Shown: positions 1 through 64,000 of the stretch, one piece after another | Layout of the letters: each line of letters opens with the position of its first letter | Position numbering within the stretch: position 1 is the first letter of the stretch | From: a virus | Strand: one strand, 5' to 3' | Length of the DNA stretch: 64,000 nucleotides | Virus record (IMG/VR): IMGVR_UViG_3300050821_001689 | Span: 5,958 to 69,957 of that record | Translations under genes and position numbers: made by a program | Notes under the pieces: generated by a model | What the model was told of the DNA's origin: nothing | Database searches by the model: none | The model's input: only the letters and a program-made list of their open reading frames with translations

Positions 1-971
1 CTGACTTTCTCGACTGGTTCCTTGGTCATGGTCATTAGAATGGCCCGACGAGCCCAGGGGAGACAGTCGAGGGCTATGCGACGGAGTAAGGGAATCTGAA
101 TATCTGATACCGAGCTTTGGCCCATGATGGCCGCGTCGCCCTTGGCTAGACCAAGCATCTGTTGGAAAACCCGGCCAGTACCTTCTGGATGCCCGACTGA
201 AATTAGTTCATCCTTGTAATTTCGAGTGACCGGAGTACGGCAAGTGGCGACGAGTTCGGCGCAGGTGTATATCGCTTGTTGTTGTTCAAATGGTAAATCT
301 ATATCGACGGAGATGTTGGGACGGATGAGTTTAGCGGACGCAGCCACGATTTCCTTGCGGAAGATAGAGTGATGTTCGGTTTGCTTGGCGATTTTATGGA
401 TTAGGTCGTTAGATTGCGGTTGCTTATCCACGCGGACCTGTATCATGCGTTCGCCAAGGTCGGCGTTGACTCGGTGGAAGCGTTCGATGCCGGGAGTGCA
501 AGCGGCGACTACGTGGACCCGGCCAGTCCATCCGATTTTCTGGCCGTCCATTTCTCGGTAGTATTCGCCGTCATATATGCGTCTATGGGCACCTAAGATT
601 ACGTTTCGTTTGTCCTCCTGGGTGTTGAGAAGGACAGTGAAGTCGTTGAATAGCCAGAGACCCTTGGGTTTCATGCGTTCAAGGACACCCTTGCCACGAT
701 TGGCTGCGGAACCGGAGATTAATCCGGCCAGAGATACATCGTCCGATTCGTGGTGTGGGGTGTAACCGGAGGCACAAGGGAGGTAGAAGTCCGATTTCCC
801 GCAGCTTGACGGGGCGATGAGCATGAGCCATACTGGACGGGTTTCGATGTCGAGTGATTTTGCGGTGGCGAGGATGGCACGGAGGGCTAGGAAATCTGGG
901 TTATGGAACCATTCGTTAGCGACGGATTGTAGATTTACCCAAGCAGATTGCTGTGTTTCGGCAATGGACAT
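1..971 (-). CDS. MCM-like AAA+ helicase domain protein (partial, runs off window start)
   Basis: Not in ORF track; manual translation from ATG at 971 after GAGGAG: MSIAETQQSAW...VWLMLIAPSSCGKS (Walker A variant)...LWLFNDF (Walker B variant)...VVAACTP...LGERMI (Arg finger)...EGTGRVFQQM (sensor 2); open to position 1. Confidence 0.7.
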   Translation of the reverse strand, partial: MSIAETQQSAWVNLQSVANEWFHNPDFLALRAILATAKSLDIETRPVWLMLIAPSSCGKSDFYLPCASGYTPHHESDDVSLAGLISGSAANRGKGVLERMKPKGLWLFNDFTVLLNTQEDKRNVILGAHRRIYDGEYYREMDGQKIGWTGRVHVVAACTPGIERFHRVNADLGERMIQVRVDKQPQSNDLIHKIAKQTEHHSIFRKEIVAASAKLIRPNISVDIDLPFEQQQAIYTCAELVATCRTPVTRNYKDELISVGHPEGTGRVFQQMLGLAKGDAAIMGQSSVSDIQIPLLRRIALDCLPWARRAILMTMTKEPVEKV

Positions 972-998
972 GCCTTCTCCTCAGAAAGACGATAAGGG

Positions 999-1027
999 AT
1001 ATTATACACCGGAATTAGAGATGTCAA
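999..1027 (-). promoter_or_regulatory. sigma70-type promoter for helicase gene
   Basis: Minus strand TTGACA (1022-1027) followed by TGTATAATAT. Confidence 0.55.
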
Positions 1028-1365
1028 GTGGAAAGTTTGGCGAGTTTGGTTGAAACCTTTTGAGAGTTGTGGCATCTTATTGTGGGAGAGGAGAGAACCT
1101 TGACGTTGAAGGCGATACCCCATTTCTGAATGCAGCAGAACAACTGAAAATGCAAGAACCACGATTCACTGAGTTGGAGCAACGTTCAAGGCAAGCAGGA
1201 CTTAAGGATTTGGTGCAGAAGCTGGAGGACGAAACGCGCGTCAAGGAAGTCATCGAAGAGATGAAGGCCGAAGACAAGCGCCGAAAGGAACGCAGCATAT
1301 TCTCCTCTTCCTCGCTGAGCACGAGCACCTTGTGCCCCGGCCCCACACGGTTTAGGGAGGCGCGA

Positions 1366-1587
1366 ATGAGCGACACTTTCACACTGAATCAGAAAGACCC
1401 GTTGCCGCTAGACAAATTGGCTGACGAATGGGATAGGCTCGACAAGTACTACATGCAGTTGGCCGAAGTCGCGCAAGGTGCTGGTTACGACAAAGGTAGC
1501 TTCACAGGAAAATCGATTGGCTTTTCTATTTGCGCCGCGCAACTGAGAGCTTCACTGGCCGCGAGTGAGCGCGATGTGCCAAAATAG
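1366..1587 (+). CDS. hypothetical phage protein
   Basis: GGAGG SD then ATG 1366 (MSDTFTLNQ...); 3' part of track ORF 1060-1587. Confidence 0.55.
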   Translation: MSDTFTLNQKDPLPLDKLADEWDRLDKYYMQLAEVAQGAGYDKGSFTGKSIGFSICAAQLRASLAASERDVPK

Positions 1588-1590
1588 GGC

Positions 1591-1619
1591 TTGACAAACC
1601 CAAGCGCTTGTGTTATAAT
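1591..1619 (+). promoter_or_regulatory. perfect consensus sigma70 promoter
   Basis: TTGACA-17nt-TATAAT with TG extension; spacer contains palindrome CAAGCGCTTG. Confidence 0.85.
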
Positions 1620-1640
1620 GCTTCGCATGGAGGTGGAACA

Positions 1641-1880
1641 ATGGACAAGATTCCACTTGAACGTGAAATATCAATGCATCCTTGGAACGGTTGGAACGAA
1701 GATGGGCGCGGGAGCGGCGATACCAACAGCGTGCAGACTCTCGTGAAGTGGGGCGCTGCTTACGCTCGCAATAACGCTACGAAGCAGGTGTACCGCATCC
1801 GCCGAGACATCAAGTCCAAGCCGTTCGACCTCGACCCTATCCGCCCAGAACAAATCGAGTGGAAAGCGCTCATCCGATGA
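1641..1880 (+). CDS. hypothetical protein
   Basis: GGAGG SD, ATG 1641, directly behind promoter. Confidence 0.65.
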   Translation: MDKIPLEREISMHPWNGWNEDGRGSGDTNSVQTLVKWGAAYARNNATKQVYRIRRDIKSKPFDLDPIRPEQIEWKALIR

Positions 1881-2131
1881 TTCCGCCATTCAACAATTTC
1901 GAGGAAGCTCTCAGGGCGATGCCGTCATTCATCGGCGGATTGGATTTAGTTGGGCAGCACAAGACCATCACTGACTTAGAGTTCCGCGTCCAGCACGAGA
2001 TAGACCTTGCGACCGAGGGCGAGGACAACGAGATAGTCTGCAAACGGCAGACGGACACAACTAAACGCTGGCAGCGATGTCGCGCATTCTTGCTGCGCTG
2101 CAAGGCCACGCGCGAATTGGTGGAGCAATGA
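1877..2131 (+). CDS. hypothetical protein
   Basis: ATGA overlap with both neighbours. Confidence 0.65.
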   Translation: MIPPFNNFEEALRAMPSFIGGLDLVGQHKTITDLEFRVQHEIDLATEGEDNEIVCKRQTDTTKRWQRCRAFLLRCKATRELVEQ

Positions 2132-2259
2132 GCCGCAAGAATCCCGCAGCCGTAGCGCTCGGCAAGCGTGGTGGCAAAGTAAAGAGCGCAGCCAAGTCTC
2201 AAGCCGCCCGCGAGAACGGCAAGCTAGGCGGCAGACCTAAAAAGCAGGTGCGCCTATGA
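2128..2259 (+). CDS. small basic KGG-type putative nucleic-acid-binding protein
   Basis: MSRKNPAAVALGKRGG...SQAARENGKLGGRPKK; ATGA overlaps. Confidence 0.7.
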   Translation: MSRKNPAAVALGKRGGKVKSAAKSQAARENGKLGGRPKKQVRL

Positions 2260-2462
2260 CCACTCCCAAGCAGAAGAGACGCGCGAAGCAGGGGCGCAGC
2301 GAGTTTTTCGTGATGCTTCGTCACCAGAAGGGTCATCCGATGCCAATGGTAGACGAGAACGAGGACGTAGTGTTGTTTCGCACTGAGAGCGAGGCCGAAA
2401 CTGCTGGCAAGAATAATCTTTTCGGTGAGACCTTCGGATGCGAGGTATACCAATGGCGATGA
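2256..2462 (+). CDS. hypothetical protein
   Basis: ATGA coupling, 68 aa. Confidence 0.6.
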   Translation: MTTPKQKRRAKQGRSEFFVMLRHQKGHPMPMVDENEDVVLFRTESEAETAGKNNLFGETFGCEVYQWR

Positions 2463-2662
2463 AGCAGAAGAGACGTGCGGTGGACAGGCAGAAATTGCGG
2501 ATTACGATTCGCTACGTGCGCTCGCAACTGGCGACCATGTACGGCTCGACGCGCAAGGCGCTTAGGCAAATAGGCAGGCAGAAATACAGAGATACTGTCA
2601 ATAAAGTGCTGGAGCACCTTCCCGCCAACCCCACCACGAAGGGACGGGACGAAAATGAGTGA
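2459..2662 (+). CDS. hypothetical basic protein
   Basis: ATGA coupling. Confidence 0.5.
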   Translation: MKQKRRAVDRQKLRITIRYVRSQLATMYGSTRKALRQIGRQKYRDTVNKVLEHLPANPTTKGRDENE

Positions 2663-4298
2663 GTTAACTAATAAGTTTGGGGTTACCGGGAAATTGCCAG
2701 ACGCACCATTGGGGCAAGCAACTAAATTGGGAAGCGCCCCTGTGCCGCAGAGCGGTGGGGAGGCATTGCCAAGAAATTCCCCGCCAAGCTGGTTTAATCA
2801 ACCCGAGATGGTGAACGGTGTTTGGGTGGACATCGGAGAAGCAACCATGAGCGAGCACGAGAAACCGGCGCGGGAGTTAGTCGAGCAAGCACGCGGTGAG
2901 CATCATTGTGAAACCTGCCAGCATCTTCGCAGTGAACACGCGATGGATTTAGCGGGTGAGACTTTCTGCGAGCACGATGGCCCCGACGAATGTAAATGTG
3001 AAAGCTACAAAGGCGCAATGCCACCAAGTTACGTGGAACTACTCGACTCTCTCGCCGCCCTACTAGCCGAGCGGGAGCGCGTGGACATGGAAAGGCTGCG
3101 AGAGTTGAGCGAGAAGGCTGTGCCGGGGCCTTGGGATGGGCCATGCTTGCACTACGATGATAACGGCAAGCGTCGGCTGTTCCCACATATCCATGTTGGC
3201 AAGAAAGAAGTGCATCACAGGACTGATTCCAATTCAGCGTGGATTCCCGAAGAATGGGAGGGTGAGTGCAAAAACTATCTCGTCGTGAACAACACTAGCA
3301 CTGGTGGAGACTTGCAACACTTCGATGACAACGCCGCCTTCATCGTCGCCTGCGTAAACCACGTGCGCGAAATGCTGGCCGCAGCCGAGGGAGCCAAGGA
3401 GCCGCCAATGTCTCAGAGTGAACCTGGATGCAAAAGTTGTGAAGAATCAGCGAGCGGCGTGTGCACAAGACACAACGAACATGGAAGAAATGCCGCCCCG
3501 GACGAGCAGGGAGCGTTGCGGGAGACACAAACAGGGAAGTTCGGCGCATGGCTAAAGAGATGGCAGTTTCGCATTCCAAATGAAGCCATCTGGGAATTGA
3601 AAGCCGCCCTCGCCACTCCCCCGGCAGGCAAGGGAGACGCGGAGCCGTTCTACGATGAAGAAATCAACACTTTACTTACTGGGCGCTTTGGCGTTTCTAG
3701 CGTGACCGGGCTTGATGACATTGCGTGGTTCACCAGACAGCTAAATAAGCTGGCAAACGTAAAGCGACCCGAAGGCGGGAAGGGTGGTGATGATGTACGA
3801 AAGCATGAGCATCCTACCCTAACTGCTCTGCGTGCAGTTGATAACGAAGCTGCACAAGCGTATGCCGATTGCGGCGAAGACGAAAAGGCGTTACGCCGCG
3901 AGTTGTGGTTGAGTCATGGACACTTTAATGCACTCTATGGTGACGACGGCGAGATGCAGTGCGGAGAGTGCTACATTGACTACAAGCGCCAGCCCGTCGC
4001 GGAAATCATCCGCATTCGTGGCGAAAATGGCCTTCGTAAACTGGCTGCGGCACCGCAAGAATATCCGCATTTGCTAATTTGCAACGGCGATAGACGATTT
4101 CCCGCTGGCGTACCGGGGCATAATTGCTGCTGCTTGAACATCGATATTCAAATGGCTGCAAGAGCAGAACGTTCAGCGACACCCGAAGGCCGGAAAGGGC
4201 TGTGCGGATACAAGACAGAACGGTGGATGAATGGCATCGACCACCCGCAACGAGTTTCAGGCGCAACTAGCGCCGCGAAGGATGGTGATGCCCCTTGA
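2655..4298 (+). CDS. mosaic phage protein including an Ead/Ea22-like module
   Basis: 547 aa; LRELSEKAVPGPW...DNAAFIVAC module plus several Cys/His clusters and internal SD+ATG starts. Confidence 0.6.
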   Translation: MSELTNKFGVTGKLPDAPLGQATKLGSAPVPQSGGEALPRNSPPSWFNQPEMVNGVWVDIGEATMSEHEKPARELVEQARGEHHCETCQHLRSEHAMDLAGETFCEHDGPDECKCESYKGAMPPSYVELLDSLAALLAERERVDMERLRELSEKAVPGPWDGPCLHYDDNGKRRLFPHIHVGKKEVHHRTDSNSAWIPEEWEGECKNYLVVNNTSTGGDLQHFDDNAAFIVACVNHVREMLAAAEGAKEPPMSQSEPGCKSCEESASGVCTRHNEHGRNAAPDEQGALRETQTGKFGAWLKRWQFRIPNEAIWELKAALATPPAGKGDAEPFYDEEINTLLTGRFGVSSVTGLDDIAWFTRQLNKLANVKRPEGGKGGDDVRKHEHPTLTALRAVDNEAAQAYADCGEDEKALRRELWLSHGHFNALYGDDGEMQCGECYIDYKRQPVAEIIRIRGENGLRKLAAAPQEYPHLLICNGDRRFPAGVPGHNCCCLNIDIQMAARAERSATPEGRKGLCGYKTERWMNGIDHPQRVSGATSAAKDGDAP

Positions 4299-4483
4299 TT
4301 ATACGACTATGCCTGAGACGACTAGCATTACTGGCAGCCATCCTACTTGCGTCGGCCCCGATGGTAGACCAGCTTGCTACGTCTCAGAATCACGAGGCCG
4401 CTTGACGCCGATAGAGCGGAGCCGTCAGGTATCGGCACCTTTTGCGGGGACGGACTGATGGGAGGAGTAATTAAAAATTCCAC

Positions 4484-4512
4484 TTGACAAGTTTTGGGAA
4501 GTATGGTAGTTT
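4484..4512 (+). promoter_or_regulatory. sigma70-type promoter
   Basis: TTGACA-17nt-TAGTTT with TG extension, then GAGGAG SD. Confidence 0.65.
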
Positions 4513-4534
4513 TGAAAAATGAGGAGAGGGAAAG

Positions 4535-5296
4535 ATGGCAAAATTACACGAATTACTAGCGGTAGGCACTAACCTTGAGAATCAGGCGAACAAAACCCGC
4601 GCTGACCTTATGGCGACGTTCGATAAGAAACGCCACCTGTTTGAGCAGAAACTGGTGACATTCCAGTCCAATGAGGAAGGAGTGGCTCCGGTCACTGAGG
4701 CCCAGTCGGATATTCAGAGTACTGTGTCTAAAGAACTGGGATGGATTAGTTCCATCCTGACCAAGGACATTGACTTGGGACATCAAGTTGACATTGCTAA
4801 TACCCAGGCGAAGGCGGACATTGTGACTGAAGATGGGGAGACCATTGCCAAGGATGTTCCGGCGACCAGTCTCTTACAACTGGAGAAGCATCTTCAGAAG
4901 TTCCATGAATTGCTGGTGACGGTGCCGACACTCGACCCGGCAAAGGGTTTCTCTCAGGATGATACCCGAGAGGTGGGTATTTTCAGGGCCAGGGAAGTCA
5001 ACAAGTCCCGGACCAAGAAGATTGCCAAGCCGTTAGTTCTGGCTCCAGCGACCGACAAACACCCAGCACAGGTACAACTGGTGACGGAAGATGTGGTGAC
5101 TGGAACCATTCAGGAACAGGAATGGTCCGCGTTATTGACTCCGGCCACGAAGGCTGATTTGATTGAACGTGGTGAAGTGTTACTGCGGGCGGTCAAGAAA
5201 GCCAGAGCACGGGCCAATGAAATGGACTTGGATGTTGCCACACATAAGATTGGCAAGCGACTTTTGGACTACGTGTTGAAGCCGTTGTCTAAGTAA
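4535..5296 (+). CDS. coiled-coil protein of unknown function, upstream of structured RNA
   Basis: 253 aa, strong SD; helical N- and C-termini around a central VLAPATDKHPAQVQLV segment. Confidence 0.85.
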   Translation: MAKLHELLAVGTNLENQANKTRADLMATFDKKRHLFEQKLVTFQSNEEGVAPVTEAQSDIQSTVSKELGWISSILTKDIDLGHQVDIANTQAKADIVTEDGETIAKDVPATSLLQLEKHLQKFHELLVTVPTLDPAKGFSQDDTREVGIFRAREVNKSRTKKIAKPLVLAPATDKHPAQVQLVTEDVVTGTIQEQEWSALLTPATKADLIERGEVLLRAVKKARARANEMDLDVATHKIGKRLLDYVLKPLSK

Positions 5297-5387
5297 AAGG
5301 TCCACACGGGGCACCCATACTGCGTCAGTCAGGGTAGTGGGACGCAGCCAACCACTCTGCTCCGTAGGAGGTTGGCAAATTTTGAGT

Positions 5388-5720
5388 TCGGGGGCGGGTC
5401 GAAAGACCTGTTCCAACTTCAGGGTGAAGGTCAGACTTAGACTCACGCAATCAGACTATTACCCCGAAGGTTCAAGTGACGATAAAGTGACTGGGGATGC
5501 GCGGTTGCAAAATTAAGCCTAGGACGCCGGTTCAAATCCGGTCCCCCGAGCCATGAGGGTTCCTTGGAATCCTGATGTCGGGGGTAGCTTAGTGGTAGAG
5601 CATAGGTACTCAGACTGACGACCGTGGGGTTCTTTGGGAGCTAAAGTGAATCGTTACGAACATACTTATGGCTCATAACCATATACAATCGGGGTCGGTG
5701 GCAGGCTAGTCATCGGCCCC
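5388..5720 (+). ncRNA. structured ncRNA containing a circularly permuted tRNA-like domain (5517-5607)
   Basis: T arm GCCGG-TTCAAAT-CCGGT, CCCCCGA-G-CCA, linker hairpin, TCGGGGG, D arm GCTT-AGTGGTA-GAGC, TAGGT pairing with GCCTA; flanking helices; ends approximate. Confidence 0.75.
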
Positions 5721-5745
5721 ATAAAATTTCGAGAGGGAGAGGAAA

Positions 5746-6171
5746 ATGAGTAAAACTTGTGCATTACCGAAGTCGGTGTTTCCATTGAAGTTCAAGGTGG
5801 ACTCGCCGGTTCATGCTTTACAACTAGCCAGGAAGTTGATTAAACCGTTTAGGTATTGGACAGTGGGGTCTCTAGCTGAGGGTAAGGACAAAGATGGTGA
5901 CATTCACTCCGTGGGAGTCAAGAGCACCAAAGCCGAGGCTTTTTGTGCTCTCGGGGCGCTGTTGAGGGTTAATACTCGCCATCAGAAACGAGCTAAGTTC
6001 TTCCTGCAACAGGCTGCGGCTGAGTACATGGGGACTGACCCGATATATGCTCGAGAGGCCGATATTTTTGATGTAAACGACCGAGGGCAGGACAAAGAAA
6101 CTCACCGAGAAGTTCTCAAAATGTTCGCCCGCGCCATTCAATTGGCTAAGAAAGCGGCGGGCAAGAAATGA
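5746..6171 (+). CDS. hypothetical phage protein (DUF6197-like)
   Basis: W..G...FCALGAL...ND...H.EV motif pattern; SD GAGAGG. Confidence 0.7.
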   Translation: MSKTCALPKSVFPLKFKVDSPVHALQLARKLIKPFRYWTVGSLAEGKDKDGDIHSVGVKSTKAEAFCALGALLRVNTRHQKRAKFFLQQAAAEYMGTDPIYAREADIFDVNDRGQDKETHREVLKMFARAIQLAKKAAGKK

Positions 6172-6614
6172 AGAGTTGGGGTCCGGTACTAGCCATTTGG
6201 GTCGCTGCGATAGGAATAATGCTTCTTTCTATCCTAATGGCCCCATCCTTCTCAGGAGAACGCTCCTCGGAGTCCGTCAAGTCTCCCCAGGTTCTCCTGG
6301 AGTTCAACCATCAGGATAAAGATGGGAGAGCGATAGTGGTTCCCCAGGGGAAGGTGGTATTGGCATTGGTTCCTATACAGCCATTACATCCGGCCCCCAT
6401 GGAGACCGGGACTCTCATGCTGTGCAGGATGTTCACTATTGACGACGGGAGTGTGATGAGGGAGAATCATCCTCCTACTCCACACAGGGAGATAGGTTTC
6501 CGGTGTGGAGATAGTGTGTACGAGTTCACGGCGATGGATATACATGGTGAAGGACAAGCTGAGACAGGAATTGGAGTTCAAAAGAGTGTGACCGGGAAAA
6601 CGGAGGAGAGGTGA
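6168..6614 (+). CDS. membrane-anchored hypothetical protein
   Basis: N-terminal hydrophobic helix; ATGA overlap. Confidence 0.65.
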   Translation: MKSWGPVLAIWVAAIGIMLLSILMAPSFSGERSSESVKSPQVLLEFNHQDKDGRAIVVPQGKVVLALVPIQPLHPAPMETGTLMLCRMFTIDDGSVMRENHPPTPHREIGFRCGDSVYEFTAMDIHGEGQAETGIGVQKSVTGKTEER

Positions 6615-6744
6615 TTATTGTTCATGTCTGTCCTAAATGTGGATTACGGTCTCCATGTCTCGAACTAGAATGTAGCCAGCCCAAGGAAGTCGAGTGTGAG
6701 AATTGTATATTGGAAGTAATAATGAGCAGACACGAGGAGGAGAA

Positions 6745-7056
6745 ATGGCACGAGTCAAGAAACTTACCGAGGACCAGTTTGTGAGGAAACTGGCGAGGGC
6801 GACGAAGGACAGAGGGCTGGTATGGGAATTGTATTCCGAATCCAGACCTTTCATTCGGTGTAAGAGAAAATGTCCTATTGAAGTAGTGTTCACCAATTCC
6901 GCCCATGCCTTTGCTCATTCGGTGGCGGAGGCTCTGGGGACCCACCTACAGCACAGAATTATCGCAGCGGCGGATGGACCGGGGAGTCCGTTTGGGAAGT
7001 TCGACCCGGTGTTGAGAAGGAAGATTATGAAGGCGACGGAGTTGGAGGCGGAGTGA
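6745..7056 (+). CDS. hypothetical protein
   Basis: GAGGAGG SD, ATG 6745 (MARVKKL...). Confidence 0.7.
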   Translation: MARVKKLTEDQFVRKLARATKDRGLVWELYSESRPFIRCKRKCPIEVVFTNSAHAFAHSVAEALGTHLQHRIIAAADGPGSPFGKFDPVLRRKIMKATELEAE

Positions 7057-7568
7057 TGGGAATGGAACCGACTTGTTCTCAAGACTTAGAGAACGGAAGT
7101 GATTTGAACCTATCCTCAGCGGAAGGGATTAAGATAGCCGAGGCCAACGGTATGATTGCTTCCTTTCCTCTACCTCATCAGTTGTTTCTGGATATTGATG
7201 ATGAGGCTGGATATAAGATGTTCCTGTCTCATAAGCCATACCTACTAGAACACTTTGGCATGAAGAACTTCCATGTGAGACCGAGTAAGAGTGGGCTTCC
7301 TAAAAGACATATCATCGTCAATCTCAACCGGGACCTTACTCCCACAGAACGTATAGCTCTCCAAGCATGTTTGGGGAGTGATAGGAAGAGGGAGATATTG
7401 TCTCTAGTGAGAGTAGGAAGGAACGACCCCCATGCGACATTATTCTTCGACCGGGACCCGGATTTTATGAAGTCTCTGGAGACTCTTGATAGGTGTATAG
7501 CTGAGATGGAGACTGCCGATAAACAAAATTCCTCTGAGGAGATAGTGAATACCTATATGGGCTATTAA
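7053..7568 (+). CDS. hypothetical protein with DxD and SKSG..H motifs (AEP/primpol-like fragment)
   Basis: LFLDIDD and PSKSGLPKRHIIV resemble AEP motifs I and II. Confidence 0.55.
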   Translation: MMGMEPTCSQDLENGSDLNLSSAEGIKIAEANGMIASFPLPHQLFLDIDDEAGYKMFLSHKPYLLEHFGMKNFHVRPSKSGLPKRHIIVNLNRDLTPTERIALQACLGSDRKREILSLVRVGRNDPHATLFFDRDPDFMKSLETLDRCIAEMETADKQNSSEEIVNTYMGY

Positions 7569-7708
7569 GGAGGTGATGGGCGACCGGGAAGGAGGCCAGC
7601 CGCCCATCGAGGCCGTGTGAGGGGCACGGCGCGTTTGTGGCCCGAGGTTAGGCCACAGGGGGAATTGAAGTCCCCGAGGTGGGTTACTAGAATGGAGACT
7701 ATCACAAG

Positions 7709-8635
7709 ATGGTAGACCAAAGCAAGGTCTTGGATGCAATTGTAAATTGTGAAGTGGGGGCCGGAGCGAAACAGGAAGCTGGAAGGCTGATTGAGGCGTA
7801 TCTGGAGAAACTAGATTCTTTCCCTGATACCCGTATTCGGTCCCTGGGCGTGGAAGTTCCTTGGTACATTCTATTGGCTCCGCAGATTATTGCCGTGGGG
7901 GTGGTAGATAGAATACTCGATGACGATAATATGACAGTGTGCGAGTGGAAAACTCGCCGGGCTCCGAAGATTACCAAGGCCGGGGTGCCGTACAAGGGAG
8001 ACACTGAGGACGACTGGCTGGCTGAGATTGGTGGGGGAGTTCAGTTGGCAGTATATGGATTAGCTAGGAGAGAAGGACACTTCCTGTTGTCAGATAACCA
8101 CCCAAAGTTAGGGCAGACTGGGAAGTATCAAGTCTTCGTGAGAGCGTGTGTGAAGTCTGAGCCCCCGGCGTTTTGGCCTCAAGACTCGTCCAAAGGTTTC
8201 TTCGTGTTCGAGGATGACAAGTTAGATGCCGTCAAGAATGCCATGATTATTGAGGCCCTGGGGATACGAGCGGCGAGGAAGTCGGGTATGGTCCCGTGGC
8301 AGATTCCGGGGGACCAGTGTCATAGGTATGGTAGAGACTGTGAACATTTAGCGGGAGGATGCAGGAAGTATGATTTCCCCGTCCCACCTAAATTAGACTG
8401 GCACCCCACGGACCCGGGGTTCGCAGCGGCTAGAGCCTTGGGACTGGACCCCAATGACCCTGAACTGGTGGTACTAAGTCAATCAGGTTACCAGACAAGT
8501 ACTAGATGTCTGGAGAAGTTCAGGCGAGAATACGGTGGAGAAGGACAAGGGGAAGAGTCGTTTGAGTTGGAAGTAGGGACCGCCTATCACGCAGCGGTAG
8601 CGGAAATTAACCGTCAGATTTCTCTTGACAAGTAG
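7709..8635 (+). CDS. PD-(D/E)XK Cas4/AddB-like exonuclease, circularly permuted
   Basis: GVVDRI...EWKT...QLAVY...CHRYGRDCEHLAGGC; usual N-terminal LSxS...C...GTAYH motif found at C-terminus. Confidence 0.8.
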   Translation: MVDQSKVLDAIVNCEVGAGAKQEAGRLIEAYLEKLDSFPDTRIRSLGVEVPWYILLAPQIIAVGVVDRILDDDNMTVCEWKTRRAPKITKAGVPYKGDTEDDWLAEIGGGVQLAVYGLARREGHFLLSDNHPKLGQTGKYQVFVRACVKSEPPAFWPQDSSKGFFVFEDDKLDAVKNAMIIEALGIRAARKSGMVPWQIPGDQCHRYGRDCEHLAGGCRKYDFPVPPKLDWHPTDPGFAAARALGLDPNDPELVVLSQSGYQTSTRCLEKFRREYGGEGQGEESFELEVGTAYHAAVAEINRQISLDK

Positions 8636-8653
8636 ATTGGAATTTGGTAGTGT
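8625..8653 (+). promoter_or_regulatory. sigma70-type promoter
   Basis: TTGACA-17nt-TAGTGT with TG extension. Confidence 0.6.
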
Positions 8654-8674
8654 GGAGAATATGAGGAGAGGAAA

Positions 8675-8890
8675 ATGAGTGAAAAGACCAGTATCAGTAA
8701 TACCGGAATTGGTTTCTCTGGGCTTCTAGGTATCGTCTTCATAACCCTAAAACTTTTAGGAATCATTGCCTGGAGTTGGTGGTATGTGTTGATGCCCTTG
8801 TACCTAGGACCGACGATTCTATTGGTCATTGTTGCGTTCTGCCTACTTATGGCCGGAGTAGTAAAGGTCCTGGAGTACTTAGGTGAGTAA
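8675..8890 (+). CDS. small two-helix membrane protein common in phages
   Basis: GIGFSGLLGIVFITLKLLGIIAWSWWYVLMPL. Confidence 0.8.
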   Translation: MSEKTSISNTGIGFSGLLGIVFITLKLLGIIAWSWWYVLMPLYLGPTILLVIVAFCLLMAGVVKVLEYLGE

Positions 8891-9257
8891 CAAGAAACGA
8901 GACAGTGAAACCGTATCCCCTTGGAGGACCATCGAAGTCCGTCAGTGGTGTGTGGGGACTCTGCTCAAACATTGGGAAAAGAATCGGTCAGTGACAATCA
9001 GTGAACTGACCCAGGCAGCGAAGGAATTGGAAGAGTACATCATAAGAGGGAAAACGAATGGAAACGAAAATAGAAGAGAAACCGTTGGGGACAGTAACAA
9101 GTCCGTCCCCACCCCAGACGGGCACAGTTACCACTATACCCCCGACGAGCCCGGTGGCACAGCCCCCGGCGGTTGCGTCTCTCCAGGCGAACCAGCCGAA
9201 ACCCGTAGGGGATGGACCGAAGGCGACCTCGATATCCCAACCGGGGGTGACTGGTAA
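8883..9257 (+). CDS. hypothetical protein (overlaps next gene)
   Basis: Coupled GTG start; first about 55 aa look protein-like. Confidence 0.4.
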   Translation: MSNKKRDSETVSPWRTIEVRQWCVGTLLKHWEKNRSVTISELTQAAKELEEYIIRGKTNGNENRRETVGDSNKSVPTPDGHSYHYTPDEPGGTAPGGCVSPGEPAETRRGWTEGDLDIPTGGDW

Positions 9258-10116
9258 GACTCCCTTCTCAGCAGCGGTAGTATCAGCCACTGGCCGCAAG
9301 AGTCCCTTGGTCTCTCAACTGGCCGCGAGAACAAAGTCTACATTAGATATCGTCTCTCCCTGGGCGAGGGTGTTGTTGCATGGTGAAATTGATTCCCTGA
9401 AGACCACTACGGCACATAAGTTTGGTTCCCCTGAGCAGACTCGTACCATTCTTACCCGAGGGGAAGACCAAATGTGGCCGGTGGTGAAGGACGGTTACAA
9501 GTTCGTCAAGGTAGATAACGGTAAGGAATTCAGTGAGGCCCTATCCTACTGCGACCAAATCTGGCCGGATTGGGCCAAGCATCCTGAGCCAGTATTGATA
9601 ATCGACGACATTACCCGGGGGAAGGATTTCGTGGTGGCGGAGTCCAAGTTCTACGAGAAAGATGGCGTGGTGAAAGAGTATCAGGATGCCCGGAAGGTGT
9701 ATGGGGAAGCCTTGGCCGAGTTCGATTCCATCTTCACTCTGGCTAACAAGAAGCCAATTCACATCATCCTAGTAGCTACGAGTAAGGTCAGTCAGGGGAA
9801 GATTTCCCTTGAGGAGACAGTAGTTCCTGACTTACCACAGGGTATTGGTAACTTCATTATGTCAGACTACAGTTACATATTCTTCCTTAATAAGAAGAAA
9901 CCACCCGAGTCCCGGATGTTGACGAGTATGGACAAGGAAGCTGTGACTGAGTATGATGAGAAGCAAAAGAAGGATGTCACGTACCAACGGTACTACTTCG
10001 CTCGACATAAGATTCCCTCCGACCTGGCGAACAAGGGGTATATCAAGCTATACGAACCGGCTGACCTGAAGGCTATTTGGAACAAGATTAAATCAGCCCG
10101 CGGGGGTGGAAAGTGA
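9058..10116 (+). CDS. AAA_24/Sak4-like recombination ATPase
   Basis: VLLHGEIDSLKTT, VLIIDDIT, IILVAT; Pro-rich N-terminus; lies between nuclease and SSB-like gene. Confidence 0.7.
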   Translation: METKIEEKPLGTVTSPSPPQTGTVTTIPPTSPVAQPPAVASLQANQPKPVGDGPKATSISQPGVTGKTPFSAAVVSATGRKSPLVSQLAARTKSTLDIVSPWARVLLHGEIDSLKTTTAHKFGSPEQTRTILTRGEDQMWPVVKDGYKFVKVDNGKEFSEALSYCDQIWPDWAKHPEPVLIIDDITRGKDFVVAESKFYEKDGVVKEYQDARKVYGEALAEFDSIFTLANKKPIHIILVATSKVSQGKISLEETVVPDLPQGIGNFIMSDYSYIFFLNKKKPPESRMLTSMDKEAVTEYDEKQKKDVTYQRYYFARHKIPSDLANKGYIKLYEPADLKAIWNKIKSARGGGK

Positions 10117-10310
10117 GTAGACAAGCAGAATGGGTATCAAGACAACTAAAAGAAGGTCTCTGCGCCGTGTGCGGAAAGAAACGGAACCTGGGAACAAGAC
10201 TCTGCGACCAGCATCTCAAGGAAGACCGGTTGAGGAAACGGAAGGAACTGGACCTGAGTCCTTGGAGACGGGGACACCGGGGAAGACCGCCGTTGTCGAG
10301 GTCGTCGTGA
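10113..10310 (+). CDS. small zinc-finger protein
   Basis: GLCAVCGK...LCDQH, basic tail. Confidence 0.7.
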   Translation: MSRQAEWVSRQLKEGLCAVCGKKRNLGTRLCDQHLKEDRLRKRKELDLSPWRRGHRGRPPLSRSS

Positions 10311-10492
10311 GTGCTACGCCCTGGGAGACGGTTAGGAGCCGCGTAGAGCAAGTGTACGAAGACGACCGCTTGACCGCTTACATGCACCGGGACTTGACAA
10401 AAGCGAATCCCATCTTCATTATGAAGATGCATAGTGAGCAGGTATTGCGGGCGCATAGTTGGTTGTTGCGGATTGCGAATCAAAGGAATTAG
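10307..10492 (+). CDS. hypothetical protein
   Basis: GTGA overlap with upstream stop; 3' part of track ORF 10130-10492. Confidence 0.45.
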   Translation: MSATPWETVRSRVEQVYEDDRLTAYMHRDLTKANPIFIMKMHSEQVLRAHSWLLRIANQRN

Positions 10493-10540
10493 TTGGCGTA
10501 TCCAGCTAATAGCAGTACATTCTAGAATGAGGTGAAGGTT

Positions 10541-11209
10541 ATGGAAGAAACAGCAGCAGCAGTAGCAACGGAGGAGACGGTGGATACTACTGAATTCACT
10601 GGCACTACTTCAACCGAGGACACTGGGACCACTGAGGAGACCACGGGCTTGTTCCCAAGTTCCGCTCCCCCAGAGAAGCCAGTCCCGACTCCACAGGCGC
10701 ACCGGGGGACTATTACCGGCGTGACTGTGGGAGTCAGCAAAGAAAAAGGAACGCGGTTCCTTCAGTTCTCTTACAAGAGCCTGGACACCGCAGCGGATGA
10801 TGTTCTGTCCGTATTCCCTCCACAAGCGTACATCGACAACGTTCTGATTGACCCGGCAACGTTGAGCGATGAGACAGTAATTAACGAGAACACTGGTAAG
10901 CCTGGACTGAGCGAGAGACAGAAGTACGCTCGCAACGTTCGGAATACCAAGGGAGACGGGACCATTGAGTCCATTGCGAAGCTGGCAATTGACCAGGGCC
11001 ATACTACCAACCGTCCTCTGCCGAGAACCTTCGACCAACTGGCAGCCTACCTCAACGAACTGACGACCGGAACCGAGGTTATCGCGTTGCTGAGGGCACA
11101 AGGGGGAGACGGGGACTTCGCGGACAGGCTCCGTGTGATTCGGTTTGCCGACCCGGCGAATCGGGATAATCCGAAGTTCTTCAAGGGCTATCGGAAGTTG
11201 TGGGAGTAG
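10541..11209 (+). CDS. putative ssDNA-binding protein (DUF669-like OB fold)
   Basis: PVPTPQAHRGTITGV...SKEKGTRFLQFSY; acidic tail; recombination-module context. Confidence 0.55.
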   Translation: MEETAAAVATEETVDTTEFTGTTSTEDTGTTEETTGLFPSSAPPEKPVPTPQAHRGTITGVTVGVSKEKGTRFLQFSYKSLDTAADDVLSVFPPQAYIDNVLIDPATLSDETVINENTGKPGLSERQKYARNVRNTKGDGTIESIAKLAIDQGHTTNRPLPRTFDQLAAYLNELTTGTEVIALLRAQGGDGDFADRLRVIRFADPANRDNPKFFKGYRKLWE

Positions 11210-11220
11210 TTAGGAAAAAT

Positions 11221-11252
11221 GGGGCGAGTAGAAATATTCGCCCCGATTTTTT
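11221..11252 (+). terminator. rho-independent terminator
   Basis: GGGGCGA...TCGCCCC hairpin followed by TTTTTT. Confidence 0.8.
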
Positions 11253-11263
11253 GGGGGAGAGGG

Positions 11264-11485
11264 ATGAAAGGGAAATTCTTCCGGGTCTTTGTGAAGCCGT
11301 GGGACAGTTGGAGTCCCGCGTATGAAGTACTTGAGTTTCCGGTAGCGGATGAACATTTGGTACACGAGGACGAGAATTCCATAATCAAAAGCTGGAGAAG
11401 GTTGGATGGATTATGGCAAGGGAAGAGATTTATTCCCTGGCACAGTATTCATTCGATTGACATTCTTGAGGGAGAGCCCAAGTGA
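11264..11485 (+). CDS. hypothetical protein
   Basis: GGAGAGG SD, ATG 11264. Confidence 0.6.
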   Translation: MKGKFFRVFVKPWDSWSPAYEVLEFPVADEHLVHEDENSIIKSWRRLDGLWQGKRFIPWHSIHSIDILEGEPK

Positions 11486-12492
11486 AATCAGACCACGAAG
11501 AATTACAAACGCTGTTACAGGATGCCAATGAGATTGAGCGGGGGAAGCCTCGTAGGGTGCCGGAGGAAGCGGTCTTGGCGGGTAAGCAAGACATCCTAGA
11601 GCACTCCCAGTGGGAAGTACTACCTAATGGGGTCTTTGCTGCCACTGGGACCACGAATCCTCGACTAGCCCCTGGAGCCTATACCATCGCCATTACTGAG
11701 ACAGGAAGGACCCTATTTGTCTCCAAGAAAATCCTCACCGACCAGTTAATTGACCTTGGGAATTCTAATTCCTTGCATGTTATTGATGGGATACGTCTCT
11801 TCTGGACTAAGAAGGAACAGTACAAGAGACGGGGAATACTCTACAAACGGGGAGTCCTCCTGTGGGGTCCCGCTGGTTCAGGGAAGACGGCGACGCTTAG
11901 TCTACTAGTGGCTGACCTGATTAAGATGGGCGGGATTGTTCTGTTGGTACAGAGTCCAGCCTTAGCAACGAGAGCCCTGCCAGTACTACGCAAGATTGAA
12001 CCCGACCGGCCTCTTATCGTGATTATAGAGGATATCGAGGAGATAATTCAGGCTTCTGGGGAACATGACTTATTGGCTCTCCTGGACGGAGAACATCAAA
12101 CAGATAACGTAGTGAACCTGGCTACCACGAATTACCCGGAACAACTGGGGGCACGCATTATCAATCGTCCTTCCAGATTTGATGAAGTCCAGAAGATTGG
12201 AATGCCCTCTCCAATTATGCGGAAACAGTATCTTGTTCATATTCTCAGGGATGAGGTAGGGAAATTCCCGGTAGACCGTTGGGTAGAGGATACTGAGGGA
12301 ATGTCTATTGCTCACCTTAAGGAGTTAGTGGTAGCTGTGACCTGTCTCGACCAGACGTATGAGAATGTCATCGCTAGGCTCAAGACCATGAAGACGGCCC
12401 CGAAGTCGAGTATGTACGATACTAATGTGGGGTTTGGGGCGAGTGGGGCCAGTAAGTCATCGGCCCCTAGACCGGCTAAAGTAGGCTATTGA
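11482..12492 (+). CDS. AAA+ ATPase (classical clade, BCS1-like)
   Basis: KRGVLLWGPAGSGKT, IIEDIE, LATTNYPE, RPSRFD. Confidence 0.9.
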   Translation: MKSDHEELQTLLQDANEIERGKPRRVPEEAVLAGKQDILEHSQWEVLPNGVFAATGTTNPRLAPGAYTIAITETGRTLFVSKKILTDQLIDLGNSNSLHVIDGIRLFWTKKEQYKRRGILYKRGVLLWGPAGSGKTATLSLLVADLIKMGGIVLLVQSPALATRALPVLRKIEPDRPLIVIIEDIEEIIQASGEHDLLALLDGEHQTDNVVNLATTNYPEQLGARIINRPSRFDEVQKIGMPSPIMRKQYLVHILRDEVGKFPVDRWVEDTEGMSIAHLKELVVAVTCLDQTYENVIARLKTMKTAPKSSMYDTNVGFGASGASKSSAPRPAKVGY

Positions 12493-13364
12493 TGTCGGGC
12501 CAACCCGCTAAGTGTGGAGAACTCGGATGTCCTTTATACGGTAAGGGGACTGGGTTCGTACTGGGTTCCGGCGACCCTAGTACCGCCAAGGTAGCATTGA
12601 TGTTGGAGGCTCCAGGAAAGGATGAGGTTCCCTGGGAAGTCACAGAGAGCGAGGAGATTGAACGACGACAGCAGGCTTATCCTGAGTTATCGGGGAAGTT
12701 CATCGGTAGGGGAATGCCGGTAGTAGGAAGGTCTGGAGGGATACTGTGGTCCTGGGGCATGGCCGCGGTGCAGTTGACACGTAAGGATGTATTTGTGGAT
12801 AATGTTCTTCGTTGTCTGCCACCGAAGGAGGGGAAGGATAATTATCCCAAGGGTAAAGTGAGGGTCAAAGCTGAGGCTTGCTGTAGATATTGGGACAGGT
12901 GGGAAAAGTATAAGCCGACTGTTAGCCTAGTCCAGATACATCCGGCTGCTGTGGCACGGGAACCCACGCCCCTTCCATTGATGATTAAGACCTTTGAGAA
13001 GGCTAAACATTTCTATCTCGGAGGTGAGAGACCGTTGGTCCTGTGTGGAGGGAAGGCCAGTAAGCTCTGGCTGGGACATGCTAGTAACGTGACCACGTTC
13101 CTGGGTCATTATGAATCCGAGACCGATTTCTCGCATCTAAATAGAGAACAGAGGAAAGAGGCTGGTATGAAAGTGAGCACGGAAAAGAAAGTAAAGGTCA
13201 AGAAACTCACCGCCAAGAAGGCTTTGGAGTTATTAATCTCTACAGCCCAACCAGTTCTCTGCGGGGAAGATGGAACGGATGTTAAGTACAAAATCGAGAC
13301 GGAGATTAGTGAGGAACAGTATAAGCAAATTTCTGCCCTCATTGCTCCGAAGGAGAAGAAATGA
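12489..13364 (+). CDS. uracil-DNA glycosylase family 4-like protein
   Basis: CxxxxCPL, LEAPGKDE, PVVGRSG, DNVLRCLPP, IHPAAV. Confidence 0.8.
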   Translation: MMSGQPAKCGELGCPLYGKGTGFVLGSGDPSTAKVALMLEAPGKDEVPWEVTESEEIERRQQAYPELSGKFIGRGMPVVGRSGGILWSWGMAAVQLTRKDVFVDNVLRCLPPKEGKDNYPKGKVRVKAEACCRYWDRWEKYKPTVSLVQIHPAAVAREPTPLPLMIKTFEKAKHFYLGGERPLVLCGGKASKLWLGHASNVTTFLGHYESETDFSHLNREQRKEAGMKVSTEKKVKVKKLTAKKALELLISTAQPVLCGEDGTDVKYKIETEISEEQYKQISALIAPKEKK

Positions 13365-13702
13365 GCACTAAAGTAATTGAGGGAGCCGAGGCGCAGGATT
13401 TTATCACGCGGCTTTTGGAAGACCCTACACAGATGACTGCTATTAAAGAGTCACTAATCCAAAACTTTGCGGTGTGGGCTAAGGAGAACGATAAGGAAGA
13501 GGAAGTTTGGCAGCTAATAGAAAAACTTCACGTGGTTTCCATTGAATTCCTGAAAAAGAACCTGCCCGACCCTAGAGTAGCCCTGATAGCAATGGAGTTC
13601 ATCACCTGCTCCTTCGCCGTGGAAGTTTTGAAGCAGAATATCGCGGGAGTTAAATCAATTCAAGGAGAAGAAAATGTCCTCAGACAGCAAGAGGTCAATT
13701 AG
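13361..13702 (+). CDS. hypothetical protein
   Basis: AAGGAG SD, ATGA overlap. Confidence 0.7.
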   Translation: MSTKVIEGAEAQDFITRLLEDPTQMTAIKESLIQNFAVWAKENDKEEEVWQLIEKLHVVSIEFLKKNLPDPRVALIAMEFITCSFAVEVLKQNIAGVKSIQGEENVLRQQEVN

Positions 13703-14054
13703 TAAGGAAGAAGTTGGACAGTACTGGAAGGAAGCTGCTAAGATGCCGAAGGAAGAAAGACTTCTTGGGGCTGCCGAACGGCAGATGACCAGGGAAGTAG
13801 TCATGGCGAAATCTATGGAACTACTTCGTGAAGAGTTGGGGCAGGACCACGAGAAAATCGCTGGTTTTGCGACCCTATGTAAGGATACCTTGGAGCACAT
13901 AGCGGACTTCTTCCATGAACGGAAGGTAAGTCACGGGAACGGGTTGGTGGTCCTAGAGGCTGTTATCCATACCGTGGCTAACCAAATGGCCAAGCAAGCC
14001 AGGGCAGCGGAGACTGCTATGGCATCGGGAGTGGCGACTACTACAGTTCAATAA
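13674..14054 (+). CDS. hypothetical protein
   Basis: AAGGAG SD. Confidence 0.7.
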   Translation: MSSDSKRSISKEEVGQYWKEAAKMPKEERLLGAAERQMTREVVMAKSMELLREELGQDHEKIAGFATLCKDTLEHIADFFHERKVSHGNGLVVLEAVIHTVANQMAKQARAAETAMASGVATTTVQ

Positions 14055-14263
14055 AAGATTCAGGGAATCTATCGTGGTCGGGTGGTTACCGTGATGGGTG
14101 ATATGCCCGATGCTGGGCTGGGCCGGTGGGTTCCCTGGATGTATTTTGAGGAGAGTATGGAACCTAAGTGGAAACATAGAATATTGTGGATGATGTTGGA
14201 AGTGACGTTGTTCACTATAGTCGTCCTGGCCATGTTGGTCGAGTTGAGACAGATGAGGGCAAG

Positions 14264-14416
14264 ATGAAATTTGATAAGGCTTGGTTACTGGTGGCAACCG
14301 CAGTGATTTTTTTCGCTATCCTTATCTACAAGGTTACTTGTCACGATAACTGCGACCGAGGATGCCAGGATAGGTGCTTTGCCCGTCACTATTGTCCCTA
14401 TCAGGAGGGGAAATGA
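14264..14416 (+). CDS. small membrane-anchored Cys-rich protein
   Basis: MKFDKAWLLV...CHDNCDRGCQDRC; ATGA overlaps. Confidence 0.5.
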   Translation: MKFDKAWLLVATAVIFFAILIYKVTCHDNCDRGCQDRCFARHYCPYQEGK

Positions 14417-14754
14417 ATTTCCAGGAAGCCAGTTTCGTCTCTAGTTTTGAGGACATACAGGATGAAGTTCGCCAGGTTGCCGTGGAGCATGGCTGGGAAG
14501 AGGGTGAGTTCAACGTTGGCGAGAAAATTGCCCTCATGCATAGTGAGTTGAGTGAGGCACTGGAGTATGAGCGTACAGGTAACCGGTCAGACCATATCCC
14601 CGAGTTCCAAGGTGTTGAGGAGGAGTTCGCGGATGTCATCATCCGTATCATGCACTATGCTCAGGCCAGGGGATTGAGGGTAGGCGAGGCCATCATTGCC
14701 AAGAATGAGTTCAACAAGTCGAGACCGCATAAGCACGGCGGGAAGAAATTTTAA
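14413..14754 (+). CDS. MazG-like NTP pyrophosphohydrolase
   Basis: LMHSELSEALE...EEEFADVIIR...N..RPHKHGGK. Confidence 0.85.
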   Translation: MNFQEASFVSSFEDIQDEVRQVAVEHGWEEGEFNVGEKIALMHSELSEALEYERTGNRSDHIPEFQGVEEEFADVIIRIMHYAQARGLRVGEAIIAKNEFNKSRPHKHGGKKF

Positions 14755-14813
14755 CTTCGGCTAATATACTTCCGGGCGAGTCTTCGAGCCCGTGTAGGTC
14801 CCAGTAGGGACCA

Positions 14814-15188
14814 ATGGGGTTACCTAACATGAACTACCAAACTCTCCTCCGTCTCATAATAGGTCTCTTCTTTCTCTACCCAGCTATCCGGTCGGCCATA
14901 AGATATTGGCCCATGAGGATTCCGGTATCATTTATTATGATAGCCATGTGCCTGAACTTCACGGTCTGCTTTGCCAATCACGGGAAGATGCCGGTGAGTG
15001 GGTATTATGACTCTACGAAGGTAGAGGACAATAGGCATACCATGATAACCACGGAGTCCAAGTTACCTTGGCTTGCGGACGTTCATGGTCCACCGATGGC
15101 GAGGTATAGCATTGGAGATGTATTCGCGTTTCTGGGGATATTGAGTCTCATAGCTATTATGGTGATTAAACTATGTATGAGGTCCTGA
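14814..15188 (+). CDS. DUF5317-like membrane protein
   Basis: ANHGKMPV...LPWLADV...YSIGDV. Confidence 0.7.
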   Translation: MGLPNMNYQTLLRLIIGLFFLYPAIRSAIRYWPMRIPVSFIMIAMCLNFTVCFANHGKMPVSGYYDSTKVEDNRHTMITTESKLPWLADVHGPPMARYSIGDVFAFLGILSLIAIMVIKLCMRS

Positions 15189-17095
15189 AGGAATGGCCGA
15201 AGATAGACCGTTACCCCGAGGCTTTGCTATCCCTCAATCCTCAGCCATATTTATCTCTCGACTGGGAATGGCGGATTAGGGACAATAAGCCGACAATACT
15301 GGGGGCTAGTGATGGCATAAGAACGGTCTCGGTTCCCCATGAACAAGGGAAGCCCTATCTAATCGAGGTAATTCGGAAATTTCCCCAAGCCCGTATCCTC
15401 GGGCATAATTTTATTTCCGCCGACCTGCCAGTGGCCATTGCTGAGGGCATTGATATCCCCCTTGCTCAGGTGGACGACACTATTATCTGGCACTGGTTAA
15501 CTAATATGTCCCTTTGCAAGGGGACTAAGAAGGCCGACGACGAAGAGGGTGAGAAGAGAGGTAGAGGCTTTATGAACCTCTTCGCTATGTGCTCTGCTCA
15601 TCTGGCGGTACCGAATTGGAAGGAGTGTGTGGGAGAGGAACAATGTCTCCACGAACACCGTCCCTGTCCGTCCCATGACCCCTTTGGTTACAACGGGAAT
15701 GATTGTTACTGGCCGGTCCATGCTATGGGGCCGATGATGAGGAGAGCCAAGTTGATGGGAGTGGATAGACTATATCCCCTCCACCAGAAATTCGCTGCTG
15801 TCCTGTCAAAGGTACGTGAACGCGGAGTCCTGGTCGATGTTCCCTACGTAGACAAACTCCGCACTGATTTCGAGAAAGCCTGTGAGGATATGCGAGCCGG
15901 GTTCACCTTCAATCCCAACTCTCCTCCACAAATTAAGGCTCATTTCAAGGTTAAGGGAATATTTCTGGAGAATACTGAGGAAGAAACTATCCGGGAGGCC
16001 GTAGATGTCCACGAAGATTCTGAACTGGAGAGGTTACTCGATTACAAGGAACTTGGGAAGGGTCCTGACCGATGGTTTGCACCACGGAAATTCGACTACG
16101 ATAAAAACAACTGGGAAGGTTACGTTGATGAATCGGGCTATATCCATTGTAATCTACAAATCTTCACCTCTACGGGTCGCTTGGCATGCAGCAATCCTAA
16201 TCTACAAAACGTTGCGAAGAGGAGAAAGGACCGTAATACTGGGGAATCTCTCGGAAAGAAGATACGACGAGCTATTGTCGCTCCAGACGGATACTATCTT
16301 TATCGGGCTGACCTCAAGAACGCCGAGAATAGAGTCTTCCTCCATCTCGCCGGATACCACGACATCCCCAACGTAGACTTCCACGCCCGTATGCGGGACA
16401 TGATTGGGATTAAGGAGGATGACCCTTTTGCGATTAGCCAGGGGAACGCTAGAGAGGCCGCCAAGACGGTTACTCATGCGACTGATTACATGGAGGGTAT
16501 TAAGTTAGTAACTGAGAGTGAATTCAGGTCACAGAGGATACAGAGGGAGATTTCGGCTGGTGTAAGGATAGCCTTCCAAGACTGGAAAGTCTTCGGGAAG
16601 ATAGTAACGTTTACTGGTATCAACCTGGCCCGTCGAGCCTTCGGAGACGCCTCCTGGGACAACCGCCGACGGGCTCTATCAGTGACTATGAAATACTTCG
16701 AGGGGTTCCCGAAATTACGGGGGCTTCAGATGGAGATTACCAGACAGGTGGAGGTAGAGAGGTGTGTGAGGCCCCCGACTGGATATGTACTCGCCAGTTA
16801 CGGGTACGAGGAGGATAGACTAAAAACCGCCGCTGCCATGTGGGGAAGTAATCCCGTTGCACACGCCACGAAATATGGTATGCTGAACGTCGAGGAACAC
16901 CCTAATTTAATATTAGTCCTACAGGTCCATGACGAGTTTCTCATGTACGTGGACTGTAGACATGAACCCAGAAAGGTTGCGGGATGGATAAGAGAATGCA
17001 TGGAAGTGAACATGCCCGAGATACCAGGACTTGTGATTCCTGCGGAGCCGAGTTACGGTCGGTCGTGGGCAGACCAGAAGGAAATCCCAGCGTGA
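15173..17095 (+). CDS. polA: family A DNA polymerase with 3'-5' exonuclease domain
   Basis: LDWE, GHNF..D, TGRLACSNPNLQN, ADLKNAENR (motif A), REAAKTVTHATDY (motif B), LQVHDE (motif C). Confidence 0.92.
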   Translation: MYEVLKEWPKIDRYPEALLSLNPQPYLSLDWEWRIRDNKPTILGASDGIRTVSVPHEQGKPYLIEVIRKFPQARILGHNFISADLPVAIAEGIDIPLAQVDDTIIWHWLTNMSLCKGTKKADDEEGEKRGRGFMNLFAMCSAHLAVPNWKECVGEEQCLHEHRPCPSHDPFGYNGNDCYWPVHAMGPMMRRAKLMGVDRLYPLHQKFAAVLSKVRERGVLVDVPYVDKLRTDFEKACEDMRAGFTFNPNSPPQIKAHFKVKGIFLENTEEETIREAVDVHEDSELERLLDYKELGKGPDRWFAPRKFDYDKNNWEGYVDESGYIHCNLQIFTSTGRLACSNPNLQNVAKRRKDRNTGESLGKKIRRAIVAPDGYYLYRADLKNAENRVFLHLAGYHDIPNVDFHARMRDMIGIKEDDPFAISQGNAREAAKTVTHATDYMEGIKLVTESEFRSQRIQREISAGVRIAFQDWKVFGKIVTFTGINLARRAFGDASWDNRRRALSVTMKYFEGFPKLRGLQMEITRQVEVERCVRPPTGYVLASYGYEEDRLKTAAAMWGSNPVAHATKYGMLNVEEHPNLILVLQVHDEFLMYVDCRHEPRKVAGWIRECMEVNMPEIPGLVIPAEPSYGRSWADQKEIPA

Positions 17096-17153
17096 CGGGA
17101 CACGAGGAAGATTGTGAACACTTGACCACGAAGTTCCCCGAGGGAGCCGAATT

Positions 17154-17354
17154 ATGAGCGAGAAGATTGTTCTATACGACCCCCCATCAGGGTGGAAGTA
17201 TGGGTTCCCTCGACCATATCTGCCATTACCTGGAGAGTCTCTGAAGGACACTCTAATCCGGGATGGCTACCCTAAAGAAGACGCCGAGGAATTGAGTAGG
17301 TGGTGTAGGTTCATCGGTCCCAGGGAGGAGTTAGATAAACTTGAAGACTTTTGA
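17154..17354 (+). CDS. hypothetical phage protein
   Basis: DPPSGWKYGFP...GYP motif. Confidence 0.7.
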   Translation: MSEKIVLYDPPSGWKYGFPRPYLPLPGESLKDTLIRDGYPKEDAEELSRWCRFIGPREELDKLEDF

Positions 17355-17496
17355 GAAGCACCCGCATCTAATAGACGAGTGTGAATGTGGTAGTCTCAAA
17401 GCCAAAGCCGCCAAACGTTGCCGGAAGTGCTTCATTCTCTGGCGAACTGGCAAGGAACGGTGGCTAGACTGGACTAAGTGGGTGAGTGCATGTTGA
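17341..17496 (+). CDS. small Cys-rich protein
   Basis: GGAGG SD, TTG start; CECG...CRKC; below track cutoff. Confidence 0.5.
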   Translation: MKTFEKHPHLIDECECGSLKAKAAKRCRKCFILWRTGKERWLDWTKWVSAC

Positions 17497-17675
17497 ATAT
17501 CAAGATGCCAATTCGTTACTGTACCCGTTGTGGGGATAACTCCTTTTACGACAGTAAATGTCGCACTTGCGGATACAAGGAGCCTACTTGGATGGACCGG
17601 CATTATCGTTGTATTATGCTGGCTTCTATGCTCCTTGAATTATTACTACTTGGGTATATAGCATGGCGAGCATAA
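17490..17675 (+). CDS. zinc-ribbon membrane protein
   Basis: CTRC...CRTC plus C-terminal hydrophobic helix. Confidence 0.55.
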   Translation: MLNIKMPIRYCTRCGDNSFYDSKCRTCGYKEPTWMDRHYRCIMLASMLLELLLLGYIAWRA

Positions 17676-17812
17676 ACTGGGGCCGGTGGCTAGCTATAAC
17701 ACAAATGTTATTGTGTTTCGGTGCGGCGGCAGGATATGCTTTCCAACGTGACTGGCGGAAAACGGTGTACTGGACCTGTGCCGGAGTCATCACAGCCTCG
17801 GTCACATTTTGA
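17663..17812 (+). CDS. small membrane protein (49 aa)
   Basis: MASINWGRWLAITQMLLCFGAAAGYAFQRDWRKTVYW...; below track cutoff. Confidence 0.55.
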   Translation: MASINWGRWLAITQMLLCFGAAAGYAFQRDWRKTVYWTCAGVITASVTF

Positions 17813-17814
17813 GC

Positions 17815-17842
17815 TTGACATCCTGGAAATTTGTGGTACAGT
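17815..17842 (+). promoter_or_regulatory. sigma70-type promoter of tRNA array
   Basis: TTGACA-16nt-TACAGT with TG extension. Confidence 0.6.
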
Positions 17843-17972
17843 GGTCCCATACAGTTTCTTGGTTCGTATAAACCAAGTGGTTGCGGGGAGTCGAAACTTC
17901 GGCAGGCTAGGGTCCAATCCCCTTCCTGAAAAAGACTCCCGCCGTCCTCGGGTACGAGAACCCGTAAAGTTT

Positions 17973-18047
17973 GGACCCTTAGCACAACGGACAGGGCACT
18001 TGGCTACGAACCAAGAGATGAGTGTTCGATTCACTCAGGGTCCTCCA
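17973..18047 (+). tRNA. tRNA-Arg(ACG)
   Basis: Cloverleaf, loop CT-ACG-AA, encoded CCA. Confidence 0.9.
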
Positions 18048-18054
18048 TATTTGA

Positions 18055-18129
18055 GGTCGGTTCGTTCAATGGACAGGACGGGAGCCTCCGAAGCTCCAAA
18101 TCACGGTTCGACTCCGTGACTGACTTCCA
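18055..18129 (+). tRNA. tRNA-Arg(CCG)
   Basis: Cloverleaf, loop CT-CCG-AA, CCA. Confidence 0.9.
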
Positions 18130-18135
18130 GAATTT

Positions 18136-18213
18136 GTGGCTGTACCGGCCTCGATTCCTAATCGAGTAACCGTAACTGGACTGATGTGAGTTCAAGTCTC
18201 ACCAGCCACTCCA
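18136..18213 (+). tRNA. atypical tRNA-Arg(CCT) lacking D arm
   Basis: Perfect acceptor, anticodon and T stems, CCA; 7-nt connector instead of D arm; 19-nt variable region. Confidence 0.7.
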
Positions 18214-18219
18214 TAATTC

Positions 18220-18294
18220 GGCCCTGTCGTTCAATGCACAGGACTCTCGGCTTCTACCCGAGAAATCTGGGTTGGATTCCCAGTGGGGCCTCCA
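18220..18294 (+). tRNA. tRNA-Arg(TCT)
   Basis: Cloverleaf, loop CT-TCT-AC; variant D and T loops. Confidence 0.85.
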
Positions 18295-18298
18295 TATT

Positions 18299-18389
18299 AG
18301 TCGGTAGCATCAGCCATGCAGCGTGGACTTATACCCCACGAGGAGCAGATTACTCCGCCGAGAAGGGGCAGCACCTTCACCGACTACCA
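18299..18389 (+). tRNA. atypical tRNA with TAT anticodon (Ile?) and long variable arm
   Basis: AGTCGGT/ACCGACT-A-CCA; loop CT-TAT-AC; T loop GGCAGCA. Confidence 0.65.
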
Positions 18390-18393
18390 TTTT

Positions 18394-18471
18394 GGGCTAG
18401 TGGTCAAATGGCAAAGGCGCTCCGCTCAAACCGGAGAGATTTTGTGAGTTCGACTCTCACCTGGCCCACCA
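18394..18471 (+). tRNA. tRNA-Leu(CAA), short variable region
   Basis: Cloverleaf, loop CT-CAA-AC, CCA. Confidence 0.85.
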
Positions 18472-18475
18472 TTTT

Positions 18476-18564
18476 GGAGAGGACGCCGGAATTGGTACCG
18501 GTACCTGACTGTAAATCAGGAGTCCCTTGGGATAATGTAGGTTCGACTCCTACTCTCTCCACCA
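18476..18564 (+). tRNA. tRNA-Tyr(GTA)
   Basis: Class II cloverleaf, CT-GTA-AA, CCA. Confidence 0.9.
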
Positions 18565-18612
18565 TTTTTCTTGCAACTTTATGGTACACTGTAGCATCAT
18601 ATGGTTGTCAGT

Positions 18613-18685
18613 GGGCTCGGAGTAGGACGGGTATACGCCTCGTTTGCACCGAGGAAAAGGGGTTCGACTCCCCGCGGGTCCACCA
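18613..18685 (+). tRNA. tRNA-Ala(TGC)
   Basis: G3:U70, A73, TT-TGC-AC, CCA. Confidence 0.85.
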
Positions 18686-18692
18686 ATTTCGT

Positions 18693-18766
18693 GCTTGTTT
18701 AGCTCAATGGTAGAGCCCCGGCCTGAAACACCGGTTACCGTGGTTCGATTCCACGTGCAAGCGCCA
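18693..18766 (+). tRNA. tRNA-Phe(GAA)
   Basis: Cloverleaf, CT-GAA-AC, G73, CCA. Confidence 0.85.
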
Positions 18767-18767
18767 T

Positions 18768-18851
18768 ACCCTGCTGGTGGAACGGCAGACACACTTGGCT
18801 TAGAACCAAGCGCCGAAAGGCATGGGGGTTCAAATCCCTCGCGGGGTACCA
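18768..18851 (+). tRNA. tRNA-Leu(TAG)
   Basis: Class II cloverleaf, CT-TAG-AA. Confidence 0.92.
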
Positions 18852-18856
18852 ATTTT

Positions 18857-18943
18857 GCGTCTGTGCTGGAACTGGCAGACAGCTTGGCCTGAGAAGCCAA
18901 GGTCCTAACGGACGTGGGGGTTCAAGTCCCCCTGGACGCACCA
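18857..18943 (+). tRNA. tRNA-Leu(GAG)
   Basis: Class II cloverleaf, CT-GAG-AA. Confidence 0.92.
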
Positions 18944-18948
18944 AATTT

Positions 18949-19034
18949 GCGCTGCTGATGGAATGGCAGACATGGGAGACTTAAAACCTCCTGCCTTAAC
19001 AGGCGTCCGAGTTCGAGTCTCGGGTGGCGCACCA
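18949..19034 (+). tRNA. tRNA-Leu(TAA)
   Basis: Class II cloverleaf, CT-TAA-AA. Confidence 0.92.
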
Positions 19035-19039
19035 ATTTT

Positions 19040-19128
19040 CGAGATGTAGGCGGGTAAATGGAAGCCCTCTGGTTTTGGAAACCAGCGCCACATCGGCCTT
19101 GCAGGTTCGAGTCCTGCCATCTCGACCA
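19040..19128 (+). tRNA. tRNA-Pro(TGG) with long variable arm
   Basis: C1-G72, A73, TT-TGG-AA, GCC-ACATC-GGC variable hairpin. Confidence 0.8.
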
Positions 19129-19133
19129 TTTTT

Positions 19134-19207
19134 CGGGGAGTCTGATAACGGTAGTCTCCCGGCGTCGGAAGCCGGTGGCGAGTGTTCGACTCACTCTTCC
19201 CCGACCA
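19134..19207 (+). tRNA. tRNA-Pro(CGG)
   Basis: C1-G72, GT-CGG-AA, CCA. Confidence 0.85.
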
Positions 19208-19212
19208 TCTTT

Positions 19213-19286
19213 AGGCTGTTAGTTCAAAGGTAGAACAGCGGACTCCAAACCCGCGAATGGGCGCTCGAAACGCTCACGGCCTGCCA
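19213..19286 (+). tRNA. tRNA-Trp(CCA)
   Basis: CT-CCA-AA, G73, CCA. Confidence 0.85.
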
Positions 19287-19292
19287 AATTTT

Positions 19293-19367
19293 GTGTTCCT
19301 AGTCTAACGGCTAAGACGCGGGCCTGTGAAGCCCATTATCTCGGTTCGATTCCGAGGGAACACCCCA
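19293..19367 (+). tRNA. tRNA-His(GTG)
   Basis: CT-GTG-AA, C73; -1 base is T. Confidence 0.88.
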
Positions 19368-19391
19368 TTTTAGGTTAAGACACGCTTTTGA

Positions 19392-19464
19392 TGCTGGGAG
19401 AATCGGTATTCAAGTCTGACTCATAACCAGACCTCCGTGGGTTCGACTCCCACTCCAGCGACCA
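19392..19464 (+). tRNA. tRNA-Met/Ile2(CAT) with reduced D arm
   Basis: CT-CAT-AA, D arm GAAT-CGGT-ATTC, CCA. Confidence 0.75.
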
Positions 19465-19472
19465 TTTTCTGT

Positions 19473-19546
19473 TGTGGAATAGTTCAGTGGTAGAATAGGC
19501 TCCCGATAAGGGCTTGACGCTGGTTCGATTCCAGATTCCACAACCA
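19473..19546 (+). tRNA. tRNA-Ile(GAT)
   Basis: CC-GAT-AA, CCA. Confidence 0.88.
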
Positions 19547-19551
19547 AATTT

Positions 19552-19626
19552 ACCCGGCTCGTCTAACGGCCAGGACACTTCGCCTACACCGAAGGGGACA
19601 GGGTTCAATTCCTTGGCTGGGTACCA
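19552..19626 (+). tRNA. tRNA-Val(TAC)
   Basis: CC-TAC-AC, CCA. Confidence 0.88.
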
Positions 19627-19631
19627 TTTTC

Positions 19632-19705
19632 GCGGTCATCGTACATTGGCAGTACGATTGCTTGCCAAGCAATAAAGCCGGGTTCGATTCCCGGTGGCCG
19701 CTCCA
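19632..19705 (+). tRNA. tRNA-Gly(GCC)
   Basis: TT-GCC-AA, U73, CCA. Confidence 0.92.
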
Positions 19706-19707
19706 GA

Positions 19708-19824
19708 TGTTCGGGGAAATGAAGGTTCGAGTCCTTCGCCTCCAGCAAGCGATAAGCGCCAGGGTCATTCCCTGGATGTCTCGCCCTAGTGAAGGTAATC
19801 GTCTAACGGTAGGACGCCCCGACG
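19708..19824 (+). ncRNA. circularly permuted tRNA-like RNA (YrlA-like topology)
   Basis: TCGGGG, T arm GAAGG-TTCGAGT-CCTTC, branched closed acceptor region, D arm GTCT-AACGGTA-GGAC, CCCCGA. Confidence 0.7.
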
Positions 19825-19831
19825 CGATTTT

Positions 19832-19905
19832 GCGAGACCAGTGTGACGGTCGCACGGGTGCCTTCCAAGCTCCAGGTCGGAGTTCAAGTCTCCGGTTTCG
19901 CTCCA
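19832..19905 (+). tRNA. tRNA-Gly(TCC)
   Basis: CT-TCC-AA, U73, CCA. Confidence 0.85.
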
Positions 19906-19911
19906 TTTTGT

Positions 19912-19987
19912 TGGGCAGTAGTTTAACTGGTAGAACGGCTGACTTTGAATCAGTCAGGTTTAGGTTCGAATCCTAACTACCCAACCA
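19912..19987 (+). tRNA. tRNA-Gln(TTG)
   Basis: CT-TTG-AA, U1-A72, CCA. Confidence 0.9.
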
Positions 19988-20003
19988 AAGTTTAGGAGGT
20001 CCC

Positions 20004-20429
20004 ATGAAGAAAGCTATCTGTACCCTGGCCATGTTACTTACCATGTCCGCGGTAGCCGACGCCAAACCGAACTGGAAGCGCATCGGAAAAATAGCTCTCG
20101 TCTGGGGAGCCCCGGTGGCTTCTTCTCTACTAGCCACTAAGGGCGGGGTAGACTGCCGTAAACGTAATGGCGTGGCTCCTTGCAGCGAACATTACGGTGA
20201 GTTCAATGCTTTCGAAGGTGTCCGTGGCGGGTTTAGTCTGACCATGAGCACCCTCTCCTGGAAATGTCTCAACGGAACCGGAGACAAAATGTGTTACAGT
20301 ATGGCTGTAGGCACGGCGGTCTTTAATACCTACTGGTGGAGACACGAGGAGGGTATTTATAAGCCGGAGGATACCACTAAGATTGGTACCTTAGTGGTCC
20401 CCAAGAGTTTTCTGTTGAAAAGGTATTAA
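20004..20429 (+). CDS. signal-peptide-bearing protein inside tRNA array
   Basis: AGGAGG SD; MKKAICTLAMLLTMSAVADA signal; paired Cys. Confidence 0.8.
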   Translation: MKKAICTLAMLLTMSAVADAKPNWKRIGKIALVWGAPVASSLLATKGGVDCRKRNGVAPCSEHYGEFNAFEGVRGGFSLTMSTLSWKCLNGTGDKMCYSMAVGTAVFNTYWWRHEEGIYKPEDTTKIGTLVVPKSFLLKRY

Positions 20430-20437
20430 GTTTCAAT

Positions 20438-20512
20438 TGCCCTGTCGTCTAACTGGCAGGATTAGGGACTCTGAATCCCTCGATAAAGGTTCGAATCCTT
20501 TTGGGGCAACCA
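20438..20512 (+). tRNA. tRNA-Gln(CTG)
   Basis: CT-CTG-AA, CCA. Confidence 0.9.
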
Positions 20513-20539
20513 AGCATCTGATGTAGTGACGGTTTCTAC

Positions 20540-20615
20540 TGTGGTCTGGTCCAACTGGCAGGACGGGATACTGTTAATATCTACGGTCTCGGTTCGAATC
20601 CGAGGGCCACAGCCA
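20540..20615 (+). tRNA. tRNA-Asn(GTT)
   Basis: CT-GTT-AA, G73, CCA. Confidence 0.9.
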
Positions 20616-20674
20616 AATTTAAGGTCCAGGATTATTGACCGTAAGCCCTTTTAGGTCAATACTCTGATACCTAA

Positions 20675-20748
20675 GCCGAGTTCGTTCAACGGTAGGATAG
20701 GGAGCTTGTACCTCCTGGACGAGCGTTCGACTCGCTCACTTGGCTCCA
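20675..20748 (+). tRNA. tRNA-Thr(TGT)
   Basis: CT-TGT-AC, CCA. Confidence 0.88.
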
Positions 20749-20808
20749 GTTTGGTCGGGTTATACCTTGACAAAATGTGAAGTTTTGTCATGCCATAACT
20801 TGACATTC

Positions 20809-20884
20809 GCACTGTTGGTCCAGTTGGCTACGACTCCACTCCCGTAAAGTGGAAACGTTGGTTCGAATCCAACACGGTGCTCCA
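20809..20884 (+). tRNA. tRNA-Thr(CGT)
   Basis: CC-CGT-AA, CCA. Confidence 0.88.
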
Positions 20885-20889
20885 TTTTT

Positions 20890-20963
20890 GCTGGTATCGT
20901 TCAGTGGTAGGACATCTGCTTGGTAAGCAGAGGACTCACGTTCGATTCGTGGTACTAGCTCCA
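20890..20963 (+). tRNA. tRNA-Thr(GGT)
   Basis: TT-GGT-AA, CCA. Confidence 0.9.
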
Positions 20964-20968
20964 TTTTC

Positions 20969-21042
20969 GGGGTCGTCATCTAGTGACAAGATGCCCGACT
21001 GTCTATCGGAGAACGGGAGTTTGATTCTCCTCGACCCCGCCA
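20969..21042 (+). tRNA. tRNA-Asp(GTC)
   Basis: CT-GTC-TA, G73; variant D and T loops. Confidence 0.85.
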
Positions 21043-21086
21043 TCTTAATTGCCAAAAGCGACATATATGTCTCTTTAGGCGAATAT

Positions 21087-21160
21087 GGCCCTGTCGATTA
21101 GTGGCAGGTCGTCTGGTTCTCGACCAGATAGCGGGAGTTCGATTCTCCCCGGGGCTACCA
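21087..21160 (+). tRNA. tRNA-Glu(CTC)
   Basis: TT-CTC-GA, CCA. Confidence 0.88.
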
Positions 21161-21229
21161 GGTTTGGGGCCTTTAAATATAGGCTTTAGGAGTTAAATTC
21201 ACCCTAAAGCCTAGACTTATGGGCTTTGT

Positions 21230-21303
21230 GGCGAGGTCGTCTATGGGTAGGAAGGGAGCCTTTCAAGCTCTCAGAGCGGGTTCGAGTCCCGCCCTCGCTA
21301 CCA
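21230..21303 (+). tRNA. tRNA-Glu(TTC)
   Basis: CT-TTC-AA, CCA. Confidence 0.88.
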
Positions 21304-21312
21304 TAAATTTGT

Positions 21313-21388
21313 CGGTTGCAAGTGTTAGCGGCAGCATACTCGCCTTTTAAGCGATGGGGTCAGGGTTCAAGTCCCTGGCGACCGACCA
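21313..21388 (+). tRNA. tRNA-Lys(TTT)
   Basis: CT-TTT-AA, CCA. Confidence 0.88.
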
Positions 21389-21394
21389 AAAGTT

Positions 21395-21454
21395 GGGCAT
21401 TGGGGTTCGAGACCCCGGCAACTTTCCATAGGAGAGTTGAGTCTGGGACTGCCC
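21395..21454 (+). ncRNA. miniature permuted tRNA-like element
   Basis: GGGCA/TGCCC closing stem, T arm with TTCGAGA loop, 9-bp hairpin, GTC-TGG-GAC mini arm. Confidence 0.5.
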
Positions 21455-21462
21455 CCGGATTT

Positions 21463-21537
21463 GGGCTACAGGTGTTACGGTAGCATTGCTCCCTCTTAAG
21501 GAGACAGGACCGTGTTCAATTCACGGGTGGCCCACCA
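21463..21537 (+). tRNA. tRNA-Lys(CTT)
   Basis: CT-CTT-AA, CCA. Confidence 0.88.
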
Positions 21538-21543
21538 TTTTAC

Positions 21544-21631
21544 GGAGGATTGGCAGAGTGGCAATGCACACGGCTGCTATCCGTGAGTCTACCGTAAGGT
21601 AGCGGGGGTTCAAGCCCTCCATCCTCCGCCA
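21544..21631 (+). tRNA. tRNA-Ser(GCT)
   Basis: Class II, CT-GCT-AT, G73. Confidence 0.9.
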
Positions 21632-21635
21632 TCTT

Positions 21636-21721
21636 GGAACGTATGGGCAATGGTGCCCCGCGGTCTCGAAAACCGCCACAGCCGCAAGGCTAATAGAGTT
21701 CGATTCTCTAGCGTTCCGCCA
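21636..21721 (+). tRNA. tRNA-Ser(CGA)
   Basis: Class II, CT-CGA-AA, G73. Confidence 0.88.
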
Positions 21722-21726
21722 TTCTC

Positions 21727-21800
21727 GGCTGGTAAGACGAACGGTTAGTTGACTGTCTGCAAAACAGTTGTAGTGGGTCCGACTCCCACACCGGCCTCCA
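21727..21800 (+). tRNA. tRNA-Cys(GCA)
   Basis: CT-GCA-AA, U73, CCA. Confidence 0.85.
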
Positions 21801-21808
21801 AATAATGC

Positions 21809-21837
21809 TTGACAAGTGTTCCCTCTCGTGCCATTCT
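21809..21837 (+). promoter_or_regulatory. sigma70-type promoter
   Basis: TTGACA-17nt-CATTCT with TG extension. Confidence 0.55.
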
Positions 21838-21861
21838 AGTCCTCGAATTTAGGGGAGGCTT

Positions 21862-22713
21862 ATGAAGGACGAACAGTACGTATCCCGCCTGCTGGAATTA
21901 CAGAAAGCATTCAAGCCACGTGAGTTTACCGTGGTCAAGCCTGACTCCGAGTTCCCCGAACTATTCATCACCGTCCCCGACTCCTGGCCGTATATTAAAC
22001 TAGCCCCCCTATACGATGTCCACTACGGCCATGCTCTCCATGCTTCCACCTCCTTCATTCGGCACATTGACTGGATGACTAATGAACCCTATGTACTATG
22101 TTTCAACGGTGGAGACCTAGTAGAGAACGCCGTCCTCGGCTCCCCCGGTATCTTCTCCCAGAAATTCTTCTCCCAAGAACAACACGACGGCTCCGTCGAA
22201 CTAGTCGCTCCCTTCCAGCATAAACTCCTATTCGGTATCCCCGGTAACCATGAGTACCGTACCCTAAAAGTAACCGGCTACGACCTGGCTCGCCAATTCG
22301 CCACTGACCTGCAAATCCCCTACTTCCCCGATTATTGTTTCTGTACCATCAAATGGCGCGGGAACAACTTCCGTATCTGCGCCCACCACGGTACCGGTGC
22401 CGCCCAGACCCCAGGAGGCCAGCGTAACGCGGCTAGGAAGGACATGCCTTGGGTGAAGGCTGATATTTACTGGACCGGACATCTCCACCAGCCGATGGCC
22501 GACCTTATCTTCCAAGCTGACTTCGACCAGAAGACTGGGAACATGGTGACCAGGAATACTGTAGCCATCATCTCCCCTAGTTACCTCCAATACTTCGGTG
22601 GCTATGGAGCGGCCAAGAGGTTGTCTCCCGGCGTCACTGGTATCATCCCAGTTACTCTCCAGGAGGACGGTCGCATTGATGTCAGTCTCCACGCAAAAGG
22701 AAAGCGACTATGA
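21862..22713 (+). CDS. calcineurin-like metallophosphoesterase
   Basis: DVHYG, GDLVE, GNHE, HHG, GHLH. Confidence 0.9.
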   Translation: MKDEQYVSRLLELQKAFKPREFTVVKPDSEFPELFITVPDSWPYIKLAPLYDVHYGHALHASTSFIRHIDWMTNEPYVLCFNGGDLVENAVLGSPGIFSQKFFSQEQHDGSVELVAPFQHKLLFGIPGNHEYRTLKVTGYDLARQFATDLQIPYFPDYCFCTIKWRGNNFRICAHHGTGAAQTPGGQRNAARKDMPWVKADIYWTGHLHQPMADLIFQADFDQKTGNMVTRNTVAIISPSYLQYFGGYGAAKRLSPGVTGIIPVTLQEDGRIDVSLHAKGKRL

Positions 22714-22946
22714 GTGTAGAAACTAAGGTCAGTAACTTCGAGGACCAATGGAAGCGGATGGATGAGGTCCATGCTAGAAAAATAGACTTACCTGGCTTCA
22801 CTGTGGAAGAATACAGTAAACGCTACGGATTAACTTGGGACCAAGCCCGCCACCGTCTTCGCAGACTGGTTCAAGCAGGGGAACTTATGACAGATATCGT
22901 AATTCGCAACAGGGCTCGCACGAGGGTTTATAGGTTCCCGGATTGA
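22710..22946 (+). CDS. small winged-helix/HTH protein
   Basis: TVEEYSKRYGLTWDQARHRLRRLVQAG...VYR. Confidence 0.65.
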   Translation: MSVETKVSNFEDQWKRMDEVHARKIDLPGFTVEEYSKRYGLTWDQARHRLRRLVQAGELMTDIVIRNRARTRVYRFPD

Positions 22947-22952
22947 GGTCTT

Positions 22953-23213
22953 ATGCTGCCAGGAACCGAAGAGGATGGCCTTTATCGTCAACTCTACCTC
23001 AACATTCTCCTTCGAGCCGCTAACGACGCTAGGGGAATAGACCTTATGTGCGAGACGCAAATCGAGGCAGTAAGTGCAGTAAGGAACGCGAAACATTGGC
23101 TGACGACAGATAGTGGGGACCTTCGATACGTCTGTCATCAAGCCGGGGCCGATTGGAGGAAAATTTTGGAGAAGTTTAGGGGGGAGTATGGGGATACAAG
23201 AACCGCATCCTAA
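22953..23213 (+). CDS. hypothetical phage protein
   Basis: ILLRAANDA...AKHWL...VCHQAG pattern; GAGG SD. Confidence 0.7.
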   Translation: MLPGTEEDGLYRQLYLNILLRAANDARGIDLMCETQIEAVSAVRNAKHWLTTDSGDLRYVCHQAGADWRKILEKFRGEYGDTRTAS

Positions 23214-23505
23214 TTCAATAAGGTTCCACGAACTTCTAAAGGAACTTGGGGATTTACACGATAAAAAGAGTTTCGACTACGGCTCCGACAAGGACCCTCT
23301 CGCCAACGTCCGTGCCAGCGCCGAATTCGGCGTCCCTGCTTGGGTAGGGGCTCTCATTCGTCTCAATGACAAGATTGTCCGTCTGAAGTCCTTTGCTCGC
23401 AAGGGGGAACTGAAGAATGAGTCGGCTGAGGACTCCATGAAGGACATCGCCGTGTACGCACTCATAGCCCTGATACTTTATGAACAAGAGAAGGAGACCA
23501 AATGA
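23188..23505 (+). CDS. nucleotide-modification-associated (DUF1599/Nmad1-like, MazG-fold) protein
   Basis: KKSFDYG...IRLNDKIVRL...EDSMKDIAVYA. Confidence 0.75.
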   Translation: MGIQEPHPNSIRFHELLKELGDLHDKKSFDYGSDKDPLANVRASAEFGVPAWVGALIRLNDKIVRLKSFARKGELKNESAEDSMKDIAVYALIALILYEQEKETK

Positions 23506-24086
23506 CAGCCGTAATGCCGAAAGAAGATATGTACTCTGTAGGACCTTGGATTGAAACGTTCTCGGGCACCAAATTCCATCTCCTCGACCCACAACCCGAG
23601 GAAATCAATGAAATTGACATTGCCCATGCTCTGTCTAATCAATGTCGATACACTGGGCATGTGAAGAAATTCTTCTCAGTGGCTGAACATTCCTATCATG
23701 TCAGCCTTCTGGTCCCGGCAACTCAGGCTCTCGCCGGTCTCCTACACGACGCATCTGAGGCGTATATCACAGACCTCTCCCGGCCCATCAAACAACTAAC
23801 TCCCGTTGGCCCGCCGTATTATGAAATCGAAGACCGTATCATGCGTGTCATCGCCGCCAAGTATGGCTTCAACTGGCCAATGTCTCCCGAAGTCAAGAAG
23901 GCAGACAACACCATGCTTCTCCTAGAGAAGGACAGGTTAATGAGTTCATTGTCTTGGAGTGACGACGCTTCAAGTGTGGAAGCTAGAAAAGAAACGGTAG
24001 CAAGTGTTGGCGACTTGCGCCTAGCCTGCTACCGTCCTGAAGTGATGGAGAAGATATTTCTACAGCGGTTTTACCAGCTTACTTAG
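23502..24086 (+). CDS. HD-domain 5'-deoxynucleotidase (YfbR/YfdR-like)
   Basis: DIAHALSNQCRYTGH, SVAEHS, LLHDASEAY..D, ADN. Confidence 0.9.
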   Translation: MTAVMPKEDMYSVGPWIETFSGTKFHLLDPQPEEINEIDIAHALSNQCRYTGHVKKFFSVAEHSYHVSLLVPATQALAGLLHDASEAYITDLSRPIKQLTPVGPPYYEIEDRIMRVIAAKYGFNWPMSPEVKKADNTMLLLEKDRLMSSLSWSDDASSVEARKETVASVGDLRLACYRPEVMEKIFLQRFYQLT

Positions 24087-24252
24087 CTGGAGCCGCAGGC
24101 GAATGCTGACTGAGAGCTAGAGCCCCCTGTGCAGCCGCTGCTAGACCGGCTACGACTGGCTGGAACTTCAGGGGCACAAGGCCCCCATAGGCGTTGAATA
24201 GTTGTAGACCGATGCCTAGAACTTGAAGAAGGCCGTGGAAAAATTTAGACAT
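24079..24252 (-). CDS. putative holin (57 aa)
   Basis: Below track cutoff; MSKFFHGLLQVLGIGLQLFNAYGGLVPLKFQPVVAGLAAAAQGALALSQHSPAAPAK; GGAG SD; last gene of lysis cassette. Confidence 0.55.
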   Translation of the reverse strand: MSKFFHGLLQVLGIGLQLFNAYGGLVPLKFQPVVAGLAAAAQGALALSQHSPAAPAK

Positions 24253-24254
24253 TG

Positions 24255-24770
24255 TTATCTCCCAAGGGCAAACATTACTCGCCCTTTGAATTCTTGTAGG
24301 TCAGCAGACTTAACTGGAGCCGAAGCTACCTGTGGGGCTGCTGGAGCCGGTGCTCCAAAATTTGCTAACGCTGCATTGATAGCTACCTGGAAAGCTACGA
24401 TATAAAGCTGAACCTGCTTCTGTGCGTTAGGATTCAAGACACGTAGGGCGGCTAGCTCATTAGGGTCAGCTAGGCCAGTCGAGAAGGCATTGAGACATGC
24501 CACTAACTTAGCCTTGGCGTTCCCTGATGCATTGGCACAGACACCAAACTGGCTATTGAGAGCTAGACCAAACTTAAGATAATGGTCAACCGCATCCCCC
24601 TCAGCCTTCGAGAAGCTACCTGCCGCTTCAAGAGCCGGAAGGTCTGCTTCCGCCACCGAGACTACTCCATTGATTACTCTGCTCACGGTCGCCGCGGTTG
24701 CCTGGGCGTTACATCCGGTTAGGCTGAACACCAGGACCAACGACGCCAATACTGATAGAAGTTTCTTCAT
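24255..24770 (-). CDS. lipoprotein (spanin-like candidate)
   Basis: Lipobox LTG-C; adjacent to endolysin. Confidence 0.7.
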   Translation of the reverse strand: MKKLLSVLASLVLVFSLTGCNAQATAATVSRVINGVVSVAEADLPALEAAGSFSKAEGDAVDHYLKFGLALNSQFGVCANASGNAKAKLVACLNAFSTGLADPNELAALRVLNPNAQKQVQLYIVAFQVAINAALANFGAPAPAAPQVASAPVKSADLQEFKGRVMFALGR

Positions 24771-24799
24771 GTAATTCTCCTTGAGATTCCATTATACCA

Positions 24800-25237
24800 C
24801 TACTGATAATGTGGTAGCCGCCCCATGACTTGCAGGGCATAGTTGGGGTTCCCGCCGCCGTTCCATGCCTGAAGACCAAGAGTCACGTCTCCCTTGTTCT
24901 TAGCCAACTTCCCAGCGAATACCTTACATCCCAACGTAACCCCTTGATTCGGGTCACACAGTCCCGAGAGGAACTGTCCCGAGTACCCGTTCTCCCTGGC
25001 GACCTGGCCCATTACTTGCATCAGGCCCCAGGAGAACGACCTGGCGAAGGCTTCGGTAGCGGAGATTTTATTGTTGGTGTACAAAGGAGCTATGTACTTA
25101 GCCATGAACTCCGGCTCATAGCGAATCGCCCAAGGATTCCATCCCGACTCCTGTTCGATGATGGCACACACCAGCGCAGGGTCGAGGGAGTGGTCCTTGG
25201 CAATAGAGATAGCAAGTTGGACAGTCATGTCCAGCAT
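24800..25237 (-). CDS. SLT-domain lytic transglycosylase (endolysin)
   Basis: IEQESG, GLMQV, AWNGG motifs. Confidence 0.9.
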   Translation of the reverse strand: MLDMTVQLAISIAKDHSLDPALVCAIIEQESGWNPWAIRYEPEFMAKYIAPLYTNNKISATEAFARSFSWGLMQVMGQVARENGYSGQFLSGLCDPNQGVTLGCKVFAGKLAKNKGDVTLGLQAWNGGGNPNYALQVMGRLPHYQ

Positions 25238-25239
25238 GG

Positions 25240-25752
25240 TTAGTTTCCTGCACAGACGAAGGAAATGACATCAGTGATAGTCGCCGGACCAGTGATAGTG
25301 AAACTGGAGCCGGAGACATTGGCTACTTTTAGAAGGTTATTCGCCGCGTTGGTTTCGTCTGTCACGTTGCAATCATAACTAGTCGTCGAGGTAAATGCCG
25401 GAGAGAGACCAGTCACAGTAACCGTCGAAGGCGTCCCGGATACCAACGGAGCACTTCCTAATACTACCTGAGATGCCGTGAGGGCCGTATGGGAACAAGT
25501 TGAGGTAGTCCCGCAGAACTGTACCTGTGGATGGTTGGATACTACTAAGTTAGCTACCGGAGTAGTAGAAGCTATGGACAACGGAGCCGTTCCGGTAGAG
25601 AGTGAGGACACAATTTGTTGAGTGAACGTGTTGGTTCCGGTAAAAGTCTGGGTCCCATTGAGAACTGCTCCCGGACCAAAGTTCTGTCCCTGGCCGAACA
25701 GCACGAACACGAAAGCAACGGAGAGAATAGTGGCTAGTAGTATCTTACGCAT
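25240..25752 (-). CDS. fibre-tip-like protein with signal peptide
   Basis: Signal peptide; GTQTFTGTNTF and GTAPLSIASTTPVANL fibre repeats; Ser/Thr-rich beta C-domain. Confidence 0.65.
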   Translation of the reverse strand: MRKILLATILSVAFVFVLFGQGQNFGPGAVLNGTQTFTGTNTFTQQIVSSLSTGTAPLSIASTTPVANLVVSNHPQVQFCGTTSTCSHTALTASQVVLGSAPLVSGTPSTVTVTGLSPAFTSTTSYDCNVTDETNAANNLLKVANVSGSSFTITGPATITDVISFVCAGN

Positions 25753-26444
25753 TACTGAATTCTCCTGATACGTGCGATGATACCTACGTTGTTGGTGAGG
25801 GAGTTGAGTAACGCCCGAAGGAAGGCTCCTCCAGTCGGAATTAAATCATTATGAGCGAAGTTGTTCGCGTTGACTGCGGCGATGGTATACGCTGCTTGAG
25901 CAGGAGTTATGTACCCGTTAGGGTTTCCTCCCGGCCCTTCCAAATCAGCTTCTTGCATCTGAAAACTGAAGGCCCCCGGAGCCCCGTCGAAGAAAATTTC
26001 AATACTAAATGCACCTGGGTTCTCCCCACGTCCGGGAGGCATGGAGACGGCAATGGAAGCGATGGGAACCTGAGCCTGGAAGAGTTCAGCTTGGGTAATG
26101 ACTAGATTTCCCCCGCCACCGGTATCATTAATTTGGTTGGAGTTCCCACCATGTAAGTTCACATCGAGCGGCTGGGCGGTGAGAGTGGTAGCTGATGGGA
26201 CAGTGAGAATTTCATAGTGTCCATCAAATCGAGTCCCCAATACCGACCCAACGCCCTTAGCTTCAAACTGGAACCCTGGGATGGCGTGATGCGCGGCAGC
26301 GGTTGTGAAGGTCACCACTCCGTTAGTTCTTACCGCTCCACCGGCAGACGCGGCAAGTGCTACGCTGGCTTGGATGCCGAACAGTAGAGCCGTGTCACCC
26401 GGTTGGAGAGCGAGGTTAAAGTTTTGTGAAGCATACTTAGACAT
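25752..26444 (-). CDS. virion structural protein
   Basis: NGVVTFTTAAAHH...FDGHYEILTVPSATT domain typical of phage tail/decoration proteins. Confidence 0.6.
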   Translation of the reverse strand: MSKYASQNFNLALQPGDTALLFGIQASVALAASAGGAVRTNGVVTFTTAAAHHAIPGFQFEAKGVGSVLGTRFDGHYEILTVPSATTLTAQPLDVNLHGGNSNQINDTGGGGNLVITQAELFQAQVPIASIAVSMPPGRGENPGAFSIEIFFDGAPGAFSFQMQEADLEGPGGNPNGYITPAQAAYTIAAVNANNFAHNDLIPTGGAFLRALLNSLTNNVGIIARIRRIQ

Positions 26445-26466
26445 GTGTCACCGTTCCCATTTTACA

Positions 26467-28917
26467 CTACTTTTTCTTCCTGGCCGTTCTAGCTATGTCC
26501 TGGTCAACTTGCGACCGGCCACGGATGCGTTCTTGTGTTGCTTGTAGGTCTCCAGGAGCGAGACCAGCATCTTGACGGATATCAGCTAGTTCCTGCGGAT
26601 TAGGTTCTGGGATACCTAGCTGTTCAGGAAGAAGACCCTCTTCCTCTTCCGGGGGATTCCCACGTTGAATTACGTTAGATTGAGGACCTTCCTTAGCTGG
26701 CATGGCTGGGGCGGCCTTCACTTCATCCGGGAGACTAGCTCTCTCACTGGCAGCGTCCTTACCTAAGTCAGCCGGTACAGCATGGTCGTCCTGTGGGAAG
26801 AAATGGCTCTCAGCAGTCATGGCAGCTTTCTCGCCGTCCGTAATTGGGCCAGCATCCACCACATTCACCGGAGCCCCTTCACGAGAAGCAGCGACGGGAG
26901 ATTGATGACCCTTAACTGGAGAATATGACCCGTCTGGATTCTGACGAGCCACAATAGTAGCGTCCTCCCCCTGTTGAATCTTCCCTTGTTTAGCCTGAAC
27001 ACGAGCTTCCGACTGCCACGGATGGACAGACTGGTCCACGAAGTCGGGTTGAATCTGTTCCGGTAATACTTGGTCATTGGGTACCGAATTCGGAGAAGCA
27101 GTGAGGTCAGTTGGCGGCGTGACATCTGGTACCGCGGCTCCCCCTTCATCCGTATCCGGGTGAGGAAGAGGCGAACGGTCTGGTCCTACATCTGGCGTCG
27201 AATACTCGCCTGGTCTCGGAGTCGGATTAGACATCGCATCCCGCATGAAACTCGGCATACCTCGCATCTGAGCGTCAGTGAGACCGCGTTGACCTTGTGG
27301 AACGTCGGGTCTTCCCATTGTCGTGAGGCTGTCAGGTAGGTCCACAGCCGTTGGTTGAACGCCAGGTACATCCTGGCTAGTCACACTGGAACCAGGAACC
27401 TGCCATCCAGGTTGAAACGGCCCAGAGGTACCAGTCCACATTTGGTCGGGTAGAGTAGCCTGGAATCCCATAGGCGGAGGAGCCCCAACCTGACTTACTG
27501 GTCCCGGTGGAGGTGCTGGGGGCGCAGGGGCCACAGTTGGTACAGCTTTCGGTACAGCTTTGGCGGCTGTGGGGGCCGTGAGATTGGTCTTTCCTAACTT
27601 ATTGAAAGATTTAGTAGCCAGTCTATTCGGGTTACTCATGTCAAACAACGTATCAACTGGCTTATTGATATACTCTCTAGCGGCTCCGGGGGACAATGAT
27701 AGCCGCATGGTGTTAGCCACACGCTGGGAGAGTGGAAGTGGAGTCGGTACGTTAGTATCCCGCAATCTCCCTTCCATATCACTTAACCCACCGTAAGCCT
27801 TACGGAACTCCGCGAAGGACTGTCCTAATTGTTCCCCACCGGCTTCCCCAATCGTGTTCACCATCTTATCCCGAAGCATACTAAGTGCATCCACTTTATG
27901 CCGCAAAGCAGGGTCATTGGTCTCCGCAGCAAAACGCTCCGCATCAGACATCTGATAATAGCGCGAGACCGCCCGGTCGTTGTTCAATTCCCGAACCGTA
28001 TCGGCCATCGTCTTGACATCCATCGGCTTATCGAATACTTGAGCGAGTCTCTCAGCAGCCGGGGCTGCTCCAGGTTTGGTCTTGTTAAGGTCCGTAAGGT
28101 CAGCCCTAATTTTCTGTCCAATCTCGGGAACTGTTGGGTCCTGAACTGAGCCAAATTGGTCAATAACTGGCGCTACGTTCTTGTCCCAAAGTTGGTACTT
28201 AGTGGATGCCACTCGGTCGGCAGTACGGATAACTCCGCCTTCTCCTCCACGTACTGGACCGTTGAGTCTAGCTTCATCAGCTAAGAAAGGGGCACCGCGG
28301 GAATACGCTCCACGCATAGTTTGTTGGGCTTCAGCCTTCAATCCACCCGGAGCCACGGTACGCTCGTATAAATTCTGTGCCTTGGCGGCGCGAGAGGCCG
28401 CTAGGTCTTCCGGTAAGGTACCGGCGTAGTCAGCAATGGCTCCTGGGGCTTTGGCTCCAACGTATAGACTAGTAGCAGCCCCGGCTCCTCGCGCTATTCC
28501 AGCGGCGGGACCCTTTTCCATTGAGGTATTAGTAATGTCATTTAAGGTAGAGCCGACTAACGGCACGGCCCCCTGGTACCTTCGAAGGTCATCGGTGGGG
28601 TACTTAGTATATTCGCTCCCGGCATCCACTATCCCCTGAATCTTATCCGAAGCGTAACTAATCGGCCCTTTGTCCATGAATTCTTTAGCTTGGTCCTTGA
28701 TGTTCTGCCAGAGACCTTGCCCTGTAGGCGCACCGGTAGCGCCGGTATTGAACTCCCCAATTAAACTCTTAGCCTGATTTAGAGGAGTGCTTTCCATGCC
28801 GTCAATGATACTGTTACGCTCCTCATACGGCATGGACCTAGGGAACTTCAAGGTTCCAAGTGTAGGATGCTGAACAGTATCAAGTTGGGAGGTATCGTAT
28901 TGTTGTCCGTCTGCCAT
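26467..28917 (-). CDS. putative ejection/internal virion protein
   Basis: 816 aa, helical Ala/Gly-rich with Pro-rich tail, after nozzle genes. Confidence 0.6.
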   Translation of the reverse strand: MADGQQYDTSQLDTVQHPTLGTLKFPRSMPYEERNSIIDGMESTPLNQAKSLIGEFNTGATGAPTGQGLWQNIKDQAKEFMDKGPISYASDKIQGIVDAGSEYTKYPTDDLRRYQGAVPLVGSTLNDITNTSMEKGPAAGIARGAGAATSLYVGAKAPGAIADYAGTLPEDLAASRAAKAQNLYERTVAPGGLKAEAQQTMRGAYSRGAPFLADEARLNGPVRGGEGGVIRTADRVASTKYQLWDKNVAPVIDQFGSVQDPTVPEIGQKIRADLTDLNKTKPGAAPAAERLAQVFDKPMDVKTMADTVRELNNDRAVSRYYQMSDAERFAAETNDPALRHKVDALSMLRDKMVNTIGEAGGEQLGQSFAEFRKAYGGLSDMEGRLRDTNVPTPLPLSQRVANTMRLSLSPGAAREYINKPVDTLFDMSNPNRLATKSFNKLGKTNLTAPTAAKAVPKAVPTVAPAPPAPPPGPVSQVGAPPPMGFQATLPDQMWTGTSGPFQPGWQVPGSSVTSQDVPGVQPTAVDLPDSLTTMGRPDVPQGQRGLTDAQMRGMPSFMRDAMSNPTPRPGEYSTPDVGPDRSPLPHPDTDEGGAAVPDVTPPTDLTASPNSVPNDQVLPEQIQPDFVDQSVHPWQSEARVQAKQGKIQQGEDATIVARQNPDGSYSPVKGHQSPVAASREGAPVNVVDAGPITDGEKAAMTAESHFFPQDDHAVPADLGKDAASERASLPDEVKAAPAMPAKEGPQSNVIQRGNPPEEEEGLLPEQLGIPEPNPQELADIRQDAGLAPGDLQATQERIRGRSQVDQDIARTARKKK

Positions 28918-30419
28918 TACTCGTATCTACCTGTTACGGCGTTCCATTTCTGGCTACCGCTAGCGTTAGGGGCTGGCGTTGCTGGAGCATTTTGGTTACT
29001 AGTCTGCTTCCTTGGTCTAGTAGGATTCTTTACTCCAGCATAATCAGAAGCACTCTGCATCTTATTCTCGTAGGACGTAGTTATCCTATCCGCATAACGA
29101 TGCATTTCATTGATGTTCGCCAATAGGTTCTCAGGAGACTGATTCGACTGGAGCATTTGTAGGAAGTGCTCGAACATAGCTTCCGCTGGTCGGTTACCAG
29201 TATGCATCTGCATGAGACGAGTAGCGGCGAGGTTAGCTTCGGTCTTCCAGGCCGAGAACTGAGGGTCGTCCAGACCGACTTTACCAGTCATAAAGTCGTT
29301 GTAACGTCCCGAACCTGGCCCGAGTTGGTCGGAGATGTTCTTAATTTTGTTAGTAAGGTCGTCCGCGAAATCAGCTACTGAACCGGCGCGAGAATACTCA
29401 GTCTTCTCCATATTAGTTGGCAGAGAGGACATAAGTAAGGCTCTACGGTTGGCTATCTCGGCCCGTCGGTCTTCGTCGGCATTCTTACGGTCCAGAGAGC
29501 CCTGGAAGGCACTTCGCTCACTCTCATAAAACTTTCGCGCTTGCGGGTCTAGATTAGCAATATCTTTACCCGTATAGCGTTGTCCGTTGTTATTGTCTGT
29601 GATTCCAATAGGCTCCCCTTGAGCACCCTTAATAATATCGTACTGTGGTTTCCCGGCGCGTTTCTCGGCGGCTAGAGCTTCCGGTAGGTTAGTCGGTTCA
29701 CCGGGATATTCAGGCATAATTGGAATGCTACGAGCAGTCGGGTTGTTCCCTTGAGTCACACTATAACCACCAATGACACTTGGACGATTCCGGTAATCAA
29801 TCTCTGACTGAACCTGCTGTGCCCGCAAACTATCTTCATTCTGTTGTCTCGTGAGAGCGTAATCCTTATACGCCGTATCCTCATCAGCCTTAGCCGCCGT
29901 TAACCTCCGCTGGAAGTCTTCATTCCGTCCTCGTTGGGGACCATAGATAAACTCCCTAGCGACATTACCTGCCTCAACTGGATTACCGCTCTGGATAGAA
30001 TACCGACCATATCCAGCACGTCCCCCAGCCATACCCGCACCGGTTCCGAGAGCAATACCAGCTAACTTTCTCCAGATGGAAGGCTTGAACTGTTCTGGTC
30101 CCTTACGAAGTAAGTCAGCATAAGCATTCTCACTTGCGTTGTATCTACCCAACATATGGTCTAATGGACTCTCAGGAGCCATATGGTCCGTAGTAATTGT
30201 ATTCGTAGCCGGAGCAGCGGGAGATTCCATCTCTGGGGGCGTCGGAGGAGCGAACATAGACTGCTGAGGAACCATACTAAATGGTTCCTGAGGAGCTAAC
30301 GCACCTCCACCTACGGGATTATTGAGATAATCCCCCGGCACTGGCTGGGCCAGTGGTCTCCGTGGTGGTTGGAGAGGCTGATTCCCTGTGTAATCGTTAT
30401 CGCTGAACGTTTCCGGCAT
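28917..30419 (-). CDS. putative ejection/internal virion protein
   Basis: 500 aa, Gly-rich hydrophobic segment and coiled coils. Confidence 0.6.
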   Translation of the reverse strand: MPETFSDNDYTGNQPLQPPRRPLAQPVPGDYLNNPVGGGALAPQEPFSMVPQQSMFAPPTPPEMESPAAPATNTITTDHMAPESPLDHMLGRYNASENAYADLLRKGPEQFKPSIWRKLAGIALGTGAGMAGGRAGYGRYSIQSGNPVEAGNVAREFIYGPQRGRNEDFQRRLTAAKADEDTAYKDYALTRQQNEDSLRAQQVQSEIDYRNRPSVIGGYSVTQGNNPTARSIPIMPEYPGEPTNLPEALAAEKRAGKPQYDIIKGAQGEPIGITDNNNGQRYTGKDIANLDPQARKFYESERSAFQGSLDRKNADEDRRAEIANRRALLMSSLPTNMEKTEYSRAGSVADFADDLTNKIKNISDQLGPGSGRYNDFMTGKVGLDDPQFSAWKTEANLAATRLMQMHTGNRPAEAMFEHFLQMLQSNQSPENLLANINEMHRYADRITTSYENKMQSASDYAGVKNPTRPRKQTSNQNAPATPAPNASGSQKWNAVTGRYE

Positions 30420-30675
30420 TCTGAGGTCCTAATACGGAATTCATAAAAGAGGAAGCAACCGGTCCAGTCTGCATGTTCGGTGGCTGCTGGTTCGGAGGAA
30501 TACCCATTGGATAAGCTACTGACCTAGGTTGCTGTTGCTGCTGGCCCATAAGAAGCTTATCAATCGCCCGCTGAGGTGGCATGGCACGGTTACCAAGAGC
30601 CTGGTCAGCCGGGCTCATGTTCGGTTGCGGTCCCACTGGGGACTGTTGAGGCATTGGCATCATTACTCTGTCCAC
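30397..30675 (-). CDS. small Pro/Gln/Met-rich protein
   Basis: Overlapping neighbours in operon. Confidence 0.5.
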   Translation of the reverse strand: MDRVMMPMPQQSPVGPQPNMSPADQALGNRAMPPQRAIDKLLMGQQQQQPRSVAYPMGIPPNQQPPNMQTGPVASSFMNSVLGPQNAGNVQR

Positions 30676-30911
30676 ATCTGGGAGGGGAACTTAAATCCTC
30701 CCGGTTGAGTTGGGGCTGGTCCCATGTCTATTTGCTGAATCCGGTTCCCTGGAGCCATGAGTGTCGGACGAGCTAATCCGCCACCGATGGCATCGGAGGT
30801 AACTGGCTGCATTCCGTTTAATGGCTTCTGGTCCAACGTGCCCTGATAAACATTCCCTCCTTGGGGAGTCATCGGTGCCCGACCAACCATTTTATTCATA
30901 GCCAGGTTCAT
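30663..30911 (-). CDS. small Pro/Gly/Met-rich protein
   Basis: TAATG coupling. Confidence 0.55.
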   Translation of the reverse strand: MNLAMNKMVGRAPMTPQGGNVYQGTLDQKPLNGMQPVTSDAIGGGLARPTLMAPGNRIQQIDMGPAPTQPGGFKFPSQMWTE

Positions 30912-31372
30912 TAGGCTCTCCCCGAGAACGCCGCACCAGCCGCTCCCATAGCCGAGCCAAGAAGGTTATCAAACCAACCAGAGTTAGAGGCCTGCTGATT
31001 ACCCTGTGCTCCAACAAGAGGAGCGAAGATAGAAGCCTTCTGTAGTGCACGTTGTACCGGCACGTTGGCAAATTCCTGTGTGAGACCCGAGGCCGCTTCA
31101 GCCTTGGTTTGAGCATCCTGTCTCCCGCTCTCCAACAACGTCTCCGGCAACCCAGCACTTGAACCGGTAGCACTAGCTCTCCGCATCATTTCGTCATTAG
31201 TGTTCTTAAACTGTGTATCAATAGAACCTAATGTAGTAGTAGTAATAGCCGCCTTCTGCTCTGGTGTATAGTCAGAAGGAATCCCCTGAGCGGCATCCAC
31301 AGCCATGTTCGTAAGAGACGCCCTACGAGCGTCCTCTTGTTTAGCTAGATTGTCGGCTGTGTTGCGTCCCAT
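30911..31372 (-). CDS. putative small ejection (pilot) protein
   Basis: C-terminal GWFDNLLGSAMGAAGAAF segment; TAATG coupling. Confidence 0.6.
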   Translation of the reverse strand: MGRNTADNLAKQEDARRASLTNMAVDAAQGIPSDYTPEQKAAITTTTLGSIDTQFKNTNDEMMRRASATGSSAGLPETLLESGRQDAQTKAEAASGLTQEFANVPVQRALQKASIFAPLVGAQGNQQASNSGWFDNLLGSAMGAAGAAFSGRA

Positions 31373-31794
31373 TAATCACCTAACCTACGATACATCGGGA
31401 TAAAATCAGGTCCTTCGTCTACGAATCCCACTAATTGCATTAACTCGTGCATCTTTGGGTTGTTCTTAGGAACGAAGGCAATCACATCATCCAATGACCC
31501 GAAACCCATTCTCTTCATCTCTCCACCAATTGCCAAGGTAGCCCCAGCGGCTATTTTCTGGATATTACGGAACTTCTGTGCTCCGTTAGGCTCGTTGGGG
31601 TCCATAATCAAATGGCCCTCAACAGTAAGTCTCTGAATAAGAGCCATCTTCACCTGTCCATCCTCCTCTCCCACAATCGCCGTAGCCACAGCAGGGTCAA
31701 TGCCAGGTAGAGGTAAGCGGACAGGAAGATTTTGTTTAGCAAAGACCGCCCGAATAACATTCTCGTCACTCGGTTGATAGAGTCTATAATGCAT
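31372..31794 (-). CDS. GNAT-fold-like virion assembly protein
   Basis: Position before ejection genes; ...LMQLVGF.. C-terminal pattern. Confidence 0.5.
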   Translation of the reverse strand: MHYRLYQPSDENVIRAVFAKQNLPVRLPLPGIDPAVATAIVGEEDGQVKMALIQRLTVEGHLIMDPNEPNGAQKFRNIQKIAAGATLAIGGEMKRMGFGSLDDVIAFVPKNNPKMHELMQLVGFVDEGPDFIPMYRRLGD

Positions 31795-31799
31795 CTATA

Positions 31800-32054
31800 T
31801 TATACTCCTCCCCTATGGCGCATGACTGGGTGGTGGGTGGCTAGGTCCACTACGTCTTGATGGGTATGTGGAATAGATAAGACACCCGTTTGAGTCTCAA
31901 GGTAATGGTGAACGTGGTCGGCGTCAGTGACCTTAACTATTAACTTAGAGTTGTCGGTCAGGGTTTCATCCAAACTATGTCCTACACAATTCCTGAGTCT
32001 CCCAGTGTGTTTCTTATACTCTCCGTAAGTCATTGTATAGTAAACGGTGTCCAT
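31800..32054 (-). CDS. hypothetical His-rich protein
   Basis: TAATG coupling. Confidence 0.55.
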   Translation of the reverse strand: MDTVYYTMTYGEYKKHTGRLRNCVGHSLDETLTDNSKLIVKVTDADHVHHYLETQTGVLSIPHTHQDVVDLATHHPVMRHRGGV

Positions 32055-32776
32055 TAGGCCGTCCTTCCATGCCCACCGAATCCCCCACCAACTGGAAGGG
32101 GAGACGAACCGGAACCGGGGGTGGTCACGGTAATTGGTGTTCCAGGAGTAAGAGGAATATGGTGAGTCAACCTGGCTATCTGAGAAGCGTTGGGATTATC
32201 CACCACAAACGCTATAGCCGGAATGCCGGTCGGTTGACTAGCCGCTACTCCTGAAGATACGAACAGCAAGGAACCCACCCTCTCATCGAAATAAGGATAG
32301 AAGAAATATGTCGTGTTCGGTGTGAGACCGGTCACCACAGTGCTTCCTGCTGGAACCTGAGTCTTTTCCCCGTTTGCCCTAAATACACTAAGAATCGTGG
32401 ACCCATTCGTTCCATCGTAAAAGAAAGTGATGGATGTCGGCGTTGCCACGGCTTGGAATCCGGCAGCCGAAGTAGGAGGAATTGAACCAAAAGCCCCAAT
32501 CTCTGCCCAACCTGTGGGACCGAACCCCGAGTCTTTTACGTGTAAAGTAAGGGGTCCAGCAGCCGCGTTGCGTTGAATATAAACCGCCCCCGGAGCCGCG
32601 GATACTCCACTATTAGACGCGGCGGCTACACTAGAACGGAATTCGGGATGGTCAGTGCCGGATAAGATACTTGGCATAGTCTGATTTAACTGGTCCACTA
32701 GATTCCTGAGAGCCTCATATACAGTCGGGCTCTCATCTGCCAGTATCTCAATATTCTGTAGAACTATAGCTGGCAT
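32054..32776 (-). CDS. tail-associated protein with FN3-like segment
   Basis: APGAVYIQRN..., VTGLTPNTTYFFY. Confidence 0.65.
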   Translation of the reverse strand: MPAIVLQNIEILADESPTVYEALRNLVDQLNQTMPSILSGTDHPEFRSSVAAASNSGVSAAPGAVYIQRNAAAGPLTLHVKDSGFGPTGWAEIGAFGSIPPTSAAGFQAVATPTSITFFYDGTNGSTILSVFRANGEKTQVPAGSTVVTGLTPNTTYFFYPYFDERVGSLLFVSSGVAASQPTGIPAIAFVVDNPNASQIARLTHHIPLTPGTPITVTTPGSGSSPLPVGGGFGGHGRTA

Positions 32777-35553
32777 TAAGCTGGCCTTTGTTCGAAGAAG
32801 TTCGGGATAGCATACAAAGCTACGCCCTTGAGAGTGAAGTTAGTATCTATTACTGAGGTCTCGAAACGAACCTTAGCGCGTTCCGTTTCTAAATTCCCCC
32901 ACATTTCAAATTGCTTTCCTGGGTTAGCTGTGAGTTCAATGTCCTTAACTAGGCTCTCAATAACCACATCATCTAATCCACGCAGGGACACGAATAACCT
33001 ACCTGTTCCCTCCGCAAAGAAGCTAGTCCCTAGGAACACATCCTGTCCGTGGTCCCCGGCCTTAACGAAGGCGGTCTCATAAAAGGAATCAATGGGCACT
33101 CCTGCGTCATCAATACCTACCTGCTCATAAAGCTGGTTCCCAACGAAGTATAGAGAACGGGAATTATTAACGTTCTCAAACTTAAAGCTCGCGTTAATTT
33201 GGGTGTTGTATAGGTCCAATCCCCACTTCCTCCCTGCCGGGTCGTCTTCTTGACCAATGCCTTCACTGTAGTCTAGTATCAAGATATTCTTGGGGGCAGT
33301 ATCCGCGTTCATCGGGCCAAAGAAGAAAATGTTCTTCTCTTGCGTGTCAAGTAACACATGTGTCTTCCAGGCGAATTGCCAAGCGAATTTCTCCCAGGTA
33401 GTCTGAACTTCCTGGCTAACCTTCAAAGGTCTACCGCCAGTATATAGATAGCCTCCAGACCTCCAGTGGGTGATAATAAACGTGTCAGAGCTTGTCACGC
33501 CATTAGGACTCCCGGCCCCAATGGTATTGTCCACCGACCTAGTGAACCACAACGACGGAGGATTGGACCCGTCGTCGTAGGTCGTGTGCATGGAACGTTC
33601 CTTGAACACGTAGTAGAAAGAACGTAACTGAGCACAAGCTACGACCTGTTCCCCGTTATCTTTAGCAACCTGAATGAACCCATTCACGCCATCGAAGGTC
33701 TCGGGGTCGAATGGGTTACTAAACCTAACCACCGAGCCTTCATATTTCTGATTCGTTGGCCAGATGCGGATGTGGTCTACGATTATGGACTCTGTAGCTA
33801 GCAAGACCCCCGAAGCATAAATTCTCAATTGCGTATCGGGAGGAATGGAGGCTACACTGTTTAATAGAATTCCCTGAAATTCCGTGAAGTTTCCTGTAAT
33901 GGTGTTACAAGGAACCAACACCTGACCTAGTAAACCGTTCCCACGAGTTGGAGAGAATAGCTCAATTACAAAAAACTTATTGCTTCCGTTGACGAAACTA
34001 GTCCCCGACAACCTCACTGAAACGGTATACGAAGTATTCGGTTGAAGCAGAGGAATTCCAGAATTAATATCTGAGACCACATGATTATTTATAATCTGCC
34101 CTCGAATGTTAAAGTTTCCATCCCCAAAAATTCTCCAAGCCTCTCCACAGTAGACATTAATAAACTCGCGTACTCCCCCTTGAACAAGCGAAGAACTGTT
34201 ATTCCATCCCGCAGGTAATCCATTTCCGTTGTTATTGTCCCAACCGCCATCGAATCCTAGGTTCAATCCCTTAACGGTATTCAATCCTCCCCAGGTAACC
34301 AAACGACCTCCGTAAACTCCCACACCGTAGGAGTCCATAGGACTGAAATTCCTAGCTATATAGTTGAAATTAGACCCCGCGGCTAAAATGATATCCGTAA
34401 AGTCTAAGTCTATGCTAGTAGTAGTATTATCTCCAATTCTATTGGAGGTAATGTAAAAGAAGTCCGCTCCGCCTGAGAGAGTGAAAAGAATTCTTCTAGC
34501 TATCACATACCAGGGACCTACGGGGATGTTACTAAGCGTAACCTTCTTTGAGCCCGTCGCTGTCCAAGAGGTGGTTGGGCTGGGTGCTGTTAGATATCCC
34601 CAACGGGTTTCCCAAATCACTTGAACCTGATGAACTCCGATAGCTACGTTTCCAGCCGCGGCTGAGTCGATAACGTTGGGTGCCACTCCTGGACCATCTG
34701 GGGACAGAGGAGCCAGTGCGGGTACGATAAAAAGAGAGGTGTTCACAAACGGAGATTTAAGAATGTACCCCTGAGAAGTTAGTATGAAATCACTTCCATT
34801 GATGCTTAACTGAGTAGTTAAATTATCGTTTATCTTAAAAGCCGATAAGAACCAGAAAGTATTTGGGTCCGTTGTGGTAGTGATGGCAAGTCTTCTAGCT
34901 ACACAGCCAATTGGTCCGAGCGGAATATTGGTGATTAAGGCTGCGTTGGTGCCGGAGGCTACCCAACTTACATCCGTCGCTTGCGGAGGTCCTAGTAAAC
35001 CATAGGACATCTCGAAAATAACTATAAGATGGTGTGTACCTGCTGTAATATTACCTGCTACTACGTCATTGGCTGCCGTTGGAGATGTTGGAGCCGAAGG
35101 GATGGGGTCTATATTTCCATCCCAATGCCTAATCGGTCCCCCAGGAGCTAAAGGTTCACTCACATTTGGCGGCCCGTTGTAATACGACATAAACTCCCGG
35201 CCAAAGGACTGTTGGACCTTCATTAGAGAGCCTGGATTGGCCTCGGGAGCGTGGCCTCCGTTCCCTAGAAATTGTTGATTGTTATTCCCGTCTACTCGAT
35301 ACATAATCCCCTGTGCATCCAATAACAACGTCGTCTTGACGGAGGAATTATTTATGAACTGTGCTGCGGAAGCGAGAGTAGACGTGGTGAGTTTCTGAGT
35401 TAATCCCGGTCGTGTGAGCACAGCACGGGGGAGGAAGCGGACGTTTTGTAAATTTGGGCTATAGCCACTCGGGACATCCACGGGGCGCAGAAATGTGTAA
35501 AGGCCCCCAAGTTTGGGAAGGATGATGGGTTGTGAACCAGCAAATCCGCTCAT
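32776..35553 (-). CDS. podovirus nozzle / tail tubular protein B-like
   Basis: 925 aa; N-terminal GGL...SPNLQNVRF...RPG; beta-propeller motifs (VRFSNPFDPETF, YVFKERS). Confidence 0.75.
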   Translation of the reverse strand: MSGFAGSQPIILPKLGGLYTFLRPVDVPSGYSPNLQNVRFLPRAVLTRPGLTQKLTTSTLASAAQFINNSSVKTTLLLDAQGIMYRVDGNNNQQFLGNGGHAPEANPGSLMKVQQSFGREFMSYYNGPPNVSEPLAPGGPIRHWDGNIDPIPSAPTSPTAANDVVAGNITAGTHHLIVIFEMSYGLLGPPQATDVSWVASGTNAALITNIPLGPIGCVARRLAITTTTDPNTFWFLSAFKINDNLTTQLSINGSDFILTSQGYILKSPFVNTSLFIVPALAPLSPDGPGVAPNVIDSAAAGNVAIGVHQVQVIWETRWGYLTAPSPTTSWTATGSKKVTLSNIPVGPWYVIARRILFTLSGGADFFYITSNRIGDNTTTSIDLDFTDIILAAGSNFNYIARNFSPMDSYGVGVYGGRLVTWGGLNTVKGLNLGFDGGWDNNNGNGLPAGWNNSSSLVQGGVREFINVYCGEAWRIFGDGNFNIRGQIINNHVVSDINSGIPLLQPNTSYTVSVRLSGTSFVNGSNKFFVIELFSPTRGNGLLGQVLVPCNTITGNFTEFQGILLNSVASIPPDTQLRIYASGVLLATESIIVDHIRIWPTNQKYEGSVVRFSNPFDPETFDGVNGFIQVAKDNGEQVVACAQLRSFYYVFKERSMHTTYDDGSNPPSLWFTRSVDNTIGAGSPNGVTSSDTFIITHWRSGGYLYTGGRPLKVSQEVQTTWEKFAWQFAWKTHVLLDTQEKNIFFFGPMNADTAPKNILILDYSEGIGQEDDPAGRKWGLDLYNTQINASFKFENVNNSRSLYFVGNQLYEQVGIDDAGVPIDSFYETAFVKAGDHGQDVFLGTSFFAEGTGRLFVSLRGLDDVVIESLVKDIELTANPGKQFEMWGNLETERAKVRFETSVIDTNFTLKGVALYAIPNFFEQRPA

Positions 35554-35969
35554 TCTAGATATTCCTTAACTCGTTCAAGCCACTGTGGGTCACGTTCGAT
35601 TTTTGCGATTGCGTGATTACAAGTAATGCACAGAAGTCCACGAATCTCATTGGTTCCGTGGTCGTGGTCAATACATGGCCAACGCTTGAATTCTTCCCGA
35701 CACAGAGCACACCGGTAATCTTGTTTCTGTAGAAACTCTTGGTATTTTTCGAGAGAGAGATTGTATCGACAGCGGATATCGTACTCGAACTGTTTACCCG
35801 GATTTTTCTGGCGGAAAAGACGTGATAGCTCCGCACATCTACCGGGATGGCGGGACCGCCATAGTTGCGTGCGTATTCTATTAGCTTCTCGATTAACATC
35901 GTGGTCCCTGTAGTAGGCCCGAAGTGCTGGACTTCGTTGGTCTTCTGGAATCCTTGATTTAGAGGGCAT
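35550..35969 (-). CDS. endonuclease VII-family HNH homing endonuclease
   Basis: QDYRCALC...IDHDH...IRGLLCITCN; own TGTTATAAT promoter at 35987-35995. Confidence 0.88.
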   Translation of the reverse strand: MPSKSRIPEDQRSPALRAYYRDHDVNREANRIRTQLWRSRHPGRCAELSRLFRQKNPGKQFEYDIRCRYNLSLEKYQEFLQKQDYRCALCREEFKRWPCIDHDHGTNEIRGLLCITCNHAIAKIERDPQWLERVKEYLE

Positions 35970-36033
35970 TGTCTCTCCTGGATTCTATTATAACACAGAA
36001 GAGACAAGCCATAAAATGTTGATTCTAAAGGAC

Positions 36034-36447
36034 TTAGATGTTTTTCTTAAATCTTAACTCAAGGGTATTGAAAACCGCCGCGATAACCGAAGCCGGATAG
36101 GCTCCCGCAGCTAGTTCAGCCTTGGTGGACGGGTCGAACAGCTTAATTTTGAAGTTGAACGCACCCGAGCCCGGTACGAGGACTGGGTTGTACCCCGACT
36201 CGATAGCTACGTTCCACACCAACGGTTGACGAGTGGCGTGAACAGCAGTCTGTCCGTTTAGGAACACCGGCATCGAGGCAGTGTTGGCTGGTAGACCCGG
36301 AGGAAGGATTTCCGGGGCTGCTGCGCCAGCGGCGTTTAACAAAACATCTCCTCCGGTAGCGTAGTTACCGGTAAAGACTAGCTGCCCGAAGACCGAAATA
36401 TACCGGTCCTCTTCAACATACGAAGTTACTCTGAAGGAAATTGGCAT
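36034..36447 (-). CDS. virion structural protein
   Basis: FTGNYATGG...AELAAGAYP pattern; AGGAG SD. Confidence 0.65.
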   Translation of the reverse strand: MPISFRVTSYVEEDRYISVFGQLVFTGNYATGGDVLLNAAGAAAPEILPPGLPANTASMPVFLNGQTAVHATRQPLVWNVAIESGYNPVLVPGSGAFNFKIKLFDPSTKAELAAGAYPASVIAAVFNTLELRFKKNI

Positions 36448-36464
36448 TTTTGTTTCTCCTAAAA

Positions 36465-37184
36465 TTAACCAAAGAAAGTCGAACGGTTGGTGGTATCAAT
36501 TCCGTCTTCATCCCCAAACCTCTGGCCCCTACGACCGATATATTGGTCATTGAGAATCAAGTGGTCGAGAAGTTGGTCCATGAACTCTTGCGCGTCGGCT
36601 TTTTCTGACTGTGCTAGCGGTACCTGCCCGCGGCGTTTGTAGGCTTCATAGGCCGTCCGGTGAGACATCGCCTCAACGGCATTGGTAATGAGAATCTGGT
36701 CAGCCGAGAGGAATAACAGAGGTAATAAAGAGAGGTAACGAAGTCTAATGAGTCCGTTCTGGTTTGCCGCAATAACCCAGATGGAACGTCCACGCCACTC
36801 CCATTCATATAGGCGTTCAGGAATCTGGGTGGCGCGTTCTGGGAGCCGGTCCCGGCGATTAACCGGTTGCCATTCCTCACTAATATTAGCACGAAATTGC
36901 ATGTCGATAGGAAGGTAGAGGTCTTGGGGGAGGATGCCACCAATATCCTGTTCCTGGCCAGGGAGACCGGTGGTCACGTAGATGATGTCAGGATTCGATA
37001 CCTTAATGAACGAAGTATCCACATATCTAGCGATGTTGTTGTATACCCACCGATAGGCGCTGTTGATGTGATTCAATAGGAAAGAGTCCGTCCAAATCTG
37101 TCCTCCGTCATCATTGAGGATAGACCTCGCCCTATTAGCTACGTCTTCGTAGGTAGTAGAGAATCCGATGGAAAGATTGGGCAT
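36465..37184 (-). CDS. head-tail adaptor / tail tubular protein A-like
   Basis: RARSILND...WTDSFLLNHINSAY adaptor-type N-terminus. Confidence 0.7.
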   Translation of the reverse strand: MPNLSIGFSTTYEDVANRARSILNDDGGQIWTDSFLLNHINSAYRWVYNNIARYVDTSFIKVSNPDIIYVTTGLPGQEQDIGGILPQDLYLPIDMQFRANISEEWQPVNRRDRLPERATQIPERLYEWEWRGRSIWVIAANQNGLIRLRYLSLLPLLFLSADQILITNAVEAMSHRTAYEAYKRRGQVPLAQSEKADAQEFMDQLLDHLILNDQYIGRRGQRFGDEDGIDTTNRSTFFG

Positions 37185-37387
37185 TATCGGTTACCACTAA
37201 TTTCAAGTTTCTGGGTCATCGGAGGTGCGTAGTCGTCGGGATAAATAATCGACCCGTTTATATGCCGGTGAGGAGGGAAGTCCTTCAACACCGAAGTAAA
37301 ACGATTGAGGGCTTTGATGCCCTTCCAAGCAGCACCTCCCATAATTAGTAACTCAGCTAAGTGGATTCCTAAGTCAATATTCGGCAT
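37184..37387 (-). CDS. small membrane protein
   Basis: N-terminal hydrophobic helix. Confidence 0.6.
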   Translation of the reverse strand: MPNIDLGIHLAELLIMGGAAWKGIKALNRFTSVLKDFPPHRHINGSIIYPDDYAPPMTQKLEISGNR

Positions 37388-37420
37388 GGGAGGAACTCTC
37401 CAGAGAGTATTGTAACACTG

Positions 37421-37783
37421 TTAGTTTACTGTGATAGCAGTAGTAAGAGCACCAGTCTTACCGTTTAGGCTGATAACTCCCGATGTCCCAGCAGGTCCTT
37501 GGGGACCAATTGGGCCAGTGGGGCCGACCGGTCCAGCAGGGCCTGGGGCTCCCGGAGTTCCCGCGGCTCCAAGTTGTACATAGGCCGCTCCGTTTATGGA
37601 TATCCACAATCCGTCAGCAGCAAAACAATAGTTCGTTGCTGCGGTTTGAACGACGCAGAGGGAATGGCTACCTACAACTCCCATCTGTAAAGGGTTAGCG
37701 ACGGATGTTTGTGCTTTTGCGAACCAAGCTATGGTCAATAGTAAGAATAGGGTCGTTACGAATGCTAGAATTGCTTTTTTCAT
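37421..37783 (-). CDS. collagen-repeat protein with signal peptide
   Basis: Signal peptide; about 9 Gly-X-Y triplets; VISLNGKTGA fibre motif. Confidence 0.8.
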   Translation of the reverse strand: MKKAILAFVTTLFLLLTIAWFAKAQTSVANPLQMGVVGSHSLCVVQTAATNYCFAADGLWISINGAAYVQLGAAGTPGAPGPAGPVGPTGPIGPQGPAGTSGVISLNGKTGALTTAITVN

Positions 37784-37801
37784 GGTTTCACCTTTTAGGT
37801 A

Positions 37802-39976
37802 TTACGGAAATGGCGTGCCAGCCGGACAGTTGGTTAGTCCATCGGGAGATACTCCCCCAGTAGGACAAATCGGCTGACCAGATACGATAAGTTCGTCAAT
37901 CCAGGATTTAGCCGCGAGATTGGTTCCGGTGTGCCCGGTAGCAAAGGAAGTCATCTCGATATAGTTGTATCCGGCAGGTGTGAAGTTATCGAGGGTGATA
38001 GTGATGTTATGTACATCAAGCCACTTCTTAAGTTGTAGGCCGTATGGAGCTATCCATGCCTCGACGGTTGAGTTCGCGCTTCCCGGTGTACCTATAGTAA
38101 CCTTCCAATACATTGTATACCAAGTATTGGCGTTCCAAGAGAAGCACCCCAGTCCGTGCGTTCCATTCGTGAACACGCCGTTTAGGTAAAGACACTCATA
38201 GCCTGTGAAAGGCGCTGGAGCCAGATAGCCTTGCTGAAACTGTTCCGGGTTAGCCCCGCATCCGTTATTGCCATTCCACGTCTGCCCATCACAGGTTCGC
38301 AGGCCAAATCCCCCGCAGTTTGTATACATGTCGGGATTGTCGTTGGTCTTGAGGTCGCCAATTACTAGCGAGCCATTGCCACACGCGCCATTACGGGTAT
38401 TCTCAAGAATAGCTAACTTCGGATAGCTAGTGGCGAAGTCGCTCATCCACTGCTTGCTTGTGTAATTGGAATCCCCACGCCACTGGAACTGGAAATAGAA
38501 GGTTGAGTTGGCTCCGAAAGTTTGATTAGCTCCACCCTCTCCGAACATTCCCCACCAATCTTTACAGCAGTTATCTGCGGAGAGGTTAGCTGGCCACTGC
38601 CACTCGGCTGCTGAAGCGCCTGAAACAAAGTTGGTCGTATCGCGTGTTGGAGTATTAGGAGAATTCCCTAGGAAACCCGACGTAAACGTGGAGGCATTCG
38701 CCGTCGTGGTGAACGTCGCTGGCGCATCGAAGCCTTGACATTGTAGGACTCCAGCCGCAGCGCAACGGAAGTTGAAGCTAATGTTGGCCTTGCTGTCTAG
38801 TTGTAGTGTCCATACACTTCCGTTTTCGTCGTTCACTAGTCCGAACTTTCCAAGAGCAGGAAAATACTGAAACCGACCGAACGTACCGTGCGCTTGTGCT
38901 GCGCCTGGGCCGCCTGAGAAGGTAGAGGTAGTGCAGGAATTAGCTATCGGGTCGTAGATACCGACACTGTTCCCGCCGTTCCAGATGACAATTTTATTCT
39001 GTGTGGGGTACCATGCCACCCCTGGTCCTCCGTAAGCACTCGGGCCGGTAAAGGCGCTGCATCCTGTAGCGTTGAAGAGGTTGGTCGGCGCTGGAACCGA
39101 AGCTGGATTGGAGATGTCGAATTTCCACAGGTTACCGTTCGATGCGCGGTCGCCTCCACCAATCACGAAGGCCAACTTATCAACTGGGTCAATAACTATA
39201 CTAGAGAAGCCCGACGCATTTACGTCATCGCGTTGCTGGTAAGCTCCGCCTACGTTCGTCATCACATGAGTAGTAGTGTTATAGGTGAATATATTATGGT
39301 CGTCCGCGAAGAAAACTAGTTGACTGTTGGGGTCGTAGGCCGCTCCGACGTAAATGCTATTGCAATCCCAATTGCCTGAGCCGCGAGCAGTCCATGTTAG
39401 TGTTGATGGTGCCCACTCCCAAATGTCCTCTCGACAGAAACTCCCTCCGGGAGGTTCAGAACCGCTGAAGTTGACCATTAAATCGGCGGAGGGGGAGTAG
39501 GCTAGGTAGTCGTAAGTGTGCCGCGAGCAAGGCTTCCCGTCTTGATAAGCCCCGTTGGTACAGGTCGTGACGGGGTTTCTAGTAGGTTCATTTAGACGTG
39601 TGAAGTTAATTGGGCTCGCAGCTAGGTTTAGGGAATAGACTTCGTTACCGTAGTAGTCCGCATGTCCTCCACCCCAAACTCCTATTGAGTTCCGCGTAGT
39701 GTCAGCCCAACCACCACCCCAGTTATTTACGATAGCAGTAGCTCCTTGGCCCGCTTGGATATCCGGGTAAGTCGCGGCTGGGGGAGTTACGTTGAACATA
39801 TTCACGTTGGGAATCTGACACCACCCAATTACATCTTGACTTACACAGGTTAATTGTGCTCCGTTCATGGATGTCCTACCTGAGATGGTTACACCGCCAG
39901 ATACGGAGACACTCTGGACTTGAGCTTGAAGTAGACACGGGTAGAGTAGGATTAGTAGAATTAGTCTTTGAAGCAT
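37802..39976 (-). CDS. beta-propeller plus lectin/lyase-like protein with signal peptide
   Basis: WGGGHADYYGNEVY, SRHTYD Kelch-like motifs; C-terminal WIDELIVS beta-sandwich. Confidence 0.7.
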   Translation of the reverse strand: MLQRLILLILLYPCLLQAQVQSVSVSGGVTISGRTSMNGAQLTCVSQDVIGWCQIPNVNMFNVTPPAATYPDIQAGQGATAIVNNWGGGWADTTRNSIGVWGGGHADYYGNEVYSLNLAASPINFTRLNEPTRNPVTTCTNGAYQDGKPCSRHTYDYLAYSPSADLMVNFSGSEPPGGSFCREDIWEWAPSTLTWTARGSGNWDCNSIYVGAAYDPNSQLVFFADDHNIFTYNTTTHVMTNVGGAYQQRDDVNASGFSSIVIDPVDKLAFVIGGGDRASNGNLWKFDISNPASVPAPTNLFNATGCSAFTGPSAYGGPGVAWYPTQNKIVIWNGGNSVGIYDPIANSCTTSTFSGGPGAAQAHGTFGRFQYFPALGKFGLVNDENGSVWTLQLDSKANISFNFRCAAAGVLQCQGFDAPATFTTTANASTFTSGFLGNSPNTPTRDTTNFVSGASAAEWQWPANLSADNCCKDWWGMFGEGGANQTFGANSTFYFQFQWRGDSNYTSKQWMSDFATSYPKLAILENTRNGACGNGSLVIGDLKTNDNPDMYTNCGGFGLRTCDGQTWNGNNGCGANPEQFQQGYLAPAPFTGYECLYLNGVFTNGTHGLGCFSWNANTWYTMYWKVTIGTPGSANSTVEAWIAPYGLQLKKWLDVHNITITLDNFTPAGYNYIEMTSFATGHTGTNLAAKSWIDELIVSGQPICPTGGVSPDGLTNCPAGTPFP

Positions 39977-40701
39977 TAGAGCACCACCGGGGGCTTTAGT
40001 GGGGTTGTTGAGGCACCGGCTGCCTTGTAAGTGGCAATGAGCGCGATGTGGTCGGTACCGCTGTCAACATTAGTGAAGTCAGCCTGATAGGCTCCGGTGG
40101 CGCTGACCACTACGTCTTCCGTCGCTAAACGCACGGTCGATGAAGTTGGAACCGTGTCTTCAAGTACATAGGACTGAGTGGTCCCGGCGTGAGTTGTTTC
40201 GTTGGTGGCGTTGGTGGCTAGTGCTCCAAATAGAAGTTCACTAGCCTGTGCCGTAGTTGCTGTGTTTCCACTATTTACGGAACTGGAGGTCGCGGCGGTG
40301 TAAAGACTGCTCGTTTTATCAAGAGAACCGGAGGTCGCAATTCCACTGTACTCATATATCGCCCAACGAATGGTAGCGGCCCCTCCGGTTAGAGTACAGG
40401 TAAGAGTGGTGACCGACGATGCATTGTCCACACTGAAGATGTAGGCAGTTCCAAGGCCAGTGTGAGCTAACGAAACATCGTTGTTATAGGTATTAGTTCC
40501 ATCGGTTATCGCAGCCGTGGAAGTTCCCCCTATTCTCAGGGCAACGATAATCTTATTCCCACCCGTAGTCGCACTCGTAAAGGACAGCGTAGTCGAGGTC
40601 GTGGAAGCTACGTCTGCCCCCTTATGTTGAACTAGGGTGATTGTGGCAAAAGTAGGACTAGCACACAGAAGCAAGGCTAGAATTAGTAATATTCTCTTCA
40701 T
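39976..40701 (-). CDS. Ser/Thr-rich beta-sandwich fibre/adhesin protein with signal peptide
   Basis: Likely start MKRILL at 40701 (TAATG coupling); ITLVQH...YEYSG domain. Confidence 0.75.
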   Translation of the reverse strand: MKRILLILALLLCASPTFATITLVQHKGADVASTTSTTLSFTSATTGGNKIIVALRIGGTSTAAITDGTNTYNNDVSLAHTGLGTAYIFSVDNASSVTTLTCTLTGGAATIRWAIYEYSGIATSGSLDKTSSLYTAATSSSVNSGNTATTAQASELLFGALATNATNETTHAGTTQSYVLEDTVPTSSTVRLATEDVVVSATGAYQADFTNVDSGTDHIALIATYKAAGASTTPLKPPVVL

Positions 40702-43700
40702 TAGTTTGCCTGTACCGTTAGAAGACGGGGAATAGTGATACCCAGCCCGTAGATTTCCACGTTCGTAGCAGTGTCGGTTGTACGAGATAGTTGTAGACGA
40801 AGGACGCCACCAGCGACACATCCGGTCATGGTAATACCCGTTAAGGTAGCGTCCCACTGGCGGTTGGCATTCCCGTTGAGAGTAATGGTCCCAAGCGACT
40901 GTGCCGTGTTGAAGGCCACGTCGTCAGTTGTGGAACCGTCTCCCTTCGAGCAGGCTGTAGCAATTTGCATAATCACCGTATGCCCGTTGGTCGCGTCGGT
41001 CGAGGCTAGACGGAGACGGACGTTCGGGTTGGTCGCAGTGTCCCAGTCGGCAGGGAGACCAATGGACATCTGACCAGTATCAGACGCGCCCCAAGTGAGG
41101 AAGCCTTCTTTATTATTCGTACCTGCCCGGCAAGTAGCCGCAGGAGTGGACCCAGTGGACCAACCCGATGCCGCGACGGCATTCACACAATCAGCGGCTG
41201 GGAAGTAATGGTAATCCGGGAAATCAATGAATGCCGGAGTCGAGCCAGAACCTTTAGTCTGGAGAATTTGTCCAGACGTGCCCACGGCCACCGAAGCGGT
41301 TCCTTGTCCGCCACCAGAGCCGACCACGACCGCGTTGTTAGTCAACGAGGAACCAGAGGTAACGCAAGTGGCACAAGTTAGAGTTAGGTTACCCGAGAAC
41401 GTTCCTCCACCACCGAGAGGACTAGTGGTCGAGATAGATTGTGTCGAAGACGTGGCAGTAATACCTCCGGTTCCAATCGCGGTAACCGAACCGGTGGAAT
41501 CCATTTGAATACCATTAGCCGTTCCCTGTGCAGTGAACTTAAATGGCTTCATGGTAGAGGTGGTTCCGGTGTGAAGGTTAAATAGGGAACCAGTAGAGGT
41601 GGAATTTCCGTCCGTGATTTCCCAGGCGTTCCTAGTTCCTGTCATTACTCCATGTGTAAATAGAGAGTTAAAGGTGGTCATAGATAGAGAAAGGTCGGCT
41701 GACGGAGCCGTAAGAGCCGACCATGCTGTAGCTGCTGAACCAGAACAGGAACCCCATGTAGGTGTGCCTCCGCTAGCCGAGGTAAGACATAGTGTTCCCG
41801 CACCACCAGTAGCTGTGGATACGAGCTTAGTCCCATCCGAATAAACTGCCCCGTTAGTATTGGCTAGGCCGGAAGAAGCGTTCGTCCCTCCATTGGCTAG
41901 GGGAAGTGTTCCAGTAACATCAGCGGTGAGCGACACGGCTGACCAGGAAGGCGTGGAGCCGGAGTGTAGAAGCTGCGTAGCCGTGCCAGCCGCAAGGCGT
42001 GTTCCAGACCCAGATGTACCTCCATAGAGAATGTCGCCCGCGGTCGTGAGCGGAGATAGGTTATTGAATGCGGCCAGTGGGGCTGTCGCGTTGGTACCGC
42101 CATTGCCAATAGGAAGTGTTCCAGTAATACCTCCATTACCTCCGAGGTTAAGGTTAATGGGAGGTACATCCGCACTCACTAGAGAACGTACAGTCATATT
42201 ACCCGAGCTACCGTTAGGCGAGGCCCATACTTGATTAGCAGATTGCGTGCCGAACATAGGACCAGTAACCGGATTACATGTTGGGGCAGTATTATCGTTT
42301 GTGGCCGTGACCACCGTATTCACACAGGCACCGATACCCGAAGCTGGAGCAAAAGCGCCAGTGAGTACATTGGAGGCATTTGTCCAGCGAATAAATCCAG
42401 TTGAAGCGGTACTCGGGAAGATGAACTCTTCACCAGAAGCCGACACGGCAGTTGGTGCAGTTAATGTGATTGCATTCGGTACCAAGGAAGGCGTAGTCCC
42501 CTGCCCTAGATTTATATTCCCTGCGACAGTAGTATTCGAGATAGTTATGGAGTTACTTACGGTGAGATTTCCATTCACGTCGAGTTTAGCAATATCAGCG
42601 CCCGCTGCGGCATTCTGAAAGTGTAGGAAGTTCCCAGTAGAAGTCGAGTCGGTCGCTCGCTTTGCATAGATAACATCCGTACCGTTAGCTCCTTGAATTA
42701 TCGAATGGCCGGAACCCGAGGAGTAAAGCCAATTCACCGAACCGCCTATTCCCGAAGAAGCTGTCCAGAAGGTTCCCTGACCAGCCACCGCGCTTCCGCT
42801 AACGGCACCAGCCGCGCAGGAGTTCCATGTAGGAGTAGCTCCATTCGATACGAGACATAACCCGTTACCTCCGATACTCAAATTGCCATAGGTATTCGTT
42901 CCCGTACCCACAATTAATCCACCAGCGCCAGTAGCAGGTGCTAGAGCATTGAAGGCGGTAGAAGCGGTGGTCTGTCCCGTTCCGCCGTTGGCAATAGCTG
43001 TCGTTCCGGTTGTATCGTTAGCGAGATTAACCGCGGCATAGGTTGGGGCTCCTGCGGCATTACCATGAAGAACTGTGGTCGTGGTACCAGCAGGTCCAAT
43101 TTGTGTAGCCTGTCCACCGGCCCCGAGGACAATTTGATTATTCGTAAGAGCGGCGGCGTTCGTAGTACAGGTTGGACAAGTTAAATTACCTGTCGTTGCC
43201 GACTCTACCAGTGGTGCCGAGGCTCCGTCAGCGAAGGTACCGGTAGTATTAGGAAGAGTAAGTGTCGGTGTTCCGGCAGTGGCTTGGGGCGTGATGGTTA
43301 CCGTTCCAGAGGTCGCTCCGGTCAAGGCAAGCTGACCGGTAGTAGAGGTAGCTACTCCGATGGTTAATACGGGAGATACCCAAGTTAAGTTAGACGAGCC
43401 ACCGAAAGTGCCGGAGTTATTGAATTGAACCTGTGTGTTGGCTCCTCCAGGAGTACCAGTTCCTCCCGAACAAGGGGAGAAGGATAGTTGTAGTGAGCCG
43501 TTGGACGATAGACACTGTGTTCCCGTAGAATCGGTAGTCGGCAATGCCCAAACTAAATTAGATGTCGAGGACCCACCCTTAAATCCTGCCCAATGTGCTA
43601 GGTCGGTGGAGAAGAATCTCAACTCTTTCCCGTTGGAGATAGACTGATGGTCAGTAAAGGTCTCTGGGACGTTAATTCCTGCAAATACGCTCGAAGAGTT

Positions 43701-46499
43701 TGGAAACGACCAGCTTCTTGGGGCTGTGATACCTGGGGCCGTAATTGTTAATTGACCGAAACGTAGCTTCCAAGTCATTAGTCCGTTGGAATCCAAGGAG
43801 GTCTGAGCAGCACCCAGTTGATTCGTGGCTGCCGGACCAAACGAGGCACTACTATCCGTGGCGTTACATGTTGCTAGGTTAAAGCCCCCAACAACTTGCT
43901 TATACACACTATTGGCGGGGTCGAACCTATAGAAGTTATAGAATTGTAGGTTTGTAGTCTCGGAAGGGGCTGTACAGGAAAGAGCAACATTTTGATTAGT
44001 AAAAACCCCAACGCTAGCAGTAGCTACAGGTAAGGACTCATTGCCCTCGAAGTCCGTAGTTGTAACGGAATAAAGCTGGAATCCTGGAGGAACAGACCCT
44101 CCTGCTCCCGGAACGGCGGTAAAGTTAGTAGGCGCGGGTTGGGTAAAGAAAGTGCGGTCGGTATTCTTTAGGGATGTTTGTACGCTAGTAGTAATAGGCC
44201 CGGCAAAGAACGGACGCCCGTTGTAGTTGAAATTTGATATGGCTACACTGGCAATTCCTCCGGCACTAAACGAATTTACGTTAGCAAGGGTGGTATCAAC
44301 TAGTGGTGTTCCGTCCTTACTTCCAAATCCAGAGATGTTATTAATCGAGAAAGCCTGAGTTGGCCAGCCAATATTGAATAAAGGAGTAAGAAGATTAGCT
44401 GAGGTGATATTCTCAGCCATCCAAGTTTGGTTGTTAATCGCAGCCTGCCCTGGAATCTGGTCTAACTGATAACCACTACCTACGAAACCCACTGAGCGCA
44501 TTACCAGGTTACCTGCTATCGCCATGCCGGTACCGACAGCGGCGGAAGCTTCTGTTTGTCTAATGCACGGACCTACACCAAAGGAGGCGCTGTTCTGGGA
44601 ACACCTTCCGCGGTTGAATTCTAAATTAAATCCGCCCTTTTGGGTAAGTTTAGCCTCGCTGGAACTGTTGCCAGAAAATTGAAAATTCTCGAAAAGAATG
44701 CCGGAGTCCCCGAATCCTGATGTATCAGTATCAATAGTTACGCAACTCTGTAATACGTTGTTGCAGTTAAAGAATACTCCATTAAAATGGATATCTCCTT
44801 GATTACCTGGCATGTAAATTAACGGTTGGGCGTTACCGTCAATTTGGTTGATGTTATTGGAGCCGCTGCCATCGGCTATCCTTCGGTCTGTCTTGGACTG
44901 ACCATCCCAAAGCATTCCGGTGGTGGTAATAAACGGCTGATTGAACTGTACCCGGCCAGCCTGGACAAATCCCACCGCTATTCCCGAAGAGGCAATCGTT
45001 GGTAGGTTTATGGGGGAGTTAAAGACAAAGAATCCCCCGGCACTTTGGGATGTTGGAATATATATAGTCCCACCGCCTTCGGTAATGGCGGCTTGGTATG
45101 CCTGTTTAACCGCGGGCCAGTTGTCATGTTGTACTAAAGCTGCACCTACGTTAGTGCTAGCATTATCTGCTAGCGTAATTGTAGTTCCCAGTACTCCACC
45201 GATAGAGACGATAGTGGAGGACAGATTACCTGCTATTGTGAATGCTTGGGGAGAAGTTGGGTAGTAAGAAGGGAAACCCGTTTCGTTAAATCCGCAGTCT
45301 AAATAGTAGGCATCAATACCAACGGAAGTTCCCACTAATACGTTATTTCGATAAATTAGATAACGTAATACGGTAGTTAACCCGCCGGAAGTTTGCGTGT
45401 TCCACGACAATTTATTGCAGGCTGAAACTGATACAGCGGCACTGGCGGTCTGGGTAGCGTTGCCATTAGCAGTCGGTTGGTAAACGGTAAAGGTCGTCCC
45501 GCTGGGAACAGTAGCCACAGTAAAGTCCCCGTTCAACCCGCTGCCGCTGGAGAAACCGCCGACCTCAATGGCGGCCCCAACTTGGATATTATGTGTGGCT
45601 GAGGTGGTATAGGTAGTAATTCCTGCCACTCTAGTACCAGACGTAACGGTTTGAGTTACCGTACCTAGAGAACTTTGGCCTACCGTGGTGGTTCCGGTAA
45701 CCGAAGCGGCAGTAAGGCCATTCGTAAAGTCCTCAGCCACGATTTTGTAATTATACGTCGTTGCTCCACCAAGGATATTAACGGGGGAGACTGTTGGGGT
45801 ATTTGGGGTGGCTAACGTCGTCGCCGGTCCTGCTCCGTTGATTTCAATTCCCTGTCCTACTAGGAAAGTTGATGCCGAGGTAACAAGTAGGCTATTAGTT
45901 CCGGCATTTATGGTACCGGTTGTCGTTGTCGGAGAGGAGGAGCTAGCATAGGCCCCAAATCTAGTGATATCGAACCAGGGATTAGGTCCTTTTGATTGTA
46001 CGTCCCGATTGACAGTGAGGGTAGTTCCGTTATCAACTTCTCCCGAGCTAGTAAGCACTCCAGAGCCGTTGGTGGCCTGAATAGTACCGGCAGGTCCTAT
46101 TCCAGGACTTCCTCCGGTGCTTCCACAGGCTGTGACCGTTGAGTTAGGTACACAGGGGAAGGAGAAATTAACCGTCTTACCCGAATATCCTACACGAGAG
46201 AAGGTTACCGTATAATTTCCAGGACCGACGAAGAACTGGTAGTTGCCTTGGCCATCCGTTTGTATAGGATTCAACGTTTGATTTAGCGGAGTTAGGCCGG
46301 TGACATCCGTGAAAACGGTGGTTGCCAAGGCGGTACAAGGGATTCCCGTAGCGTTTAGATTACATACCGTCACCGTAGCCAGGGGAATAGGTTGTCCATT
46401 CTGATTTAATAGAATATCGTTCTGAATGTACACCTGTCCCTGAGCTTGGGAGGGAAGGAGAAATAGAAGTAAAGGAAGTAAGAGTAACCAACGTCTCAT
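40701..46499 (-). CDS. large tail fibre/tailspike with signal peptide
   Basis: 1932 aa; pectate-lyase-like beta-helix start (DNWPAVKQAYQAAITEGGGTIYIP), GTLPIGNGGT fibre repeats, GANTQVQFN. Confidence 0.85.
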   Translation of the reverse strand: MRRWLLLLPLLLFLLPSQAQGQVYIQNDILLNQNGQPIPLATVTVCNLNATGIPCTALATTVFTDVTGLTPLNQTLNPIQTDGQGNYQFFVGPGNYTVTFSRVGYSGKTVNFSFPCVPNSTVTACGSTGGSPGIGPAGTIQATNGSGVLTSSGEVDNGTTLTVNRDVQSKGPNPWFDITRFGAYASSSSPTTTTGTINAGTNSLLVTSASTFLVGQGIEINGAGPATTLATPNTPTVSPVNILGGATTYNYKIVAEDFTNGLTAASVTGTTTVGQSSLGTVTQTVTSGTRVAGITTYTTSATHNIQVGAAIEVGGFSSGSGLNGDFTVATVPSGTTFTVYQPTANGNATQTASAAVSVSACNKLSWNTQTSGGLTTVLRYLIYRNNVLVGTSVGIDAYYLDCGFNETGFPSYYPTSPQAFTIAGNLSSTIVSIGGVLGTTITLADNASTNVGAALVQHDNWPAVKQAYQAAITEGGGTIYIPTSQSAGGFFVFNSPINLPTIASSGIAVGFVQAGRVQFNQPFITTTGMLWDGQSKTDRRIADGSGSNNINQIDGNAQPLIYMPGNQGDIHFNGVFFNCNNVLQSCVTIDTDTSGFGDSGILFENFQFSGNSSSEAKLTQKGGFNLEFNRGRCSQNSASFGVGPCIRQTEASAAVGTGMAIAGNLVMRSVGFVGSGYQLDQIPGQAAINNQTWMAENITSANLLTPLFNIGWPTQAFSINNISGFGSKDGTPLVDTTLANVNSFSAGGIASVAISNFNYNGRPFFAGPITTSVQTSLKNTDRTFFTQPAPTNFTAVPGAGGSVPPGFQLYSVTTTDFEGNESLPVATASVGVFTNQNVALSCTAPSETTNLQFYNFYRFDPANSVYKQVVGGFNLATCNATDSSASFGPAATNQLGAAQTSLDSNGLMTWKLRFGQLTITAPGITAPRSWSFPNSSSVFAGINVPETFTDHQSISNGKELRFFSTDLAHWAGFKGGSSTSNLVWALPTTDSTGTQCLSSNGSLQLSFSPCSGGTGTPGGANTQVQFNNSGTFGGSSNLTWVSPVLTIGVATSTTGQLALTGATSGTVTITPQATAGTPTLTLPNTTGTFADGASAPLVESATTGNLTCPTCTTNAAALTNNQIVLGAGGQATQIGPAGTTTTVLHGNAAGAPTYAAVNLANDTTGTTAIANGGTGQTTASTAFNALAPATGAGGLIVGTGTNTYGNLSIGGNGLCLVSNGATPTWNSCAAGAVSGSAVAGQGTFWTASSGIGGSVNWLYSSGSGHSIIQGANGTDVIYAKRATDSTSTGNFLHFQNAAAGADIAKLDVNGNLTVSNSITISNTTVAGNINLGQGTTPSLVPNAITLTAPTAVSASGEEFIFPSTASTGFIRWTNASNVLTGAFAPASGIGACVNTVVTATNDNTAPTCNPVTGPMFGTQSANQVWASPNGSSGNMTVRSLVSADVPPINLNLGGNGGITGTLPIGNGGTNATAPLAAFNNLSPLTTAGDILYGGTSGSGTRLAAGTATQLLHSGSTPSWSAVSLTADVTGTLPLANGGTNASSGLANTNGAVYSDGTKLVSTATGGAGTLCLTSASGGTPTWGSCSGSAATAWSALTAPSADLSLSMTTFNSLFTHGVMTGTRNAWEITDGNSTSTGSLFNLHTGTTSTMKPFKFTAQGTANGIQMDSTGSVTAIGTGGITATSSTQSISTTSPLGGGGTFSGNLTLTCATCVTSGSSLTNNAVVVGSGGGQGTASVAVGTSGQILQTKGSGSTPAFIDFPDYHYFPAADCVNAVAASGWSTGSTPAATCRAGTNNKEGFLTWGASDTGQMSIGLPADWDTATNPNVRLRLASTDATNGHTVIMQIATACSKGDGSTTDDVAFNTAQSLGTITLNGNANRQWDATLTGITMTGCVAGGVLRLQLSRTTDTATNVEIYGLGITIPRLLTVQAN

Positions 46500-46502
46500 T
46501 TT

Positions 46503-47363
46503 TTATTCCTGTGAAGTTCCAATGGGTCCGGTACGAACTGCTTCCTTGATATCGTCAAACTTACCCTTGGGTTCCTCAATTCCAGCTTCTACGCGCTTGG
46601 ACTTCGGAACATCCTTGGGAAGAACCTGTCCGCGTTCCACGGCGACTTTCCAGTCTAGAATGGTTCCGCATCCCGGCTGTGGGCACTTGGAGACCTTCCT
46701 GGATAATACCACTCCGCAGTTGATGCAATTGACGGTATCAATAGCCATCTCTCCGCTAGGATTCACGGTAGCCCAGTCCGGGAGAGGATTGAGTAGCCCC
46801 ATTTTATGTAACTTCCAAGCATGATTACGTGCTTGTTCCGTGATATTTACCTGACCAAACTTACTCCAGCGATTAGTCTCGTGGATATTACGCTGCATGT
46901 ACTTGATATTCTGCTTCTCGGCCTCTTCAATGTCCTGCCGAGTAGGTTCTGTCTCAATAGCCCGGATACCGAGATTCTGGTCGAAGAATACCGATTGACG
47001 TTCTAACTCATTGGCGATTTCTTCCGCGGAGATTGGCAGGAGAGCCCGGCGAAGTTGGGGTTCCATTGGCCTTCCTTCCTCGTCCATCTTCTGGTCGAGT
47101 TCGGTTCCGTACTGCGCTGTCTTGCCCTCGAATACGGAAATCTCTATGAATTTCTTGCCATCTATTTCTCTCCGCTGGGCGTATTGCACCGGCTCCCGAC
47201 CCTTGAAACTAAATGTGCACTTACTTAGTTCCTCATCCGAAGCGTCGATTCCAGGGATGAAGTATGTTCCTGGGGTAATGGATGGAAGGGTAAGACGAAG
47301 AGTTGAAGGTTCGTTGTGCACTGAAATAAGACGAGCGGTTCTTACTGCAATTGCGATGGCCAT
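46503..47363 (-). CDS. hypothetical protein with zinc ribbon
   Basis: CINC...CPQPGC. Confidence 0.7.
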   Translation of the reverse strand: MAIAIAVRTARLISVHNEPSTLRLTLPSITPGTYFIPGIDASDEELSKCTFSFKGREPVQYAQRREIDGKKFIEISVFEGKTAQYGTELDQKMDEEGRPMEPQLRRALLPISAEEIANELERQSVFFDQNLGIRAIETEPTRQDIEEAEKQNIKYMQRNIHETNRWSKFGQVNITEQARNHAWKLHKMGLLNPLPDWATVNPSGEMAIDTVNCINCGVVLSRKVSKCPQPGCGTILDWKVAVERGQVLPKDVPKSKRVEAGIEEPKGKFDDIKEAVRTGPIGTSQE

Positions 47364-47391
47364 GTTATTTTCCTTTTCGCCTTGGAACTAA

Positions 47392-48042
47392 CTATTCGGA
47401 CAGGCGGTCTCGACGAATAGTAAAATCGAATTTCTCTGGTCTATCTTGCTTGATAGGTTTCAAGTCCGATAGAACCTTACTTGCAGAAGTAGTAGAAGTA
47501 GACATGGGGTTCCCGTTAAAAGCTGGGTTAGTATCTTCGAGAACCGATTCCACATAACTATCATACGCCCTATCCTTGGACTTCTGGCGTTCTAGAATCT
47601 CCTCGCGCTTCTTGGCCCGATTGCGTTCAACAATGGCTCTCTCACCAAGTAACGCCGCCCTGGCAGTCTCCTGGGCTCTCTTGAGAATGGGAATGACTTT
47701 CTCAATTATAAATATCGTAGGAGCAAAGGGGATATCGTTCTCATCCACGAAATGAGTAACGCAGTTATAGGAACCTTTAGAAGTATCCTCGCCAAGAGCG
47801 GATTCACAAAGGGACAGAGCCATCGAAGGCGGTTCCCAAGTGAGTAGGTGGTAAGAACAAGGGTTAGTGCCAAAACAGACTGGAACGATGTGCTTCTTAC
47901 TCGTTTCCATTGTCCATTCCAACTTAAATAACGGCATTCCTTGATGCTCACCACCCTCACGTCTGAGCATGATGTTAAGGGCAGTCTCTTCCTCCCGAGA
48001 GAGTCGGATTCCGCCCTCAACTAGTGTAGGTGTGTTTGTCAT
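47392..48042 (-). CDS. hypothetical protein
   Basis: Likely start MTNTPT at 48042 (TAATG coupling). Confidence 0.65.
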   Translation of the reverse strand: MTNTPTLVEGGIRLSREEETALNIMLRREGGEHQGMPLFKLEWTMETSKKHIVPVCFGTNPCSYHLLTWEPPSMALSLCESALGEDTSKGSYNCVTHFVDENDIPFAPTIFIIEKVIPILKRAQETARAALLGERAIVERNRAKKREEILERQKSKDRAYDSYVESVLEDTNPAFNGNPMSTSTTSASKVLSDLKPIKQDRPEKFDFTIRRDRLSE

Positions 48043-48872
48043 TAGCTGACAGGTTGAACGGGGACATAACCCCATACTTTTGCGTGGATAGCTCCGGCAC
48101 CCGGAGTACCGCCAGCCGCAGTGAATACTACCGCTGCTAGGGTCGTCTCCGCAGCTAAGTTTACGATGGCCGAGGCAGTTTCAAAGCCACGGGCCGTCGA
48201 ACCCGCAGTCAAGCCGGTATCGGTGGTTACGAATGCCGCAGTCGAACCGACAATACCAAGGTTCCAAGAGGTAGCCACGGTAATAGTCGTATTCACGCGA
48301 GCAGAAGCACCCTCCACAATAAAGTGCGAAGGGAGTTTCACGGTAGATGTGGTGGTTACTCCCGAAGTGGAAAGAGTTACGTTCCCAAGGTCCACAGCAA
48401 AGTATACCAAGCCTCCGCCGTTGTTCTGCGCATCGAGAATTGCTTCCTCAATACCGAAATCGCCGGAAGAAACGAAGGTTCCGTTACCGTGAGCGTTGGC
48501 GAAGGTCGCCGTGACCTGGCAAACACCCTGGTTAGGGTTGAGTGGTTGACATCCCGATACGGCGGATGGCGTTACCACCTCTGCGTTGGAACCAAAGTCC
48601 ACCTGAAGCGGAACGTTGGTGCTGAAAGGAACGAATGGTCGGCCATCTGGGAGAGTTACGTACCCATAAAGCATCGACATCGTTTGGGAGCCGGTTCCAG
48701 TAAAACCAATGGCGACAGTAGAACTCCATTGGTTATAGGCCGAAGCAAAGTACGTACCGCTTGGTCCATTTACACGAGCCGGTCCCTGTTGAGCCTTAGC
48801 TGGCGTAGCTAGGGTAAGCCCCATCACTACAAGAGCAAAGGTTGCGAGAATTGCGAGAAGTTTACGAGTCAT
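48042..48872 (-). CDS. capsid-decoration-like protein with signal peptide
   Basis: Immediately after capsid gene; signal peptide ending AKA-Q; beta-rich. Confidence 0.65.
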   Translation of the reverse strand: MTRKLLAILATFALVVMGLTLATPAKAQQGPARVNGPSGTYFASAYNQWSSTVAIGFTGTGSQTMSMLYGYVTLPDGRPFVPFSTNVPLQVDFGSNAEVVTPSAVSGCQPLNPNQGVCQVTATFANAHGNGTFVSSGDFGIEEAILDAQNNGGGLVYFAVDLGNVTLSTSGVTTTSTVKLPSHFIVEGASARVNTTITVATSWNLGIVGSTAAFVTTDTGLTAGSTARGFETASAIVNLAAETTLAAVVFTAAGGTPGAGAIHAKVWGYVPVQPVS

Positions 48873-48911
48873 TGTTTCGATTCTCCTGAAATTTGGTGCG
48901 GGCAGATTCCG

Positions 48912-50174
48912 TTAGATTGTTGTATATCCCGTAGGTATAGCAAGCTGGTCGATGTAACCAACCGCTCCCGGATTGTCGATGAAGAACTGACCGAACCAGT
49001 AGACATAGAACAACGTAGCCGCTAGAGGCGAACCAGTCGTCGAGTCGATAGGACGGGTGAAGTAGGAACCGTCTTCGTTCTTGAGGAAGTCGATAGGAGC
49101 GGACTCCACCTTACCCCAAGTATCGAAGTTCACGAAGTCGATACGGTCACGGGCGGCCTGGATGTCTTCCATCGCATTCACGCCTGCGAGCTTCGTGTCT
49201 CCAAAGAGCATGTCAATGGACTCATTGCCGGAACCCTTGTGGATTTCGGTCACGAGAATTGCCAACTCTTCGTAAGCAGCACGCTGCGCCGGGTGAAGGT
49301 GAGCAGCAAGTTGCTTCGGGTTCACGGCGTTCACACGCTGCTTAATTTTGTTGAGAATTAAGCGAATCGGGGCCGTGGTTAGGGCGTTCTGTCCGTTGTG
49401 AACCGCGTTGGCGCGGATTTCAGGAACAGATGCACGGGAAAGGTTGAGCCAGGTTCCGGCTGCGGAATCGGAGTGGTGGTAAGGAAGACCGAAGTATCCT
49501 GCCGGAGAAGCCCCAGCAACACCTTCGATTAGAATTACGTCACCCGAAGTTACGACGAAGCCGATTTGTCCGGTTAGGTTAATTACGTTGTTCGGATAGT
49601 CAACCGAGGCTACGGTCACCTGACCACGCTGAGTGGTGATGGTGGTGTCGTAGATGTTGAGAATCTGACCGGCGCGGATTAACTGGGAGAAGAAAGGAGC
49701 TACGGCAACGGTGAGGGAGGCATCCGTTGCAAGCTGACCCTGGGAAGTGGTGGCAATTACGTTGTTCCCGGCAGTCTGGAGTTGACCGTTCCAGAAAACA
49801 CGGAATTCTCTCATAGCGTTCTTAATTTCTAGCGCGATGAGCTTACGAATAGCCTTCGATTCCCCGTTAGTCTGGTCGAGCGCATCCTTGTTGATTTCAA
49901 TAGCGATACGTGCGGCTAGAGGAGTGAGGGTTGCTGCATCGTAGTGCGTTGCGGTACCACGACCGAGAGCGCCACCAGCTAAGTTAACCTGACCGGTACG
50001 TGCTCCTGGACGAATCTGCAACGGGATACGCGAAGCACGAGAGGAAACTTTGAGAACGTCCCGGCGCGTATCAATTTTGGAGAAGAGGGAGTCTGGATAT
50101 CCAAAAAGCTCAGGTAGTTTATCGCGTACCTGTTCTAACTGGAGACCAATGACATCCGAGGTTGCTTGTGCCAT
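48912..50174 (-). CDS. major capsid protein
   Basis: 420 aa after portal and scaffold; HK97-like layout with insertion domain. Confidence 0.8.
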   Translation of the reverse strand: MAQATSDVIGLQLEQVRDKLPELFGYPDSLFSKIDTRRDVLKVSSRASRIPLQIRPGARTGQVNLAGGALGRGTATHYDAATLTPLAARIAIEINKDALDQTNGESKAIRKLIALEIKNAMREFRVFWNGQLQTAGNNVIATTSQGQLATDASLTVAVAPFFSQLIRAGQILNIYDTTITTQRGQVTVASVDYPNNVINLTGQIGFVVTSGDVILIEGVAGASPAGYFGLPYHHSDSAAGTWLNLSRASVPEIRANAVHNGQNALTTAPIRLILNKIKQRVNAVNPKQLAAHLHPAQRAAYEELAILVTEIHKGSGNESIDMLFGDTKLAGVNAMEDIQAARDRIDFVNFDTWGKVESAPIDFLKNEDGSYFTRPIDSTTGSPLAATLFYVYWFGQFFIDNPGAVGYIDQLAIPTGYTTI

Positions 50175-50236
50175 TTAGATACACCAAAGGTGTGAAATGC
50201 GGTGGCTTGAGGTCGAGTCAAGGACTCTGATTCAAG

Positions 50237-51646
50237 TTAATCAATGCCTAGTGTACGTCGGGAAAACTGCTCGTAAGTCTCACCAGAATTTGGTTTCGAT
50301 GACTGGCGTTCACCGGGTTTACTGAGGCGACCAGGAGTTCCCGAGGTTGCAGGCTCGCGGTGTTGAGTACCCGCTTGAGTACGCGCCGCGTTCGTTTTTT
50401 GCACTAGAGTTATCCCGGCTTCCCGAAGAACCTCTTGGAGGGCATCGGGAAGAAACTGTCTCGCACGCTGTTCGAGCGCAGCGACTAGTTGCCGCTGATG
50501 CTCCGGGCCGCGATTACCCGAGCGAGACATGGCTTCCATCTGGTTGGCAAAAAACGAGTCGTTTCTCACAGCGTCGATTGTCCGCTGCTTGATACTTTCT
50601 CTCACCCAGTTTTGGAAGCCGGGTTTCTGGGACTTCAAAGCCGTAGCGTTTTCTAGGCGCTTGGCAATATCGGTGTCAAGACTTCCGTGGAAGGTTGACT
50701 GGATTCCATTATAGAAGTTCTGTTCGGCCTGTGCAAGGGTAGACTGCTGGCCGGACTTTAATTGAGCATCCAGTTCAGCTACCTTCTGAGCAAGGTATTG
50801 TTCCCGCTCGCTCATAGTGCCTGGGGCTGCGGGTCCACCTGCGCCAGTTGGCTTAGGGAAACTTACTCCCTTAAGAGGAATGCCAAACATAGCAGCTACG
50901 GCTTGGACCGCCACCATAGCTTGTTTACCGTTGAGGCCAAGGTCCGAGAAGGCACGGGAGATAGCCGGGTCACCCTGTTGGACTCGGGTGGCGATATTGG
51001 ATAGTCCATCACCCACGAACATAGAGGCTACTTGGTCAAAGTGAGGAGAGGAGCCGTCGGCTTCCTTGGAGTTCTCATATAGTGAATTAATGAACTCCCG
51101 CTTATTCTCCGTACTCCCATAGTACATATTGTCGAACTTATAGAGTTGCGTAGCCCACTCTTTAGCCTGACGAGCATCGTCGGGAGTTACGAAGATTTCA
51201 TTAAGTTCAGCGGCCTTGAAGAATGCCGGACGTAACGCTGGATTCTGCTTGATAATTTCTTTAATCTGGCCGTAGTTCTCCCGGTACATTTTCTTGAGAG
51301 TTTCGTCAGATTTTAGTTCCTGGGGAGTAGGTTGTTTAGCGGGAACCGGAGCGTTAGGGTCATCAGCCGGTGGCTCATCTGCGGGAGGTTCATCTACCGG
51401 AGTACCGTCAGCGGGCGGTTCGTCTACTACCGGTTCATCCACAACTGGAGCAGAATTGCCCTCAACATAACCATCAAGAGCCGCGCCGTCATTGGCTGGC
51501 GGAGCATCGGCTACGGGAGCATCAGCCACCGGGGCTGCGTCGAGACGGTCTACTGGACCGGAATATTCATATGAATCACGCTCTAATACTTCTAATGTTT
51601 CTGAATCAATAACAACACGAGTGGAGATAATGCGGGGTTCAAACAT
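50237..51646 (-). CDS. scaffolding protein
   Basis: Acidic Pro-rich N-region, coiled coils, between portal and capsid. Confidence 0.7.
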   Translation of the reverse strand: MFEPRIISTRVVIDSETLEVLERDSYEYSGPVDRLDAAPVADAPVADAPPANDGAALDGYVEGNSAPVVDEPVVDEPPADGTPVDEPPADEPPADDPNAPVPAKQPTPQELKSDETLKKMYRENYGQIKEIIKQNPALRPAFFKAAELNEIFVTPDDARQAKEWATQLYKFDNMYYGSTENKREFINSLYENSKEADGSSPHFDQVASMFVGDGLSNIATRVQQGDPAISRAFSDLGLNGKQAMVAVQAVAAMFGIPLKGVSFPKPTGAGGPAAPGTMSEREQYLAQKVAELDAQLKSGQQSTLAQAEQNFYNGIQSTFHGSLDTDIAKRLENATALKSQKPGFQNWVRESIKQRTIDAVRNDSFFANQMEAMSRSGNRGPEHQRQLVAALEQRARQFLPDALQEVLREAGITLVQKTNAARTQAGTQHREPATSGTPGRLSKPGERQSSKPNSGETYEQFSRRTLGID

Positions 51647-51702
51647 GGAGTTTCCTTTTCGGTCATGGATTGTAAGTTAGGGACGACCGGACTCACCTAA
51701 CC

Positions 51703-64000: not shown

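Follow-up and report, generated by a model that had tools for sequence, protein, structure and literature searches.

A YrlA-type phage RNA whose tRNA domain is permuted and bears CCA, encoded behind a DUF7873 gene

A two-part module, a protein gene followed on the same strand by a large folded RNA, occupies positions 4535–5729 of the soil-phage DNA analysed here (the window, a stretch of 64,000 nt). The protein belongs to the family DUF7873, and the RNA is genuine: its structure is conserved and includes a permuted tRNA domain that bears an encoded CCA. The reading favoured here, with moderate confidence, is that of a phage YrlA-type RNA that would have DUF7873 as its protein partner, would be split by RNase P, and would spread as a mobile two-part module. 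What defines a Y RNA is its Ro60 partner; in most carriers of the present YrlA-type mimic the accompanying protein belongs to another, uncharacterised family, for which the module provides a first functional lead.

Layout of the module

The source record is 69,957 bp long, has direct terminal repeats and carries a completeness rating of 100%. The RNA core of about 340 nt (5387–5720, + strand) lies directly 3′ of the DUF7873 gene (Table 1), and in most loci the RNA starts 7–20 nt past the stop codon. The structure exceeds chance: the 449-nt intergenic stretch has a folding score of z = −3.57, with 0/100 shuffles as stable, and relatives keep the four stems by compensated changes. The two additional hairpins ahead of the core are common only to the closest relative and are missing from most other loci; a compensated stem in this part reads GCCAACC/GGTTGGC here and GCTACTC/GAGTAGC in the aligned locus L001.

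At the 3′ side, the region of the small TATGG/CCATA hairpin is taken up by an ordinary tRNA gene in 10 of 41 relatives. The last GC-rich hairpin and its tail form the probable 3′ end, or a putative terminator, of the RNA, and a consensus terminator scan did not list this hairpin, the tail being too poor in T. No promoter-like site was found ahead of the RNA by the promoter/terminator scan, and a DNA search of a phage collection with window positions 4400–5800 as query gave 0 matches. RNA-library data from one run held a single 172-nt contig, which lies inside the coding sequence (4900–5071), may stem from DNA carry-over, and covers neither the RNA region nor 5577/5578; contigs cannot reveal RNA ends.

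An earlier note, made from the letters alone, had placed a permuted domain at 5517–5607, with four AGACT copies in its surroundings and a hairpin bounding it on either side. On direct reading its coordinates are exact, the AGACT copies are found at 5433, 5439, 5453 and 5612, and the hairpins are present at 5395–5410 and 5691–5720.

Table 1. Features of the module in the window, with strand and basis.
Feature	Position	Strand	Basis or remark
DUF7873 gene, 253 aa	4535–5296	+	ORF; Pfam PF25283
Two additional hairpins	5320–5376	+	between stop codon and RNA core; MFE fold
5′ domain	5387–5468	+	stem P1 around hairpin P2 and a single-stranded period-6 YUNARR repeat run
Stem P1	CCCCGAA 5462–5468 with TTCGGGG 5387–5393	+	86% paired; CG-to-UA switch at one pair
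Hairpin P2, GAAA loop	5395–5410	+	82% paired; 5/5 pairs compensated
YUNARR hexamer repeats	~5417–5458	+	single-stranded; three AGACT inside
Permuted YrlA-type tRNA-like domain	5502–5624	+	Rfam YrlA 24.2 bits, E 0.0071; own model R1 117.2 bits
Outer stem closing the tRNA-like domain	5502–5507 with 5619–5624	+	
Anticodon-like stem	GCCTA 5517–5521 with TAGGT 5603–5607	+	opens into flanks, no loop
GGAC	5522–5525	+	direct reading
T arm GCCGG/TTCAAAT/CCGGT	5526–5542	+	direct reading
Acceptor stem, 7 bp	CCCCCGA 5543–5549 with TCGGGGG 5578–5584	+	direct reading
Encoded CCA after discriminator G5550	5551–5553	+	putative 3′ end of processed 5′ piece
Linker, 24 nt	5554–5577	+	7-bp hairpin at 5556–5573
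Predicted RNase P cleavage site	5577/5578	+	5′ of acceptor 5′ strand; 7-bp stem, NCCA and M. smegmatis YrlA precedent
TA; D arm; A	5585–5586; 5587–5601; 5602	+	direct reading
Small hairpin TATGG/CCATA	5667–5683	+	TATAC/GTATA at equivalent place in L001
GC-rich hairpin (5691–5720) and A/T-rich tail	5691–5729	+	MFE fold; similar hairpin in most loci (by eye)

Structure and conservation of the RNA

Between 5517 and 5607 the parts follow one another as T arm, acceptor 3′ strand, discriminator and CCA, linker, acceptor 5′ strand and D arm. In 46 sequences aligned to a covariance model built for the domain (R1), 95.3% of cells are paired, double changes occur in 19/19 pairs, and 0/500 shuffles match this. 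An independent MAFFT alignment of 28 sequences gave pairing of 100% for the acceptor stem, 99.3% for the T stem, 99.1% for the D stem and 98.2% for the anticodon stem, while slid partners in the same alignment gave at most 53%, and RNAalifold recovered the cloverleaf from it. The claim that all four tRNA stems pair was well founded, as they are 98–100% paired in relatives with many compensatory changes.

The order of parts is also that of a two-piece (permuted) tmRNA gene, and weak local matches to tmRNA occur in L001 (12.3 bits) and L059 (19.9 bits; cut-off 47). Against this, ARAGORN made no call in the window or in 41 loci, Rfam gave no tmRNA match in 5250–5760 up to E 10, and the domain possesses both an anticodon-like stem and a complete D arm. 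The earlier statement that Ala identity is lacking was correct, the 3:70 pair being G-C (G5580 with C5547), and no G3:U70 was seen by eye among the parsed copies. The 3′ region is a tRNA gene in many relatives, and the 3′ part is unlike a tag frame, given an indel relative to L001 and a hairpin with compensatory changes. A two-piece tmRNA gene is judged refuted on these grounds (ARAGORN, Rfam, the 3:70 pair, the arms and the 3′ part), and its probability is negligible.

The YUNARR repeat motif has 76 matches in 28 DUF7873-linked RNAs versus 5.9 in shuffles, and 0–1 matches in four Ro60-linked Y RNA regions. Judging from these sequence counts, the period-6 YUNARR 5′ domain is a mark of the DUF7873-linked class. 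A stem between the flanks (ACCCC at 5461–5465 with GGGGT at 5627–5631) had been proposed in the earlier note but did not survive comparison, its positions being 44.1% paired in 28 relatives versus 45.5% when shuffled. Covariation counts rule it out; CCCCGAA pairs instead with TTCGGGG to form P1.

The CCA end and predicted processing

NCCA stands behind the acceptor strand in 33 of 39 parsed copies and, by eye, in L014, giving 34 of 41 distinct copies, where chance would give it in 1/64 per copy. All 30 tRNA genes of the window likewise have an encoded CCA. Seven of the 41 copies have no CCA, and six of these (L005, L011, L042, L045–L047) have closed, extended acceptor hairpins, so that cleavage cannot be essential for all members. 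Only the closest relative, L004, likewise has a hairpin as linker; in most copies the linker is short (3–12 nt) and A-rich. The discriminator varies (C in 19, T in 8, G in 5 and A in 1 of 33 copies) and G3:U70 is absent, and so there is no support for chargeability.

Bacterial RNase P RNA base-pairs with the RCCA of its substrates. In Mycobacterium smegmatis, the YrlA with its 7-bp acceptor stem carries CCA and is cleaved by RNase P both in vitro and in vivo (Chen et al. 2014, PMC4201824). By analogy, and in view of the 7-bp stem and the conserved NCCA, RNase P probably cuts the present RNA into two pieces at 5577/5578.

Linkage to DUF7873 and distribution

Of 46 related loci, model R1 detects the domain in 44 at E ≤ 3.4e-10, on the strand of the DUF7873 gene and downstream of it; of the remaining two, L020 scores 5.4e-5 and L015 was recognised only by eye. 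The domain is also present, unannotated, in 7/7 cultured phages (of Rhizobium, Gordonia (2), Vibrio, Ralstonia, Klebsiella and Arthrobacter); one Klebsiella phage record has a 'tRNA-Sup-TTA' annotated across the region. It is conserved with covariation across DUF7873 proteins down to about 31% identity. When 422 neighbouring ORFs from 42 loci were clustered, no further family recurred in more than three loci, with one exception, a cluster of antisense ORFs in four loci that overlap the DUF7873 gene. The proposed tie between the RNA and its upstream gene is upheld by the 44/46 loci and 7/7 cultured phages, and DUF7873 is the sole recurrent neighbour; homologous genes do carry the domain downstream. 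A very small sample taken from the RNA side gave 85 pattern matches, among them four permuted domains with perfectly complementary strands, for which the upstream gene was DUF7873 in two and Ro60 in one, the other lying on too short a piece.

Of 41 loci, 18 have same-strand tRNA genes within 2.5 kb; in 10 loci a tRNA gene comes straight after the domain, and in cultured phages the DUF7873 gene sits within tRNA clusters. Together with the short distance from the stop codon in most loci, this fits a cis-acting processing or stability element of a tRNA-type operon, with no function in trans, in which the tRNA-like fold would recruit RNase P and tRNA enzymes and so free the DUF7873 mRNA from downstream tRNAs, or would shield its 3′ end. 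A plain tRNA or hairpin would suffice for such a role, however, and what is conserved, with covariation, across these divergent proteins comprises the permuted fold, NCCA, an outer stem and a separate 5′ domain with repeats. No tRNA follows the RNA in the window, where the tRNA array lies 12 kb from the module. A purely cis-acting role is thus considered improbable.

The tRNA-rich setting (30 tRNA genes in the window and clusters in relatives) and the conserved CCA end are circumstantial points for another role, that of a sponge or decoy, in which either the CCA-ended, tRNA-shaped module or the repeat run would titrate away a tRNA-attacking or tRNA-sensing factor of the host (for instance a nuclease acting on anticodons or acceptor ends, or a nucleotidyltransferase toxin) and so protect the large tRNA set of the phage. 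This would be compatible with the favoured reading, as its biological purpose, but neighbour clustering linked no defence or counter-defence gene to the module, the RNA has no anticodon loop to mimic, and there is no known target. We regard a decoy as very improbable.

Ro60 and the DUF7873-linked RNAs

The earlier observation that the window has no Ro60 gene extends to the whole 69,957-bp record, which gave 0 TROVE matches. Among related records TROVE is present in 6/45 and absent from 39/45 (present in 3/19 of those at least 90% complete), and one of the seven cultured phages carrying the module has it. Chen et al. 2014 (PMC4201824) describe YrlA as encoded within about 4 kb of the Ro60 gene on the same strand, report YrlA near Ro60 in 22 phages, and give GNCGAAN0-1G near the YrlA 5′ end as the proposed Ro60 contact. 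This motif is not conserved in the DUF7873-linked class. The window's GTCGAAAG at 5399–5406 is simply the GAAA loop that caps P2; most relatives have different loops there (such as GCAA, GAGA and UUCG). A Ro60-linked copy in L057 carries GTCGAATG.

These data bear on the possibility of an ordinary Ro60-dependent YrlA, in which the phage would give the Y RNA only and use host Rsr (Ro60) and PNPase, with DUF7873 as an unrelated neighbour. YrlA is the best Rfam match, the 22 phages of PMC4201824 offer precedent, and Ro60 could be supplied by the host. In four of the six TROVE-carrying records TROVE lies within about 5 kb on the same strand, and in L090 a true Ro60 gene is immediately preceded by an open, CCA-bearing permuted domain; the CCA form is therefore not specific to DUF7873. 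On the other side, three of four fetched TROVE-carrying regions have, besides the DUF7873-linked RNA, a second YrlA that adjoins TROVE. These TROVE-adjacent YrlAs are canonical: their acceptor stems are closed by a loop (a GCAA tetraloop in two) and CCA is lacking. The contact motif is not maintained, and DUF7873 is the sole gene travelling with the RNA. Dependence on Ro60 is accordingly given a low probability, and gene content and motif counts indicate that Ro60 is not the general partner of the DUF7873-linked RNA.

The 547-aa ORF upstream of the module (2655–4298) was considered as a hidden Ro60 and rejected, as it found no support in Pfam, PHROGs, NCBIfam, PDB sequences or the Atlas. It matches no Pfam family at E ≤ 0.01, with a 12-bit, chance-level match at E ≤ 10, and no PDB sequence up to E 1; its Atlas model has a pLDDT of 0.43, and it is not conserved beside DUF7873. 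A very divergent Ro-like fold is conceivable for this protein.

Proteins with DUF2828 and DUF7788 were observed in 3/46 records and adjoin the module in L003 and L038. They show weak, collinear vWA-type similarity to true Ro60 (E 0.42 and 0.77) and gave no match among PDB sequences; the literature found on DUF2828, judged by its listings, yielded nothing on RNA or phages.

The DUF7873 protein

The 253-aa protein matches PF25283 with 216.8 bits (E 4.8e-64; curated cut-off 27 bits), residues 1–249 aligning with profile positions 1–243 of 244, and is thus a member of the family. One search returned 2524 DUF7873 homologs at E ≤ 1e-3. The protein has a near-neutral pI of 6.4, and its AlphaFold model (pLDDT 78.9, pTM 0.50) consists of helices and beta hairpins. 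Prediction as a homodimer gave an ipSAE of 0.66 versus 0.00 for the best control; in calibration, 20/30 solved pairs and 1/23 single chains attained the mark of the former. The dimer runs showed at least 69% contact agreement and a partner pLDDT of at least 77, and the interface takes in the conserved 188–201 segment. On the strength of these models the protein is probably a dimer.

Foldseek with the model found nothing at E ≤ 1e-3 in the PDB or BFVD, and the best row of a wide VIA structure search (Z 8.7, rmsd 9.0) was 3kdq_A, of unknown function, the remaining rows being generic helical hairpins. A PDB profile search gave a best E of 0.54, and the Atlas search unnamed clusters only (0.80–0.81). 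No known RNA-binding fold was recognised in these searches, and no literature on DUF7873 was found in a search that had most subscription journals outside its scope. Gene linkage is the basis on which DUF7873 is proposed as the likely protein partner of the RNA; as a counterpoint, the tight adjacency of gene and RNA could reflect co-transcription alone.

A possible mechanism and its significance

In the favoured reading of a split YrlA-type RNA with DUF7873 as partner, the transcript would be read by host tRNA-maturation enzymes. RNase P would cut 5′ of TCGGGGG, the freed linker would be trimmed to CCA5553, and the two pieces would be kept together by the acceptor, anticodon-like and outer stems and by the D/T-loop elbow, as in M. 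smegmatis YrlA. DUF7873, probably dimeric, would act as the dedicated RNA partner in Ro60's place, with the hexamer-repeat domain as its most likely docking site. In infected cells, the particle would then expose its tRNA-shaped module to the host machinery for tRNA handling or RNA decay.

A more far-reaching version, which we consider unlikely as a whole, is a phage-specific, Ro60-independent ribonucleoprotein in which a dimeric or higher-order DUF7873 would read the period-6 NAR repeats in the 5′ domain of an RNA split by RNase P, and the CCA end would reprogram host tRNA or RNA metabolism during infection. The uses conceivable for that end within this version are charging, recognition by CCA-end enzymes, and entry to translation or RNA-decay machinery. 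If true, it would represent a second independent protein solution for Y-RNA-like tRNA mimics, in thousands of phages, cultured ones included.

For cultured phages, among them those of Gordonia, Rhizobium, Vibrio and Arthrobacter, the analysis flags an RNA gene missing from their annotation, which is directly testable there. The finding may help to account for such modules among phage tRNA genes, and shows that tRNA finders can miscall permuted domains, as with the 'tRNA-Sup-TTA' of one Klebsiella phage. RNase P-cut, CCA-ended Y RNAs would no longer be confined to one species (M. smegmatis) but would include a large family whose CCA is encoded and selected for.

Comparison with known systems

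Permuted tRNA genes of Cyanidioschyzon merolae have the 3′ half upstream of the 5′ half and mature to normal tRNAs with an anticodon loop. The order of the halves is shared with the present RNA, but here the anticodon stem is loopless and continues into long flanks, so that no decoding tRNA is possible. With two-piece tmRNA genes the RNA has in common the permuted order and an encoded CCA followed by a segment removed in processing (a removal that is presumptive here); it differs from them by having no Ala identity pair and no tag frame, and by its complete D arm and anticodon-like stem. The non-coding RNAs RF02924, RF02926 and RF03030 likewise keep the upper half of a tRNA (acceptor and T arm) and its elbow. 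They are separate Rfam families, for which the text consulted makes no mention of phages or CCA, and none matched window positions 5250–5760 up to E 10.

YrlA (RF02553) is the sole sizeable match of the Rfam scan, in the window and three relatives (24–31 bits), and the comparison with YrlA drawn in the earlier note was right. The alignment is full-length (model positions 1–114) and takes in the permuted T arm, acceptor and D arm. The score of 24.2 bits, and those of 26.6–36.6 in other DUF7873-linked copies, lie below the gathering cut-off of 69, and the RNA is thus short of a full match to the Rfam family. With YrlA the RNA shares a T arm followed by an acceptor-like stem and then by the D arm, an outer stem that the flanks form where the anticodon stem opens, tRNA-like D- and T-loop sequences, and occurrence in phages. 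The M. smegmatis RNA (PMC4201824) shares in addition the 7-bp acceptor stem, the CCA end and an RNase P cut that is known there and predicted here, but CA is added after cleavage there whereas CCA is encoded here.

No description of a DUF7873-linked Y-like RNA was found in the literature, most subscription journals lying outside the search, and some DUF7873-linked RNAs might already be included among the phages with YrlA in Tables S1 and S2 of Chen et al. 2014. The earlier suggestion of an undescribed ribonucleoprotein holds in part: the kind as such is not new, a two-piece CCA RNA being known from M. smegmatis YrlA, and what is new is the variant with DUF7873. Compared with YrlA, this variant reaches about one-third of the Rfam cut-off, does not conserve GNCGAAN0-1G, is without Ro60 in most relatives, and has an extra 5′ hexamer-repeat domain and a constant DUF7873 neighbour.

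Conservation of the DUF7873 Gene and Its Downstream RNA

The DUF7873 family comprises 2524 proteins at E ≤ 1e-3. Loci whose encoded relatives are 31–83% identical were collected, 45 from IMG/VR and one on a MAG contig, and searched with a covariance model of the permuted tRNA-like domain (R1) that had been built from four copies. The earlier note had proposed that homologous genes be inspected for the domain, and 44 of the 46 loci match R1 at E ≤ 3.4e-10, on the coding strand and 3′ of the gene. In one other locus (L020) the match is weak (25.5 bits), and in L015 the model finds none and a degenerate copy was seen by eye. Five loci are duplicates, leaving 41 distinct loci. The permuted RNA module is real and conserved.

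By tblastn, 75 cultured-phage records encode the protein (Vibrio 29, Rhizobium 12, Gordonia 12, Klebsiella 7, Serratia 6, Arthrobacter 3, and others), where the gene usually lies within a tRNA cluster. In all seven cultured phages that were fetched, the gene is followed by a gap without annotation, and this gap holds the permuted domain (E ≤ 1.2e-8). When 422 neighbouring ORFs from 42 loci were clustered, DUF7873 was the sole recurrent family; none of the others occurred in more than three loci, save a four-locus cluster of antisense ORFs overlapping the DUF7873 gene itself. Because no other neighbour family recurs, the gene and its RNA are the mobile unit across otherwise unrelated contexts.

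Several loci depart from the usual layout. The DUF7873 frame of L043 (2501–3116) is seemingly split into overlapping ORFs (2501–2911 and 2880–3116), which could come from a frameshift or an error in sequencing, or mark a copy in decay; the RNA domain that follows is intact (50.8 bits). Two tandem permuted domains follow the most distant relatives (31–32% identity; L046, 3321–3634, and L047, 3335–3646), and also the homolog of Klebsiella phage vB_KpM_FBKp24 (MW394391.1; L055, 3990–4172), the first of these with ACCA. The annotation 'tRNA-OTHER / tRNA-Sup-TTA' of MW394391.1 (locus 4018–4097) spans both domains and is probably a tRNA-finder miscall. Extra permuted copies lie upstream of the best match in cultured phages Ziko, phiRSL1 and FBKp24. 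In L041, ARAGORN calls a tRNA with a TTA (ochre-suppressor type) anticodon at 4086–4158, some 280 nt past the permuted domain, and this might be a real tRNA or another tRNA-like element. Behind the module of one phage (L002/L006, 4230–6038) lies a gene for a 602-aa SPFH/Band 7 protein, and ahead of the module in another (L003/L038, 1244–2752) lies one for a 502-aa DUF2828+DUF7788 (vWA-like) protein; both architectures resemble proteins discussed with RNA-repair systems.

Architecture of the RNA

The source IMG/VR virus record (69,957 bp) has direct terminal repeats and a completeness rating of 100%; the window covers its bases 5958–69957. All 30 of 30 tRNA genes in the window encode CCA, and Rfam adds tRNA matches unlisted by ARAGORN at 20969–21039 and 21727–21797. 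Just upstream of the DUF7873 gene lies a 547-aa ORF (2655–4298) with a low-confidence Atlas model, for which no family, fold or PDB match was found and which is not conserved beside DUF7873 in other loci.

Features of the DUF7873 module and the tRNA array in the window
Feature	Position	Strand	Description
DUF7873 gene	4535–5296	+	253-aa product; matches Pfam DUF7873 over its full length, E 4.8e-64
Intergenic region			behind DUF7873 gene; 449 non-coding bases, next gene at 5746
Stem P1	5387–5393 with 5462–5468		separate 5′ domain, upstream of tRNA-like core
Hairpin P2	5395–5410		GNRA-capped, enclosed by stem P1
Outer stem	5502–5507 with 5619–5624		closes tRNA-like domain, outside core
Permuted tRNA 3′ half	5517–5553		anticodon 3′ strand, variable loop, T arm, acceptor 3′ strand, G, CCA, in order
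Linker	between 5553 and 5578		24 nt, between permuted halves
Permuted tRNA 5′ half	5578–5607		acceptor 5′ strand, U8-A9, D arm, anticodon 5′ strand, in order
tRNA gene array	17973–21721 (ARAGORN); 17973–21800 with Rfam extras	+	at least 30 genes, densely packed

The intergenic region behind the gene folds better than 100 of 100 shuffles (z = -3.57). The tRNA halves had been placed exactly by the earlier note, as read from the sequence. When the 46 matches were aligned to R1, an alignment biased towards the model, 95.3% of cells were paired, with double changes in 19 of 19 pairs; none of 500 shuffles reached this level, and slid partners gave at most 47.5%. Because of this bias, 28 longer sequences were also aligned with plain MAFFT. 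RNAalifold recovered the cloverleaf from this second alignment unaided, with the acceptor stem 100% paired, the T stem 99.3%, the D stem 99.1% and the anticodon-like stem 98.2%. Stem P1 is 86% paired, with a CG/UA switch at one pair. The outer stem, rich in double changes, is 73–75% paired, a figure from the same imperfect alignment. The flanking ACCCC/GGGGT pairing suggested previously was not supported (44.1% paired vs 45.5% shuffled).

Also enclosed by stem P1 is a single-stranded stretch of YUNARR hexamers repeating with period 6, the motif occurring 76 times in the 28 RNAs vs 5.9 in shuffles; the four AGACT copies noticed earlier exist and are members of this repeat. The 3′ part of the RNA varies among relatives, the window version being a small hairpin followed by a GC-rich hairpin and an A/T tail. 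By eye, the loop region of the GC-rich hairpin (5691–5720, with equivalents in most loci) seems better conserved than a simple terminator would require, with forms such as GCGYGGWAGCG or CAGGCWAG recurring in distant loci. An ordinary tRNA gene stands between the permuted domain and this hairpin in 10 of 41 relatives; a rival reading has the RNA act purely in cis, as a processing element within a tRNA-type operon.

The DUF7873 Protein

No PHROG or NCBIfam family was found for the protein, nor any convincing structural or sequence relative. It is near-neutral (pI 6.4), and its model (pLDDT 78.9, pTM 0.50) alternates long helices with beta hairpins. Prediction with two copies passed its controls, with an ipSAE of 0.66 vs 0.00 for the best control; in calibration, 20 of 30 solved pairs and 1 of 23 single chains came up to the mark. 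The runs agreed on at least 69% of contacts, with a pLDDT of 77 or more, and the predicted interface is large, symmetric and includes the conserved 188–201 segment, which supports a dimer. On balance the protein is likely to be the functional partner of the RNA, with putative binding; speculatively, the hexamer repeat run would be its likeliest docking site.

Relationship to Ro60-Linked RNAs

A Ro60 gene had been reported as missing from the window, and TROVE was indeed not found in the whole record. It occurs in 6 of 45 related records (3 of 19 among those at least 90% complete) and in one of seven cultured phages; DUF2828+DUF7788 proteins, possibly related to Ro60, occur in three further records. 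The phage RNA could instead use host Ro60, a rival reading on which the TROVE-carrying regions bear. Four were fetched, and in three a second YrlA match adjoins the TROVE gene, which suggests a separate RNA for each protein, DUF7873 and Ro60. The TROVE-adjacent matches have a loop-closed acceptor stem (GCAA tetraloops in two) without CCA; one carries the GNCGAANG motif. The hexamer repeats are missing from these Ro60-linked RNAs (0–1 hits).

An RNA-side pattern scan gave at least 85 matches in at least 80 loci, and most among the matches listed are tandem tRNA genes. In four of the matches listed the acceptor strands are perfectly complementary: DUF7873 lies upstream in two, a true Ro60 gene lies directly downstream in one (L090), and the fourth is on a sequence piece too short to place a partner gene. 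The open, CCA-bearing form therefore occurs with either partner, and this unites the DUF7873-linked and Ro60-linked classes as a single kind of RNA. In L090 (5560–6110, - strand) three tandem Y-like RNAs directly precede the Ro60 gene (TROVE plus vWA_Ro60), the first with an open acceptor stem and C-CCA and the other two with UUCG-loop-closed acceptor stems; TTGACA-N17-TATAAT promoters precede the array and recur just before the Ro60 gene.

The CCA End and Comparison with Known RNAs

In 33 of 39 parsed copies (34 of 41 with L014, read by eye), CCA comes after the 7-nt acceptor 3′ strand and a single discriminator base, against a chance expectation of 1 in 64 per copy. Linkers in parsed copies are mostly 3–12 nt and A-rich, the hairpin type being common only to the window and its closest relative. 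All four bases occur as discriminator (C 19, T 8, G 5, A 1) and G3:U70 is absent from every copy, so the sequences give no sign of a particular amino-acid identity. A tmRNA identity was rejected on the same absence and on ARAGORN finding no tmRNA in the window. Another rival reading makes the RNA a decoy for host factors that target tRNAs.

At gathering thresholds, Rfam matched only tRNAs in the whole window. A permissive scan of 5250–5760 gave a single meaningful match, YrlA (RF02553), so the likeness to YrlA drawn in the earlier note was right; as the full-length match stays at 24.2 bits (E 0.0071) vs a cut-off of 69, the RNA is not a YrlA member by Rfam's score. Three relatives score 28–31 bits.

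The RNA is of an already known kind, i.e., a Y-RNA-like tRNA mimic, possibly RNase P-cut and CCA-ended. In the accessible literature (few subscription journals, no supplements) we did not find a description of the constant DUF7873 linkage, of Ro60 being usually missing, of the repeat-bearing 5′ domain, of encoded CCA as a family trait, or of the module's unannotated presence in cultured phages; a recent preprint on bacterial tRNA mimics covers other Rfam families.

Bacterial RNase P RNA pairs with the NCCA motif. Since the 7-bp stem is as in Mycobacterium smegmatis YrlA and NCCA is conserved, RNase P would probably cut the permuted RNA at 5577/5578, the 5′ piece being trimmed back to CCA5553. 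Chen et al. 2014 (PMC4201824) show that M. smegmatis YrlA, the only YrlA whose acceptor stem has 7 bp, is cleaved by RNase P and bears CCA in vivo; what Ro60 holds there is therefore an RNA in two pieces. The DUF7873-linked class shares this stem and, beyond M. smegmatis YrlA, has an encoded, conserved NCCA. Six of the seven copies without CCA have the closed, longer acceptor hairpin that is likewise found in Salmonella-type YrlA.
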